Below are positions 1 through 52,130 of a stretch of DNA of 52,130 nt, piece by piece. Source of the DNA: a virus (lineage: Duplodnaviria; Caudoviricetes); the IMG/VR virus record IMGVR_UViG_3300037247_000710, positions 1 to 52,130 of that record; one strand, given 5' to 3'. The notes beneath the pieces were generated by a model. That model was not told the origin of the DNA. It did no database searches and was given only the letters and a program-made list of their open reading frames with translations. Each line of letters begins with the position of its first letter. Within the stretch, counting starts at the first letter, position 1. The translations under genes were made by a program, and so were the position numbers.

Positions 1-2
1 CA

Positions 3-275
3 CAGACTGTTCCACTTGATCAGTATCAGACTCCGTTCAACGTGAGCCTTGGTATCGTCATAACGGGAACGGTGGACGTCACTGTCGAATTTACTTTCGA
101 CGACGTGTTCGGAGACTTTCCCGGACCCCACAGTTGGATCGCTCATCCTGATCTGACTGGAATCACAGCTGACGCAGATGCAACGTTCATCTCCCCTGTC
201 AGCGCCTGTAGACTGCTAACTAACTCTGGTGACGGAGAAGCGGTCCTGAGGATAATCCAAGCCGGTCTCACCTAG
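3..275 (+). CDS. 5'-truncated virion-associated protein
   Basis: Frame open from the window edge (QTVPLDQYQTPFNVSLG...) to TAG at 273-275; beta-rich; first gene of a tightly coupled structural operon. Confidence 0.6.
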   Translation, partial: QTVPLDQYQTPFNVSLGIVITGTVDVTVEFTFDDVFGDFPGPHSWIAHPDLTGITADADATFISPVSACRLLTNSGDGEAVLRIIQAGLT

Positions 276-454
276 TGGGCGGCTCAACTGGAAGCGGAGT
301 GACCGCATCGTCGGTCACTTCCCTCCTTGTGACCAGTGACAGAGTCACCGGTCCTCCGGCTGGTGTTACCGGAGATATCCTTCTCATCGACGATGGCGGC
401 GATGCTTTACTCATCGACGACGCCACCTCAGACAATCGACTCATCGAGGACTAG
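275..454 (+). CDS. Small acidic protein (59 aa), putative tail-fibre adaptor; not in ORF track
   Basis: GTG overlaps upstream TAG; reads MGGSTGSG...DILLIDDGGDALLIDDATSDNRLIED*; fills the gap before the fibre gene. Confidence 0.55.
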   Translation: MGGSTGSGVTASSVTSLLVTSDRVTGPPAGVTGDILLIDDGGDALLIDDATSDNRLIED

Positions 455-457
455 CTC

Positions 458-3400
458 ATGGCTAACTCAACCATCCCCAATCTTGTTGCCGTATCAGTCC
501 CTGCGCTCACGGATTTGTTTGGAGTTCGTCAGAGCGGAGACTCACGGGACAAGAAATTAACTGTCACTCAACTTATTACTCTACTTCCGGGTGGAGGTGA
601 CGTCACGAAAGTCGGCACTCCTGTAGATAATCAAATTGGTGTCTGGACTGGCGACGGTACGATTGAAGGTGATGCGAATTTCACATGGGACGGTCACCTA
701 CGGATACCTCAGGTCAATGAAGCGGCAACGCCGACATTCCAGATAGGTGCAACTAACACAGGACTGTACGGTCCTGTGGCAAACGTAATTTCAGTATCTA
801 TCGCGGGAGTCCAGAAATGGTCTTTCCAAGCAGATCGAATCAACTCTGCTGGTAGTGGCGGCGGCATAGAATTTGCTACTCCGACAGCTACTGATCCTTC
901 TCTCATACCGAATGTCACTGATCTAGATACAGGTATCGGTTGGAATGCTGCAGATCAACTTTCACTCACCGCTGGCGGACAGGAAATGGCTCGCCTCACG
1001 GAAGGTACTGGTGTAAATCAATTTGCAATAAAGCAATCAGGTGCTTCAACAGTTCCTGATCTTACTTCTCTTGGAGATCCTGACACCGGATTTAGATGGA
1101 CAGGTTCCAATGAAATTATAGCCATCCATTCTAATGTTCGATCATGGCATTTCCTCCAAGGCTCATTCTTTGCTGATGCCAGTGATGGACCGATCCTATT
1201 CAATACGTTTGGGTCTTCGACCGTACCAAGTATCTGCGTGGAAAGAGGTGATGCGAACACAGGTCTTGGAGCGGCTGGTTCCGACGCGATGGCGTTGATT
1301 TCTGGTGGTGTTCCGGGACTTATTCTTAAAGAACTGAACTCCGGCGTGATACAAGCTCCTAATGCCGGAGTAGCGATAACAGCGTTTGCTACCGGTGGAC
1401 AGGGAAGTGCAACGCAGTTGAACCAATCCAACAACGTCATCACGACTGTCGCTACGACTGGTGACTCGGTAAAACTTCCCCCGGTCTTTCTTATCAATTC
1501 GGTCATCTTCGTCAAGAACGATGGAGCGAATGCCGCTGATGTCTTTCCGGCAACCGGGGATGATCTCGGTGAAGGTCTGAACACAGCTGTCTCACTCGCG
1601 TCGGGAGCATCTATCTCGTTCATAGCGACTGTTGCGAATGCAACATGGACTCAGTGGATAATAAGCGTTGCTGGCGGAGGAGGTATCGCCGCTGTAGTCG
1701 ATGACCCGTCGCCCCAACTTGGCGGCAATCTGGATACGAATGGCTTCAACATCGTCAATGCGGATACTACTTTAACGTCGGTGAGTATTACTGCTGGCAC
1801 TGACCCTGCTGATGAAGGTGGTGATCTGGACCTGTCCTCAGGTGATTCAGGTGTCGGCGCGACAGGTGACGCTGGCGCTGTGAACATCTTAGCGGGTGAA
1901 TCATTAGCGACGAATGGAGCTGGTGGTGTCCTAAGTATTAAATCAGGTGCGGGTATCGGAACAGGCGCAGGCGGCGACATACTCATAGAAGTCGGCGAAG
2001 GCGGAGCACCCGGTCCCGGCACAAGCGGAAACTTTTTCCTTAACACCTTAACTGGTGCCAATGCTGCCGCCGGGTTGCAAGTTCCTCTTCCCGGTCTCGT
2101 AGCAATGTACGGTGTCGGACGTACTGGTGAAGGACAAGCAGGCAACTTAGAACTCTGGGGCGGATATGCCGCAGGCACCGGAGGCGGGTCGGCAGGCGGC
2201 AATCTTTCGCTCTTTGGCGGCGGGCAAGGCGGCGGCTCCGGCGTAGGTGGCGATGCGAGGCTCATTGGCGGCGAGAGCGATAACAATCCGGGTGATGCCT
2301 CTATGAGAGGCGGCATAGCGACCGTCAGCGGTATCGGTGGATCTGCGTTGATCAATGGTGGTGCTGGTACTACTGGATTCGCTGGCGGCACTGTTGTCAT
2401 CAGAGGTGGTTTCGGAGCCGGAACCGGCAATGGCGGGCAAACCAATCTGATCGGAGGCCAGTCAGGAAACGGCGCAACTGGTGATGGTGGCAATGTAGAA
2501 GTTGTTGGTGGTGGCGGAGTATCAACCGCTGGTGCAGGTGGCGATGCCACAATTGCTTCCGGCGTAGGTATTAGCGCTGGTCCTGATGGAGATATTTTTC
2601 TCAAGATCGGTAATAACAATCAGTTCGAAGTTGATGGCACGCTTGCGCTGGGCTTTCATGCAGTTAATGCCGGTGGACCGTCAATACTTAATGAACTGGC
2701 ATCAGCTACTAATCCGACAGTCGTACCAAACAGGACGGATCTGGATACGGGTATCGGTTGGAACGCAGCCGATATATTGTCACTGATCGCTGGTGGTGAT
2801 GAGATCGCCCGAGCGGTAGAAGTTCCCGGTGCGAACCAGCTCATTCTGTCTCCAACAATCTTGGACAACAATCAGGCGGCTCCGACACTCGCATTCGGTG
2901 ACGGCAACACTGGATTCTTTGAATCTTCTGACAATACATTAGTGGTCACTACTGGAGCAGTACAAAAATTTGAGTGGAATAGTAATTTCTACAGAGGAGT
3001 AACCTCCGGGAGTGGTGCTCTAGCGAACGAGGTAGCATCTACTACTAATCCGACATTACTCCCAAGTAGTTCAGATACCGACACAGGCATCGGCCTCGCC
3101 GCAGCAGATCAGGTCTCGATCATTGGTGGTGGAGTAGAGCTTGCACGAGCAGTTGAAGCGACTGGTGCGAACCAGTTCATCATCTCTCCGGGTGCAACAC
3201 AGAATGCTCCGACAACTCCATCGCTCGCTTTCGGTGACGGGAACACTGGATTCTTCGAGTCCGCTGACAACACCCTGAAAATAGCAGTAGGGAACGCAGC
3301 TAGGTGGCAGTTCCAAGCGAATAACTTCTTGGCTGAAAATTCCGCTGGTCCATTCATGTTCAATGCCGCTGCCACTTCTGGCACGTCTCCGATCATGGGA

Positions 3401-3619
3401 CCAAATCGCGGCGACAACAATACAGGTATCGGGCACGGCGCTGCTGATCAACTGGATCTCATCGCAGGCTCATTGAATTGCATAACGATCAGGACAGTCG
3501 CAGCCGCTCGTCAAATAGGTTTCTACAATGCTACTCCCGTCGCACAACAGACTGGAGTAGCAGTGAGTACCGCAGCGATTCACGCGGCGCTAGTCTCACT
3601 GGGATTGATTACTGCTTAA
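458..3619 (+). CDS. Tail fibre/spike-like protein 1 (1053 aa)
   Basis: G/A/T/S-rich; repeated PxxxDxDTGIGxxAADxLSLxxGG and PxxxFGDGNTGFF units; Gly-rich centre; C-terminal IGFYNATPVAQQ...LVSLGLI end. Confidence 0.8.
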   Translation: MANSTIPNLVAVSVPALTDLFGVRQSGDSRDKKLTVTQLITLLPGGGDVTKVGTPVDNQIGVWTGDGTIEGDANFTWDGHLRIPQVNEAATPTFQIGATNTGLYGPVANVISVSIAGVQKWSFQADRINSAGSGGGIEFATPTATDPSLIPNVTDLDTGIGWNAADQLSLTAGGQEMARLTEGTGVNQFAIKQSGASTVPDLTSLGDPDTGFRWTGSNEIIAIHSNVRSWHFLQGSFFADASDGPILFNTFGSSTVPSICVERGDANTGLGAAGSDAMALISGGVPGLILKELNSGVIQAPNAGVAITAFATGGQGSATQLNQSNNVITTVATTGDSVKLPPVFLINSVIFVKNDGANAADVFPATGDDLGEGLNTAVSLASGASISFIATVANATWTQWIISVAGGGGIAAVVDDPSPQLGGNLDTNGFNIVNADTTLTSVSITAGTDPADEGGDLDLSSGDSGVGATGDAGAVNILAGESLATNGAGGVLSIKSGAGIGTGAGGDILIEVGEGGAPGPGTSGNFFLNTLTGANAAAGLQVPLPGLVAMYGVGRTGEGQAGNLELWGGYAAGTGGGSAGGNLSLFGGGQGGGSGVGGDARLIGGESDNNPGDASMRGGIATVSGIGGSALINGGAGTTGFAGGTVVIRGGFGAGTGNGGQTNLIGGQSGNGATGDGGNVEVVGGGGVSTAGAGGDATIASGVGISAGPDGDIFLKIGNNNQFEVDGTLALGFHAVNAGGPSILNELASATNPTVVPNRTDLDTGIGWNAADILSLIAGGDEIARAVEVPGANQLILSPTILDNNQAAPTLAFGDGNTGFFESSDNTLVVTTGAVQKFEWNSNFYRGVTSGSGALANEVASTTNPTLLPSSSDTDTGIGLAAADQVSIIGGGVELARAVEATGANQFIISPGATQNAPTTPSLAFGDGNTGFFESADNTLKIAVGNAARWQFQANNFLAENSAGPFMFNAAATSGTSPIMGPNRGDNNTGIGHGAADQLDLIAGSLNCITIRTVAAARQIGFYNATPVAQQTGVAVSTAAIHAALVSLGLITA

Positions 3620-3632
3620 CAGGAGAGAGAAC

Positions 3633-4478
3633 ATGGGTAAGAACGTAGGACTGACATACGGAGAGTTCAAGTTCCCGGCGGAACAAGGCTTCACCGGCTC
3701 AGCTGGCGTGAATAAGGTGAAGGGCTACATGCGCGGCGGACACGTGAAGAAAACCGGTACCGCTAACGCCAAGCATGGCGGCTACATGGAGGGTGGATTA
3801 CACCCGAGTGCATCTCGGCGTGCAGTGGGTACGACACGCTCTGCGAAGGGTGGCAAGGTCATGAAGTACGCTGAGGGCGGCTACTACGGCAAGCCCGGTG
3901 ACAAGTATCCGACACTGAAGTCTGGTCCGAAGGGGAAACAGGGCAGCAGCCTGCCGAAGAACGTTAAGAAGCATGGTGGCAAGGTGTCGATGCACGACAA
4001 GCTCAAGCACGAAGGCGGCAAGATGGGTTATGCCTACGGTGGTCAGGTGAAAGACACCTCCAGCGAGTTCCTAGCGACACGTGGCAAGCAGGACACGATG
4101 GACCACGGTGTGCAGCCTGCACAGACAGGTCGCAATCAAGCAGAAGTCGAGGCTGGTGGCAACAAGCGTCTGAAGGCTGGGTATAGGAAAGGTGGCGTTA
4201 TCAAAGGACCGAAAAAAGGTGTGCATCGCGTGCGTGGTGTATTAGGTAAGCAAGTGCTTAGCGGTCTGAAGAAATTGAGAGGCGTCATGTCGGAGGGCGA
4301 CCGTGCTGCATCTCGGCGTATAGCTTCCGGTAAGAACATGCCGAAAAACGTTAAGGCGCATGGTGGACTCGCGAAGTACGCACACGGTGGTGCCGCTCGA
4401 AAACCGTACACCGGTTACAACAAACAGCCGGGAGGTAGTGGCAACGAAGACGCGAGGTATATGCAAGCAAAAAAATAG
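3633..4478 (+). CDS. Basic G/K-rich virion-associated protein with about 13 xxx-GG motifs
   Basis: RBS AGGAGA; YMRGG, YMEGG, YAEGG, YAYGG, YRKGG, YAHGG etc.; internal repeat PKNVKxHGG. Confidence 0.75.
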   Translation: MGKNVGLTYGEFKFPAEQGFTGSAGVNKVKGYMRGGHVKKTGTANAKHGGYMEGGLHPSASRRAVGTTRSAKGGKVMKYAEGGYYGKPGDKYPTLKSGPKGKQGSSLPKNVKKHGGKVSMHDKLKHEGGKMGYAYGGQVKDTSSEFLATRGKQDTMDHGVQPAQTGRNQAEVEAGGNKRLKAGYRKGGVIKGPKKGVHRVRGVLGKQVLSGLKKLRGVMSEGDRAASRRIASGKNMPKNVKAHGGLAKYAHGGAARKPYTGYNKQPGGSGNEDARYMQAKK

Positions 4479-4480
4479 GA

Positions 4481-4624
4481 ATGGCGCGAGGGGGCTCCGT
4501 TGAAAAGGTAGCCCGTCGCGTCGCGGAAAAGGTAATGGATCGTCACATCAGGTCCCCGAGACCAAAAGGTCACGGGACGAAACCCCGTGGTGGTCGTAGC
4601 AGGGTGAGAGGAGGCGGCTACTAA
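4481..4624 (+). CDS. 47-aa basic ORF MARGGSVEKVARR..., standalone or -1 frameshift extension of the 3633 ORF
   Basis: Fills the gap exactly, TAA overlaps next ATG; begins with the same xxGG motif; poorly spaced RBS. Confidence 0.55.
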   Translation: MARGGSVEKVARRVAEKVMDRHIRSPRPKGHGTKPRGGRSRVRGGGY

Positions 4625-5700
4625 TGCCAACAACTGGGACAGTCGGTTCGACCATCTTTACGAATCAGCAGATCATTGATCATGCTTTTCGTCGCTGCAA
4701 GATGGTTGAGCAAGAGATCACGGGCGAACACATAACGATTGCTCTCGATCTGCTGTGGTTGTACACGCAGACGCTGGTTAACAGAGGTATCAAGCTCTGG
4801 AACCTCGTACCTCTCCTTGAGCCGATCTACCATCGGCAGCAAACTCTTCCACTTCCTATCGGTACCGAAGATACGTACACCATCAACCTGCGTAATCAGC
4901 AGGTGCTTGGTGGACAGGCGAGTGCCACGGAAGGAGTTGCTGACAATGCATTCGACAGGGATCTGACTACTGCGTGTACGCAGGTGTCGGCTGCGGGATC
5001 GATCACTCTGCTAATAGAGAGCGCTACTTATGTGTCCACTTTCGGCATCTTGCCGAACGTCACCGACACGTGGGACTACGTGATCGAGGGATCGAACGAC
5101 AACTTTGTGTCGCAGACAGTGACGCTTCTTACGCGGACAGCTCAAGCAGTCGTTGCAAATCAGTGGCTCTGGGTTGACGTCCAAGGACCATTCGCGACTG
5201 GTGTCACAGATTTCATTTCGTACCGACTGCGAGCAACAGGTACTACGGTGCTTGATGTAATTGAGTTGGAGTTTCAGCATACGCCCAACGAAATTCCAAT
5301 GTACAAACTCAATCGGAACGATTACGTGAACCTGCCTGACAAGATCAGCACGGGAAGACCGACACAGTTCTGGTATGACAGACAACGCACGATCCCAGAG
5401 CTGGAGTTGTGGCCTAATCCCGGAGCTGAGTTTACGTTTCAGCAGGTGACAGGTTACGTGCAGAGACAATTGCAAGACGTCGGTGAGATGGTGGATGAAC
5501 TGGAGGTCCCTGACCGCTGGTACCTTGCCATCGTATGTAACTTGGCGGCAGAATTGGGCAGGGAATTGAGAGAGGTGGACGAGATAATTGTTCCCCGACT
5601 GGACCTCGACGCCCAAAAGTATTTGAGCGACGCATGGACAGGAGAGACCGACGAGTCTGAAGTGTACTTGCGTCCTAACATATCGCCATACACGAGGTAG
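4624..5700 (+). CDS. Head-tail adaptor-like protein with inserted beta-sandwich domain
   Basis: N-terminal helices (IIDHAFRRC...NRGIKLW) and C-terminal Y..LPDK.STGRPTQFWYDR..LWP.P motif; central discoidin-like segment (DNAFDRDLTT...EGSND...YRLR). Confidence 0.6.
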   Translation: MPTTGTVGSTIFTNQQIIDHAFRRCKMVEQEITGEHITIALDLLWLYTQTLVNRGIKLWNLVPLLEPIYHRQQTLPLPIGTEDTYTINLRNQQVLGGQASATEGVADNAFDRDLTTACTQVSAAGSITLLIESATYVSTFGILPNVTDTWDYVIEGSNDNFVSQTVTLLTRTAQAVVANQWLWVDVQGPFATGVTDFISYRLRATGTTVLDVIELEFQHTPNEIPMYKLNRNDYVNLPDKISTGRPTQFWYDRQRTIPELELWPNPGAEFTFQQVTGYVQRQLQDVGEMVDELEVPDRWYLAIVCNLAAELGRELREVDEIIVPRLDLDAQKYLSDAWTGETDESEVYLRPNISPYTR

Positions 5701-5702
5701 TC

Positions 5703-6068
5703 ATGCCTATCTTTTTAGATCCAACTGGGAACACGACTTACGGAATAGGTATCTGTGCTCGATGTAGCTGTAAGTTTTTCCTGCACGAGTTGCACTCTGA
5801 TCCGAACACACCGGGGTTGAAAGTTTGCATCGACGATCTCGATGATTACGATCCGTATCGTTTAGCTCCGAGGCAAGCAGATCGAATTACGTTACCGTTC
5901 TATCGACCTGATGAAGATCTGACGCCGGGAGGACCGAATCCGAATCCGATTTCCTTGTTTGGTGTTCGGGACGCTTTTGGCGCGAGCCCACGTGAATCGG
6001 AAGACGGAAGACTGCGAGTGCTTGAGGACGCTACTGTGAACGAGAACGAGGTAGATCTCGATGCCTAA
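5703..6068 (+). CDS. Small Cys-containing virion protein
   Basis: GICARC...GLKVC..DLDDYDPY; acidic end (ESEDGRLRVLED) precedes fibre 2. Confidence 0.7.
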   Translation: MPIFLDPTGNTTYGIGICARCSCKFFLHELHSDPNTPGLKVCIDDLDDYDPYRLAPRQADRITLPFYRPDEDLTPGGPNPNPISLFGVRDAFGASPRESEDGRLRVLEDATVNENEVDLDA

Positions 6069-9000
6069 TATAAAAATCTCCGATCTGCCTCCTATTACGT
6101 TGCCCGCTGTTGGAGATGAAAGTTTCTTCGAGGTGCAGACAGTTGAAGCGGGACAAGATGTCAGCCGAAAGATTTCGTTAGACGAGATCGTAAGTACCAC
6201 GGGGTTGGATGCATCCTTCCTCACGGTGTCTGCGAACGCGCAGCTGCCGAACGAACGAGTGCTGACTGAAGGGACTGGCATCTCCTTCGTTGACACTGGG
6301 CCGAACGGTACGCTGACGATCAATGCATCTGGAGTTACGTTCCCGCTGCTAGCTCCTTCCGGTTCTGCCGCTGCTCCATCATATGCGTTTACTGATGGTG
6401 ATTCAGGGTTCTTCGAACCTCTAGATGACAACATCCAAATTTCGCTGGTAGGTACAGCCCGATTCTTCTGGGAGTTGGATACATACAATGCTGAGGTAGG
6501 AACTGGTCCTGCGATGATAAACGTCGCTGCAAGTGCCACGGTTCCGGGATTTGTTCCAAGAAGGTCTGATCCAAATACAGGTTTGGGCTCCGCTGGTAAT
6601 GACATCTTGTCACTCATCGTAGGCGGAGTGTCAATAGCTCAAGCTACAAGCGTCGGCAATAATCAATTCGCGATAGCTCAATCAGGTTCATCATCCGTTC
6701 CTGAACTTACTTCTCTTGCAGACCCTGACACAGGATTCAGGTGGACAGGGGCTAATCAACTTACCTTCATCGGCAGTGGAAGTCGTGCGTGGCACTTCAC
6801 CAGTGCGAGGTTCTTCTCGGAGTTCAGTCAAGGTCCAGCTCTTCTAAACGTCACAGCGGACAATGATGTTCCCACTGTTCTAGCTGATCAATCAGATGCG
6901 AATACTGGTATCGGCTCGTCTGGAAACGATGAGATGTCATTGATTGCGGGTGGAGTTGAAGCTATCCGTATTGATGAAACGGCTGGAGCGATCCAAGTCA
7001 TCGTCGATCCCGGTCTCACCAATACAAGCGACGCTACTCCACCGTTAGCATTTGGAGGAGGCACAGTAGGATTCAGGTCTCCAGACAGTGATCAGATCTT
7101 CGCCATTCTCAGTGGGGCAGCGCAATGGAGATTTAGTACAGCAGATTTCAATGCAAACATTACAGATGGACCCGCACTTCGGTTCGTAACTCCGAGTGGC
7201 ATAGTCCCATCCCTTCTCCCCAATCAAAACGACACTGATACAGGTATCGGACAGAATGCAGCCGATGACCTATCCCTCATCGGTGGTGGTGTTGAATTGG
7301 CGAGAACGATCACTGCCGCAACAGGTGGAATGCTCGTTAACAATACGTTGACAGGTGCAGGATTGGAACGAGTCCTGACAGTATCTGATATAACTACTCC
7401 TGATCCGATACTACTTTCAGATGGTTCTGCCGCTGCTCCATCGTACAGTTTCGCTTCTGACACTGACATCGGTATGTTCCGTGTCGGTGCTGACATTTTA
7501 GGATTGTCAGCCAATTCGACGTTGATAGCTCAGGTCGTCGGTTCTCCCGGAGCCGATCAATTCGTTGTTGCTCCCGGAGCCGTTCAGAATAATGTTTCTG
7601 CTCCAGATCTTGGGTTCGGTGATGGTGACACTGGCGTCATGGAGACTGTGGACGACACTATCGCGCTCGTCACGGGAGCTGTTCTAGCAGTTCGGTACGC
7701 GAGATCAGGTTCTGGAATAACCCAAGTCAATGCCAGCGCAACTGGATTAGTTGCAAGCGTCACGCAGACCCAAGCTGGAGGTCTTGCGCTACTCAGTTCG
7801 TATAACGAAATTGCGACGGTAGCCAATTCAGGTGATGCGCTGACTGCCTTCCCTGTTCTTGAAGGTTCTCGTCTTATTGTTATCAACAACGGAGCCAATG
7901 ATCTTCAGTTATTCCCAGACGTCGGTGACGACTTTGGAGCAGGAGTTGACACGGCGATAACAATCGCGGCGGGAGAGATTGGAATATTCCTCGGTCAAAG
8001 CTCTACAGTTTGGGACACGCTGAAGAACGCTCCTGCTACAGGAGGTGGTGATGTAATCAAGGTCGGCACGCCTGTTGATAATCAGGTTGGAGTATGGACC
8101 GGAGACGGTACTATCGAGGGAACTACCGGGCTCACCTATGATGGGTCTGATCTAGATATCACGGGCAACATCACACTCACGGGTACTGTTGACGGCATCG
8201 ACATTGCAGTGGATGTCGCAGCTAACACCCTCAAAATCACGAACGCAACGCATACTGGGCAAGTCACAGGTGCCACGGCACTTGCCCTTGATGTCACCGC
8301 GATCACGGCTCAACCTGCTGCTGGCATACTGATCGGTGCGGATACATTTATCGTCAATGACGGTGGTGTTCTGTCCGAGATCACAGCTACCCAGATGGCT
8401 ACGTTCTTTGGAAATGCTATCCCCGGAACTGTCACGAATTCCATGCTTCGGTTTGACGGGGCGGATTTCATTGAAGAAACGCAAGTTCAAGTCACAGCTG
8501 CCGGTGTCTTCTCTGTCCTCGATGCTACTCTTGCAGACTCTGTATCTATCAGTCATAACGGAGCAGCAGGAACGATTGCTTCGGTTGGTTCAACATCATT
8601 GTCCTTTACTGGAGTCGCTACTCAGTATTCATTCGACAATAACGTCGTAGTCGCAGGTGACATCACAGTTGCTGGAGGCAATCGACTCATCGTTCTTGAT
8701 GCAATTGCTACTGATTCAGTAGTAATTGATCACGATGGTACAGACGGCAATATCGTTTCCACGTTGACCGCAGACCTGAACTTCACTGGTGTGAGCGTCG
8801 GCTACAAATTCGACGAGAGCATCTACATCACAGAGAAGACGACTGCCAACGCTGACTTCGCTGGTCTAGGACAGTTCTGGACTCGCGATGACGTACCTAA
8901 TATCCCGATGTTCACGAACGATGTTGGGATAGATTTCAAACTCGGTGTTGCGAGTGACGCTGTTCAGGCGCGACGCACGACATCCTTCACGATCACTACA

Positions 9001-9408
9001 GCATTTACAGATGTGACGTTGGACACGACTGACATAGAGACTGATGACCAGATCATCGAGCATAGCGGCACCACCGATAACATCGAGGCTTTGGTGGCAG
9101 GCACCTACGAAGTTACTTACGGTGCAGACATCAGTCCCGCTGCCGCAGGTAACGATAATATAAGAGCTTTCGGTCGGGTCCGCTTGAATGACGCAGGAGT
9201 TGATCTTCCCGGATCACTTGCATCTCAGAGTGCGTTTGAGGATGCGTCAACTATTGGTAATCAGGTCTTTGGTCGCTTGCAGTGTTCATTCATTGTTGTG
9301 TTGGCAGTATCCGATTTTCTGACGCTGCAAATGATGAAAGTCGAGATAGGTGGAACTGGAACATTCTCCGCTGACGAAGTCACTGTCACTGTTAAGAGGT
9401 TACTGTAA
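6061..9408 (+). CDS. Tail fibre/spike-like protein 2 (1115 aa)
   Basis: MPNIKISDL start; GSAAAPSYxFxxDxDxG repeats; modules shared with fibre 1; beta-rich C-terminal domain. Confidence 0.8.
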   Translation: MPNIKISDLPPITLPAVGDESFFEVQTVEAGQDVSRKISLDEIVSTTGLDASFLTVSANAQLPNERVLTEGTGISFVDTGPNGTLTINASGVTFPLLAPSGSAAAPSYAFTDGDSGFFEPLDDNIQISLVGTARFFWELDTYNAEVGTGPAMINVAASATVPGFVPRRSDPNTGLGSAGNDILSLIVGGVSIAQATSVGNNQFAIAQSGSSSVPELTSLADPDTGFRWTGANQLTFIGSGSRAWHFTSARFFSEFSQGPALLNVTADNDVPTVLADQSDANTGIGSSGNDEMSLIAGGVEAIRIDETAGAIQVIVDPGLTNTSDATPPLAFGGGTVGFRSPDSDQIFAILSGAAQWRFSTADFNANITDGPALRFVTPSGIVPSLLPNQNDTDTGIGQNAADDLSLIGGGVELARTITAATGGMLVNNTLTGAGLERVLTVSDITTPDPILLSDGSAAAPSYSFASDTDIGMFRVGADILGLSANSTLIAQVVGSPGADQFVVAPGAVQNNVSAPDLGFGDGDTGVMETVDDTIALVTGAVLAVRYARSGSGITQVNASATGLVASVTQTQAGGLALLSSYNEIATVANSGDALTAFPVLEGSRLIVINNGANDLQLFPDVGDDFGAGVDTAITIAAGEIGIFLGQSSTVWDTLKNAPATGGGDVIKVGTPVDNQVGVWTGDGTIEGTTGLTYDGSDLDITGNITLTGTVDGIDIAVDVAANTLKITNATHTGQVTGATALALDVTAITAQPAAGILIGADTFIVNDGGVLSEITATQMATFFGNAIPGTVTNSMLRFDGADFIEETQVQVTAAGVFSVLDATLADSVSISHNGAAGTIASVGSTSLSFTGVATQYSFDNNVVVAGDITVAGGNRLIVLDAIATDSVVIDHDGTDGNIVSTLTADLNFTGVSVGYKFDESIYITEKTTANADFAGLGQFWTRDDVPNIPMFTNDVGIDFKLGVASDAVQARRTTSFTITTAFTDVTLDTTDIETDDQIIEHSGTTDNIEALVAGTYEVTYGADISPAAAGNDNIRAFGRVRLNDAGVDLPGSLASQSAFEDASTIGNQVFGRLQCSFIVVLAVSDFLTLQMMKVEIGGTGTFSADEVTVTVKRLL

Positions 9409-9785
9409 TGGGATTCAAAGTAGTGGCAACACTTTCTCACGATTGGATAAAGATTGCCGAGTTAGCAGGAGCCGAGCCGTTCCTCAACGTCTGGCATCCA
9501 GATACCACTGAATTAGAAGTTGAGAGTGTAGATCAAGCGACTCTCGACACGGCATTCGCTGATTACGTAGCCGACCAGACGAACATCGACGCCGCGACTC
9601 AGGCAGCAAGAAATACAGTTGGTAGAGATTTCGATAAGGATTTGTATGACAACAAACGTCTCTGGAGGGCAGTCGTTGAACTCCTGATCGACGAGATGAA
9701 CATACTCAGAACAATAGAAGGTTTACCCGACCGGACGATAGCGCAAGCTCGTTCGGCAATCCGCAACAAGATAGATAACTTATAG
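9408..9785 (+). CDS. Putative tail-fibre chaperone/accessory protein (paralog of 15041..15433)
   Basis: Coupled to fibre 2 stop (TAATG); shares ELEV...LDTAFADY and NILRxIEGLP with 15041 ORF. Confidence 0.65.
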   Translation: MGFKVVATLSHDWIKIAELAGAEPFLNVWHPDTTELEVESVDQATLDTAFADYVADQTNIDAATQAARNTVGRDFDKDLYDNKRLWRAVVELLIDEMNILRTIEGLPDRTIAQARSAIRNKIDNL

Positions 9786-9795
9786 GGCGAAGACA

Positions 9796-10113
9796 ATGGA
9801 ACAACCAAGAGTAGATCTCAACCCCCAGCAGGTTCAAATGGCCGCTAACGCGGGACTCTCATTATTGAACACCCCCGGAGCTGTGAATGTTCCGGGTCCG
9901 ATGGCTGTCAGTGGAGTGATAAAAACACTGGCGCAGCTGTTGACGGCTATCGTCAATCAAGAGGTGATGGTAGTTAACGTCCCGGTGCAATTGAAAGATG
10001 CGCCAAAACCTGCTGAGCCAGAAAATAAGGAGGTGGCAAAAGCAGTTGCAGCTGCCGTGGAATCGTCAGGAAATTCTGAGGAGTCTCCGGCTGCAAAGGT
10101 ATCGGAGAGATAA
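9796..10113 (+). CDS. Hypothetical protein
   Basis: Co-oriented ORF filling the gap in the operon. Confidence 0.6.
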   Translation: MEQPRVDLNPQQVQMAANAGLSLLNTPGAVNVPGPMAVSGVIKTLAQLLTAIVNQEVMVVNVPVQLKDAPKPAEPENKEVAKAVAAAVESSGNSEESPAAKVSER

Positions 10114-10114
10114 A

Positions 10115-10495
10115 ATGGCAAGCAAAGCTGAAGTCAAAGAGGCAGGGATTCGTATAGGTGTCAATCAGCTCGTCACTTACGCGAGTCTCGTGCCCATCTT
10201 CTGGTTCATCCTTCAACCTATCCTTGTGGATGCACTGGCTGAAGAGATGCAGGAGTCGATCAAGCAGACCGTCGCAACTGAGGTTGCTCCGATCAACAAT
10301 GCATTCGTGGCACTGCTTCAACGGGACATCAATGCAACTAGAAAGGACATGGCGGCGTTGAGATTTCGTCGGGATAATCCACCGGATGATGACTGGACTG
10401 CTGAGGATGCAGCGTATTTAGCAGACTTAGAAATTCAAATGGATGCACTCGAAGAAGCGAAGGCCGCACTTCAGGCAAACACAGATACGAGCTGA
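10115..10495 (+). CDS. Membrane-anchored coiled-coil protein, possibly lysis-related
   Basis: Start refined to MASKAEV (RBS GGAGA); hydrophobic LVTYASLVPIFWFILQPIL then heptad-rich tail. Confidence 0.6.
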   Translation: MASKAEVKEAGIRIGVNQLVTYASLVPIFWFILQPILVDALAEEMQESIKQTVATEVAPINNAFVALLQRDINATRKDMAALRFRRDNPPDDDWTAEDAAYLADLEIQMDALEEAKAALQANTDTS

Positions 10496-10962
10496 TGGAC
10501 GCGACGCAGCTACGGAAATTGATCGTTCGACCTTCTCTGGAGGAGGTCGGACTTCATTCCGCTGCTGCCGAAGATCTTGTCATGGGGACTGCGGCTCAAG
10601 AGTCGCACCTCATGTACGTTAAGCAGCTGGGAGGTGGTCCCGCGTTGTCGTTGTTTCAGATTGAACCGGCGACGTATAAAGATTACTGGGATAACTATCT
10701 CAATCATCGTGTGGACTTGATTACAGAGATACAAAAAGCCTGTGGATTCCAAGGAGTGCCTGAACCTTCACGGTTGGTTTGGGACCTTAAATTTGCGTCC
10801 ATCATGTGTCGCATTCACTACAGAAGGATCAGTAGTCCTCTTCCAGAACACGGTGACATTGCAGGTTACGCCGCGTACTGGAAGAAGTATTACAACACCG
10901 TCCACGGGGCGGGAACTGAAGAAGAGTTCGTGCAGAATTATGAGTTAGTGGAGGAGAATTAA
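10495..10962 (+). CDS. Endolysin, lysozyme/transglycosylase-like fold
   Basis: GTAAQES (candidate catalytic Glu) ... GGGPALSLFQIEPAT ... YWKKYYNT; adjacent to holin- and lipoprotein-like genes. Confidence 0.7.
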   Translation: MDATQLRKLIVRPSLEEVGLHSAAAEDLVMGTAAQESHLMYVKQLGGGPALSLFQIEPATYKDYWDNYLNHRVDLITEIQKACGFQGVPEPSRLVWDLKFASIMCRIHYRRISSPLPEHGDIAGYAAYWKKYYNTVHGAGTEEEFVQNYELVEEN

Positions 10963-10963
10963 A

Positions 10964-11197
10964 ATGAACACAATCATTGGAGCGTTTATCGCGACCCTCA
11001 TTGCCATGGCGACAGCAGCATTGGCGCTGCTGAGCGGAGCCAACGTCGATTCGTTGAGTGACATCTCCGGTCTCCAGTGGACCATTCTGTTCATCGGTGG
11101 GTTGATCACATTCGGTAAAGACTTCCAAGCGATTTCCGCCCGTCGTTTGGTAAACAGGGTCACAGGATCGGGTGATGGAGGAGGTACCGTAGGATGA
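10964..11197 (+). CDS. Putative holin (two hydrophobic segments)
   Basis: 77 aa, two hydrophobic stretches, basic C-terminal patch; follows endolysin. Confidence 0.6.
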   Translation: MNTIIGAFIATLIAMATAALALLSGANVDSLSDISGLQWTILFIGGLITFGKDFQAISARRLVNRVTGSGDGGGTVG

Positions 11198-11616
11198 ACC
11201 ACGTAACCGTAGGAGTACGTCAGTTTCAGACGTTCTATCTACTCGCAATCGTGCTCTTGCTGCAAGCATGTGCAGGAGCGAATCCGATTTCGAAGGCAGA
11301 AACGACTGAACAGAGAGCGTTCGCAACGTACGGCACGTTTGTGATCATCGAGGAGCAAGCTGCGAAGCTGGTCTCCAGCGGACAGATCCCGGACAGTGCT
11401 GTGCGTGCTATTGCACGTGCAGATGCACAAGCGAAACCAGTAGCAGATTCCCTGCTAGATGCGACGCTCGAATTCATAGTAATTAGATCAGAGTACGAAG
11501 CAGGCGAGACAGCGGAGCGCCGATTTGTATCAGCCATGGACAGCCTAAATAATTGGGTAGAACGGGTGAGACCTCTGATCGCTAACTTAATAACCGCTGT
11601 GAGAGGAGCTGAGTAA
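11194..11616 (+). CDS. Lipoprotein, putative spanin component
   Basis: Signal peptide ending in lipobox-like LLLQAC; helical body. Confidence 0.6.
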   Translation: MNHVTVGVRQFQTFYLLAIVLLLQACAGANPISKAETTEQRAFATYGTFVIIEEQAAKLVSSGQIPDSAVRAIARADAQAKPVADSLLDATLEFIVIRSEYEAGETAERRFVSAMDSLNNWVERVRPLIANLITAVRGAE

Positions 11617-12053
11617 TGGGAATTATAGAACTCGCCTTAGTGGCGATAAAAGGTCTGTCCGTGGTTCTGAACAACCCGGCACTTGGCGGAGGCAGCAGTG
11701 TAAAACTGAACGAAGCTTCCGATTTACTTGCGTTGTTAGGCGAACTGTTGACGCGTGGTGATGAGGCTCACGAGGAGCTTGTTGCGTTCACGAAGGTCGT
11801 GGAAGAAATGGCAGCGCAGGGACGGCAACCGACTACTGCAGAGTGGAACACACTCCGTGGTCGAAGTGACGCTGCGCATGATGTCATTCAGGCGGCAGCG
11901 GCAGCTACCGAAGAAGAGGAGACGGAGCAAGTCTTCCTTGAGGACCTGACCAAGGCTGAGCTGTTAGAGCAGGCTGCAAAGGATGGGGTCTCGGTTCCTT
12001 CTTCCGCAACAAAGGCTGACATCATCGCACTGTTAGAGGCTGTCGAGGAGTAA
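11616..12053 (+). CDS. Helical protein with C-terminal HeH/LEM/Rho-N-like module
   Basis: LEDLTKAELLEQAAKDGVSVPSSATKADIIALLE fits helix-extension-helix pattern. Confidence 0.6.
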   Translation: MGIIELALVAIKGLSVVLNNPALGGGSSVKLNEASDLLALLGELLTRGDEAHEELVAFTKVVEEMAAQGRQPTTAEWNTLRGRSDAAHDVIQAAAAATEEEETEQVFLEDLTKAELLEQAAKDGVSVPSSATKADIIALLEAVEE

Positions 12054-12056
12054 TCC

Positions 12057-12701
12057 ATGGCTGTCTCGATGACATTCAACTCGCTCCTTGAAGATATGCG
12101 TAAGTATCTGGAGCGAGGCACGGCTGTCGATCCCTCTGTGTTCGAACAGCTCCCGAGCCTGATTAATCTGGCTGAACGGGAGCTGGCGAACCGGTTGAAA
12201 ATACTGGGATTTGTACGGGTCGTTACGGATACGTTGGGTGTCGGACAGTCTGTGGTACCTAAGCCTGATCGCTGGCGCGACACGATCTCGATCAACATCG
12301 GTGTAGGAACAGAACAGGTACGCACGCAAATATTTGCACGTTCCTATGAATACTGTCGGACTTTTCATCCAGATGAAGATGTCACTGCTCAACCGAAGTT
12401 CTACGCTGATTACGATTACTTCAATTGGTTGTTTGCGCCGTCAGCTAATTTTGCGTATCCATTTGAAGTTAACTACTGGGAGTTGCCTGCACTGCTGGAC
12501 GACACGAACCAGACGAATTGGACGACAGACTTCGCCCCCAATAGTTTGCTTCATGGTGCACTGTTGCAGGCGACTCCCTTTTTGAAGAACGATGAACGCA
12601 TTCCCATATGGGAAGCAATTTACGAGAAAGACGTTGCAATACTTGAGGCGCAAGACATGAAACGCATTATTGATAGAAACGTTACGAGGGAGTCTGTCTA
12701 A
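12057..12701 (+). CDS. Head-tail adaptor / tail tubular protein A-like
   Basis: MTFNSL...LINLAERE...P.FYA...L..TNQTNW....PN.LLHGALLQA.PFLKNDERI..W pattern of podophage adaptors. Confidence 0.65.
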   Translation: MAVSMTFNSLLEDMRKYLERGTAVDPSVFEQLPSLINLAERELANRLKILGFVRVVTDTLGVGQSVVPKPDRWRDTISINIGVGTEQVRTQIFARSYEYCRTFHPDEDVTAQPKFYADYDYFNWLFAPSANFAYPFEVNYWELPALLDDTNQTNWTTDFAPNSLLHGALLQATPFLKNDERIPIWEAIYEKDVAILEAQDMKRIIDRNVTRESV

Positions 12702-15031
12702 TGGCATTCACTGACGTCTTTGGCGGAGATCTAATCTTCCCGTCGCAGCTTAGTTATCTAAAAATTACTACTGCAGTAGACATCACGCTGCAGTGGCCGC
12801 GAGAGCAACAGATTGAAGGTACGAATGTTGTTGCTGACTTCTTGGACATCGACGCTACTGTTGCTTCGATTAATATCAGCATGCCGTCTGCCAGTGTTAC
12901 GAGTACAGGCAATAAAACCACGATCAATAACGTGGGCTCCAATGACTTCGACGTAGTTGATAACACCGGGGGATCGATTCAGACCATCATGCCCGGTCAG
13001 CAATGGGTCATTGTTCTTACCGACAACACGACACAAGCTGGCTTATGGTTAACTTTCCAGATGGGCGCTACCGTTTCTAATGCGTCAGCTGCTGCACTGG
13101 CAGGTGCAGGTATCAAAGCTGTTTCTAACACACTGAATCAAAAGATCGATTCTGACATCAAAGCTTTATCACCGATTACCGTTGTCGATGGCGACCGAGC
13201 GAAGTGTTTAATCTGGGTAGGTGGCGCAGGACAAGCTGATCTGCCTGATCCGGGAGCAGTTGGTGACGACTGGTTCTTCATGATCCGTAACTCTGGCACC
13301 GGTACACTGACCATCGTTCCTCCGTCAGGAACGATTGATGGTGCTTCAGAGATTACTATTGAGCCTAATGGCAGTACGTTCATCTTCACGGATGGCACGG
13401 ACTTTTTCACCGTCGGGCTCACTACTTCTTCGACTATCGGGTTTGATTTTGTTTCACTTCCTGTTCCGGGGTCGGGTGACTTTATCCTCTCTGGGGCAAA
13501 TACAGATCGTATCTCGTATCGCTTCACAGGTGCACTTACTGGTAACCGACGCATCGTCGTGCCGAATACCACGCAGCAATACTGGGTGGAGAATCAGACA
13601 ACAGGTGCATTCCAGTTAACTGTCTCGACATCTGCACAGGTATCACCCCCAGAGGTGGAACAGGGTCAGACTGTAATTTTCTCCTGTGACGCTGTCAATG
13701 TGATCAATGCAGTAAATGCCACGTCCATCTCGCTTCCGCTTTCGGTCGTACAAGGTGGTACCGGGGCAAACAATCCTACCGATGCACGAAATAATCTGGA
13801 AGCTGCACACGACGAATTAGACATGATTGCAGGAGATGGTCTGGTTGGTGGTGGTCTCCTCCAAGCAGACGTGACGTTTCAGGTCGCGCCGGGGATAGGT
13901 GTTGGAGTCAATCCCGACGATGTCTTCCTTGACTTTACTACCCTCACGGAAGAGGTCCCGGCTGCGGGTGACTTCATCGCATTCCAAGATCTCGATGACT
14001 CGGACATCACAAAGAAGGTGGCTGTTAGCGACCTTATTAACCCAACACCTCAGCAACTATTCGACAGTGCAGCAAATGTCCGCGTAAGTGCAGAGCTTCT
14101 CGGAGTAATGGAGTTACGGAGTGATGGAAATGTAGACGCTGAAATTCGTGCACTCGTTGGAACTCATGCAGATCAGACGGTCGTCTGGGGACTTGGTCAA
14201 CCTACTGCGTCAACTGACCTTATCCTTGAGAACCTCATACACGGTGGTTTTGTCACAATAGCTGCCGAAAATGCTGTTGGTGTAAGCACGCTACTTGTTA
14301 GAGGTGATCCCGATGGGATCACAGAGTTATTCGCCGCAGGCGTCTGTCGTTTTGAAGCACAGTCACTCGGCAAGATTGCCGTAAGAAGTGATGGCAATAC
14401 CGACACCGAAGATCGTCAATTAGTGTTTGATCATCAGGACCTCTCGGATCGTGGGCGAATAGGATATTTAGGCAATGATGTTTTCATAATCAGAAATGAA
14501 ATTCATGGCGGCAACGTAAACCTTCAAGCTGAAGATGTTGGAGGCACGTTACAGCAAATTCTTCAAGGTAATCCAGACAATGACGTCGCACTGTTTGATG
14601 AAGGAGTGGAAGTTTTTCAAACACGAACTCCCGCGCAAGGTGGCGCTCGCATTAACAATCTTAATACCGGAGCAGGATTTGAACGAGTACTGACCACGGC
14701 AGATCTTGGTGGCGGAGCGGTCATCTTTACTGGATATATACCAGCAAATGGATTTGGAGCAGTTGTACCAGCAGGTTGGTCTGTGGCTAGAACTGGTCTT
14801 GGTGATTACACAGTCACGCATAACCTTGGTTTAAGTGATGTCAATGACCTTATTATCATGTTAACACCCATAGGAACCATCGCTAATGAAGCCAATCAGC
14901 TTATAGCAACCGTAATATTTCGCGCAACTAACGTGTTTACGGTACAACTTGGCAACCCTGACATGGGTTTTGCAGGGGGCGCAGGTAATGTAGATAAAGA
15001 GTGGCAGTTTATGATAGTTGATAATTCATAA
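12701..15031 (+). CDS. Tail fibre/spike-like protein 3 (776 aa)
   Basis: FTGALTGNRRIVVP, LSVVQGGTGA..ARNNL, repeated RSDGNxDxExR units, C-terminal RTGLGDYTVTHNLG domain. Confidence 0.75.
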   Translation: MAFTDVFGGDLIFPSQLSYLKITTAVDITLQWPREQQIEGTNVVADFLDIDATVASINISMPSASVTSTGNKTTINNVGSNDFDVVDNTGGSIQTIMPGQQWVIVLTDNTTQAGLWLTFQMGATVSNASAAALAGAGIKAVSNTLNQKIDSDIKALSPITVVDGDRAKCLIWVGGAGQADLPDPGAVGDDWFFMIRNSGTGTLTIVPPSGTIDGASEITIEPNGSTFIFTDGTDFFTVGLTTSSTIGFDFVSLPVPGSGDFILSGANTDRISYRFTGALTGNRRIVVPNTTQQYWVENQTTGAFQLTVSTSAQVSPPEVEQGQTVIFSCDAVNVINAVNATSISLPLSVVQGGTGANNPTDARNNLEAAHDELDMIAGDGLVGGGLLQADVTFQVAPGIGVGVNPDDVFLDFTTLTEEVPAAGDFIAFQDLDDSDITKKVAVSDLINPTPQQLFDSAANVRVSAELLGVMELRSDGNVDAEIRALVGTHADQTVVWGLGQPTASTDLILENLIHGGFVTIAAENAVGVSTLLVRGDPDGITELFAAGVCRFEAQSLGKIAVRSDGNTDTEDRQLVFDHQDLSDRGRIGYLGNDVFIIRNEIHGGNVNLQAEDVGGTLQQILQGNPDNDVALFDEGVEVFQTRTPAQGGARINNLNTGAGFERVLTTADLGGGAVIFTGYIPANGFGAVVPAGWSVARTGLGDYTVTHNLGLSDVNDLIIMLTPIGTIANEANQLIATVIFRATNVFTVQLGNPDMGFAGGAGNVDKEWQFMIVDNS

Positions 15032-15040
15032 GGGAATACG

Positions 15041-15433
15041 ATGGCTAAAGTTATTGTAACGAGTGCTCACAATTTCGCGGCTATTGCTGATTTGGCAGGT
15101 TCGGCTCTGGAAAATGTTCCGTACCACAAAACGACTGAATTCAGGTTAGATACCGGTGAACTTGAAGTGCCCGATGTTAGTCAGGCAGATCTCGACACGG
15201 CGTTCGCAGATTATACCGCGAATCAAGTAGCGAGAGATGCAGCATGGGCAGTGAAAGAAGCAGACTTGAAAACAGCGAGTGGACAAGCTGAGTTCGACGA
15301 CCGCGAAGTTCTCCGAGCGTTTGCCAAGCTGTTGGTGAGCGAGTTGAATATCCTGCGAGCCATCGAAGGTCTTCCACCACGAACGTTCGCTCAGCTGCGT
15401 ACTGCGATCAGGGATGAGATAGCGAATCCGTAA
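15041..15433 (+). CDS. Putative tail-fibre chaperone/accessory protein (paralog of 9408..9785)
   Basis: Follows fibre 3; clear similarity to the 9408 ORF. Confidence 0.65.
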   Translation: MAKVIVTSAHNFAAIADLAGSALENVPYHKTTEFRLDTGELEVPDVSQADLDTAFADYTANQVARDAAWAVKEADLKTASGQAEFDDREVLRAFAKLLVSELNILRAIEGLPPRTFAQLRTAIRDEIANP

Positions 15434-16998
15434 TGGCTAAGCAACCTGCACTCATCGCGTCGCAGCCCGGTATCAAACGGGACGGTACGCGTTTCGACAG
15501 CGAGAACTATATCGACGGTCGATGGTGCAGGTTTCAACGTGGCAAGCCAAAGAAGATGGGTGGTTACCAACAGGTGACTGACACCGTGCCGGAGATTACA
15601 CGCGGCATGACCAGTTTCTCCGAAAACAACATCCAGTTCCTGCATCTTGGACATCCCATGACTATCGGGCAGTACCAAGTTTCGAACGGCTCACTGGGTC
15701 TCTTTACTGATCGTACACCTACACCTTTCAATGACGATATTAATAACCTGTGGCAGTTCGATGTCTTCGCCGACACGGAAGGCACAGGTAATCATATTCT
15801 GGTTGCGCATGCAGCGCCAAACGCATTGGACATTGACAACTCAATTGGTGGTGACATCTACATTGACACGCTGACTGCCACAGCTCCGCTGAGCATAACG
15901 GGATTAAGTACTGATCCGGTTACTGGGTGGAACACCGGTACATTTGGACCCGTCAGCGGCGGCATCGTAGTCAGTGGTCAGTATCTGTTTGCGTTCGGTA
16001 GCAATGGACTGATCAAACAGTCAGCGATCAATAACGTGACGGATGCGCCCGTAGAGTTTAATCTCGGTACACAAAAGATCATCAAGGGATTTCCTCTTCG
16101 AGGTGCAGGCACTGGTCCTGCTGTTTTACTTTGGGGTCTCGACATACTCATTCGAGGTACGTTCCTTGCAGGTGGTCCACCGGACTTTGCATGGGACATC
16201 ATTTCCAGAGGTATCACAGTTTTAAGTTCACAGAGCATCGTTGAGCTAGATGGTATTTACTATTGGCCCGGTGTTGATCGTTGGATGCTGTTCAATGGTG
16301 TCGTACGAGAAATGCCCAACGATATGAACCAGAATTTTTTCTTTGACAATCTCAACTTCACGCATCGGAATAAAGTTTTTGGCTTTAAAATACCCCGCTA
16401 CGGTGAAATCTGGTGGTGCTATCCGCGTGGCAATGCAACCGAGTGTACCCACGCAGTGATCTTCAATACACGCGAAGGTTACTGGTACGACACTCCGTTA
16501 CCTGATTCCGACAGCACCAATCAGGGGCGGACAGCTGGTATCTACGCCGACGTGTACCAGCGTCCGTTCATGGTGGACAACGAGAAGACCTTCAACGGTC
16601 GCACACTCTGGCAACACGAGACGGCATTCGACAAGATCCGCACGTCGCAGATCAGTGCTGTCCAGTCGTTTTTCGAGACCCACGAATTGAACCTGTTAGA
16701 TACCGGTCAGAGCACCAAGTCAATTAGTTGTTCCTACTTGGAACCTGACTTCGTGCAGATAGGTGACATGACTGTGACAATGAAGGGGCGTGCGAACGCG
16801 AAGGCTCCCGTGACGGAAGTGACTCCGGCAAGAACCATCTTCGAGACTCCTGCCACGAGCGATGAAGAGACCGTGAAGTTCAAAGACATAAAGCGATTAA
16901 TGAGCTTCAGGTTTGAGTCGAACGTAGGTGGAGGGAATTACGAACTGGGCAAGACTTACGCACACATCGAGCCTGCCGATGGAAGGGTAGAGTCATGA
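15433..16998 (+). CDS. Tail hub/nozzle protein (P22 gp10 / T7 gp12-like beta-propeller)
   Basis: PGIKRDGT...W.RF..GKPKKMGG start; EIWWCYP..ATECTHAVIFN..E..WY; located before ejection genes. Confidence 0.65.
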   Translation: MAKQPALIASQPGIKRDGTRFDSENYIDGRWCRFQRGKPKKMGGYQQVTDTVPEITRGMTSFSENNIQFLHLGHPMTIGQYQVSNGSLGLFTDRTPTPFNDDINNLWQFDVFADTEGTGNHILVAHAAPNALDIDNSIGGDIYIDTLTATAPLSITGLSTDPVTGWNTGTFGPVSGGIVVSGQYLFAFGSNGLIKQSAINNVTDAPVEFNLGTQKIIKGFPLRGAGTGPAVLLWGLDILIRGTFLAGGPPDFAWDIISRGITVLSSQSIVELDGIYYWPGVDRWMLFNGVVREMPNDMNQNFFFDNLNFTHRNKVFGFKIPRYGEIWWCYPRGNATECTHAVIFNTREGYWYDTPLPDSDSTNQGRTAGIYADVYQRPFMVDNEKTFNGRTLWQHETAFDKIRTSQISAVQSFFETHELNLLDTGQSTKSISCSYLEPDFVQIGDMTVTMKGRANAKAPVTEVTPARTIFETPATSDEETVKFKDIKRLMSFRFESNVGGGNYELGKTYAHIEPADGRVES

Positions 16999-17261
16999 GC
17001 ATCATCAATCCCCAAGGTTTCGACAATGTCATCGAGTGGGCGGACTTCATGACAGGTTCACTGGGGTTCTTCTCAGATCAGATATGTGGGTCAGACCCTA
17101 ATTACGAACGCTTGGACGACCCTGATCGGTGGCAGAGCTGGGCTATGGGTGTGTTCGGTGGAGTAGATGCGCTTGGACAGGACGCGCCCGATCCATACGC
17201 ATATGATGACTGGCGCGAGTGGGCAGCAAGACTTTTTTCAACTTCGAATTTTACGGGATAG
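16995..17261 (+). CDS. Small Trp-rich virion protein
   Basis: W..WA...PDPYAYDDWREWA; ATGA overlap with hub gene. Confidence 0.65.
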   Translation: MSIINPQGFDNVIEWADFMTGSLGFFSDQICGSDPNYERLDDPDRWQSWAMGVFGGVDALGQDAPDPYAYDDWREWAARLFSTSNFTG

Positions 17262-17265
17262 AGCT

Positions 17266-19353
17266 ATGCCATTACTTAAGGGTGAGATGGAAAAAGGTAA
17301 GGAACTTGTGGGGCAGGGTCGTCTTCTTGCGCAAGCGGCACGCGGAGAGAACTGGTCGAATGTACTTGATACGAATCAGGACAGACTCCGAGCTGGGAGA
17401 GGATCAGCTAAACGTCTTATGAAAGGTACACGTATGCAAAACCTAGCTCAGAGACAACAGCAAGCTGCGGAGACGATGCAGCCCAAAGGTGGTCTGGCTC
17501 AGCTGATGGCACAGCAGGGCGCTTCGAAATCCATGGTCGAGGATGTGCAGAAGATCGAGGACACACCGGGAGGCAAGGAGTTGCTCTACACGCAGGCAGC
17601 TCAGGGACTGATGAAGAAGCAGGGTGTGCCGGAGAAAGATACCAAGAAGGTCCGTCTCTACCGGTACGGGGGTGCAGTCGAGCGAGCTTATGCTAAAGGT
17701 GGTGACGTCAAGGCTGCAGCAGCGAAGGCACAGGGCGCAGGACGTGGCGAAGACGAGATGCTGGTTCACATGACCGGAGAAGAGTTCGGTGTTATCAAAG
17801 GCATGTGGGGTGAACCTGATATCAACCCGAACACCGGACTACCTGAGTACGGATTCCTCAGCAAGATCTGGAAGAAGGTCAAGAAAGTTGTGAAGAAGGT
17901 CGTCCAATCAAAGATCTTTCAGGTCCTCGCACCTATCGCGTTGTCAATCTTTGTACCGGGTCTCGGTGCTGCCATCGGTGGCATGCTGGGAGCGAGTGGT
18001 ACTACTGCTAGTGTGATCGGTAACGCTCTGGTTCGAGGTGGACTGAGTGCAGCCGGTGGTGGTGACTTTGCAACTGGAGCAATTTCCGGGGCTATCTCTG
18101 GGGGGCTTGGTTCTCTGGCTGGTGAACAGGTTGGGAAACTAGGTCTCGGTCTGTCCGACCGTACCGCAGAAATCGTTGGCTCCAGCTTGGCAAGTGGCGC
18201 AGGTTCCTCACTGACTGGTGGCGACTTCGTTACAGGTGCCCTTGCCGGAGCTACCGGGGAGATGATGCGTCCGATGATGGAAGGCGTCACCGCGAAAGGA
18301 CAGGCGATGTTAGGTCTTCAAGATCCAGCTGGTGGTGGCATTCTGGCTGAGAGAATTCCCGAAGGGACTGGTGCCCTTGAGGATGTAGCTGGTCTGGGAG
18401 CTGAAGGTCTGGCACCGGGTGAAATAGGTCCGCCTGAGACGCCCCCAGTGGTAGGTCCAACACGTGAGGAGATGGGAGCTGTTGGTGGAGGTAAACTAGC
18501 AACACAGCAGGTAACTCCAGATACTGGTGCTCCGCAAGATCCAAGCTTCCTGCAGCAATACGGTATGCCTGCGCTATTGGCGGCAGGTGCACTCGGTGGT
18601 GGCGAATACGAAGAAGGCGAGCCTCCTCCGTTGCCGGAAGGTTGGAATGATCCGTTGCCGCTTTACGAAATGAATCGACAGTTCCAAGGCATGGACCCCG
18701 ATGCGTACTACACGTACGGACAGGCAGGTGCACCTCAATCTGGACAGCATCTGTTCATGCAGCCTGAGCCCTTCGCCGGAGTGCCCACCGACCCGACGAC
18801 CCCAACTCCGGGAGCTGGAGGCAACATGCAGGCTATGATCGCAGCTGGTCAGCCAGTGCCTGCCAACATGGTAGGTGTCGCTGGATCAGCACCTTTGACG
18901 CAGGCTGGTTACACGCAAGATCCCAACACAGGTAACTGGAATCCACCACAGCAGCTGGGGCAGGGCATGCCGCAGGCTCGTGGTGGCTACCAGCGTGGAG
19001 GTGAGTTCGACTACTGGTCTCAGAATGCAGACGTTCCTCGTGTAGCGCCCACTGTGAGCGCTCAGGGACGTTATGTTAAAGGGCAGGGCACTGGCAGGTC
19101 TGATGACATCCCGGCTCGACTGAGCGACGGTGAGTACGTCATGGACGCAGAAACGGTGGCGCTCTTGGGTGACGGATCGGGAAGTGCCGGGGCTAAACGG
19201 CTCGACGAGATGCGCCGGAATCTGCGTAAGCACAAAGCTCAGAACCTCAAGAAGGGGGGCTTCAGCCACAAGGCGAAGACACCCCACCAGTACATGGCGC
19301 GAGGCGGCATGGCAAAACTCCGCCGAGCAATGACCGAGTCAGGGAGAATATAA
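17266..19353 (+). CDS. Internal virion/ejection protein with xxx-GG motifs and hydrophobic Gly/Ala-rich membrane segment
   Basis: Start refined to MPLLKGE; GRGEDEMLVH...INPNTGLPEY and GTGRSDDIPARLSDGEYV motifs; Gly-zipper region. Confidence 0.7.
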   Translation: MPLLKGEMEKGKELVGQGRLLAQAARGENWSNVLDTNQDRLRAGRGSAKRLMKGTRMQNLAQRQQQAAETMQPKGGLAQLMAQQGASKSMVEDVQKIEDTPGGKELLYTQAAQGLMKKQGVPEKDTKKVRLYRYGGAVERAYAKGGDVKAAAAKAQGAGRGEDEMLVHMTGEEFGVIKGMWGEPDINPNTGLPEYGFLSKIWKKVKKVVKKVVQSKIFQVLAPIALSIFVPGLGAAIGGMLGASGTTASVIGNALVRGGLSAAGGGDFATGAISGAISGGLGSLAGEQVGKLGLGLSDRTAEIVGSSLASGAGSSLTGGDFVTGALAGATGEMMRPMMEGVTAKGQAMLGLQDPAGGGILAERIPEGTGALEDVAGLGAEGLAPGEIGPPETPPVVGPTREEMGAVGGGKLATQQVTPDTGAPQDPSFLQQYGMPALLAAGALGGGEYEEGEPPPLPEGWNDPLPLYEMNRQFQGMDPDAYYTYGQAGAPQSGQHLFMQPEPFAGVPTDPTTPTPGAGGNMQAMIAAGQPVPANMVGVAGSAPLTQAGYTQDPNTGNWNPPQQLGQGMPQARGGYQRGGEFDYWSQNADVPRVAPTVSAQGRYVKGQGTGRSDDIPARLSDGEYVMDAETVALLGDGSGSAGAKRLDEMRRNLRKHKAQNLKKGGFSHKAKTPHQYMARGGMAKLRRAMTESGRI

Positions 19354-20574
19354 ATGGGCAGTGCCACAGACTTTCTATTTGAGGGCAAACCTCCACAGTC
19401 GGTCACGACCTATGGGACGACTGTAGAAGGCACCCCGAAATGGATGTCCGACTACACGCAGGGGCTGATCGCACGTGCGAACGCAGCGGCAGCTGAGCCT
19501 TACATTCCGTACGGTGGACCGAGGATTGCAGGATTCGATCCTGCACAAGAAGCTGCGTTTGGGATGACTGAGGAGAATGTTGGTGCGTATCAGCCGTACC
19601 TCGAAGCAGGTGCTCAGGGCTATACCGGAGGCTTAGAAGCTGCGGGGGGTATGCGGGAGAGAGCGCAGCCGTACATTGATGCGGCAACCGGGAAGTGGAC
19701 TGATCCCGGCGTCTCTGAGTCCTACATGAACCCGTACATCAGTGGCGTGCTCGACCGGCAGGAACAACTTGCCACGCGTACGTTAGAAGATAAGTTTCTA
19801 CCGGGGTTGCAAAGAGCTTTCGCAGGAGCTGGACAACTAGGCTCTCGTGGTGGCGAGGGTTCGATGGAAACCATGGGCATCCGTGGTATGAGGGATATTC
19901 AAGAAGGACTCGAAGCGCAACGTCTTGAAGCACTCTCTGGAGCCTACGGTCAGGGAGCTGACATCTATGGGCGAGACATTACGAGTGCGCGAGAACTGGC
20001 ACGTGTGTCGGGTGCCCTCGATGAGGCTCAGGCTGGTGCTATGTACCAAGGTGCTGAGGGACTGGGTCGCATGGGTGAAGCAGCTCAGCGGATGGGTCTC
20101 ACAGATGCCGCAGCGATGGAAGCTATCGGTGCACAGAGACGTGGGCTTGAACAGGGAAGTATGGATCTTGCGTATCAGGATTTCTTGGAACAACGCGATC
20201 TGCCATGGCAGCGCATCGGACAGATGTCGGAAGTCATCCGAGGCTTGCCGCCATCGTTTGTACCGAGAGCAACGCAGCGTACTGATGTAGGACCGGCGTC
20301 GGTTTACCAGCCGTCACCGCTGTCACAAATCATCGGTGGCTATGGTGTGTATCGTGGTATGCAGGGAGCCGAAGGTGGTTACATCGAGCCGGGAGGGCTG
20401 GAAGACTACGGACTAGGAGGGATGGTGCGTGATACCGGAGCGAGGTTATTTGGCTTGGGAAAACAGGGAGCGGGCGCGTTGAGTAGGTGGGCGCGCTCGC
20501 TATACCCAGATTCAAGCAGGAGTGTTGGTGTCGCAGGAGGAAAACTCCTGAAGCTGAAACACAAGCAGGATTAA
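19354..20574 (+). CDS. Internal virion/DNA-transfer protein
   Basis: YGGPRIAGF...YMNPY...Q..MDLAYQDF.EQ..P pattern; A/G/Q-rich helical. Confidence 0.65.
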   Translation: MGSATDFLFEGKPPQSVTTYGTTVEGTPKWMSDYTQGLIARANAAAAEPYIPYGGPRIAGFDPAQEAAFGMTEENVGAYQPYLEAGAQGYTGGLEAAGGMRERAQPYIDAATGKWTDPGVSESYMNPYISGVLDRQEQLATRTLEDKFLPGLQRAFAGAGQLGSRGGEGSMETMGIRGMRDIQEGLEAQRLEALSGAYGQGADIYGRDITSARELARVSGALDEAQAGAMYQGAEGLGRMGEAAQRMGLTDAAAMEAIGAQRRGLEQGSMDLAYQDFLEQRDLPWQRIGQMSEVIRGLPPSFVPRATQRTDVGPASVYQPSPLSQIIGGYGVYRGMQGAEGGYIEPGGLEDYGLGGMVRDTGARLFGLGKQGAGALSRWARSLYPDSSRSVGVAGGKLLKLKHKQD

Positions 20575-20578
20575 TGTC

Positions 20579-22006
20579 ATGAGAGCAGAAGTGGAACGTG
20601 CATATCAAACTGGTGGTGACGTTTATGGTCCTCCAGAGGAAGAGATCATCACCACGGTTGACCAATTGATCCCGGATCCGATGCCGCGAACGAAGCCTAC
20701 TACTACGCGTGAGCTGATTGACATACACCGTGAGCAGCAGGTACAGAAACTCAAAGGTGGTCAGGAACGAATTGCAGCAAGACGTGCGGAGATGGAAAAG
20801 AAAGATAAGCAAGCCAGATGGTTTGCACTTGCGCAGGGTATGTTGGCACCGACAAAGACTGGCGGCTTTGGTGAATCGCTGGGTGCAACTGCGGGGCTGC
20901 TGCGGCAGGAACAGGAAATGTCTCGTCAGGGAATGAGCGATCTCTTAGCCGAAGAAACGCTGCTTGCGAATCAGGAAAGTGATGTTGGAGCAGACTACAT
21001 TTCTCAACTTCAAGCTCAAGAACGGATAGAAAAAACAGGCGCGGAAAGATTGGGACGTTTCGCGAAACGTACTCCGGTAGGTGTAGCTGGTCTGTTTGCC
21101 CATCCCGACAATCCCGACAGGGATGCACGTGCTCAGCCGATGTGGGATCCCGACCTAGAGGAACCGCAATTTAATGAAGATGGAACTCCTCTGCTTGACG
21201 AAAACGGGGAGCAAGTAATTAAACTCGGTGGCATGGAGCTGGATTATTTGGACACTCCCGGTCCCGACGGTAGCATTCCATATGCCACATCTCAGTTCGA
21301 TGTACATCGGCAGGCGGAATTGTCGAAAGTTAAAGAATTTTCACAGGACTACATAGCACGAGCCAGCAATGACATTGAAGGTGCGCGGGAAGCATGGATA
21401 ATGATCCCGAAACTTGAAAGGACAATGACATTACTGGAGGACGTGGGGGAAGGAGGACCCGGCACAAGTGGGTGGGTAGCATTAGTACAGGGACTGCAGG
21501 AATGGTTTGGTGTTGATACCAGAGATGTCACTAACATAGGCGTGCTACGTCACAAGTTAGGTCAGAACGTCCTTGACGGTCTCAAACATTTTCCGGGACA
21601 AATTTCAGAGGGTGAACGGAAGTACATGGAGAGACTGGAAACTTCCATTTCGAAATCAACCAGCATAAACATAGAGCTTATTAGAGAGGGTCTGAGACTG
21701 CAGAAAGAACGATGGAAGAGAGGAAAAACTTCCGCTGTAGAATTGGCAACAAACCCCAACCTTGCATCCATGATGAGGATGGACTTTTTAGCCATGGGAC
21801 TTGATCCAGATAACTTAGATAAAGACCCTATCGGTTCATACGGATCAATTGAAAAAGACGAGGTGGGATCGACTCGTCATAATCCATTACCTGTTGGACC
21901 GAATACTCCTCGTCCTGCAGTTGGGACATGGGTACAGTTCACGGACCCTGCAACCGGCGAGTTAATAACGAAAAGGATAGGGGCACCTGCACCGGTGCCG
22001 GAGTAA
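20579..22006 (+). CDS. Internal virion/ejection protein
   Basis: N-terminal YQTGG; LAQGMLAPTKTGGFGESLG; coiled-coil; position in ejection cluster. Confidence 0.6.
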   Translation: MRAEVERAYQTGGDVYGPPEEEIITTVDQLIPDPMPRTKPTTTRELIDIHREQQVQKLKGGQERIAARRAEMEKKDKQARWFALAQGMLAPTKTGGFGESLGATAGLLRQEQEMSRQGMSDLLAEETLLANQESDVGADYISQLQAQERIEKTGAERLGRFAKRTPVGVAGLFAHPDNPDRDARAQPMWDPDLEEPQFNEDGTPLLDENGEQVIKLGGMELDYLDTPGPDGSIPYATSQFDVHRQAELSKVKEFSQDYIARASNDIEGAREAWIMIPKLERTMTLLEDVGEGGPGTSGWVALVQGLQEWFGVDTRDVTNIGVLRHKLGQNVLDGLKHFPGQISEGERKYMERLETSISKSTSINIELIREGLRLQKERWKRGKTSAVELATNPNLASMMRMDFLAMGLDPDNLDKDPIGSYGSIEKDEVGSTRHNPLPVGPNTPRPAVGTWVQFTDPATGELITKRIGAPAPVPE

Positions 22007-22010
22007 GAAC

Positions 22011-24071
22011 ATGGCTGACGAAGAAACACTTGCACCAGTACCGTGGTATTTAGATGAATCTATTTATGAACCTGAACCTGAGAAGGGACCGGGTACTGTC
22101 AATGACTGGATGAATCAACCCGACGTAACGGGTAAGAGATTTCCCATCGATCCGCAAATGACTGCGGAGCAACTCGACGTGCTGCCGGAGATGACGGATA
22201 CCGCAAAAATGATCGAAGGGTTTTCCGAACCGGGAGAGGGAGTAGACGGACCTATCATGGGAACGTTGAGGCGCATCGGTACCGAGTTGAAACAAGGATG
22301 GATGCAGATGTCAACGTCAGATCCCATGGAACTGGGGTCGCAACTACAGAATCGATTCCCGGACGTCGTTGAGGTACGACTTGCAATTAACCCTTCAGGC
22401 GACGGTTCCTACATCGCAGTTGCCAAAAATAAACTCACTGGTTACGAGGCTGTGATCAACAAACCGGGAATGAGCATGCAAGATGTGCTGCAGACTATCG
22501 GTCTGGTGGGTCAGTACTTGCCTGCTGCAAAAGTCACAACTGCAGTCAAAGCACTAGTCCCACGGATAGCTGTCGCAGCTACTGCCTCAGGAGCTACGGA
22601 GACTGCAATACAAGCGGGGCAGGCTGCTCTTGGAGGTGAGTTCGATCCTGAAGATGTCGCACTGGCTACAGCGTTCGCTGCGGTCCCGGAAATAATAGCT
22701 AAACCCGCAGTAGGATTAGCATTGAAAAGCAAAGAACTGCTTTCTAGACATATGCCTGAAGCAGTCCCGGCGTCGATTCGTAGTGCATTGACATGGGCGG
22801 AGAAGCAGGGATACAAAATTACATCATCAGATGCACTGAACGAATTTCTCACAGCCCCACAGAGAATCTTTCTCAAGATTACTGAACGTATTCCCGTGTT
22901 CGGTACGCAACGAATTAAAAATGCGCAGAAGGCACAACGTGCTGACGCTCTGAAGAGGATGGCAGACAAGTTTGATATTGATATCGAGAGTGATCTTGGA
23001 CAGGAAATTGCTGAAAGTTTTATAGATCGGATGAAGAATTGGCGTTTCTTTGGTAAGCACGCAGACCCAACAGATGAAATGCTAGATCGTGCTTTTAAGA
23101 AGGAGGCAGCAGGCATTATTGACAACACTCTCAAAAGAAAAATTAAGACTGCAACAGTAGAAAACGGGAACATCGATGATGGGTTGGTCGATATGGTTTT
23201 CAAAGGCAACAAGCCTCAGATTGTCAGGGACTTCATGAGAAAATTAACTCCTGAAGGGCAGGACGCAGCACGCCGAAGATTTATACAGGAAGGATTGGAG
23301 CGGACAGGGTACAAACCGGGACAACAAGTCGGCATCGCTAATCCGGGAGCCTTTGTAAAGTATCTCGATGAGCATGACAAGATAATAAAGGAACTCTTCC
23401 CCGACGTGATACACGATCCTAAGGCGTCGCATCTTTTTGCAGAGATGACTGGTGGACCCGGAATGGTACCGGCTCCAGCTTTGAAAGCGCAGCGGGAATA
23501 CCTAGAAGGGTTCAAAGAATTCCTCAGGATTACCGATGATGCAGAGAAAGCAAGTGCAGGTGCAGGCATGACTGCAGCGATGGCAGCGGGTGGAGGATTT
23601 TATCTCTTCGACATCATGGGAGGTGCGCTAGCCGGATTCGGTACTGCAATGGCAGGTCATGCAATGCAAAGTAGATTGGCTCGCAATTTGTTTCTACGTC
23701 TGAAACATTCCAAAGGCAATCCTGAGTTGCAGCAACAGATCATGAAGGAATTACGCCCGTTAATATTAGGAACGGGTAATAAGGCACTGCAGGAAGGCGT
23801 GGACATGCCCATGCTGAACATGTCTATGAGCCCTGACATGATACAGGAGGGGGCAGCAACTGGCGCGTCAGCGGCGATGCAGATACTGAGAGCAACCATG
23901 GGGACTGTCGGCGAAACTATTGGAGGTGTTCTGGGTAGCTCCCGTGGAGATCTAACGGAAGGTGGTATAAGTCCTACCGACATAGGTAGAGGTTCTCTTG
24001 TACAAGGTCCCGGAATGGAAATGCTGCGACGAGCTGCGGAATCTGCGCAGGGAATACCCCCGGAGGAATAA
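22011..24071 (+). CDS. Large internal virion/DNA-injection protein
   Basis: INKPGMSMQD motif followed by Ala-rich hydrophobic helices, as in podophage ejection proteins. Confidence 0.6.
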   Translation: MADEETLAPVPWYLDESIYEPEPEKGPGTVNDWMNQPDVTGKRFPIDPQMTAEQLDVLPEMTDTAKMIEGFSEPGEGVDGPIMGTLRRIGTELKQGWMQMSTSDPMELGSQLQNRFPDVVEVRLAINPSGDGSYIAVAKNKLTGYEAVINKPGMSMQDVLQTIGLVGQYLPAAKVTTAVKALVPRIAVAATASGATETAIQAGQAALGGEFDPEDVALATAFAAVPEIIAKPAVGLALKSKELLSRHMPEAVPASIRSALTWAEKQGYKITSSDALNEFLTAPQRIFLKITERIPVFGTQRIKNAQKAQRADALKRMADKFDIDIESDLGQEIAESFIDRMKNWRFFGKHADPTDEMLDRAFKKEAAGIIDNTLKRKIKTATVENGNIDDGLVDMVFKGNKPQIVRDFMRKLTPEGQDAARRRFIQEGLERTGYKPGQQVGIANPGAFVKYLDEHDKIIKELFPDVIHDPKASHLFAEMTGGPGMVPAPALKAQREYLEGFKEFLRITDDAEKASAGAGMTAAMAAGGGFYLFDIMGGALAGFGTAMAGHAMQSRLARNLFLRLKHSKGNPELQQQIMKELRPLILGTGNKALQEGVDMPMLNMSMSPDMIQEGAATGASAAMQILRATMGTVGETIGGVLGSSRGDLTEGGISPTDIGRGSLVQGPGMEMLRRAAESAQGIPPEE

Positions 24072-24652
24072 TGCCTGCACGACGACTGACAAACGGGAGA
24101 GGACGGAAGTTTGTGCGTAACACCGCAGGTCAGCTGCTGGCTGAGCAACATCGTCTGTTCCTCCCTGATCACCTCGACCAAGTGCGAGCGATTGCAATGC
24201 GAGGTATCAAAGAAGAACAGATGTCCGAGATCTTCGACATCAGTCGCAAGCAAATGGGTCTGTGGAAAGCACAGTACCCGTTGTTCAAGGATGCACTCGA
24301 AGCAGGTTACACCGACGCTGATGCTGCTGTCCTTGGTGCTCTGTACCAGAGTGCCGTCGGTTACATGCACGAGGAAGAGAAAATTTTTCAGTGGGACGGA
24401 GAAATTATCCGTGCCGATACAGTTAAGCATTACAAGCCAGACACTGCAGCGATCAAGCTATGGATAACCAACCGGCAGAAGGAACACTGGAAGGATCGTC
24501 ATCACACGAACGTGTCGGGCACGGATGACAAGTCACCCATTGGTATCCGCGACGAGACGAAGCTGGAAGTCATGGCGAGTATTCTTTCACTGATCAAACC
24601 GAAACCAGACAACGCAGTCATTGATGGTCGCACTGGGACGGTGGACAAATAA
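24071..24652 (+). CDS. terS: Terminase small subunit
   Basis: HTH (GIKEEQMSEIFDISRKQMGLWK..YP.F..AL..G), LYQSAVGY, KHYKPDTAAIKLWITNRQ...WKD signature. Confidence 0.8.
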   Translation: MPARRLTNGRGRKFVRNTAGQLLAEQHRLFLPDHLDQVRAIAMRGIKEEQMSEIFDISRKQMGLWKAQYPLFKDALEAGYTDADAAVLGALYQSAVGYMHEEEKIFQWDGEIIRADTVKHYKPDTAAIKLWITNRQKEHWKDRHHTNVSGTDDKSPIGIRDETKLEVMASILSLIKPKPDNAVIDGRTGTVDK

Positions 24653-24653
24653 C

Positions 24654-26903
24654 ATGCCATCGAAAACTCCGAAGCAGGCAAAATTTATGCGTGCCATTGC
24701 ACACGGTTGGACACCGAGTCGTGCGAAGAATCCACCGTCGCGTGCAGTGGCGCAGGAGTTCGTGAACGCTGACCGAAAATACTCCGGTGGCTTTGCAGAG
24801 AACCGGTACTGGGTAGGTGGACTCGCAGCTATGGACCAAGTGAACGCTGGACTTAAGGGATCTCTTGACACTCCGTTCCAAGCGTTCGAAGAAGGTGGTG
24901 ACGTTGTTACTGATGAGGCTCTTCAAAAAGCACGTGCCGTTGCTGATGCAAGACTGGGCAATTACAAGGCAGCGAGATTTACACTCGGTAAAGATCATTC
25001 AGCTACGAAAAAACTTAAGGAATCTTATCTGGAAGCGAAACATAAGGCTGTGGATATGGCAAATCGTGTAGGTGCTGGTGCAGGTGGAGGTGGAGGTGCG
25101 GGTTATCAAAGGGGCGGCAGAGCAGGTCGTCGAGGTGGACGAAGAACGAATGGCGGAGCAGGAACATCTACAACGACGAACGTACCTACTGTTACAGCTC
25201 CAGATGTTTCCCCTTACGGGACTGAGGCTGGTACAACTCAACAAATGTTTGACCGAATGGGGTATAGCGGTCCTATAGGTTACCTCCGTACCGTCTCTGA
25301 CTTACGGCAAGCAGGGTGGACTCCGGCTAGTGGAGGCTCCGATGATCTGCGAAACAGAATGTGGTATCCCCCCGAGCAGACGCTCACAGGAGAAGATGCC
25401 CCTCCACCGAGAATTATCCCGACGGACCCTGCAAGTTATATAGGGGGGGCCGCACTTGGTACCTCAGATGGTGAAGGTGGAGGTGGTGGCTCAGGTGAAG
25501 GAAGCGAACACCGAGAACAGTTACGTAAACATCAAATGAAAATTGCAGCAATACTAGGCAGTGCCCGAGGAGGTCACGTGAATTACTACGACGAAGGGGG
25601 AGCAGTACGTCCCGGTCATGCAGAAGGACCCAACCCTCACAATAAGGCTAAGACACCGGGGATGTGGGCAACGTGGGAAAGGAAATATCACATTGATCCT
25701 CCCCCTCCGCCTGAAGTTGCAGAAGAAGTAGCAGAAGAGGGGGGCGTAGCAAACTGGTTACGAAGTTTGTTCACTCCTGATCCCGAAACAGCCATCGGCT
25801 CTGGCGAGGCACGGGGGACAATCGAGGAGCAGATGGAAGCAGAGGGTCAAGCTTACGGTGGTCGCGTCCGCTATCAGGCTGGTGGTCTTGCGATAGCCGC
25901 ACCCGCTGGAGGTGTACCCCCGTGGATAGCACCTACCGGATCCGGTCCCGGCTACATGGATGAACCTCCTCCGGGATATCAGTTCGGTGGAATTGCCGAC
26001 AGGTTTAACCCTCCACCTGCAGCAGCACCTGCAGCTGCCGTTGCACCACCGCAGGGGCAGATAATGAACCGGGCACAGTCAGAGTTCAACGCTCAAACGG
26101 GTGGACCGAGAGGCGGAGTGATGGGTGGTCCTCCGGGTGGCTTAGCTGCGATGCAGCAGCAGGCAGAGCAGCAGCGAGCCGGAGTAGCAGGTCGTTTACC
26201 TCCGGGCATTGATCCCCGAGCTGTCGCTGCAAATCCAGAAGGATGGGCACGCCAGCAGGCAGAAATGCAGCGAATGCAGAGTAACGCTGGAGGCGCACCG
26301 GGATTTGCACCGGGCGAGGGAGATTTGATGCGACAACAGGAAGGTGCGAGAAGCATCATGGACCGGATAGGTGGAGGTGGTGGACGCTTCGGTGCAGAGA
26401 TGCGACGAGCACGTGGCATGCAAACATATCAAGACGTCGTTAACCGAGGTGAGGGTGGAATCAATCCCCGCTTACCCGGTGGTGGTCGAATGTACGGTGG
26501 TGATGGAGAGGTAGGTATCAATCCACCTCCTAGTGGACCTTTCCAACCCCCACCGGGACGAAGAGTCATAGGAGGGTCAGGAAAGTTTGGTGACCCCTAT
26601 CAGTATGGTCGGGGATCAGGTGGCAAACCGAGACCGGGACCGGGAATGATGCCGCCGGGTGAAGAGGGTGGAGGTATTCCGGGTGGACCTAGAGTGCCAC
26701 CTAACATGCGAGGCTACTTGCAGAAGCAACGGATGATGAACCGTCCTCCAGCTAACGTGGGAGGAGGCGCGAACCGTGTCGGGATGCAGGACCAACAAGG
26801 CGCACTTTCGAGGGCGATGCAGAGAGGGACTGGTCGTGCACCACCGTCACGCCGGTTTGGTCGCGGGCGCGCAGGTGCGGGTCGCGGATTCCAGCAGCGG
26901 TAG
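24654..26903 (+). CDS. Low-complexity G/P/Q/R-rich protein with many xxx-GG motifs
   Basis: Start refined to MPSKTPKQAKFMRAIAHG; FEEGG, YQRGG, YDEGG, YQAGG, YQFGG; RG-rich C-terminus. Confidence 0.7.
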   Translation: MPSKTPKQAKFMRAIAHGWTPSRAKNPPSRAVAQEFVNADRKYSGGFAENRYWVGGLAAMDQVNAGLKGSLDTPFQAFEEGGDVVTDEALQKARAVADARLGNYKAARFTLGKDHSATKKLKESYLEAKHKAVDMANRVGAGAGGGGGAGYQRGGRAGRRGGRRTNGGAGTSTTTNVPTVTAPDVSPYGTEAGTTQQMFDRMGYSGPIGYLRTVSDLRQAGWTPASGGSDDLRNRMWYPPEQTLTGEDAPPPRIIPTDPASYIGGAALGTSDGEGGGGGSGEGSEHREQLRKHQMKIAAILGSARGGHVNYYDEGGAVRPGHAEGPNPHNKAKTPGMWATWERKYHIDPPPPPEVAEEVAEEGGVANWLRSLFTPDPETAIGSGEARGTIEEQMEAEGQAYGGRVRYQAGGLAIAAPAGGVPPWIAPTGSGPGYMDEPPPGYQFGGIADRFNPPPAAAPAAAVAPPQGQIMNRAQSEFNAQTGGPRGGVMGGPPGGLAAMQQQAEQQRAGVAGRLPPGIDPRAVAANPEGWARQQAEMQRMQSNAGGAPGFAPGEGDLMRQQEGARSIMDRIGGGGGRFGAEMRRARGMQTYQDVVNRGEGGINPRLPGGGRMYGGDGEVGINPPPSGPFQPPPGRRVIGGSGKFGDPYQYGRGSGGKPRPGPGMMPPGEEGGGIPGGPRVPPNMRGYLQKQRMMNRPPANVGGGANRVGMQDQQGALSRAMQRGTGRAPPSRRFGRGRAGAGRGFQQR

Positions 26904-26956
26904 CACCGCAACCTCGAATGCATTTACCGTCGGTGTCCCACTCGTGAAATAGCCAA

Positions 26957-27445
26957 TTATTCTTGCAGCGGATGTTCATCAGACTCTCCATCTATCTGGA
27001 GGAAAGCGTTTGGACCGTACACCATAGTGCTACGTGCGGCATTACGGAGTAACTCACGGACATCATCGCGGTCATCGATCACGACGTCTGGATCATACCT
27101 GCGTACCCACTGAAGAACTAGGTCCGGTCCCTTGATTTTTGTCTCTGTTTTGAGACGCTGGATAAGATCGACGTAGTTCCAGAGGTCGTGTGTCCTGAGC
27201 CACTCTTCTTCGTGGTTGTACTTGTTGATGAAGCGGGTGCTGTACACGAGCGGCCTGATGCCCTCTGCGATGTAGTCCCGCGTGAGATCCATGATGTGCG
27301 GACGTGGCTTGTCTTCGATGAGTCCCTTGTAGTAGATCTTCCACGCAGCGGGATCGCGGTTGAGATACTTCTTCTGATCATCTTGAAGGAGGGCTAAGCG
27401 GTCGGTGTGATCGCTCAGCGTCCCCTCCAGATCGATCATGATCAC
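26957..27445 (-). CDS. HAD-superfamily phosphatase (PNK 3'-phosphatase-like)
   Basis: Motif I variant IDLEGTL, motif II STR, K, motif IV IDDR. Confidence 0.7.
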   Translation of the reverse strand: MIMIDLEGTLSDHTDRLALLQDDQKKYLNRDPAAWKIYYKGLIEDKPRPHIMDLTRDYIAEGIRPLVYSTRFINKYNHEEEWLRTHDLWNYVDLIQRLKTETKIKGPDLVLQWVRRYDPDVVIDDRDDVRELLRNAARSTMVYGPNAFLQIDGESDEHPLQE

Positions 27446-27636
27446 TTGCGTCTGATTTTCTTCATCTTCTTTTTCTTTGCCGGGTTGAACTTCAACAGTT
27501 GCTTGCGTATCTCACTGATGAATTCAGTGATCATCTCACGGTCGCCCTGATTGGTCAGGCTCACGTCAAAGTTACCCTTCAGCTTTCTACCCTCAACTTC
27601 AAGGGTGCCCTTGCGATGCTGCTTCAAAAATGACAT
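27442..27636 (-). CDS. Small basic hypothetical protein
   Basis: Coupled ORF in operon; K/R-rich tail. Confidence 0.6.
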   Translation of the reverse strand: MSFLKQHRKGTLEVEGRKLKGNFDVSLTNQGDREMITEFISEIRKQLLKFNPAKKKKMKKIRRK

Positions 27637-27639
27637 GTC

Positions 27640-27825
27640 TTATTTCCTTTTTGTACGACGTAAGTAAGCTGCTCTGAAACGACATTCATCAGAGCAGTAG
27701 TTTGTGATAGCAAGACCTTCAAACCTCCTGCCACACTCATCATTAGCGCACGTTTTCTTGCTACGTTTACGCATCATTGCCAGCTGTGCGCCGACGCTGT
27801 CAGTTGGTGCTCTTACAGCCGCCAT
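27640..27825 (-). CDS. Small zinc-finger protein (CGNR/TRASH-like), candidate regulator
   Basis: Start refined to MAAVRAP (RBS GGAG); CANDEC...YCSDEC followed by basic helix. Confidence 0.65.
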   Translation of the reverse strand: MAAVRAPTDSVGAQLAMMRKRSKKTCANDECGRRFEGLAITNYCSDECRFRAAYLRRTKRK

Positions 27826-27855
27826 GGTTGATCTCCAGTGAGTTTCAATGGGTAC

Positions 27856-27883
27856 AGTATACACAGATCCGCTCTCGTGTAAA
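27856..27883 (-). promoter_or_regulatory. sigma70-like promoter with 20-bp palindromic operator (27861-27880)
   Basis: TTTACA-N16-TATACT on - strand; ACACAGATCCGCTCTCGTGT. Confidence 0.6.
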
Positions 27884-27888
27884 GAGAG

Positions 27889-28083
27889 CTACGTCCCATT
27901 TCCACGCTTCATGTTTTCAGCCTCAATAGCGTGCTTTTTCAGGGCTTTAGCCAGACCTCTTGCGGCCTTAGGAGAGTAGCCCACGACAGTTAATTTCTCA
28001 GAGAACATGATCAGTACCTTGCCATTCTCCACGCCTACTTTAGTGCCTACTCCTTCATTCGTTGCTACTTTTTCGTCAGTCAT
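27889..28083 (-). CDS. Hypothetical protein
   Basis: Overlaps the neighbouring gene end in a compact operon. Confidence 0.6.
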   Translation of the reverse strand: MTDEKVATNEGVGTKVGVENGKVLIMFSEKLTVVGYSPKAARGLAKALKKHAIEAENMKRGNGT

Positions 28084-28501
28084 ATTGTCTGCTCACTGGA
28101 CCTCGTGGGAGTTCGTCTTCAACCACAGGAAAGTTGTACAAGAAATTGTCATCACCCTCGACTGCAACTCGGACAGCCATCGAAGCTACCTGCACTGCTT
28201 CACGCAACACTTCGTGTACGCTGGTACCCTGCTTGCGGTCGTGTTGCATGATAGCTTGAGCAAGTTCACCTACCTCTTCGACCAGTGCACACAGCATGTG
28301 CGTGGTACCGGGGAATGCCTCACGTGCAGCAGCTAACTCATCGGTGACCATCTTAATGACCAAGCCATCAGGACTGGTCAATCGCTCTTGAGCTTGTACG
28401 TCAGGTGATGGGCACTGGCAAATAGTTATGTCGCTGCCGCATTCAGTGCAGCATGGTGTGTTGTGTTTGTCTCGGTAGGTGCAGGTGCGTTCAGTCATCA
28501 T
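28076..28501 (-). CDS. MazG-like NTP pyrophosphohydrolase with N-terminal Cys cluster
   Basis: LVEEVGELAQA...REAVQVA all-alpha NTP-PPase pattern; CCTECG..ICQC. Confidence 0.65.
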   Translation of the reverse strand: MMTERTCTYRDKHNTPCCTECGSDITICQCPSPDVQAQERLTSPDGLVIKMVTDELAAAREAFPGTTHMLCALVEEVGELAQAIMQHDRKQGTSVHEVLREAVQVASMAVRVAVEGDDNFLYNFPVVEDELPRGPVSRQYD

Positions 28502-28953
28502 GGATACTCCGTGAAAAGTCTAAAGTTACCGGGAGTTCTGAGTGCAGAGTCCAGCATACTAGCAGCCTCTTTAGGTGCAGCGCGATGCATAATCTGCCAT
28601 GCCATTTCAATCAGTTCTTCGTGCGTCGCACCGTTGAATCGTTCAGCATCCTTGCCGTGGATAATGTAGATAGCTCCCGGTGTCTCGGCAATGATCCAGA
28701 CGATGCCACCACATACCATATTCGATCTGATCCACCTCAACTGAGACTTATGCAGCCCCTTCTCTTCGTCAGGGAAAGGTACTTTCGCTGGTCGGTGGTT
28801 GGCTTTAAGTTCTATCGTGCCGCAACCACCCTCACTTACCTGAAAATGAACGTCAGGAAATCCCGGCGCAGTATCCGGCGATTCAATTCTGGAGTAATGC
28901 CCTGTGGGCAGACCAACGTCCCGCAGCCACTCCCATAAATTCGATTCGTTCAT
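28498..28953 (-). CDS. VRR-NUC-like PD-(D/E)xK nuclease / resolvase
   Basis: M.ES...RIE...GFPDV...IELK...Q..W...GG. Confidence 0.75.
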   Translation of the reverse strand: MNESNLWEWLRDVGLPTGHYSRIESPDTAPGFPDVHFQVSEGGCGTIELKANHRPAKVPFPDEEKGLHKSQLRWIRSNMVCGGIVWIIAETPGAIYIIHGKDAERFNGATHEELIEMAWQIMHRAAPKEAASMLDSALRTPGNFRLFTEYP

Positions 28954-29003
28954 AAAACCAAAATCCCGGCCAAAATTTTTGTCAACTTTTCTCAGATGCG
29001 CCT

Positions 29004-30419
29004 TTAGGCAATAAGCGCACTGGTTTTTCGAATTCTTCTCGCACCTTTGCGAGCTGTTCTTCGACGGTGCCGTACCTTTTTCTTGCGGTACCTGTCGAGG
29101 ACGAGCGTCGAGAACTCTTTCTTTTTCGCAATCGCTTCATAATACTCCTCTTCGATTGTGTCGCGTGCCAGCAGGAAGAAGTACTTCACCCAGACGGTAT
29201 TCTCCATGTGCAAGATGCGGAAGCGCGACTGTTCAAACGTAATGTGGCTGTGGTCCCAGCTGTACATCACGTAGGTATTTGCTGCGGACAGATCAAAACC
29301 AATTCCACTCTTCACTTGTAGCAGGACGAAGTCCACGTCGAACTGTCCGTCCCACTCGTGCTTGCCAGAGATTATTTTGTACGACCAGTTGAACTCGTCG
29401 AACTTCTCAGAGATGGATTCGATCTCGTGGGTAAAACGACAGCAGATGACTGCTTTTTCATTACCGAAACCTGACAGGAGCCCCATGAGCCTGTCCAGCT
29501 TCTCCGTACCGACGGGAATGACGATGCGTTTGCGTTTCTTCTCACCGGGAATGCGCTCCTGATGCAGGAGATGACCCCCGCACACTTGTTGTAGTTTTTG
29601 TATTAGGTGCATGGGTAGCGGCACATCAACTGTAATGTCTTCGAGGGTGACTTCCAGATCCTTTTTCAGCGTGTCGTAGATGTGCTGAGTGTTACGTTTA
29701 AGATCAAAGTACACTTTCTTCCTGCGTACCTTCACGGGCTTCTTGCCCATGGATATTCGTGCCTCATTGAACGTGATGCGGTAGCTATACGTGTGAATCT
29801 TCTCCATGATCTCATCGTCAAACCGGTAACCGACGATCACAGGATACGTTCGACCATCTCGACGCTGATGTTCTTCGTAAATGAGGTAACGCTCTTTGAA
29901 GTTGCCGTACGTCCCGAAGATTTCGTTCTTGCCAATGAAATCGAAAGTTGCCCAGTACTGCTCGAAACCTTGATCGATTGGTGTGCCTGTGAGTGCGAGC
30001 TTCCAATGGGCACGTTTGCCCAGCGTCCTGACGAATCGGGACTGGGCTGATCCCGGTTTCTTAATGTAGTGTGCTTCATCAGCGATCACCATCAGCGTGC
30101 CACCGTCCTTGACCCAATCCAGCGACCACTTGTACCACTGCTTGCGTAGCTGCAGATTCTTCACTGGCTCCTGATAGGTGACGATGTAGATGTCACAGTC
30201 CCAGTCGTTATCGAGATGCTCCTCGATCTGCTCCTCCCACGTGAGAACAGCTTTCTTCGGACAGATGATGACTAATACCTCCGGCTTGTGGTGATCCACC
30301 ACAGCCAGAGATATCAGACATTTCCCCGTGCGTTGTTCAGGAAAAAAAGCGAAGCCGCTGTGGGGGACTGCAGCAGCAACGGCTTCACTCTGATACGGAC
30401 GAAGTTCCGTCCGAATCAC
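29004..30419 (-). CDS. SNF2-like SF2 helicase
   Basis: LRPYQ, RTGKC, IADEAHYIK, LTGTP, QKLQQ, GIGFDL, QSRFRI motifs. Confidence 0.85.
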   Translation of the reverse strand: MIRTELRPYQSEAVAAAVPHSGFAFFPEQRTGKCLISLAVVDHHKPEVLVIICPKKAVLTWEEQIEEHLDNDWDCDIYIVTYQEPVKNLQLRKQWYKWSLDWVKDGGTLMVIADEAHYIKKPGSAQSRFVRTLGKRAHWKLALTGTPIDQGFEQYWATFDFIGKNEIFGTYGNFKERYLIYEEHQRRDGRTYPVIVGYRFDDEIMEKIHTYSYRITFNEARISMGKKPVKVRRKKVYFDLKRNTQHIYDTLKKDLEVTLEDITVDVPLPMHLIQKLQQVCGGHLLHQERIPGEKKRKRIVIPVGTEKLDRLMGLLSGFGNEKAVICCRFTHEIESISEKFDEFNWSYKIISGKHEWDGQFDVDFVLLQVKSGIGFDLSAANTYVMYSWDHSHITFEQSRFRILHMENTVWVKYFFLLARDTIEEEYYEAIAKKKEFSTLVLDRYRKKKVRHRRRTARKGARRIRKTSALIA

Positions 30420-31183
30420 TACGCTTTCTTCAGCTCATCAAGCGGAATTTCCCACTCACCTTCTTCGTCATCAACAACGACTGCCAGATCGTCCTCGATG
30501 CCTTCGATGACACCCTGAATCTCGTCGCCTTCTTCGTCCTCGAAGACAACACGAGCGCCGGGGCGCAGAGCCTTTCCAGTCTTTTTCTTAGCTGCTTTCT
30601 TTTTGGCAGCTTTCTTCTTTTTAGCGCGGGCAGGCGGAGCTTCCTCTTCCTCTTCGCCCTCCTCTTCGCCTTCTTCTTCGCCTTCTTCTTCTTCGCTTTG
30701 AGGTACAGTGCCACCTTGCTCTTCGATGTACTGCTCCGCCACTTCTTCGGTGAGGTAACCAGTCACACGCGGCTGATCTTTCTCGTCGTACTCCTCGTTA
30801 ACGATCTCCAGACCGCAACGCTCGCCGACCAAGGAATCGACATCCAGATCGAAGGGACCGTCCGGTGTTTCGAAGCCCATGCAGTCCAGTGCGGTGCGAA
30901 GCACCCACAGGGACTGTGGCAGTAACACGAAGCGGTCGAACACTGTTGAACCCGTCTGGGTCTTCCAACGTACAGTGATCATGTCATTACCAGCCTGACT
31001 GACTTCCTGTTCAGCGCTCAGAATCTCAGCGACGTAGAAACCATCAGGTGTTGGCATTCCACCTCCGGCTTCGACATCGGTGAAATCAACTGTGATGACG
31101 TTTGTGCTTCTGCCTCGTCGTCCCCCACGTGCGGCTTTTTTCTTGCCGCCCTTTTTTCTTGTTGGTCCTTTTCGTGTAGCCAT
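30419..31183 (-). CDS. ssDNA-binding protein (DUF669-like OB fold) with acidic linker and C-terminal SH3-like domain
   Basis: VDFTDVE...PDG.Y.AEI...SQAGNDMI...LVG..C; poly-Glu linker; lies beside AAA and exonuclease genes. Confidence 0.65.
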   Translation of the reverse strand: MATRKGPTRKKGGKKKAARGGRRGRSTNVITVDFTDVEAGGGMPTPDGFYVAEILSAEQEVSQAGNDMITVRWKTQTGSTVFDRFVLLPQSLWVLRTALDCMGFETPDGPFDLDVDSLVGERCGLEIVNEEYDEKDQPRVTGYLTEEVAEQYIEEQGGTVPQSEEEEGEEEGEEEGEEEEEAPPARAKKKKAAKKKAAKKKTGKALRPGARVVFEDEEGDEIQGVIEGIEDDLAVVVDDEEGEWEIPLDELKKA

Positions 31184-32040
31184 TAATTTGATCTCCTAGC
31201 TTTTCGTCTTGGTTTTTGTTTGCCCGAAGTCAGGTCCCGGATTTTCTTGAACGTCGGGTTGACGATCAGTTCCGGGATAGGACCAGCGGACACCGGTCTG
31301 CGAATCTTTGTTGAGTAAAACGCGTGGGGACCGATTCGCATACAGTAGTCCACATGGCGCACTTCTTCTTTGTCTTCTGTTTCCCAACGCTCTTTAATAA
31401 ACGTGGACCCGATGGAGTCAACTGCACCATCGAGGAATGCACTGACTGAGGGCATAACGCGTGCTCCGATACTGGGCTCGATGCTGTCTTCGTCTTCGTC
31501 ACCACCGTCGTCCACACGCTCGTGGGCAATCATGAGCAGGTTGTAATTGTCGGATAGATCCCGGAAGTCGCTGATGAATTGTTTGAGCATGCCGGAGAGT
31601 TGTCCCCAGTTGCGCTGAGTAAACTGCTCGTCCCTCCCCTTGCGTGCCTTACGCAGCACCTCAGCCATGCCGATGTCTTGCAGGTTGGACACCTGATCGA
31701 TGACGATACTTTTGTAATCCATGCCGTCGCTCAGTGCCCAGAGTAGCTCGTCGATTTCTGCCCACTCAGTGACACGCACGACATCGATCTCTTCTTCCAG
31801 TGCGATGGTCTCAGTGCCACGTTCATTCGTGTCGATGAACAGAACGGGTTTCGGAAACGTTGAACCAAAGTGAGTCTTGCCCGTGCCGGAGCGACCGTAT
31901 ACCATCATCACCAGATTGGTCTTCAGTTCAGTGACCGGTTGAATCCTGTCGAGGATCGATGTCGGTTTCGCTGCCTTCGTCTTTTTTGCGAGCCGTTTCT
32001 TTTTTGCTTTAACTGCTCTGCCTCTCTTTTTAGCTACCAT
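31183..32040 (-). CDS. AAA_24/Sak4-like ATPase (recombination)
   Basis: YGRSGTGKT Walker A, IDTNERG, SIVIDQVS Walker B, IAHE; start refined to MVAKK. Confidence 0.8.
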   Translation of the reverse strand: MVAKKRGRAVKAKKKRLAKKTKAAKPTSILDRIQPVTELKTNLVMMVYGRSGTGKTHFGSTFPKPVLFIDTNERGTETIALEEEIDVVRVTEWAEIDELLWALSDGMDYKSIVIDQVSNLQDIGMAEVLRKARKGRDEQFTQRNWGQLSGMLKQFISDFRDLSDNYNLLMIAHERVDDGGDEDEDSIEPSIGARVMPSVSAFLDGAVDSIGSTFIKERWETEDKEEVRHVDYCMRIGPHAFYSTKIRRPVSAGPIPELIVNPTFKKIRDLTSGKQKPRRKARRSN

Positions 32041-33040
32041 TTTTCTTTCCTCGTGGTACGTATTCACTCTTCATTATGAAATCAGCATCGAGTCCGCGAA
32101 CTTCGGCCTCGCACAATGTACGAAACTCACAGGTGTTGCAATTAAAAGATGACATGCTGCGTGCGCAGCGTCCGTCCTCCCGCTTAGCCAGAATCTCCCC
32201 CGTGGTCTGCAGGAAATCATTGACTACCTCGATGATCATGTTGGTGCTGGGCTTGGGCAGGAACACGCGCTCGAAGAACGTGTCTTCCTTCCCTTCGAGC
32301 AACTCCAGCATGTCCACATATTTCTTATCGTCGAGACCTTCTCGTCGGACTACCTTTAAATAAGTGTACGGATCGCAATCCAAATTCTTGCGCTTCGATA
32401 GCTCACCACTCTTCAGTATCTCTGGTTCGGTAGGTGCCTTCGCACGTGCGTAGTCCCAGCACACACCATCGAGTGCCTCTTTCGGATTCTCCATGCCGTA
32501 CACCCACACGTACAACAGCAGCTGCAGTTCGGAGAACCGATCATCCGCAGTTGGAATAGCCTTCAGAAATTTATGGTCCACAATCCATCGACGGTCCTGC
32601 GGGTCGCGTGCAATTTTGTCGATGAAGCCAATGAATTTGACAGGTAACGCACCGCTGCCGAGTTTACTCAGATCGAACTCGACCTTGATCTCACTTGCTT
32701 CGTACGTCAGGGTGTCCCTGCGGTATTTGCGCAGGTAACCCTCGAAGATTTTGCCGCAGTCACCGATGATGTCCCCGTGCATGTCTTTCTCTTCTTCAAA
32801 GTATGCACCGAACTTATCAGCATACTCGTCGAGCACATCCCACGGATCATTGCCGTCGTAGCCTTTGATGATTTTCGAATTCACGTACGCATTGAGCATC
32901 TCGTGCAGGATTTCACCTCGCAACAGGCGCACGCCTTTGAACTTGCGCTTGATGCGTTTCTTGTACCTGTACTCCCACGCTTTCGGACAACGTCGGTAAG
33001 AACTAACTTCACTGAAACTAATATGGTCAAGCTGCGGCAC
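32030..33040 (-). CDS. PD-(D/E)xK exonuclease (Cas4/RecB-like)
   Basis: SFSEVSSYRRCP, G..LH, GFIDKI, IVDHK, QL..Y, C-terminal C..C..C; probable GTG start at 33040. Confidence 0.8.
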   Translation of the reverse strand: MPQLDHISFSEVSSYRRCPKAWEYRYKKRIKRKFKGVRLLRGEILHEMLNAYVNSKIIKGYDGNDPWDVLDEYADKFGAYFEEEKDMHGDIIGDCGKIFEGYLRKYRRDTLTYEASEIKVEFDLSKLGSGALPVKFIGFIDKIARDPQDRRWIVDHKFLKAIPTADDRFSELQLLLYVWVYGMENPKEALDGVCWDYARAKAPTEPEILKSGELSKRKNLDCDPYTYLKVVRREGLDDKKYVDMLELLEGKEDTFFERVFLPKPSTNMIIEVVNDFLQTTGEILAKREDGRCARSMSSFNCNTCEFRTLCEAEVRGLDADFIMKSEYVPRGKKNGS

Positions 33041-35531
33041 TGTACTTCTCCCCTTTGCCCCATGGTCCCAGCTCTGCTTCACCCTCCATGGGCACGCTGA
33101 GTTTGATTTTGAATGTGTCCATCAGCTTCGGTCGCTCTGCCATCTTCAGCATCTGTGGCACACACTCATCGATGTGTTCGTTCTTCACGATGGTCAGTAC
33201 TGAGTCGTGATGTTCGCCGACCAGTCGTACTTTCTTGCGCGAAAAAGTCTGGTGGATTTCGATCAGGATCATGGCTTTGTAGTCCCCGATCATTGCCTGC
33301 ACACCTGAGTTGATTGCCTGTCGCTCAGATTCCGACCGTACCTTCCTGTCCTTAGCATGGATGCCGGGGAGCCTACGCAACCGACCAGTCAGGCAACGCA
33401 CGTGACCATTTGCACGTGCAAGTTTTCTAGTTTTGCTGTGCCAGTCTTCCAGTCGGGAGTACAGTCGGAAGTATGCACGACGTGCATTCTTAGCCTCTTC
33501 CCTGCTGGGCTCCCAGCCATAATCCTTACGCGCCTGCTCGATGAATTTCTTCTCGTACATGCCGTAGATGAAACCGAAGTTAATAGCCTTGGCTCGCGTG
33601 CGTCCTTCATACCACCGTTTGTCCAATTCGATGCAAGCTGTGTGTCCTGCTTTCAACATCTCTTCTAATGCTATCGAGTAGGGCAACCACTTACTGGTCA
33701 GTTCCTCTGCTGTATTTTGCACGAGCATGGCGAATGCTCCTTGCGTACCAACTGCCAGTGTCTCGATCAGAGTGCGCCAGTGCACGTCAATACCGTCGGT
33801 GAAACAACGTCGCATTTCAGGGTCACGAGATAGATGTGCAGCGACCCTCATCTCTGCGGTGGCAATATCCAGTGCGCAGAGGGTCCAACCTGCGGGAGCA
33901 GTAACGAGGTTCCGAATCGATCCGTCCCGTGGAATAGGATGTAGAGGCGAAGAATATCTACCGGTGACAGTCCCGTGGATTTTGTAGTCGAAGTAGTACT
34001 TGTCTTCAATACGATACTTCTGCCATCCTTTAATATATGTGTTGAAAAATTTTCCTGCATTGCGATACTCCAAAATCTTCCTGACCACAGGTTTGCCGCT
34101 GATGCTAAGGAGCGCTTCTTCAGATGTGGAGGGTTTCTTTTTCTTGGTAAGAATTTTGCAGCGATATCCCAGCTCTTCATATAGGAGTTTTGCAATCTGC
34201 GCAGGACTGTCCCAGTTCAATTCGTAACCTGCGATCTCGTTCAGCTCTTCGCGCACTGTGATCTTCTTTGAGAGCAGCTCCATACCGACCTCTTTACGTG
34301 CTGCCGGATCGATGGTCAGACCCTCCATCTCGGCATCCTCCATCGCACGGGCTCCCGGCATCGTGAGCTTCCAGTAGAGACGATGGAGACCGGGCTGCTC
34401 CCGAAGCATCTTCTCGAAGAGTATGCCCAGCCTGAGTGTGTAGGTGGCATCCTTCCCGCAGTATTTGTAGTTCAGCATGGGCTTCTTGCTCTTGCCGATC
34501 TTCTCTTCCAGCGGGATGTCGTACTCAGGTTCATCGAGGTAAGTACGGCACAGACTGGTCAGGTCGTGGTGAAGGTTCTCATCGAGCACATGATGTGCGA
34601 GCATAGTGTCGAAGTGCAGGTGGAACGAGCCCCCAAACTGGCACCGCATCCACTTGTTATCAAACTTTCCATTCTGTGCGTACGTACGTTTGTTATCCCG
34701 ATGAGCAAGAAAAAACAGCAACTGCATCAGCCGACGCAAAGCATTACCGTGAGCGAAGGGGCTACTGGAAAATTGTTGATACTCAGGATGCATAAGACCG
34801 GGTATGACCCATGTTCTGTGGTCAAGAGCAATCCCAATTGCAGTGATGTAGCCATTCGGATCGAATGGGAAAAGCCCCGCTGTCTCGCAGTCAAATGCGA
34901 ATCTGGATGCTGCCTCAAACTCTCGGATAAAGGTGTCGAGGTTACCTTTGCGCACCACCGACCAGTTGACTGTGTCATCTCGCAAGCCGCTGTCTATGAG
35001 TCGAGCGAGTCGGGAGATATCGTCCTGAAGGCCGGGGAGCTTCGACGGATCGCGAAGAGTGTACGCTGGATGAAATATTGGCATCCCGATGTACGGGACT
35101 TTCGGATTATTAATGATCTCGCCATGGAATTGGTTGATCTTCGCTTTTCCACGAAACAACGTCTTCGTCGCAGGCACACCAGCAGTGACGACGTAACTGG
35201 GATTTAGTTCTGCGATTTCTTCATCGAGATAGTGACGGCACGCTTTGATTTCTGCTGCCGTGGGAGTTCTGTTATTCGGTGGGCGACATTTGACGAGGTT
35301 GGTAATGTAGGTGTTGTCGATCAGGTCGTTGCGTTTTAATTCGTGACGAAGTATTCGACCTGACTCACCGATGAAGGGGACACCCTTCCGATCTTCGTTA
35401 GCGCCCGGAGCTTCACCGATTACCATCACCTTAACGTCCTTCGGTTTGCGCGGCCCGTCACCTGCCATGCAGACCGTCCTCGCATTAGCGTGGAGACCGC
35501 AGTCGGTACAGTGGGGGTTTATACTCGCCAC
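33027..35531 (-). CDS. polA: Family A DNA polymerase with N-terminal family-4 uracil-DNA glycosylase domain and 3'-5' exonuclease
   Basis: CTDCGL..GEAPG.NED..G.PFIG.SG, NLVKCRPPNNRTP, FHPAY; ExoI DCET, ExoII NGKFD, ExoIII YCGKD; TVTGRYSS, KAINFGFIYG, RQAINS.VQ, HHDS. Confidence 0.92.
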   Translation of the reverse strand: MASINPHCTDCGLHANARTVCMAGDGPRKPKDVKVMVIGEAPGANEDRKGVPFIGESGRILRHELKRNDLIDNTYITNLVKCRPPNNRTPTAAEIKACRHYLDEEIAELNPSYVVTAGVPATKTLFRGKAKINQFHGEIINNPKVPYIGMPIFHPAYTLRDPSKLPGLQDDISRLARLIDSGLRDDTVNWSVVRKGNLDTFIREFEAASRFAFDCETAGLFPFDPNGYITAIGIALDHRTWVIPGLMHPEYQQFSSSPFAHGNALRRLMQLLFFLAHRDNKRTYAQNGKFDNKWMRCQFGGSFHLHFDTMLAHHVLDENLHHDLTSLCRTYLDEPEYDIPLEEKIGKSKKPMLNYKYCGKDATYTLRLGILFEKMLREQPGLHRLYWKLTMPGARAMEDAEMEGLTIDPAARKEVGMELLSKKITVREELNEIAGYELNWDSPAQIAKLLYEELGYRCKILTKKKKPSTSEEALLSISGKPVVRKILEYRNAGKFFNTYIKGWQKYRIEDKYYFDYKIHGTVTGRYSSPLHPIPRDGSIRNLVTAPAGWTLCALDIATAEMRVAAHLSRDPEMRRCFTDGIDVHWRTLIETLAVGTQGAFAMLVQNTAEELTSKWLPYSIALEEMLKAGHTACIELDKRWYEGRTRAKAINFGFIYGMYEKKFIEQARKDYGWEPSREEAKNARRAYFRLYSRLEDWHSKTRKLARANGHVRCLTGRLRRLPGIHAKDRKVRSESERQAINSGVQAMIGDYKAMILIEIHQTFSRKKVRLVGEHHDSVLTIVKNEHIDECVPQMLKMAERPKLMDTFKIKLSVPMEGEAELGPWGKGEKYSAAA

Positions 35532-35691
35532 GAGTCGCTGTCGCTCAAGACCATTTCCAGTGCTCCGGTTGTGCTGTTAGGATGGTCCGCCCCGACAGAC
35601 AATAAACACTCAGTGAAGTGGAAAAGAGGAGGTCCAAGAGAGACAGGACCCCCTCCCTTCCGGTTCTCGCATCAGCGCTAGAAGAGACGAG

Positions 35692-37797
35692 ATGGCACAG
35701 AATAAAGCAGGGTTTGATCCAACGCAAACTGCGAAGTACTGGTTGGAAAAGAAAGTCTACACGGTACCGCTGAGAAGCAGATCAAAACGTCCAAAAACAA
35801 CGAATTGGCCCCACCTCCGACTGGTCGAGGACGACCTCAATAACGGTGCTTTCAAACCCGGAGACAACATCGGTGCGCTCTGGGGCGATGCTTCTGACCA
35901 TGCTACAGACGTTGATCTGGACATGGAGGAGGCGATCTGGGTAGCTGATTACATCCTCCCTGAGACCTTCATTTACGGGCGTACAGGCAAGGAACGTTCG
36001 CACTATGTATACAAGGTCATGGGTGCGCAAACGCGCAAGTGGCAGGTCCAAGAGCTGGGCACCATCATCGAGATCAGGTCCACGGGAGCCCAGTCAGTTA
36101 TCCCTCCATCCCGGCATCCTGAAGGTGGCATCTATTGCACTGACGAAGATGAAGACTTCACGCAGCTGACCAAGCTGGACCTTGAACGGTACGCTGAAGA
36201 AATTGCAGTCGCTGCAGTCTTCACTCGTCATTACCCGTCGGCAGGTTCGCGCCACGATTACGTGCACGCATGCACAGGTGCGCTCTGTCATCAGGAGTGG
36301 CCTGACGAAAAGATCGGGCGCGTCATGGAGGCAGTGCTCAACGTCATCCAAGATGAAGAAGACGAGATCAGTGATCGAGTGAATGCGGTGCGTAACACCG
36401 TCGAGCATCACAAGCTGGGCGACCGCACAAAAGGATTCACGTCACTCGAAGCATGGATGAGCATGCCGGTGATCGCAGCACTGCGCAGGTGGACGACCTC
36501 AGGCAAGATGGAAGGCAAGCTTGTGATGGCTCCGCCTAACCTGAAACCTGAACCATCACGGCTGACGTTCGATGAGTCTCTCTTAAAGGTGCCGGGACTG
36601 GTAGGTGAGATCACAACGTGGGCGAATCGCGAATCGTTTATTGACCAGCCTCTTTTCGGATTAGCGACCGGGCTCACATGCACTGCACTGGCAACATGCA
36701 ATCACTATCTCGTGGAAAGTTGGGACACACCGTTGCAACCATACTTAATGGTTACCGCACCGACCGGCGGAGGGAAAGACACTTGTCATCGTTCAGTTGC
36801 AAAGTTTGCAATTAAACTTGGTCTCGATGAAGCAGTGATCCAGCACTTCCAATCTTACTACGCGATGCTCGATCACTTAGGTGAAGAAGGAATAGGATGT
36901 TGGTTATGGGATGAAGCAGCTCGCTACATGTCCAGTGCGAAGAAACCCAGCTCGACAGATTTTCAAACGCTCAGTCACGTCATCTCACTTTACGGTGCAG
37001 CTAACAAATTTGTTCCCGGCGCACCGGGACGCAACCGAGCTATCCCTCCCCTTGATCATCCTTTCCTTGTAGTTCTCGCCACCGCTCAACCTGACATGCT
37101 GATGGACGCACTTACCAGCACAGCGCAGGAGACGGGCTTCGTAAATCGCTTCATACTTTTCGACACAGGCATCGAATACCGTGGTGTCAATCAGAGACGC
37201 AGTCACGTCTTCCCTTCTGCGATCAGTAAGCATGCGAAGCAGCTACGTGATCACGAACCGATGGACGGTGACTTCACCGACGTTAAGTTTGCAGACACGC
37301 GAACGTACAGTGCATTCCAAGAGTTCGAAGAAGTCTCGCGCCGTCGAGCGATGGGAGGTCAAGCGACATGGAGCCGAGCGAATCAGAACGCACTGATTAT
37401 GGCAGGCATTGCAGCGGTCGGTGCTGATGCACAGCGTCCTGTCATTGATTTCAATTTGTGCAAGTGGGCGATTCAACTCGTGTCATGGAGCAATGATTGC
37501 TGGGATGAAAAGCTACGCATGACTGCTGCGACTGACAGTTACACCGAGAAGGATTCATTCAAGATCGAACGCATCATCAACAACTCGCAAAAGTATGCCG
37601 AACAAAAAGCTAACTCCATCCCGCAACGTATGTTGTTACAACAAGGCTTCACCCCGCACAGTGTGATCACTCGAAACACACGAGGCATCGACCCGAAAAG
37701 ACGCACGCAAATTCTCGATGACCTGCACGAGGGCGGACTGATCGGTTCGACTGAAAAGAACGATCAGGTCGTCTACTTCCCGCACAAACCCAAATAG
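35692..37797 (+). CDS. Bifunctional primase-polymerase fused to helicase-like ATPase (DUF3987-like)
   Basis: P...SKRP, NIG, DVDLD, H.Y, EIRSTG.QSVIPPSRHP; C-terminal APTGGGKD, WDE, GFVNRF. Confidence 0.8.
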   Translation: MAQNKAGFDPTQTAKYWLEKKVYTVPLRSRSKRPKTTNWPHLRLVEDDLNNGAFKPGDNIGALWGDASDHATDVDLDMEEAIWVADYILPETFIYGRTGKERSHYVYKVMGAQTRKWQVQELGTIIEIRSTGAQSVIPPSRHPEGGIYCTDEDEDFTQLTKLDLERYAEEIAVAAVFTRHYPSAGSRHDYVHACTGALCHQEWPDEKIGRVMEAVLNVIQDEEDEISDRVNAVRNTVEHHKLGDRTKGFTSLEAWMSMPVIAALRRWTTSGKMEGKLVMAPPNLKPEPSRLTFDESLLKVPGLVGEITTWANRESFIDQPLFGLATGLTCTALATCNHYLVESWDTPLQPYLMVTAPTGGGKDTCHRSVAKFAIKLGLDEAVIQHFQSYYAMLDHLGEEGIGCWLWDEAARYMSSAKKPSSTDFQTLSHVISLYGAANKFVPGAPGRNRAIPPLDHPFLVVLATAQPDMLMDALTSTAQETGFVNRFILFDTGIEYRGVNQRRSHVFPSAISKHAKQLRDHEPMDGDFTDVKFADTRTYSAFQEFEEVSRRRAMGGQATWSRANQNALIMAGIAAVGADAQRPVIDFNLCKWAIQLVSWSNDCWDEKLRMTAATDSYTEKDSFKIERIINNSQKYAEQKANSIPQRMLLQQGFTPHSVITRNTRGIDPKRRTQILDDLHEGGLIGSTEKNDQVVYFPHKPK

Positions 37798-37851
37798 CCC
37801 CGCATTATGTTAAATACTAAGTGATTGATTTATAAGGCTTTTTGGCTTATT

Positions 37852-37880
37852 TTTACACGGTATCGCTCCTGTGATACAAT
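37852..37880 (+). promoter_or_regulatory. sigma70-like promoter with operator (37855-37874)
   Basis: TTTACA-N17-TACAAT with TGn extension and AT-rich upstream; ACACGGTATCGCTCCTGTGA. Confidence 0.75.
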
Positions 37881-37922
37881 GAGTTTCATTCATTACATAG
37901 GCACACACATAAGGAGCCTGCT

Positions 37923-38222
37923 ATGACAAAGAAAGCAAACGTAACTGGACTCGCCGACGAACTCGGCATCATCCGCGCCAAGATGGCGGACCTGAAAGTT
38001 CGCGAGACTGAGATTCGCGAGGTCATGATCGATGCTGGCATCAAAGCATTCGAGGATCGGAAGTTCCGCGCAGTCGTTGTTGAGTCACTGCGTACTTACA
38101 TCGACTGGAAGTCAGTTGCTGCGAAACTGAAACCTTCGCACCAGTTGGTCACGGCGCACACGACCGAGAAGGATGTCATTTCCATCCGAGTCAGCGCCCG
38201 CATCGGAGCACTCCTGTCATGA
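37923..38222 (+). CDS. Hypothetical early protein
   Basis: RBS AAGGAG; first gene after promoter. Confidence 0.75.
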   Translation: MTKKANVTGLADELGIIRAKMADLKVRETEIREVMIDAGIKAFEDRKFRAVVVESLRTYIDWKSVAAKLKPSHQLVTAHTTEKDVISIRVSARIGALLS

Positions 38223-38482
38223 GGATTGCTCTCGCCTTCACAGGCAAGACACGAGATGTGGCTCAGTACCTGCCGAGTAACTTCCGGGTACTGGGTCGCA
38301 GCTTGGACAACTCCAAGACCATTATCATAGGTGTCGATGACCACGGTTGGTCACTCGACGCTTACGTCATTCCCCGTCTTGGATCGGCACTCATCCACTG
38401 CGAAGAGGTCTTCGAGATCAACGGTCTCAACATCACGCAGCTGGAACTCAATCTGAAGCTGGAACAGGAGCACAGCATATGA
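38219..38482 (+). CDS. Hypothetical protein
   Basis: ATGA overlaps on both sides. Confidence 0.7.
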   Translation: MRIALAFTGKTRDVAQYLPSNFRVLGRSLDNSKTIIIGVDDHGWSLDAYVIPRLGSALIHCEEVFEINGLNITQLELNLKLEQEHSI

Positions 38483-38778
38483 AGTACAACTTAGAAAGCG
38501 CCCAAGGGATGGCATCACAACATCCCGACTCGTTCGAGGTGGCATCCATCGATAAGCTGCGCGAAGTCGTGCAACCCGGAGTGTTCGCAAAGATCTGCGT
38601 ACTCGACGATGGAGGTGAGCGCATCTGGACCAAGGTCGTCAAGGTCAATGGTGTCAGGGTCACGGCGACATTCGCCAACACTCCCTTCGATATCGATGCC
38701 GCGCACGGTGACCGAGTCTATTATCAACTGCACAACATCTACAACGTCACGGACGAAGACGGGGAGGAACTCGCATGA
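38479..38778 (+). CDS. Hypothetical protein (ERxW motif, DUF2314-like)
   Basis: Start refined to MKYNLE (RBS AGGAG); AKIC...GERIWTKV..ATFAN.P. Confidence 0.65.
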   Translation: MKYNLESAQGMASQHPDSFEVASIDKLREVVQPGVFAKICVLDDGGERIWTKVVKVNGVRVTATFANTPFDIDAAHGDRVYYQLHNIYNVTDEDGEELA

Positions 38779-39023
38779 GGCTCTCAACAGTCATGTACAT
38801 GAACGGTCGCGTCGTCGGTTACCAATACCAATTGAAGGTGACCATCACGCCTGCCGAAGAAGAGAACCGGGGCACGATGATTGTGTTCGACGCTCACGGT
38901 CTGTTAGTGGACGAGTTCACCCGCAAGTATCACCACGGCTATCACCGGGAGTACATCAAGAAGTCGATGCGCGACTGGGCGAAGCACCGTGACGAGATGC
39001 CTGAGATCAAGGATGCGTCATGA
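38775..39023 (+). CDS. Hypothetical protein
   Basis: RBS GGAGG; ATGA overlaps. Confidence 0.65.
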   Translation: MRLSTVMYMNGRVVGYQYQLKVTITPAEEENRGTMIVFDAHGLLVDEFTRKYHHGYHREYIKKSMRDWAKHRDEMPEIKDAS

Positions 39024-39190
39024 GTAGGAGTGACAATCCGTTCAAGGTAGGTGAGACGGTCAGCATCAAACGTGGTGCTGGCTGGCTCACCGGCACTGTC
39101 ATCAAGACGATACTGGCACGAGTGCACATCCAGATCGACGACATGGTGTACGTCGAAGACTGGCACGAGTGCAAACGAGGAACAGAGTAA
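39020..39190 (+). CDS. 56-aa SH3/KOW-like protein; not in ORF track
   Basis: MSRSDNPFKVGETVSIKRGAGWLTGTVIK...; ATGA and TAATG couplings. Confidence 0.6.
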   Translation: MSRSDNPFKVGETVSIKRGAGWLTGTVIKTILARVHIQIDDMVYVEDWHECKRGTE

Positions 39191-39423
39191 TGCTAACCCA
39201 AGACATGATTGATGAGATGGGCCTCGCGGTGTACGAACAGGCGCAGGAGATATTCAAAGACTGCGGTGCTGCCGACGACTTCTGTCATCAAACCGGATTG
39301 GTATTCGGCAGCACTAACCGAATCAAATTAACGATACGCGGATGGGATGTGGAGGCATCCCACTGCACCGAAAAATTCCTAGATGCATTTGACCGCATCG
39401 CATACACGAGGATGTGTTCGTAA
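39190..39423 (+). CDS. Hypothetical protein
   Basis: Start refined to MLTQDM (TAATG coupling). Confidence 0.6.
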   Translation: MLTQDMIDEMGLAVYEQAQEIFKDCGAADDFCHQTGLVFGSTNRIKLTIRGWDVEASHCTEKFLDAFDRIAYTRMCS

Positions 39424-40445
39424 TGACCAGACAACGCACCAACAAACCCGGCTCGCTGGGTCCTGCATTCCACACATGGTTGGAGTGGTTGGAGCACATC
39501 GAGTACGTCCTGCTTGGCACGGGACCGATGAAGGGCAAGCCCAAGTACATGGCAATGAACGACACACTGTTCCAGCAGGAAAGTGATGAGTCATTCAATG
39601 CGATGATGAAGGAGTGCATGCCGGTCGATGCCTACAACGCACGCGTCGTTCGCTCATCAACGAAGTACAAGATGGACGTCAGTGTGATGATGGACATGAT
39701 CGGCAAGTACCGGGCCGAGCTGGATTACATCCGCAACACGCGCCCCATTAACCTGCCATTCGAATGGTGCACGCTCGTGATCACTGGCTACGGTGATGAC
39801 GACATCCTAGTGTGCCTGACCGAGACCGACCCCCGTGATGGCAACGACTATCCCGAACTGAACATCGGGGCAGGCGACAAGTTCATCGACTGCAACATCG
39901 CATTCTACCGACAGACCGGCATCGAGATGCTGGACGGTAAGATCGACAAGGGTCAGCGGCTGAGCTACTGCCCGGTCGAGCTACACTTTAATAAGGGACT
40001 GCTTGAAGAGGATTCAGTGTTCCTGCATGCAGTCGCCAAGGGTGTCACCGTCACTCCAAAGGGCAAGGCTGTCGTTGATTTGATACGCACCATGGTCCTG
40101 ATCTGGATCAACTCATTCCACTTGGCAGCGATGCTGCGACACAAGCAGGTCGGACTGCCTGCCGCACACGGTCACAGGATCAAGCGCAAGCGACTGCGCA
40201 AGAAAAGGAATCACCCACACTTCGAACACTTCATCGTTGAGATGGAAGTCGATGAACCTGACGCTCAGCAAACAGGGGTGTCGATGTATCAACCACGCAA
40301 GAGGCTGCATCAGGTGCGCGGATTCTTCCGACACTACAAGACAGGCAAGGTGTCATGGGTCCGGGCGCACTGGCGCGGAGACGAGGCTATAGGCGTCGTG
40401 AAGAAGGATTACGAACTAACACTACACGAGGAGCAAAGCACATGA
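39414..40445 (+). CDS. Phage protein with basic C-terminal HxVRGxxR...WVxxHWRG motif
   Basis: 343-aa ORF; RLHQVRGFFRHYKTGKVSWVRAHWRGD. Confidence 0.75.
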   Translation: MFVMTRQRTNKPGSLGPAFHTWLEWLEHIEYVLLGTGPMKGKPKYMAMNDTLFQQESDESFNAMMKECMPVDAYNARVVRSSTKYKMDVSVMMDMIGKYRAELDYIRNTRPINLPFEWCTLVITGYGDDDILVCLTETDPRDGNDYPELNIGAGDKFIDCNIAFYRQTGIEMLDGKIDKGQRLSYCPVELHFNKGLLEEDSVFLHAVAKGVTVTPKGKAVVDLIRTMVLIWINSFHLAAMLRHKQVGLPAAHGHRIKRKRLRKKRNHPHFEHFIVEMEVDEPDAQQTGVSMYQPRKRLHQVRGFFRHYKTGKVSWVRAHWRGDEAIGVVKKDYELTLHEEQST

Positions 40446-40699
40446 GTAAGACACTGAAAGAAGAACGCGACAGCTGGGAAAGCAACGAGAGCAAGACACA
40501 GATTACGCATTTCGAAATAAAACACCGGGAGGCGTACGTCACCATACTGGTCGAAGGAGTCTCAGGTGCGAATGATGATACGACCCTGTACTACGACATG
40601 ATCCGCTACTTCAAGATCGGCGACGACTGGGTCACCAGTTGTGATGTCCGGTCGGGCAGTGCACACGACATCATGCGCAAGTTCGCAGATATTATTTAA
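40442..40699 (+). CDS. Hypothetical protein
   Basis: Start refined to MSKTLK; RBS GAGGAG. Confidence 0.65.
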   Translation: MSKTLKEERDSWESNESKTQITHFEIKHREAYVTILVEGVSGANDDTTLYYDMIRYFKIGDDWVTSCDVRSGSAHDIMRKFADII

Positions 40700-40723
40700 C
40701 GCAAGCAAAAAAGGAGCAAGACA

Positions 40724-40876
40724 ATGGGTAATGAACTGACAATCAGAGTAAACGAAGGCGACGAAGAGTTCGACAACGAAGCAATCGATAAGATCCTGCA
40801 GGTGTTGCAGGATGCCGAAGAAGAAGGCGTGCTTGACTTCGCCTTCAACGTAACCCGCAACCAGTACCCGAGGTGA
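40724..40876 (+). CDS. 50-aa acidic protein; not in ORF track
   Basis: AGGAGCAAGAC-A-ATG leader; MGNELTIRVNEGDEEFDNEAIDKILQVLQDAEEEG... Confidence 0.7.
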   Translation: MGNELTIRVNEGDEEFDNEAIDKILQVLQDAEEEGVLDFAFNVTRNQYPR

Positions 40877-40881
40877 CTGAC

Positions 40882-41070
40882 ATGCCAACTTTACAAGTAC
40901 GAGTTTCGACCGTAGTCGTGAAGGAGTACACGTACGAAGGTATTTCATTCGATGAGGAAGAAGACTACTGCGAAGACGCGAAGGAGCAGATGCAAGCTGA
41001 TCTCCAAAGCGACGATTGGGATACCTCGCACTCGGACGTACGCATACACTGGGAAGGAGAAGAAGGATGA
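40882..41070 (+). CDS. 62-aa highly acidic protein
   Basis: RBS GAGGT; FDEEEDYCEDAKEQMQADLQSDDWD. Confidence 0.65.
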   Translation: MPTLQVRVSTVVVKEYTYEGISFDEEEDYCEDAKEQMQADLQSDDWDTSHSDVRIHWEGEEG

Positions 41071-41285
41071 AGAGACTAACGATGTTAGTGGTGCTGTTCG
41101 CACTAGCTGCATCAGCGGCGACAGAACAGCCGTACACACTCGTGCTCATAACACCGGGCAAACACTTCAAAGCACAACTATGGAAGTACGAGACTCTGAG
41201 AGAGTGTACGAACGACGGTGCCAGAGTCCTGACTGATCAGGATATCTACATCGGTTTCGGTTGCATCATAGAGGAGGATTTGTAA
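41067..41285 (+). CDS. Small exported protein
   Basis: Signal peptide MKRLTMLVVLFALAASA; two Cys. Confidence 0.6.
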   Translation: MKRLTMLVVLFALAASAATEQPYTLVLITPGKHFKAQLWKYETLRECTNDGARVLTDQDIYIGFGCIIEEDL

Positions 41286-41446
41286 TGGCATTCGTACCGT
41301 TCACCAGTCTGATCATCTACATGCTCATAGCACTGGGGTGCGTGCTGATTGCAACACGCTACCTGATGCTGGGGATTGCAGGACTGTTGTTGCTCCTGAT
41401 CCCCATCGAGGTGCTGGTCAGGATAGGTACCATGGTCCTCAGTTGA
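41285..41446 (+). CDS. Small membrane protein
   Basis: 53 aa, almost entirely hydrophobic; RBS GAGGAGG. Confidence 0.55.
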   Translation: MAFVPFTSLIIYMLIALGCVLIATRYLMLGIAGLLLLLIPIEVLVRIGTMVLS

Positions 41447-41471
41447 CACAGGAGCGCAGATGTGCAACAAT
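41443..41471 (+). promoter_or_regulatory. sigma70-like promoter with operator (41446-41465)
   Basis: TTGACA-N17-AACAAT with TGn; ACACAGGAGCGCAGATGTGC. Confidence 0.6.
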
Positions 41472-41476
41472 GAAAA

Positions 41477-41608
41477 TGAGTGGTGGGGTAGCTATCAGAA
41501 CCCTGCCGTTGATCCCGCGAGAGAAGCGGAGCTACTGACCCTTAATGGCGAGGCACCGAAGATTGATGACCGGGGTAGGAACAACAGGAGCGTTGATCCC
41601 ACCACTCA
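41477..41608 (+). ncRNA. Candidate structured RNA / leader
   Basis: 11-bp closing stem TGAGTGGTGGG/CCCACCACTCA starting at the predicted TSS and followed by a T-run; internal stems. Confidence 0.5.
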
Positions 41609-41641
41609 CGTTTTTTAACCGTAAGAAAAGGAGTACTACCA

Positions 41642-42391
41642 ATGTTAATGTTTACAAATGACGACAACGTCGTAACCCGGCAGTCCCTGTCGAACTTCGA
41701 TGACAAAGCACTCGCACTGCATACCCGCTCGCACAAGCCCGTACCTTTCTCGCAAGGCATCGACCTCGTACAGGACGTTGCTGAGAAGCAGGGTTTCCGC
41801 TTCGGCGAAGAGCAGTACGTACTGGCTCGCAACGACACGCAGTTGTTCGGCCTGATCGAGATCGTGAACTTCACCAGTGACGAGAGCAAGTTCTGCCTTG
41901 GTATTCGCAGCGCACTCAACAAGTCGCTGAGCTGGCAGGCTTGCCTTGGTGAGGCGCTTTCGATCTGCACCAACCTTGACCTGTTCGGCAGCGTCGTGTT
42001 GAAGCGCAAGCAGACCACGTTCATCATGAATGATCTGCGCGCCATGCTCAGTAACTTCATGGGCGGAGTCACGCAGTCAATCGAAGACCGGGCTGTACAG
42101 GTTGCACGGTACAAGCAGGCGCAGCTGCAGGATTCGACAGCGAATCACACTATCATCCAGATGCTGCGAACTGGTATCATCAACACGCAACGAGTCGAGA
42201 AAGTTGTTAACGAATATTACGAGCCGACTCATGCAGAGCACCTGAACGAGGATGGCGAACGTACTAACTGGACGCTGTTCAACGCTGCCACCGAAGCGTT
42301 CAAAGGCTCACCGATCAGCACCTATACCGAGCGGTCACAGAAGCTTCACGACCTCATCGGTAAGGCAACGGACTACGCACTGGCAGCATAG
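41642..42391 (+). CDS. DUF932-like phage/plasmid protein
   Basis: H.PVP...LGIRS..NKS...G....ICTNL...WTLFNAATE. Confidence 0.7.
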   Translation: MLMFTNDDNVVTRQSLSNFDDKALALHTRSHKPVPFSQGIDLVQDVAEKQGFRFGEEQYVLARNDTQLFGLIEIVNFTSDESKFCLGIRSALNKSLSWQACLGEALSICTNLDLFGSVVLKRKQTTFIMNDLRAMLSNFMGGVTQSIEDRAVQVARYKQAQLQDSTANHTIIQMLRTGIINTQRVEKVVNEYYEPTHAEHLNEDGERTNWTLFNAATEAFKGSPISTYTERSQKLHDLIGKATDYALAA

Positions 42392-42406
42392 TGTTGTAGT
42401 GCTCCT

Positions 42407-42444
42407 GCCCCCCGGATCTCGCGAGAGTGATGGGGGGTTTTTTT
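42407..42444 (+). terminator. Rho-independent terminator
   Basis: GCCCCCC...GGGGGGT stem followed by T-run. Confidence 0.75.
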
Positions 42445-42526
42445 ATTCCCCGGCTGTGTGATCGAGCAGGGATCCCCCCATTTAACATAATCCTGACTTT
42501 ACATAATGTCCCCAAAATGCCCCGAT

Positions 42527-42555
42527 TTGACACGGGAGCGCTTTTGCTGTAAAGT
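42527..42555 (+). promoter_or_regulatory. sigma70-like promoter with operator half-site (42530-42549)
   Basis: TTGACA-N17-TAAAGT; ACACGGGAGCGCT; two TTxACATAAT boxes upstream. Confidence 0.7.
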
Positions 42556-42605
42556 GGTACTCCTTATATACGAACGGCGAAATCGCCCACAAACAGGAGC
42601 AAGAC

Positions 42606-44090
42606 ATGGTCACACTTTCCCCCTTCCAACAAGCGGTCATCGACTGGGTCACGGCGCACATCACCGTCCCCGGTGCCTTGGTCGTTGAAGCAGTCGCTGG
42701 CAGCGGCAAGACCTTCACCATCGTAAAGGCAGCGCAGCTGATCCCCGCATCGGCGAAGGCTGTCTTCCTCGCCTTCAATAAAAAGATCGCCACCGAGCTG
42801 GGCACCAAGCTGCCCGACCACGTCGAGAGCAAGACGCTCAACGCGCTGGGCTGGGCACTGTGCCGTTACCGTCTCGGCAAGCACATCACCGTCGAACGCA
42901 ACAAGACTCGCGACCTCATCCAGAAGCACCTGCCCGAAGAGGCGCGTGAGGTGATGGCGGAACTCCTGAATATCATCGCTAAGGCAAAGTCGCACGGGCT
43001 CATCCCGCCGCGCATGAAGACTCCCCGTGGCACGTACGAGGCAACCGACGAGAAGTGGCGCAACCTGATGGACCGCTACGACGTTGACCCCAACGGCTGC
43101 GGGGAGCCCACCTTCCTTACATGGGCGAACCTGATCCTCCGCAAGGGGCTCGAAGAGCAGAACGTCTTCGACTTCGATGACCAGCTGTACATGCCGGTCG
43201 CACTGGACCTGCCCGCATGGGGCTACGAGTGGATCATCATCGATGAGGCGCAAGACGTCAGCCACGTACAGCGCACCCTGCTTCGCAAGTTCCTGAAGAG
43301 CAACGGTAAGCTGATCGCAGTCGGCGATTCGCATCAAGCCATCTACGGATTCCGGGGCGCTGACTCCCAGTCGCTCGCCAACATTGGCCGAGTGTTCAAG
43401 GCCGATACGCTGCCGCTCTCGATCAGCTACCGGTGCCCGCGCAAGGTCGTTGAGATCGCACAGCAGTTCGTGCCGCACATCACCTGCAGCGACACTGCCG
43501 AAGACGGCGAGATCCTGAACCCCACTGACTGGGCAGTCGAATCCTTCAGCGACGACGACCTCGTCGTATCGCGCACGACCGCACCGCTGATCGAGCTTGC
43601 ATACAAGTGCATCAGCGAAGGCAAGAAGGTCCACGTCTTAGGCCGGGAGATCGGCAAAGGTCTGATCAACGTCATCAAGAAGGCAGGCGGCAAACGCATC
43701 TCGACAATCGAAGAGCTGCGCCCGAAGCTGGACCGCTGGCAGGATCGCATGGTCCGCAAGGCCGAGAAGGATGAGGCGAAGATCGCAGCGATTCAGGACA
43801 AGGTGGATTGCATCAACATCCTGAGCGCAGGGCTCGACACGATCAAGCAGCTGATCGATGCCATCGAAGCGATCTTCAGCAACGATGCATCGGGAACCAT
43901 ACTGGCAACCATCCACAAGGCCAAAGGTCTTGAGGCACCGCGAGTATTCATCCTGAACCCGGACAGCATGCCCTCACGTTGGGCACGGCAAGAATGGCAG
44001 ATGGAACAGGAGCGCAACCTGCAGTACGTCGCAGTGACCCGAGCGCTTGAGACTCTCGTTTACTTACCACTGGAGGTGGTCGGGGCATAA
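42606..44090 (+). CDS. UvrD/Rep-like SF1 helicase
   Basis: AVAGSGKT, LAFNK, IDEAQD, VGD..QAIYGFRGA, SYRCP, TIHKAKGLE, YVAVTRA. Confidence 0.9.
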   Translation: MVTLSPFQQAVIDWVTAHITVPGALVVEAVAGSGKTFTIVKAAQLIPASAKAVFLAFNKKIATELGTKLPDHVESKTLNALGWALCRYRLGKHITVERNKTRDLIQKHLPEEAREVMAELLNIIAKAKSHGLIPPRMKTPRGTYEATDEKWRNLMDRYDVDPNGCGEPTFLTWANLILRKGLEEQNVFDFDDQLYMPVALDLPAWGYEWIIIDEAQDVSHVQRTLLRKFLKSNGKLIAVGDSHQAIYGFRGADSQSLANIGRVFKADTLPLSISYRCPRKVVEIAQQFVPHITCSDTAEDGEILNPTDWAVESFSDDDLVVSRTTAPLIELAYKCISEGKKVHVLGREIGKGLINVIKKAGGKRISTIEELRPKLDRWQDRMVRKAEKDEAKIAAIQDKVDCINILSAGLDTIKQLIDAIEAIFSNDASGTILATIHKAKGLEAPRVFILNPDSMPSRWARQEWQMEQERNLQYVAVTRALETLVYLPLEVVGA

Positions 44091-44119
44091 GCCTCGACTC
44101 CCCGCAAAGGAGCACGACA

Positions 44120-44287
44120 ATGCCCGAACTGAAAGTAACGCACGTCAGCACGCGACCGCTCACTGATCGCGAGATCAAGGATCTGCAGTACCAGCAGGAT
44201 CACTGCTACAGCTGCGACACACCGTACGAAGGCAAGTATCAGATCTGCCCTCGTCCGACATGCAACAGTCACCAAGAGATTGGATAG
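44120..44287 (+). CDS. 55-aa zinc-ribbon protein; not in ORF track
   Basis: AGGAGCACGAC leader; CYSC...CPRPTC. Confidence 0.7.
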   Translation: MPELKVTHVSTRPLTDREIKDLQYQQDHCYSCDTPYEGKYQICPRPTCNSHQEIG

Positions 44288-44297
44288 GAGCACGACA

Positions 44298-44489
44298 ATG
44301 CCAAAAGCAAAAGTAATCAAGACAGTGAAATGCATCCCGACGTGGAAGGCTGCAGCCAGCATCTACATCACGGCGATAGTTAACGGTACCCCTGAGGGTC
44401 AACAGGCCGGGATCGCAGGTGTCCACGAGATGGCGGAGCACCTTGACCGCATCAACGAGGAAAACAAGAGTGACACTGACGAAGGCTGA
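44298..44489 (+). CDS. Hypothetical protein (63 aa)
   Basis: AGGAGCACGAC leader; start MPKAKV. Confidence 0.7.
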   Translation: MPKAKVIKTVKCIPTWKAAASIYITAIVNGTPEGQQAGIAGVHEMAEHLDRINEENKSDTDEG

Positions 44490-44521
44490 ATGCCCGAAAG
44501 CGCCGAGGGGCGCTATGTCAC
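44470..44521 (+). ncRNA. Type I hammerhead ribozyme
   Basis: GTGACA-CTGACGA-AGGC tgaat GCCC-GAAA-GCGCC gagg GGCGC-TA-TGTCAC: complete core, stems I-III; predicted cut after A44515. Confidence 0.8.
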
Positions 44522-44540
44522 AAAAGCAAAGGAGCACGAC

Positions 44541-44996
44541 ATGTTAAAAGTTTATCACTATGCAGGACTGACCGACGACGAGCGCAAGCAAGTCAACGGC
44601 AACAACGGTGGCTGGGATTGTAGCCCGCGCATTCGGCGCTATGCCGCAATCACGATGTCCGCCAAACCTGAAGCAGTAATCGATGGACTGATCGAGCGCG
44701 AGTATCACCTCGTCGCAGTTGTCGATTCTGGTGACCTCGAAGATGGTTTCCGGTACACCAATCACATCGATATGGACTGGACTTTGAATAGTCTGGTTAC
44801 CCCGGTCCCCGGTGCAAGCAAGCGCAGCACCTCAGTCGGCGACATCATCGTACGTGACGGTGCTACTTACATCGTCGCAGGTAGCGGGTTCACACTGCTG
44901 GGCGAGATCCCGAAGCCACGACCGCTGGGGCGTATCGAGTATCTGAAAATTGTTCCCGGCTACGACGGCGAACCTGACATCGAGGTGCAAACATGA
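44541..44996 (+). CDS. YodL-like protein
   Basis: AGGAGCACGAC leader; Y.LVA.V...LE..F..TN...RSTSVGDII...Y.V...GF. Confidence 0.7.
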   Translation: MLKVYHYAGLTDDERKQVNGNNGGWDCSPRIRRYAAITMSAKPEAVIDGLIEREYHLVAVVDSGDLEDGFRYTNHIDMDWTLNSLVTPVPGASKRSTSVGDIIVRDGATYIVAGSGFTLLGEIPKPRPLGRIEYLKIVPGYDGEPDIEVQT

Positions 44997-45259
44997 ATGA
45001 GGAAATCCAAGTCGAAGTGTTGACCGCTGACTATCAGCGAAACGGCGTCGGTGGTGAGGGATTTTACGCGGCAACGATACGCTGCGACAACGAATCCCTG
45101 CTGGCGACGATAGCCTACAAGAATGACGGCGAGACGTTCGATGACTGCAGCTGCAGAGTAGTTGACCCGCTGGACCTGACCTGCCACTACCGTGGTGACC
45201 GCATCGGAGCGGCACTAATTCCGAAACTTACGAAGTATCTAGAGGAGCACAACAAATGA
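44993..45259 (+). CDS. Hypothetical protein
   Basis: RBS GAGGT; ATGA coupling. Confidence 0.7.
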   Translation: MNEEIQVEVLTADYQRNGVGGEGFYAATIRCDNESLLATIAYKNDGETFDDCSCRVVDPLDLTCHYRGDRIGAALIPKLTKYLEEHNK

Positions 45260-45696
45260 AACGCTACAGCGTAAAGTTAGTCCGCAGGCTGGATCAGTCT
45301 GCAGTCGTGTCGGTTGACGCCGATAACGCGAGTGATGCCGCGCACAAGGGCATCGAAATGACCCCGCTATTCTGGCGAACGGACGTAACCGAATCGACGT
45401 ACTACGAGTCGGTCAAAGAGATCGTCGAACCGACGCCCGAGCCCGAGTCGAAAGAGAAAAACATCACGACTAAGATCTACACTTACGACGTGGAACTGGA
45501 CGTGAGTTACGACGGTGGTGACCTCGTGTCATCGTGTTTTGTCAGCAAGCAAAGAGGGCGCACAAAGTACTGCAGCTCGCTGGCATTGCTGGATGATCAA
45601 GGTACGATTGAAGGCGACAACTGGGGCGACGTGATCCAAGTGCCGGATAAAGTAGTTAAGAAAATCTACGCATGGGCGGAGGAAAACGGCTACTGA
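45256..45696 (+). CDS. Hypothetical protein
   Basis: AGGAGCACAAC leader; last gene before terminator. Confidence 0.7.
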   Translation: MKRYSVKLVRRLDQSAVVSVDADNASDAAHKGIEMTPLFWRTDVTESTYYESVKEIVEPTPEPESKEKNITTKIYTYDVELDVSYDGGDLVSSCFVSKQRGRTKYCSSLALLDDQGTIEGDNWGDVIQVPDKVVKKIYAWAEENGY

Positions 45697-45724
45697 TAAA
45701 TCCGCGCAGACTTTGGGCAATTGG

Positions 45725-45754
45725 AGACGCGTGCAAGTTGGCGCGTCTTTTTTT
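45725..45754 (+). terminator. Rho-independent terminator
   Basis: AGACGCGT-loop-GCGCGTCT followed by T-run. Confidence 0.75.
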
Positions 45755-45809
45755 GTGCATGCTACATGTACACGGCAGCACGAAATCCGCGCATCGGTGC
45801 ACGGGAGCG

Positions 45810-46035
45810 GCACGATTGCAGCACGATTGCAGATGGATTGCAGAATAAGTATTTGAAAACATTCGCGATTGCAGGATTGCAGGATTGTTGTATTAAAAGA
45901 GGGTAGGAGGGGAGGAGGGAAAGAGAGTACACGCGTGAAACTACTACTACTCTATAACAATCCTACAATCTACAATCCATCCACTTAACTAACTGATACT
46001 TATACTCGCATTGCGATTGCAGGAATTGCAATTCA
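45810..46035. repeat. GATTGCA / TACAATC repeat cluster, candidate replication origin or genome-end region
   Basis: GATTGCA at 45814, 45825, 45836, 45867, 45875, 46015; inverted ACAATC copies within 45957-45977; purine tract and CTA repeats between. Confidence 0.6.
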
Positions 46036-46222
46036 AAAACAACCCGCATAGGTAAGCCGTTCCCGCGTGTTGCGTAGCCGTGGAATGCACGCGTGCAAAA
46101 CAGATCACGAGAGCTGCCGCGATGCATCGGCGCTGTCAATACTTGTGCAGCGGTATATGCATATCCACCGCACCGCTACCGTGGAATGCCTAGCACAGTC
46201 GCGGACGTCAGTCAAGCTGGTG

Positions 46223-46458
46223 TTAACATAATGCACCCCGGACTGGGCACCATCCGACTTCACATAATCTGGGATTTAGTTCTTGACACGGTAGCGCTAA
46301 CGTGCTAAAATCCATGGGCGGGTCTGGGGCCGTATCCGTTTTTCCTCCTATTTGACATAATACCTGCCCTGCTGGGCTGGAGCCCGCACGGGCATTGGCT
46401 ACTTAACATAATGCCTATTTGACATAATACGCAAATGAATTCGGAGATTTGACATAAT
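46223..46458 (+). repeat. Cluster of six TTRACATAAT-type boxes
   Basis: Copies at 46223, 46259, 46352, 46403, 46419, 46449. Confidence 0.85.
46283..46311 (+). promoter_or_regulatory. sigma70-like promoter with operator (46286-46305)
   Basis: TTGACA-N17-TAAAAT with TGn; ACACGGTAGCGCTAACGTGC. Confidence 0.75.
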
Positions 46459-46461
46459 GAC

Positions 46462-46490
46462 TTGACAAGCGCTCCCGTGTATGATATGCT
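46462..46490 (+). promoter_or_regulatory. sigma70-like promoter with operator half-site
   Basis: TTGACA-N17-TATGCT with TGn; AGCGCTCCCGTGT in spacer. Confidence 0.75.
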
Positions 46491-46536
46491 GGACTCCTTA
46501 TATACGACGAAAACGAAAATCCAAAAGGAGCACGAC

Positions 46537-46794
46537 ATGATTAGAACGATAACTTTAAAGACCGGCGGCAAATGCGCGAAGTGCGGACACGAGTTACATG
46601 CAGGCGGACGGGCTCGCTGGACACCTCACAAAATCTTTTGTCTTTCCAATGCGCATCACGGACACGCGACCGCTGGCGAGTACCGGGCGCGAATCAATAT
46701 CGCCACCGGCACCGTCCACTTCGAATTCGCCATGGGGAAAATTACCGACGACGAACGCGACGCCAGACTGGCTGATTTGCTAGGAGGAAAATAA
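46537..46794 (+). CDS. Small zinc-binding protein
   Basis: AGGAGCACGAC leader; GKCAKCG..L..G....W....FC. Confidence 0.7.
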   Translation: MIRTITLKTGGKCAKCGHELHAGGRARWTPHKIFCLSNAHHGHATAGEYRARINIATGTVHFEFAMGKITDDERDARLADLLGGK

Positions 46795-47552
46795 TGAGAG
46801 TATCAAGCTTGATTCTTTATCAGGGTCCGTCCGAACTGGACGGTGCCCCGATTGTTGTCATCGCGACCGGCATCGCGAACCGTTCGAAGAATTCCAAAAC
46901 GGGCGGCATGATTCAGACCCACATCATAAGGGCGGACATGCTGCCAATGCAGGCGATTTGGTCTGGCGCGGATGCGAGCATATGCGGGGACTGTATCCAC
47001 CGGGGAGACGGTACCGGCAAAGGGCGGACATGCTACGTTAAAGTTTTTCAGGGAACGACGGTAGTCTATAAAACGTTCGCACGCGGCGGCTATCCGGTCG
47101 CGACGGAATCGGACTGGCAACTGTTTAAAGACCGGGGCGTTCGGTTCGGCACCTACGGTGATCCAGCTGCCGCGCCAATAGAGTTATGGCAGCGCCTGCA
47201 GGATCTCGCGAGCTTCACGACGGGCTATACACATCAATGGAAACGGATCTCGCCAGACTGGGCGAAACTCTGCATGGCGAGCGCGGACACGGAGGCCGAT
47301 GCAATCAATGCCCAGCGCGTAGGGTACCGGACATTTCGCGTAACTCTTGACGGTGCGGATCCGCTGAAAAATGAAGTGCTATGTCCTGCCAGCGAAGAGG
47401 CCGGTCGCAAGCTTCAATGCGAACAGTGCAAAGCATGCAACGGTGCGAACGGACGTCGCGGTTCAATCTACATTCCAATGCACGGACCCAATAGTGCCGC
47501 CAAGGGTCAATCGGAATTGTTATCACGTATCACAGTCACGGTAGTAAACTAA
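46794..47552 (+). CDS. Cys-rich putative Fe-S protein (phage gp88-like / radical-SAM-related)
   Basis: NSKTG, ICGDC...CYV, VRFGTYGDP, GYTHQW, CPA...CEQCKAC. Confidence 0.65.
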   Translation: MRVSSLILYQGPSELDGAPIVVIATGIANRSKNSKTGGMIQTHIIRADMLPMQAIWSGADASICGDCIHRGDGTGKGRTCYVKVFQGTTVVYKTFARGGYPVATESDWQLFKDRGVRFGTYGDPAAAPIELWQRLQDLASFTTGYTHQWKRISPDWAKLCMASADTEADAINAQRVGYRTFRVTLDGADPLKNEVLCPASEEAGRKLQCEQCKACNGANGRRGSIYIPMHGPNSAAKGQSELLSRITVTVVN

Positions 47553-47564
47553 AGGAGCACGACA

Positions 47565-47765
47565 ATGCAACAACCCATGATAGTTAGAGCAGTGGCAAAG
47601 AAAAATACACAAGCCATGATTCGCGCTTTGCGCAGTGCAAAGCTTACAGTCACAAAAGATTCGAACGGGTTCTACCTCTGCAAGTTAGACGGTAAAACTT
47701 TGTTCGCGGCGATGCCCGGTCGGTTGAACTATTTGGTTCGCATGCAACCCGATCTGTTCTCGTAA
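47565..47765 (+). CDS. Hypothetical protein
   Basis: AGGAGCACGAC leader; followed by terminator. Confidence 0.7.
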   Translation: MQQPMIVRAVAKKNTQAMIRALRSAKLTVTKDSNGFYLCKLDGKTLFAAMPGRLNYLVRMQPDLFS

Positions 47766-47781
47766 TCGCGTAACACGGAAG

Positions 47782-47815
47782 CGCTCGCGTGTCAAGCACG
47801 CGGGCGTTTTTTTTT
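47782..47815 (+). terminator. Rho-independent terminator overlapping an operator copy (47773-47792)
   Basis: CGCTCGCGTG-loop-CACGCGGGCG plus T9. Confidence 0.8.
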
Positions 47816-47828
47816 GTGCGCGCCCGAC

Positions 47829-47941
47829 TTAACATAATCTGGAGCGGGGGCTGCAGTCACAGACCGTGCCATGTTACATAACGTGGGCAGGCGCGACTTG
47901 ACATAAGGTGGCACCCCGCACCAGATCCGACTTAACATAAC
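47829..47941 (+). repeat. Cluster of four TTRACATAA-type boxes
   Basis: Copies at 47829, 47873, 47898, 47932, three preceded by CGAC. Confidence 0.8.
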
Positions 47942-48039
47942 GCAAAATTCGCCTCCCACATGAATATTTTTTCCAAGATCTCTAGGATCCCTATCGCACG
48001 GCAGCGTTGACGTGCACTCTCGTGTGCTACACTGCGCCG

Positions 48040-48258
48040 ATGACTATTAGAGTGAAGAAATCAGACCCACCGGAGTCTACCGAGATACTGGCTGACTCCA
48101 TTGTCCGCATCAGCGAGTCGCTCGACAAACTGAGCGAGTCCGGGCTGAATCACAAGGCAATCGTTATCCTGATTCAGGCTGCAACCAAGTTGTCCCGCCG
48201 GGACATTGAAGCTGTGCTCGATGCGCAGAAGCGATTGGCTGGGTGGTATTGCAAATGA
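48040..48258 (+). CDS. Small helical protein, probably leaderless
   Basis: MTIRVKKSDPP...LIQAATKLSRRDIEAVLDA; no SD; ATG 7 nt after TACACT. Confidence 0.6.
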   Translation: MTIRVKKSDPPESTEILADSIVRISESLDKLSESGLNHKAIVILIQAATKLSRRDIEAVLDAQKRLAGWYCK

Positions 48259-48470
48259 GTATCCAGTTCGATCTGTTCGTGCCGCCTGATTTGTATCGCG
48301 ACAAAGTGATCAGCGAAGAGCCCTACGTGAAGGTTTTGGGGGACATCGGTTGGTCCCACGACTATCAGTGTCTCACCGCGCTGGCGCAAGTAGAGTCGTG
48401 CCTGTGCATCGTTTCTTTCAAGATGAGTGAGAGCCCCTCTCCCGCACGCAAACTAGCCTACCCTGCCTGA
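48255..48470 (+). CDS. Hypothetical protein
   Basis: ATGA coupling; start MSIQFD. Confidence 0.55.
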   Translation: MSIQFDLFVPPDLYRDKVISEEPYVKVLGDIGWSHDYQCLTALAQVESCLCIVSFKMSESPSPARKLAYPA

Positions 48471-48543
48471 CCCCTCACCGGGGTTAAGCCATTTTCGGCC
48501 TTTTCCCAAATATTATTATGTTAAAAACCCAGTGTTTCCGTGC

Positions 48544-48572
48544 TGTACACGTCAGCGGAGCAGTGGTACGAT
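48544..48572 (+). promoter_or_regulatory. sigma70-like promoter with degenerate operator
   Basis: TGTACA-N17-TACGAT with TGn; ACACGTCAGCGG. Confidence 0.55.
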
Positions 48573-48580
48573 TGTCGCGA

Positions 48581-48752
48581 GTTTGCCGTCTCGCTTGCAT
48601 CATCCCGAGACACGGCGAGCTGATTGCGGGGTGGAACCCCCGGTAACGGTTTAGGTGTTTGGGCTTTGAGGCCCGCAAAGGTTAAACCTCAACATGCACC
48701 CTGCCGTCGCCTTAGTCCGACACGGAGTTCGGCGTAAAACCGGGGGCTCCAT
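48581..48752 (+). ncRNA. Candidate structured RNA / long leader
   Basis: Hairpin 48581-48620; long-range stem 48631-48644/48739-48752; duplicated TGCCGTC...GACACGG hairpin motif. Confidence 0.5.
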
Positions 48753-48784
48753 TTAGCACCTTACAACAACAACAAGGAGCTTTC

Positions 48785-49366
48785 ATGTTCTCAGTCCAAC
48801 AGAAGCGCGAGATTTCCGATGCAGTGCAGAAGATCCTGCGTTCAACCATGCATCCCGAACTGCCTCCGACCGGGGAAGTTTCTTTCTCACTGAACGTCGC
48901 TGGGGCCGAATCTTGGTCGTATGCGACTATCGTAAACAACGGTGCAGTCGGTGATCCCGGCGTTAACCCGCACAACGAATTAATGGCATCTATGCCAGAG
49001 GAGAAAGCGCGGGAACTGATCGAGGAGGCGCAGCAACCCTATGCACCCGATGATCGCGTCCACCCGGACGAGATGATGCAGGAGATGCTGAAGCAGCAAA
49101 TTTCAAAGCTGACCCAGCGTGTATATAAGGCGGAAGCGATCATCATCGATTACAACAAGCGTCTTACGCGATTGCAGGATCGGGATGAAATCCACCGCAA
49201 ACTGTATTCTGAGCTGAGATTCGGGCTCGATAAGTTGCAGGAGTACCTCCTACCGATCATGGAAGATAATTTGATCGCGCATCACGATGACCAGATTCGC
49301 AACATGATGACTGCGATGAAACAGTTGGGTAATCCGCAAGTTCAAAAATCTCTTGAAGGTAAATAA
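48785..49366 (+). CDS. Phage protein with C-terminal coiled coil
   Basis: RBS AAGGAG; MFSVQQKREISDAVQKILR..HPELP domain plus heptads. Confidence 0.75.
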   Translation: MFSVQQKREISDAVQKILRSTMHPELPPTGEVSFSLNVAGAESWSYATIVNNGAVGDPGVNPHNELMASMPEEKARELIEEAQQPYAPDDRVHPDEMMQEMLKQQISKLTQRVYKAEAIIIDYNKRLTRLQDRDEIHRKLYSELRFGLDKLQEYLLPIMEDNLIAHHDDQIRNMMTAMKQLGNPQVQKSLEGK

Positions 49367-49609
49367 ATGGCGATCATATATGGAGGCGCAAAAGGCACCT
49401 GTGTCATACCTGATTGCGAAGAAGATGTCCGGTACATTCATCTCGAAGTGTGTGCGGCTTGCTATTCAGGACTTGCCCGCTGGCGTGGACGCTCTGTTGT
49501 CGAAAAGCGTCATCGCATGGGTATTAATCGGCGACTGGTTTCACGGATGGATTTCATCATGGCAAACCCACGACACCACCCGAAAAGAACGCCCAGAGCG
49601 CGACGCTGA
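49367..49609 (+). CDS. Small basic Cys-containing protein
   Basis: CVIPDC...CAACY; R-rich tail. Confidence 0.6.
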   Translation: MAIIYGGAKGTCVIPDCEEDVRYIHLEVCAACYSGLARWRGRSVVEKRHRMGINRRLVSRMDFIMANPRHHPKRTPRARR

Positions 49610-49767
49610 TGGCTGAAGGGTGCCCCGGAGCTGATGGACTTGTGTGTGTTGACGGGTATCTGTATTCCCAGTTCAAGACCCGGATGATGATCTTTCCGGC
49701 CAATAAAAAGTGTCCGGTTTGTAATCCGCCAAAGGAAGACGATGAGAACTGTAATCACGACGCATGA
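49609..49767 (+). CDS. 52-aa Cys-rich protein; not in ORF track
   Basis: TGATG coupling; MAEGCPGADGLVCVDG...KCPVCNPP. Confidence 0.5.
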   Translation: MAEGCPGADGLVCVDGYLYSQFKTRMMIFPANKKCPVCNPPKEDDENCNHDA

Positions 49768-49963
49768 TCTACACCAGCTCGCGACTATGTGTCACGACCG
49801 GGCAGAGGAATATCGTGCGCCCTATGTCGAGACTGACGAGGAAAATCGGTTCGTCGGGAGTACCAGCTACCCGATCTACGCGATGCTGCAGGAAATGTGG
49901 CTACTGCTGAACAAATTTGCGGACAATCTGGACGAAGCAACGACAAAAGGGGAAGAAGGATGA
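49742..49963 (+). CDS. Hypothetical protein
   Basis: Co-oriented, RBS AAGGA. Confidence 0.6.
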   Translation: MRTVITTHDLHQLATMCHDRAEEYRAPYVETDEENRFVGSTSYPIYAMLQEMWLLLNKFADNLDEATTKGEEG

Positions 49964-50313
49964 GTAACGGTGGATTGCAACAAGGTCCCGGAGGACCACT
50001 GGCAACACAACAAATGGCACAAGCAGCAACGGAATCAGCAAGGGAAGTAAGTCTCAACGCAGTGCGCGATGACGTGAATAACATGTCGGATGGTCTTTCG
50101 ACGCTCGACGATACGGTACAACGCTTGCAGATGCATTTGATGGGTGAGCAGCCTTCGCTCAAAGGCGAGGAAGATGTCCAACGTGCAGAGAGACCGACGC
50201 CTAGCGGGACACTTCCGATGCTCTGCAATATGGGTTCGACTAACATCCGGCACCTGCAACGGATTCAGGAGCGACTGAACCAACTCTGCTACGAGTTGGG
50301 TGAAGGTAGGTGA
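49960..50313 (+). CDS. Coiled-coil hypothetical protein
   Basis: Start refined to MSNGG (ATGA coupling). Confidence 0.6.
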   Translation: MSNGGLQQGPGGPLATQQMAQAATESAREVSLNAVRDDVNNMSDGLSTLDDTVQRLQMHLMGEQPSLKGEEDVQRAERPTPSGTLPMLCNMGSTNIRHLQRIQERLNQLCYELGEGR

Positions 50314-50693
50314 AAAAAAACTACGTCACCTTCTACAGTCCCGGCACCATGGTCGCAGAGACGACCAGACGGGAAGTAGCGTCGTGGAATGTCGATAAGG
50401 CGCTAAAAATGTCAGAAGATATCAAGGAGCGCCACGGTGCCCGACCGTACGGATTTTGCTTCACTACCATGAAGCGCGGTCTGCGCGAGTTTACGCCGAG
50501 AGAGGTTGATCGCAGCGGCATGTACTACATCAACTGCATGGTGCTGACATTAGTTGAGATGGAAGCGAGGAGTGATCCTAAGGAATCGATACTGCTGCAG
50601 AATATGCGGAGTAACGGCTGGGATAAGATCGTCACTACAAAGAGCGGGTGGGCATGGTCACAACCGTTGGAAGACACGGACATAGTGCTGTGA
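50310..50693 (+). CDS. Hypothetical phage protein
   Basis: GTGA coupling; VTFYSPGT..AE...ERHGARPYGF.F. Confidence 0.7.
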   Translation: MKKNYVTFYSPGTMVAETTRREVASWNVDKALKMSEDIKERHGARPYGFCFTTMKRGLREFTPREVDRSGMYYINCMVLTLVEMEARSDPKESILLQNMRSNGWDKIVTTKSGWAWSQPLEDTDIVL

Positions 50694-50869
50694 TATTAGT
50701 TAAAGTTTTGTACGGCAATAAAGATGGGCACGTCATCGATGCGCGTGTCTCGCAGGCGACGTTCGACAAGATCGAAGAATATAACCTGACTCATCCTTCG
50801 CCGCTCAGCGAAGAAGATGTTGCCTACATCAAAAAATTAATCGCAGAAGACCCGGATGCTATTACCTAA
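50690..50869 (+). CDS. Hypothetical protein
   Basis: GTGA coupling, fills the gap. Confidence 0.5.
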   Translation: MILVKVLYGNKDGHVIDARVSQATFDKIEEYNLTHPSPLSEEDVAYIKKLIAEDPDAIT

Positions 50870-51167
50870 AACATGTCCCGGTTGCGCTCGTAAACTCCAG
50901 CGAAAAGCGGCTCAATATGCTTGGCACGGAGTCGTGATGCACGGTTGGGTTTGCCCATCCTGCAACTCCCTGTGGGACATCGGTGGTGCGTTCATACGTT
51001 ACGTCACAAAGGTAGCGAAAAAAGAAAACAAGAAACGTGATCCTGATACCGACCCGGACTGGACAGGCAGCTGCGAGAATTGCGGCGAAAGTCCCATCGT
51101 CCCTGCAACAGGGATGTGCGGTCCTTGTACGTTCGGAGAAGCAGACACTATAGGAGGTAACTGGTGA
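50856..51167 (+). CDS. Double zinc-ribbon protein
   Basis: CPGC...CPSC and CENC...CGPC. Confidence 0.65.
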   Translation: MLLPKTCPGCARKLQRKAAQYAWHGVVMHGWVCPSCNSLWDIGGAFIRYVTKVAKKENKKRDPDTDPDWTGSCENCGESPIVPATGMCGPCTFGEADTIGGNW

Positions 51168-51379
51168 TTACATTACCCGGCGGCGAGAAAGCCCATGCCG
51201 ATTCGACAGGCAGACAGATTTCGATTGGCGACAAGATCCGATTTCGTGGGACGAACTACACGCTCAAGGACTTTGGACCTAACGAGGAACACTACGGAGT
51301 AGCGACGTTAATTTTCGAGGAAGAAGTGCATACCGACGAGGTACCGCACGAATGCAACGTGGATAAGGTGATGACATGA
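51164..51379 (+). CDS. Small SH3-like hypothetical protein
   Basis: RBS AGGAGG; DSTGRQISIGDKIRF. Confidence 0.65.
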   Translation: MITLPGGEKAHADSTGRQISIGDKIRFRGTNYTLKDFGPNEEHYGVATLIFEEEVHTDEVPHECNVDKVMT

Positions 51380-51741
51380 GTTTTAAATTGACAATCGAAA
51401 TACCCGACAGCAAATTAATAGCGACACTTCGAACGCTGACTGCTCACAAAGTGACTGTCGAATCAACGGAGAAGTACAAGCCCGGTTGGGATGATCCGCG
51501 AAAGAAGAACGGTGATGCCCGACCGCATGGACGTGCTGATTCCCGGTTAACAATGACCGGAAAAACGGCGCAGCCCCAGTCGAAGATTGCGGTAGCTATG
51601 ACCCTGTTCGAGAAGCTCGAAGCCCGCAACGGGATCGGTCAGGTCACAGTGCAGGCTTTTCGCGAACATCTTGTGAAGAATGACCAGCCCAAGGGGCTAG
51701 CTCAGCGAGTCGTTACTGAAAAATTCATGACTTACCTGTAA
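51376..51741 (+). CDS. Hypothetical basic protein
   Basis: ATGA coupling. Confidence 0.65.
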   Translation: MSFKLTIEIPDSKLIATLRTLTAHKVTVESTEKYKPGWDDPRKKNGDARPHGRADSRLTMTGKTAQPQSKIAVAMTLFEKLEARNGIGQVTVQAFREHLVKNDQPKGLAQRVVTEKFMTYL

Positions 51742-51773
51742 ACTCCGCACATCCCAGCTGCGGGGGGGAGTTT

Positions 51774-52040
51774 ATGAAGTTCACCGTTGAAATCCCCGAC
51801 GACATTCTCCAGTGGGCGAATGCCGAAGGGGTCAACCGACAAATGATTGCCAAGTTCATGCGCGAGGAGCTACGCATGGTCTCGTCTCGTCACGGGCACT
51901 CACCCACGCTCAATCGAGCGCAGGTCCCCGGCGAGAGTCATGAATGGAGAGGCTTTATTTTCAATGAAGTACGGGTGCGTGTGACCACCAAAGTCATCGA
52001 TAGGATATTCAAAGTAGACACGGCAGCACATGGGCGGTAA
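51774..52040 (+). CDS. Hypothetical protein, ribbon-helix-helix-like N-terminus
   Basis: MKFTVEIPDDILQWA..EG.NR...K..REEL. Confidence 0.6.
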   Translation: MKFTVEIPDDILQWANAEGVNRQMIAKFMREELRMVSSRHGHSPTLNRAQVPGESHEWRGFIFNEVRVRVTTKVIDRIFKVDTAAHGR

Positions 52041-52130
52041 ATTGCATTAGAGCCTGCCTGTACTTCATTGAACTCCGGGGTAGGAGCCGGAGGGAATCCA
52101 AGGGAGAATCCAGAGGCTCACTTCTGTCAC

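Follow-up and report, generated by a model that had tools for sequence, protein, structure and literature searches.

A conserved anti-Shine-Dalgarno box beside one class of phage terminators and its probable silencing of a start site on the same RNA

In the hok mRNA, fold-back inhibition (fbi/tac) keeps the message inert through the pairing of the 3' end of the full-length molecule with the 5' translation region, and in the coat-replicase pair of MS2 a long-range pairing sequesters the next RBS until ribosomes on the upstream gene open it. Enterobacterial 3'-UTR-derived sRNAs share the terminator of their parent mRNA, the C-rich seeds of RsaE/RoxS target several SD regions, and the boxA of phage lambda follows the consensus YGCUCUUUA. 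In the icaR mRNA of S. aureus, a UCCCCUG motif of the 3' UTR pairs with the SD of the same transcript and blocks initiation (PMC3868564). Anti-SD-like (aSD-like) words lying several hundred nt downstream also pair with the RBS in vivo, inhibit initiation and promote decay, and genes are depleted of them (Gill et al., bioRxiv 2025, PMC12697547). In Cluster K mycobacteriophages the SAS, a 13-bp asymmetric word (GGGATAGGAGCCC) containing AGGAG, stands 3-7 bp ahead of start codons, exclusively those of non-structural genes, with a function left open, and several Cluster K genomes carry a single copy in the opposite orientation (PMC3203893).

Here we describe a conserved 6-nt word, YGCUCC, beside an intrinsic terminator of a phage record of 52,130 bp with an estimated completeness of 82% (the window, by which the whole stretch of DNA analysed is meant) and in related phages. 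Like the icaR motif, it is an anti-SD word, short and rich in pyrimidines, that lies in the 3' UTR of an mRNA whose own SD it complements (11 contiguous bp, 42396-42406 with 41629-41639). Unlike icaR, the phage 3' UTR is only ~55 nt long and has the box fused to terminator and stop codon, the box recurs, in dozens of related phages, wherever a terminator of one class stands, and its partner may be the next cistron instead of its own gene. As in hok, the 3' end of the phage mRNA is predicted to pair with the 5' translation region, but the phage system has neither toxin nor antisense partner and the helix would cover the SD itself. The layout also recalls the 3'-UTR-derived sRNAs, with a C/U-rich word beside an intrinsic terminator whose U tail is shared with the parent mRNA (-20.5 kcal/mol, 7 U); unlike them, the phage box is also kept where no terminator follows. 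As in MS2 coupling, an upstream word would sequester the RBS of the next cistron; the masking word lies, however, just past the stop codon, and a terminator hairpin, accompanied in the lineage of the window by a promoter, stands before the target. The boxA consensus is not reproduced, YGCUCC being followed by G, U, C or A and lacking UUUA. With lambda nut the element shares a word beginning with YGCUC and then a hairpin, downstream of the first gene of an early unit, but the phage hairpin is the terminator, the element occurs at each member of the class and the word ends in CC; the nut layout, promoter-proximal with a boxB that is not a terminator (PMC10250234), differs from what is found here, a box after the gene and on a terminator hairpin.

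The leader word of the early genes, AGGAGCACGACAAT, to which the box is complementary, resembles SAS in its placement before starts and its restriction to non-structural genes; it works alike but is not a member, its sequence being different. Unlike SAS, it belongs to a different phage group and its inverted word is conserved at a defined position, a terminator-linked inverted copy not being described for SAS in the available part of PMC3203893. The box also differs from an L5-type stoperator, an asymmetric repressor site of ~13 bp that lies in intergenic space and is conserved over its length, in that conservation extends over only 6 nt, with <=0.36 bit in the flanks. As with the words that genes are reported to avoid (PMC12697547), CTCC is depleted in the phage early region; unlike such a constraint, conservation of the phage word is positive and tied to a fixed position, implying use and not avoidance.

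The box and its surroundings in the window

The features of the locus are as follows.

41443..41471, plus strand: sigma-70-like promoter of the DUF932-like unit (TTGACA, 17 nt, AACAAT; 10/12 matches)
41474..41625, plus strand: structured leader RNA of ~150 nt, between this promoter and the DUF932-like RBS, with a closing helix and then a T run
41629..41639, plus strand: own RBS of the DUF932-like gene, AGGAGTACTAC, candidate cis partner of the box
41642..42391, plus strand: DUF932-like gene, 249 aa, C-terminus DYALAA, stop TAG
42393..42406, plus strand: 14-nt 'seed' GTTGTAGTGCTCCT, one base after the DUF932-like stop and directly 5' of the hairpin
42400..42405, plus strand: core anti-SD box YGCUCC (TGCTCC), complementary to GGAGCR
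42407..42444, plus strand: intrinsic terminator of the C-run/G-run class, hairpin GCCCCCCGGATCTCGCGAGAGTGATGGGGGGT at 42407-42438, 7 U
42482..42507, plus strand: two TTAACATAAT-type boxes between the terminator and the next promoter, in a conserved intergenic cassette
42527..42555, plus strand: sigma-70-like promoter of the helicase unit (TTGACA, 17 nt, TAAAGT), operator-like GGGAGCGCT in the spacer
42557..42564, plus strand: second anti-SD-like word, GTACTCCT, at the predicted 5' end of the helicase leader
42594..42608, plus strand: helicase start region, CAGGAGCA at 42594-42601 and ACA at 42604-42606
42606-44090, plus strand: next gene, UvrD-type helicase, with its own promoter
44108-44121, 44286-44299 and 47553-47566, plus strand: early-gene leader AGGAGCACGACAAT, the three exact copies in the window

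The stretch 42389-42444 consists of TAG, TGTTGTAGTGCTCCT, GCCCCCCGGATCTCGCGAGAGTGATGGGGGG and TTTTTTT. The hairpin at 42407-42438 has a predicted stability of about -20.0 to -20.5 kcal/mol, with an inner 3-bp stem, a GCGA tetraloop and an internal loop GGAU/UGAU; it lies 15 nt from the DUF932-like stop, itself 9 nt upstream of the box, and the 18 nt on its 5' side, box included, are predicted to be unpaired in an isolated 56-nt 3' fragment. An earlier reading made from the sequence only had noticed that the 14-mer GTTGTAGTGCTCCT follows the DUF932-like stop and adjoins a strong terminator, which is indeed the case at 42393-42406, and that it pairs at 13/14 positions (one G-U) with the leaders of 44120, 44298 and 47565, at 8+3 with those of 44541 and 46537, and, through 42396-42406, at 11/11 (one G-U) with the gene's own RBS at 41629-41639; all these pairings were verified by hand. 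The observation of an anti-RBS element in front of a terminator is correct.

Besides its exact copies, the leader word has near copies with 1-2 mismatches at 40712, 44530, 45243 and 46526, and all seven plus-strand copies stand before a start codon. A scan of both strands at <=2 mismatches gives 8 matches against 0.29 expected, the sole minus-strand copy in the window being 42393-42406. A single antisense copy in 52 kb, with ~0.15 expected per strand, is not significant alone; it is its conservation in relatives that lifts it above chance. On the sense strand of 36-52 kb, GGAGC is enriched (35 vs 20.4 expected, z=3.0) and CTCC depleted (32 vs 44.7 expected, z=-2.1), and start regions of the GGAGC type number 11/37 in 36-52 kb vs 1/24 in 1-27 kb, as counted with crude gene calls. 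GGAGC serves the early-region genes as SD core, and the conserved word of the box complements it exactly.

The same letters could be the relic of the RBS of a minus-strand gene, a possibility that the sequence-only reading had itself named as fatal to its proposal. The minus strand does read AGGAGCACTACAAC with an ATG 12 nt later, but this ATG, at 42389, opens a frame of only 11 codons, which runs opposite to the conserved C-terminal codons of the DUF932-like gene and lacks its ATG in relatives whose stop is TAA; the box is found behind unrelated genes too, and invariably on the strand that is transcribed. These facts effectively refute the relic, whose probability we put next to nil.

The assignment of the upstream gene is itself approximate, the match of its protein to Pfam DUF932 (E=5.5e-4) lying below the curated cut-off. 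Promoters homologous to that at 41443..41471, whose spacer contains GGAGCGC, are present in relatives. The leader RNA that follows is on the same transcript as the box and carries another GGAGCG word; it has 43 predicted pairs, 6 of them with compensatory changes among 8 relatives. Its interior is highly conserved, the compensatory pairs fall in the closing helix, and the whole resembles an attenuator or a small-RNA gene. A scan of 38000-52130 against Rfam at E<=1 returned one chance match to a plant-virus element and left box, terminator and leader unmatched. The ALAA at the end of the DUF932-like protein (42374-42391) is invariant in 8 homologues, down to 43% identity. We take the terminal DYALAA to resemble the ssrA degradation tag, and this end, with its invariant ALAA, suggests that the protein is deliberately short-lived.

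In a phage database, blastn in distant mode retrieved 2 phages (4 records), each matching over 4-5% and inside the helicase gene; since the matches are confined to that gene, no annotated close relative emerges from this search. A profile scan of genome contigs with the DUF932-like alignment did not find a prophage relative.

Other conserved elements surround the box. The TTAACATAAT boxes give 14 matches at <=1 mismatch vs 1.56 expected (42482-42507, 46223-46458, 47829-47941, 37804 and 48515), are grouped immediately 5' of early promoters and have been conserved among relatives. A palindrome, CACGGnAGCGCTnCCGTG, recurs in the spacers of early promoters (5 matches vs 0.35 expected; 46287-46304, 47774-47791, 37856-37873 and 47997-48014, with degenerate spacer copies at 41447 and 42531) and is likely to serve a shared regulator as operator; the 5' arm of the terminator at 47780 is overlapped by a full copy. 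The leader at about 46491-46507 begins, like that of the helicase, with an anti-SD-like word (GGACTCCTTATATACGA), and these start-of-leader words, GTACTCCT and GGACTCCTTATATACGA, could mask their own SD 35-45 nt downstream.

Conservation of the box and its link to one terminator class

Searches with the DUF932-like protein yielded 9 viral and 50 metagenomic loci (59) at 40-96% identity. GCTCC stands a few nt past the DUF932-like stop and just 5' of a hairpin in 41/47 distinct downstream sequences, the exceptions being L009, L031, L036, L058, L063 and L048, the last with a truncated gene. When the window and the related loci were scanned for hairpins with a C-run/G-run pattern followed by T, 40 plus-strand contexts with 34 distinct hairpin strings were obtained, and GCTCC lies <=16 nt 5' of the stem in all 40 of these distinct plus-strand terminators, against a rate of 1.25% in random windows of the same loci and 0/2 for minus-strand matches to the pattern. 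At least 13 of the 40 box-bearing contexts follow genes other than DUF932. An independent scan for a hairpin plus a T run found 37 plus-strand cases with the box and 24 without it, and 1/23 with it on the minus strand. The box is absent from a second, compact GC-palindromic class that includes the terminators 45724 and 47780 of the window (the names of both classes were coined in the present analysis) and so is no general rule of the transcripts of these phages. A search of viral contigs for the hairpin pattern without the box gave six contigs, all known already. The element is therefore not special to the DUF932-like gene and accompanies every C-run/G-run terminator in the clade.

The profile anchored on GCTCC is sharp: the preceding base is Y in 40/41 contexts, the following one is G in 29/41, and each of the 13 bases further 5' of YGCUCC carries <=0.36 bit (41 contexts). 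The conserved unit is thus YGCUCC and not the 14-nt seed, whose clade-wide conservation is limited to 42400-42405. Its 5' part, GTTGTAG, is lineage-specific; GUAG before YGCUCC is kept in the lineage of the window and in two others, and at the three distal bases even the closest relatives differ from one another. In the same way, a core match of 6-9 nt to the GGAGCR leaders is kept everywhere, which is not the case for the 13/14 extension. The distance from box to stem is constant and short (0-5 nt), and the stop codon is found 1-11 nt from the box in all cases. Behind the box stand hairpins of at least five unrelated sequences, with GNRA or UUCG loops. In L065/L067 and L008 the box is kept although the hairpin has no U run, and this persistence argues against a dependence on 3'-end formation.

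The box-linked hairpin (42407-42438 and its homologues in L001-L066) keeps an internal loop NGAU/UGAN (tandem G.A); beneath its GNRA or UUCG tetraloop, the inner stem shows covariation (CUC/GAG, CCA/UGG, GGC/GCC). This is more structure than a plain terminator needs. In L006 (6750-6812) an extra ORF of 17 codons (MGAIIKAIIKLIKNSNG) is inserted between the DUF932-like stop and the box, and the box retains its 9-nt spacing to the new stop codon. Members of the second class are found at 45724-45754 and 47780-47815 in the window and at L004:8892, L037:6305, L040:3767 and L042:4270, and in several relatives a word similar to GTACGCAC precedes them.

Such a distribution also bears on a different reading, in which YGCUCC and its hairpin would be the nut-like or RAT-like site of a protein or termination factor, for instance a host boxA of the NusB/S10 type or the target of a phage-encoded RNA-binding factor modulating termination, and the complementarity to the SD would be incidental. 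The strict tie to one hairpin class (40/40) and absence from the other, the constant 0-5 nt to the stem and the conserved internal loop over covarying inner stems, unneeded by a plain terminator, fit this reading, and so does YGCUC, which equals the first five bases of the lambda/rrn boxA. The order, boxA and then a hairpin, is that of lambda, but nut sites are promoter-proximal and not placed at each terminator, and boxB is no terminator (PMC10250234). Moreover, the hairpins behind the box differ widely in sequence and have GNRA as well as UUCG loops, which makes hairpin-specific recognition by a protein unlikely; the conserved word complements the SD core of the clade exactly, and the covariation of its flanks with start regions, presented below, is not predicted by this model. 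We consider a protein site unlikely, though a serious alternative.

It might also be supposed that the box has no function and is a passenger, either the 5' edge of a recombining terminator cassette or a decayed half of an operator. The intergenic cassette (terminator, TTAACATAAT, operator-bearing promoter) is indeed conserved and mosaic, the same box region being found with different downstream genes; box regions of the L003 type (CACGGAAGTGCTCCGG) resemble the operator CACGGnAGCGCTnCCGTG, which in full form overlaps the terminator 47780, and in L001 the promoter spacer GTAGCGCTCCTG agrees with the box GTAGTGCTCCTG at 11/12 positions. However, GCTCC is invariant where its neighbours diverge, the 5' flank carrying <=0.36 bit and the stems and loops of the hairpin being replaced outright; the AG of the operator AGCGCT has no conserved counterpart in the box, whose own CC aligns with an operator position that is offset or not conserved, and aSD-like words are elsewhere depleted from these transcripts. 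A passenger is, in our opinion, improbable.

Start regions complementary to the box

The list of partners given by the sequence-only reading was incomplete, missing the 8+3 bp offered by the helicase start region (42594-42606): UGCUCCUG (42400-42407) is perfectly complementary to CAGGAGCA (42594-42601), and a further 3 bp, ACA (42604-42606) with UGU (42395-42397), reach the AUG of the helicase gene. Outside the lineage of the window, the box matches the start region of the next cistron better than that of its own gene. Pairing of the flanks beyond the core exceeds that of permuted partners both for the next gene (2.54 nt vs 1.72, sd 0.19; p=5e-5, 35 distinct pairs) and for the own start region (2.83 vs 2.09; p=1e-4, 24 loci), with p-values that count related loci as independent (pseudo-replication). 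The own-start signal is driven by the lineage of the window, in which the box, extended to GUAGUGCUCCU, makes 11 bp with AGGAGUACUAC, other lineages making 5-7 bp. When the loci are grouped into about 12 box lineages, no more than roughly half of these have a base after CUCC that pairs with the next start region, and the signal counted by lineage is modest. In six genomes with two boxes, the summed helix length is 83 bp with the native next gene vs 73 bp with the swapped partner, the native one being better in 7 of 12 comparisons, tied in 4 and worse in 1. A CGCUCC box is followed by a GGAGCG start region of the next gene in 5/11 cases (L057, L060, L062, L065, L068), GGAGCG being uncommon and the own start region of these five being GGAGCA. 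In L007/L052-54 the box is present and the next ORF is without SD.

As to the covariation of seed and RBS motif proposed earlier as a check, flanks track adjacent start regions, and an excess of C/U at the base before GGAG is confined to these, but genome-wide covariation between the base before GGAG and the base after CUCC is not seen, A dominating with both box types. Because a MAFFT alignment of 31 intergenic regions places the box out of register between lineages, anchored counts and permutations were used for the pairing statistics. Pairing of the box with a conserved GCAGGAA word downstream of the U run was rejected, since this word is constant while the box varies between CUCCUG and CUCCGG. 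In L065:798-870, and also in L067, the box UUCGCUCC pairs 8/8 with the next SD GGAGCGAA or, alternatively, with a near-duplicate GGAUCGAA at the base of the hairpin, a layout similar to that of a two-state switch.

The sequence-only reading had gone further and proposed an antisense master switch, in which the 3' end of the DUF932-like mRNA, or a processed fragment of it, would pair in trans through GUAGUGCUCCU with about a dozen early leaders and shut or time their translation. Its suggested RNA-RNA interaction check returned the expected early start regions as best partners, although shuffled seeds reach many of them too: RNAduplex gives -20.3 kcal/mol for 44298, -19.9 for 47565, -19.8 for 44120, -18.6 for the own start 41642 and -17.8 for the next one, 42606, and 27 candidate starts are at or below -15 kcal/mol, with a mean of 11.8 and a maximum of 33 for shuffled seeds. 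Early start regions, located at 37.9-47.6 kb, supply the top of this ranking (-17.5 to -20.3 kcal/mol); the leader motif recurs (8 vs 0.29 expected) and is restricted to the early region, the box, predicted to be free of pairing in the isolated 56-nt fragment, adjoins a stable hairpin followed by 7 U, and the conserved core of 6-7 nt has the length of a seed. On the other side, the 13/14 match is lineage-specific, its distal three bases varying in the closest relatives while the leaders are constant; in 150-nt 3' fragments the box is not unusually open, with an accessibility of 0.37 vs an average of 0.43 (37 contexts); it is conserved in L065/L067 and L008, where no 3' end is expected; flank matches follow the adjacent cistron and not a genome-wide consensus; and shuffled seeds of the same G/U-rich composition also match many start regions. 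What stands of this proposal is that the box is a genuine conserved complement of the extended early-gene RBS. As the seed is not a conserved unit, the box is not gene-specific, the better match outside the lineage of the window is with the next cistron and accessibility is no higher than average, the trans switch itself is possible but not favoured, and we hold it to be doubtful. Its fullest form, in which 3' ends with the box would accumulate, pair in trans with the SAS-like GGAGCAMGAC leaders of about a dozen early mRNAs under the control of ribosomes at the stop codon, turn off early translation en bloc and so drive a genome-wide early-to-middle switch, the RNA equivalent of a translational repressor of the phage, seems a shade more doubtful still.

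Folding predictions were also examined for the partners in cis. In one run on the full-length, monocistronic mRNA of the window (~970 nt), the box pairs with the own RBS in 10.86/11 expected pairs (p>0.93), and the pairing with the own SD drops to 0.33 when the ends of the RNA shift by ~2 nt. The fold-back on the own RBS suggested earlier is therefore thermodynamically plausible in the lineage of the window, but fragile. Among full-length mRNAs with a usable 5' end, pairing with the own SD exceeds 0.5 in 11/19 and is little in 8/19. In read-through RNAs, taken from the stop to the next AUG, the box core is predicted to pair with the next SD in 26/35, and that of the window pairs with the helicase SD in 5.0/5 expected core pairs; these fragments were cut with box and start region at opposite ends, which favours pairing in the predictions. 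With a scrambled box, the mean probability that the SD is paired falls only from 0.89 to 0.71. The compact relatives (L061, L062, L065 and L068) form <=0.56 of 5 expected core pairs in the predictions, and their box lies partly inside the outer stem of the hairpin. Long-range fold predictions of this kind are unstable.

A proposed cis-acting anti-RBS and its meaning for the phages

The reading that we prefer, tentatively and at slightly less than an even chance, is that of a cis-acting anti-RBS at the 3' end of the transcript, which would mask its own or the next start site under the control of ribosomes stopping upstream. It builds on position, conservation, complementarity, association with a terminator class, flank pairing better than permuted and thermodynamic feasibility, which are established. 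The functional unit would be the 6-nt anti-SD box YGCUCC (42400-42405) in the 5' flank of one terminator class, extended to GUAGUGCUCCU in the lineage of the window, and its pairing in cis with the GGAGC core of an early-gene start region would block binding of the 30S subunit. Two partners may be envisaged in the window. The first is the own RBS (41629-41639, 11 bp), reached by a 3'-to-5' fold-back of the ~970-nt mRNA; the second is the helicase start region (42594-42606, 8+3 bp), available only in transcripts that read through the terminator, and such RNA may be rare, as the terminator of the window looks strong and the next gene has its own promoter.

In an E. coli system, a terminator placed a few nt after a stop codon is repressed by ribosomes standing at that codon, and termination efficiency is maximal once the terminator is >27 nt from the stop (PMC4824070). 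The spacing of 15 nt between stop and hairpin in the window falls where ribosomes hinder terminators, so that upstream translation may raise read-through and at the same time cover the box. A ribosome terminating at the DUF932-like stop would, in this cis-acting scheme, cover the box and partly hinder the hairpin; active upstream translation would keep the box off its target, and a lapse in translation would let the box shut the start site off. Helix formation in vivo, repression of translation by the helices and their gating by ribosomes are what we infer; in its simplest form, the box word probably silences a start site on the same RNA.

If the box were instead a protein site, it would mark a regulated class of terminators in this group of uncultivated marine-sediment phages. 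If the cis-acting reading is true, these phages hard-wire an anti-RBS into their terminators, one module of ~50 nt both stopping transcription and silencing a start site. With the own RBS as target, the outcome would be a self-limiting burst of expression; with that of the next cistron, a translational back-up to a leaky terminator in read-through RNA. The recently described constraint of long-range aSD-RBS pairing would then become a conserved regulatory device, and an RNA partner would be offered for a start-associated leader motif of phages.

Follow-up and report, generated by a model that had tools for sequence, protein, structure and literature searches.

A compact type I hammerhead motif that overlaps the end of a gene and lacks the closing pair of stem II in a replication-module operon of a tailed phage

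Thousands of hammerhead ribozymes are known in phages and prophages. They flank genes in these genomes, their proposed role is the processing of long polycistronic RNA, and polycistronic constructs of ~2 kb have been cut in vitro (PMC3088659). The role of phage hammerheads is still described as an open question (PMC6155905), and a 2019 review calls their purpose undefined (PMC6765202). A hammerhead-like motif between two genes of a phage operon poses this question at a single locus: does the element cut the operon RNA, and what would the cut do for the genes on either side? We analyzed one such locus in a 52,130-nucleotide stretch of DNA, here called the window, which is a tailed-phage genome fragment estimated to be 82% complete and encodes a virion structural protein and a tape-measure-like protein. 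An initial sequence-only reading had placed a hammerhead at 44470-44521, where it was suggested to cut an early polycistron ahead of a “YodL-like” gene. The genes and signals needed to follow the argument are these:

33027-35531, minus strand: DNA polymerase gene (Pfam/PHROG annotation)
35692-37797: primase gene
42527-42555, plus strand: promoter-like sequence, TTGACA-17-TAAAGT, ahead of the helicase gene (consensus scan)
42606-44090, plus strand: UvrD-like superfamily 1 DNA helicase, first gene of the unit (PF00580, E 2e-22; PHROG 1967, “DNA helicase”, E 8e-101)
44298-44489, plus strand: orfA, 63 codons plus stop, ending ...SDTDEG (ORF reading)
44529-44540, plus strand: Shine-Dalgarno box AGGAGCACGAC of the downstream gene (sequence reading)
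44541-44996, plus strand: downstream gene, 151 codons from ATG 44541, no family assigned
45256-45696, plus strand: last ORF of the unit
45723-45750, plus strand: strong terminator-like hairpin (10 pairs) and T run, directly behind the last ORF (terminator scan)

The unit is ~3.2 kb long and consists of the helicase gene, a 55-codon ORF, orfA, the hammerhead, the 151-codon gene, an 88-codon ORF, and a 146-codon ORF. Promoter-like sites in this region are as frequent as expected by chance, so the site at 42527-42555 is a weak candidate for the start of the unit, while the box AGGAGCACGAC recurs before several genes of the module. The product of orfA has a weak match only, to PHROG 22670 (E 0.002). 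The 151-codon product matched neither a Pfam family (E up to 10) nor a PHROG (E up to 0.01), which leaves the name “YodL-like” unsupported. The predicted cut does fall inside an operon, but the word “early” was inferred from the neighboring helicase, primase, and polymerase genes. An ATG at 44490, immediately after the orfA stop codon and in a frame joined to the downstream gene, was rejected as a start: the matching frame in a relative (L001, described below) stops after 13 codons, and 44541 is thus the start.

Read directly, 44470-44521 on the plus strand is a 52-nt hammerhead motif between two genes of the operon, with the DNA order GTGACA / CTGACGA / A GGC TGAAT GCC C / GAA / AGCGCC GAGG GGCGCT / A / TGTCAC. 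Its parts, with their state in the two relatives L124 and L001, are as follows:

44470-44475, plus strand: 5' strand of stem I, GUGACA (direct reading, fold, and descriptor; identical in L124 and L001)
44476-44482, plus strand: catalytic core C3-A9, CUGACGA (direct reading; invariant in L124 and L001)
44483-44495, plus strand: stem II with loop II (direct reading and fold)
44496-44498, plus strand: core G12 A13 A14, GAA (direct reading; invariant in the relatives)
44499-44514, plus strand: stem III hairpin, A15.1-U16.1 plus 5 bp, with loop GAGG (direct reading and fold)
44515-44516, plus strand: predicted cleavage site between A17 (44515) and U1.1 (44516), placed by its position in the hammerhead consensus
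44516-44521, plus strand: 3' strand of stem I, UGUCAC, the would-be 5'-OH end of the downstream RNA (direct reading, fold, and descriptor)

These parts follow the type I helix order (stem I 5' strand, core, stem II, GAA, stem III, cleavage site, stem I 3' strand), and the core C3 U4 G5 A6 N7 G8 A9 with G12 A13 A14 is complete, with a C at the free position 7. Stem I has six Watson-Crick pairs. Stem II has three, GGC 44484-44486 with GCC 44492-44494, around loop II, TGAAT 44487-44491 (UGAAU in the RNA). Stem III has six, AGCGCC 44499-44504 with GGCGCT 44509-44514, of which A44499 with U44514 is the A15.1-U16.1 pair, followed by A17 at 44515 (H17, giving the triplet CUA). The stems, core, GAAA, and triplet CUA given in the sequence-only reading were all correct and in type I order, as was the placement of the cut (44515/44516) inside the operon, 25 nt upstream of ATG 44541. 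The one consensus element that is missing is the G10.1-C11.1 closing pair of stem II, where A 44483 (10.1) instead lies opposite C 44495 (11.1) as an unpaired A.C. The earlier reading had recorded this A-C at the base of stem II, but it is no mere detail, as it departs from the best conserved pair of the stem II consensus.

Both the minimum-energy and the centroid fold of the 52-mer are exactly the three-way junction, at -20.5 kcal/mol (z -3.1; one in 200 shuffles equally good), and the junction is unchanged when 70 nt of upstream context are added. When the fold also includes 39 nt downstream, its minimum-energy form retains stems II and III, and both strands of stem I pair elsewhere; this 121-nt alternative fold (-27.8 kcal/mol) has an ensemble frequency of 0.04 and a z of -1.1. 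A switch through the pairing of the stem I 3' strand with the start-codon region, which the 121-nt fold offers, was rejected because the complement is missing in L001.

Motif searches placed the element against chance expectation. The bare linear core motif is not unusual in the window, with 7 matches against 8.2 expected. A descriptor that required at least 4 bp in stem I, at least 3 in stem II, and at least 3 in stem III, and that permitted a 10.1 mismatch, matched only at 44470-44521 on the two strands of the window. Among 2000 first-order Markov random windows there were 16 loose descriptor matches and none of the quality of the real site, from which we extrapolate a chance rate for such quality of ~6e-5 per window. 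As a scan over very many windows is expected to yield some chance matches, comparative evidence is needed. Descriptors for types II and III also matched at 22898-23018 and 29935-30036, with minimal stems and inside genes, and these matches were judged to be chance.

For this comparison, we read the 140 bases upstream of each relative of the downstream gene, which came from two viral contigs and twelve metagenome loci. In L124, whose downstream protein is 87% identical, the same element is present with a sole difference in loop III (GAAG rather than GAGG). In L001, which is the same contig as L089, L094, and L125 and whose downstream protein is 80% identical, the element reads GTGACA CTGACGA T TCC TAAAT GGA T GAA AGCCCCA GTGG TGGGGCT A TGTCAC. 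Across the family formed by the window, L124, and L001, the region has about 78% DNA identity; core and stem I carry no changes, and the 11 core bases that are strictly conserved are constant across the about 22% divergence, as are A15.1-U16.1 and H17. Stem II and loop II, by comparison, have 7 changes in 13 bases. Counted on the three-sequence alignment, 3 of 17 pairs are changed on both sides and none is broken. Two of these are among the three pairs of stem II, which is UCC/GGA in L001 (G-C to U-A and G-C to C-G), and one is among the seven of stem III (G-C to C-G), where L001 also has one extra A-U pair. This covariation score is reached by 18 of 500 shuffles, a weak control with so few sequences, and slid-partner controls give 0-1 such pairs. 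The family comprises three stored sequences in two clades, so that the covariation rests on one divergence event, and the invariant stem I is without covariation support. The orfA codons that lie in stem II change from EG in the window to DS in L001 while the pairing is retained. As the protein is altered and the pairing kept, selection acts on the RNA, and the conserved object is not the peptide. Together, the consensus, the fold, and the compensatory changes in related phages confirm the earlier match to the type I hammerhead motif.

The family is narrow in the data that we searched. Of the 24 sequencing runs listed for this stretch, none is an RNA run. DNA contigs of four other runs contain variants that, among the best-supported differences, which are the ones listed, differ only in the loops: a window-type element in run X2 has the loop II TAAAT, with the stop TAA instead of TGA in the same place, and L001-type elements have the loop III GCGG, as seen directly in the loose end of run X6. 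Loop III thus occurs as GAGG, GAAG, GTGG, and GCGG with stems intact. A blastn search of 44100-45300 against a phage GenBank collection gave no match. The orfA protein had 33 pattern matches in viral contigs, none of them relatives, and the alignment of the downstream gene had 69 in genome contigs, again with no relatives. A DNA pattern specific to the family, run on viral and genome contigs, returned, besides the L001 contig, a canonical hammerhead that is unrelated (L136) and five stem-less stretches (L137-L141), and among 30 helicase-anchored viral loci the descriptor found the element in the L001 contig alone. Homologs of orfA that have no hammerhead and different ends are present in L095, L098, and L099.

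A search with hammerhead covariance models, which the sequence-only reading had named as a check, came out differently depending on the model. Rfam models gave no matches at gathering score in the whole window and none at E up to 10 in 44350-44650, and a search of the full 52,130-base virus record with RF00163 was empty as well. Nine control loci with canonical-looking phage hammerheads were likewise without a match at gathering score, as were the 301 bases around the L055 hammerhead at E up to 10. Because the canonical phage controls were missed too, the Rfam negative says little about the window element; the Rfam models are insensitive to the compact type I class with a long helix III. We therefore turn to a model of this class. 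A search pattern made of the core and inner stem I of the window element returned 91 stretches of viral contigs, of which the descriptor kept 11 clear three-helix hammerheads (L010, three in L022, two in L025, L030, L034, L037, L055, and L088), and the L136 element found with the family-specific pattern was added as a further canonical case. We dropped an A+T-rich candidate with a stem II of only 2 bp, one identical sequence in eight loci (L009, L026, L027, L035, L038, L042, L047, and L077), together with a candidate in L015 with a stem III of 3 bp and an overlapping alternative match in L022.

For the covariance model R1 we used seven of these 11 hammerheads, all canonical and from other phage contigs, and kept the window and its relatives out; L022 3963-4024, L022 8483-8533, L037, and L088 were left out as MAFFT misaligned their differing stem lengths. 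R1 scores the window site at 44.3 bits (E ~5e-10, by rough calibration) and the next-best match in the window at 10.8 bits (E 1.3), where the former score is inflated and partly circular, as the training set was retrieved with a window-derived pattern. It found no hammerhead in L095, L096, L098, L099, L126, or L127. When 15 class members were aligned to R1, 96.2% of cells pair, 13 of 16 pairs are changed on both sides, and none of 500 shuffles reaches the covariation score. A15.1-U16.1 is A-U in all 15, and the geometry of stem II, four positions and a 5-nt loop U-N-A-A-U, is common to the window element and many class members. Natural hammerheads are made fast at cellular Mg2+ by a tertiary contact of loop II with a stem I bulge or through a pseudoknot. 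The U-N-A-A-U loop, which is conserved, and the AAA that often follows stem I hint at such a contact, but none was found, and by eye no complement of loop II was seen in the flanks. The R1 matches and the class alignment support the assignment of the window element to the compact type I hammerheads at phage gene junctions.

Our preferred reading is that 44470-44521 is a working hammerhead ribozyme which processes the helicase-to-terminator operon RNA upstream of the next gene, and we consider this the probable case, with some reserve, on what the DNA itself offers. The motif, its conservation, covariation, class, and context were observed; self-cleavage, its rate given the unpaired 10.1/11.1 position, and all downstream consequences are what we infer from them. 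Part of the reserve comes from that position. It is unpaired in all three family members, as A.C in the window and L124 and as U.U in L001, and it is G-C in the other 12 of the 15 class members. In the published consensus, 10.1/11.1 is the most conserved stem pair after A15.1-U16.1 (PMC3088659). The mispair may have left the hammerhead catalytically dead or nearly so, in which case it would persist as a structured spacer such as a 3' protective hairpin or a barrier between cistrons. Hammerhead-like RNAs with core changes, one of them from a Xanthomonas phage, are described as inactive (PMC3088659), and the tertiary contact that we did not find and the competing fold when the 39 downstream nucleotides are added count in the same direction. 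A stem II of only 3 bp also speaks against a working ribozyme. A hairpin spacer, however, needs no core, and here the 11 core bases, A15.1-U16.1, and H17 have stayed the same while the stem II neighborhood turned over, with its pairs always kept. Natural hammerheads with a U10.1-U11.1 mismatch exist, moreover, and U.U is the most active mispair (PMC3088659), so that U.U at this position is compatible with activity. As such members have been published as natural, the failed 10.1/11.1 pair is a variant feature and does not exclude the element from the hammerheads. L001 has exactly this U.U, whereas the window and L124 have A.C. Going by PMC3088659, mispairs other than U.U are less active; A.C is probably worse than U.U for activity and may lower that of the window element. 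We found no description of A.C in the passages of PMC3088659 that we consulted, whose supplements may hold A.C variants or relatives of this family. In the window, 10.1/11.1 could be paired by one synonymous change, and the position is nonetheless unpaired in both clades in different forms, which could be either tolerated decay or tuning. On balance, we regard a dead relic as unlikely, though it is the strongest competitor of a working ribozyme.

The overlap with orfA suggests another way in which the element could work. The 5' half of the hammerhead doubles as the last six codons and the stop of orfA, a 20-nt overlap, and the stop codon TGA at 44487-44489 is the first three bases of loop II, in agreement with the sequence-only reading. 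That reading had also proposed that ribosomes at this stop gate the folding. Under such a scheme, ribosomes that translate orfA and terminate inside the active hammerhead would control its folding, cleavage and the fate of the downstream genes would report the level of orfA translation, and the weak stem II would be tuned for this purpose. The ORF does span the 5' strand of stem I, the core, and the 5' strand of stem II, and the stop lies in loop II in all three family members and in the DNA variant with TAA. A ribosome at the loop II stop would cover about 12-15 nt more and thus reach stem III. The two unpaired forms of 10.1/11.1, where one synonymous change would suffice for a pair, are also what a deliberately weakened stem would look like.

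A survey of upstream frames, defined as stop-to-stop open frames of at least 45 codons before each element, weakens this proposal. Among the 11 non-family hammerheads, nine have an upstream stop whose last base is the first base of the hammerhead or lies at most 3 nt ahead of it. The other two have the stop within the element, from base 4 in L025 and perhaps from base 8 in L022, where the core UGA would be the stop. For the window element, L124, and L001 the stop begins at base 18, within loop II. In 9 of 14 cases, a Shine-Dalgarno-like site and a start codon come 8-35 nt or less after the element. Tight packing from stop to ribosome site is thus a rule of the class, of which the window family is the extreme case. 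Since the upstream stop abuts the ribozyme in 9 of 11 other members, a terminating ribosome would occlude any class member, and occlusion is no special property of this family. The loop UGAAU or UAAAU that supplies the stop is also present in L055 and L136, where the frame ends ahead of the ribozyme. The loop II stop thus seems incidental to the U-R-A-A-U loop typical of the class, with orfA simply running into the adjacent ribozyme, and gating at the stop is plausible but unsupported. We give little credence to a ribozyme gated by translation, and it is equally doubtful that the hammerhead is a translation-sensing switch that folds and cuts only when orfA is not translated and whose stem II is weak by design. 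If such a switch did exist, a catalytic RNA would tie the translation status of a cistron to whether the following one is physically split off and what becomes of it, and this would provide a direct handle on what phage hammerheads are for.

That the motif is a chance resemblance in a coding or intergenic stretch with no RNA function is very improbable indeed, as the common linear core motif, the matches to be expected at our estimated rate over a whole scan, and the silence of Rfam are set against compensatory changes in homologs around an invariant core, a score of 44.3 bits from a model of unrelated phage hammerheads, and a stem II length, loop II, and gene-junction position like those of the class.

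If the element is a working ribozyme, as we prefer, its action can be sketched from the layout of the operon. Where the 52 nt are free of ribosomes, they would fold into the three-way junction and self-cleave between A44515 and U44516. The upstream RNA would retain all of orfA with its stop, and its 3' end would be the G+C-rich hairpin of stem III, carrying a 2',3'-cyclic phosphate; the downstream RNA would begin with a 5'-hydroxyl and a 25-nt leader to ATG 44541. Stability and translation would in this way be uncoupled between the upstream and downstream halves of the operon. A 5'-OH end evades RNase E, which depends on a 5'-monophosphate, and is a target of RNase J1 in the case of glmS. As the effect of the 5'-OH depends on the RNases of the host, the direction, stabilizing or destabilizing, is not fixed. 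The overlap itself would have arisen as the frame of orfA continued into the ribozyme and met a stop in loop II, whose sequence (U-R-A-A-U) is typical of the class.

The homologs of the downstream gene lend this mechanism some context. Among the 12 metagenome loci with a homolog, eight (L128-L135) have a T-run terminator and a TTGACA/TTGCAA-N17-TATAAT-like promoter before the gene, two (L126 and L127) have the gene directly behind the helicase with no hammerhead, and two (L124 and L125) have orfA and the hammerhead before it. As 8 of 12 homologs have their own promoter, a 5' end made by a ribozyme in the same place would be a sensible functional equivalent, and the downstream gene would gain a short private leader like the one that its homologs obtain from their promoters. 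A ribozyme inside a replication-module operon, at the point where related phages put a promoter for the same gene, supports a role of the element in making a new mRNA end.

The window element resembles the phage type I hammerheads described so far (PMC3088659, PMC6155905, PMC6765202) in its core and helix order, in a helix III longer than that of eukaryotic type I hammerheads, in its location between genes of polycistronic units beside small ORFs without assigned function, and in the proposed role of cutting long transcripts into gene-length RNAs. The occurrence of hammerheads in phages and the polycistron processing invoked in the sequence-only reading agree with PMC3088659. It differs from these hammerheads in that it lacks the 10.1/11.1 pair and that its first 20 nt also serve as coding sequence at the end of orfA. 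A type I hammerhead of a fusarivirus fills an intergenic UTR and cuts 7 nt before the start of ORF2 (PMC13725137), and the two elements are alike in lying between two ORFs with the cut a few nucleotides before the next start. The cleaved 5' end was confirmed in vivo in the fusarivirus. The fusarivirus is also a eukaryotic RNA virus for which cap-independent translation initiation was proposed (PMC13725137), in contrast to a DNA phage with a bacterial host and an ordinary Shine-Dalgarno site. As with glmS and engineered 3'-UTR twister ribozymes (PMC6765202), self-cleavage within an mRNA would alter the stability of the products through cellular RNases, but glmS belongs to a different ribozyme class, lies in a 5' UTR, and depends on a metabolite, and the window element implies no ligand.

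Phage hammerheads, their location between genes, and the U.U variant have already been published. What is new here is a family in which 10.1/11.1 is unpaired as A.C or U.U, the conserved 20-nt overlap with a coding end, and the argument from context that the promoter-bearing homologs provide. In the literature that we searched, we met no phage hammerhead described as having the end of an ORF within it, although the supplements of PMC3088659 may hold such cases. The A.C and U.U forms at 10.1/11.1 are a natural test pair, and the ORF overlap allows the competition between translation and self-cleavage to be asked about directly. Rfam 15 misses the window element and canonical members of the compact class alike. 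As it missed every compact phage type I hammerhead that we tried, this class is under-annotated in viral metagenomes. Lastly, the number of R1 copies per phage record varies: the window and the L001 record each have a single copy, unlike clustered phage hammerheads, and four other records have 3, 2, 1, and 1.

Canonical compact type I hammerheads were found in unrelated viral contigs, and none of them was reported by Rfam 15. The class of compact phage type I hammerheads seems to be under-annotated. The upstream reading frame of 9 of 11 such hammerheads has its stop codon ending on the first hammerhead base or no more than 3 nt before it.

Positions of these hammerheads, by viral contig
L010, 4118-4171, minus strand, one hammerhead
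L022, 3128-3177, 3963-4024 and 8483-8533, three hammerheads
L025, 349-403 and 941-994, two hammerheads
L030, 6688-6745, one hammerhead
L034, 782-834, minus strand, one hammerhead
L037, 9701-9752, one hammerhead
L055, 237-286, one hammerhead
L088, 9349-9415 and 8310-8378, both minus strand, two hammerheads
L136, about 4500-4600, minus strand, one hammerhead

Loop II in this class is often U-N-A-A-U and sits atop a stem II of four positions, and AAA makes up the three bases 3' of stem I in 7 of 14 class hammerheads. Judged from these sequences, the loop and the flank may together form an unrecognised tertiary contact of the class. An identical A+T-rich sequence matching the hammerhead core also recurs in eight viral contigs (L009, L026, L027, L035, L038, L042, L047 and L077), with stems I, II and III of 5, 2 and 4 bp, respectively, and it may represent either a degenerate hammerhead or a chance match within a conserved gene.

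Between the hammerhead-terminated 63-codon frame, orfA, and the downstream gene (44490-44540, plus strand), the window carries an ATG directly 3' of the orfA stop (TGAATG), from which a frame of 168 codons runs on into the downstream gene. The equivalent ATG in L001, a relative with the same hammerhead family, opens a frame of only 13 codons. From sequence comparison, the ATG in the window is probably unused.

Successive genes of this module have a fixed box, GGAGCACGAC, 0-2 nt 5' of their start codons.

Box GGAGCACGAC by sequence scan
Window, plus strand, 42596, 44109, 44287, 44531, 45244, 46527 and 47554
Also in L001, L124 and L130-L132

The box has 12 matches with at most one mismatch, compared with 4.4 expected, and five matches are exact. 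Homologous genes in related contigs are preceded by the same box, which may be a common translation-initiation or recombination boundary sequence. Homologues of the downstream gene (44541-44996) in L128-L135 and L002 are preceded by a conserved terminator and then a promoter-like TTGACA/TTGCAA-N17-TATAAT, with a conserved 'ttaacataat' stretch immediately upstream. Gene order is inverted in L002, where this homologue precedes the helicase.
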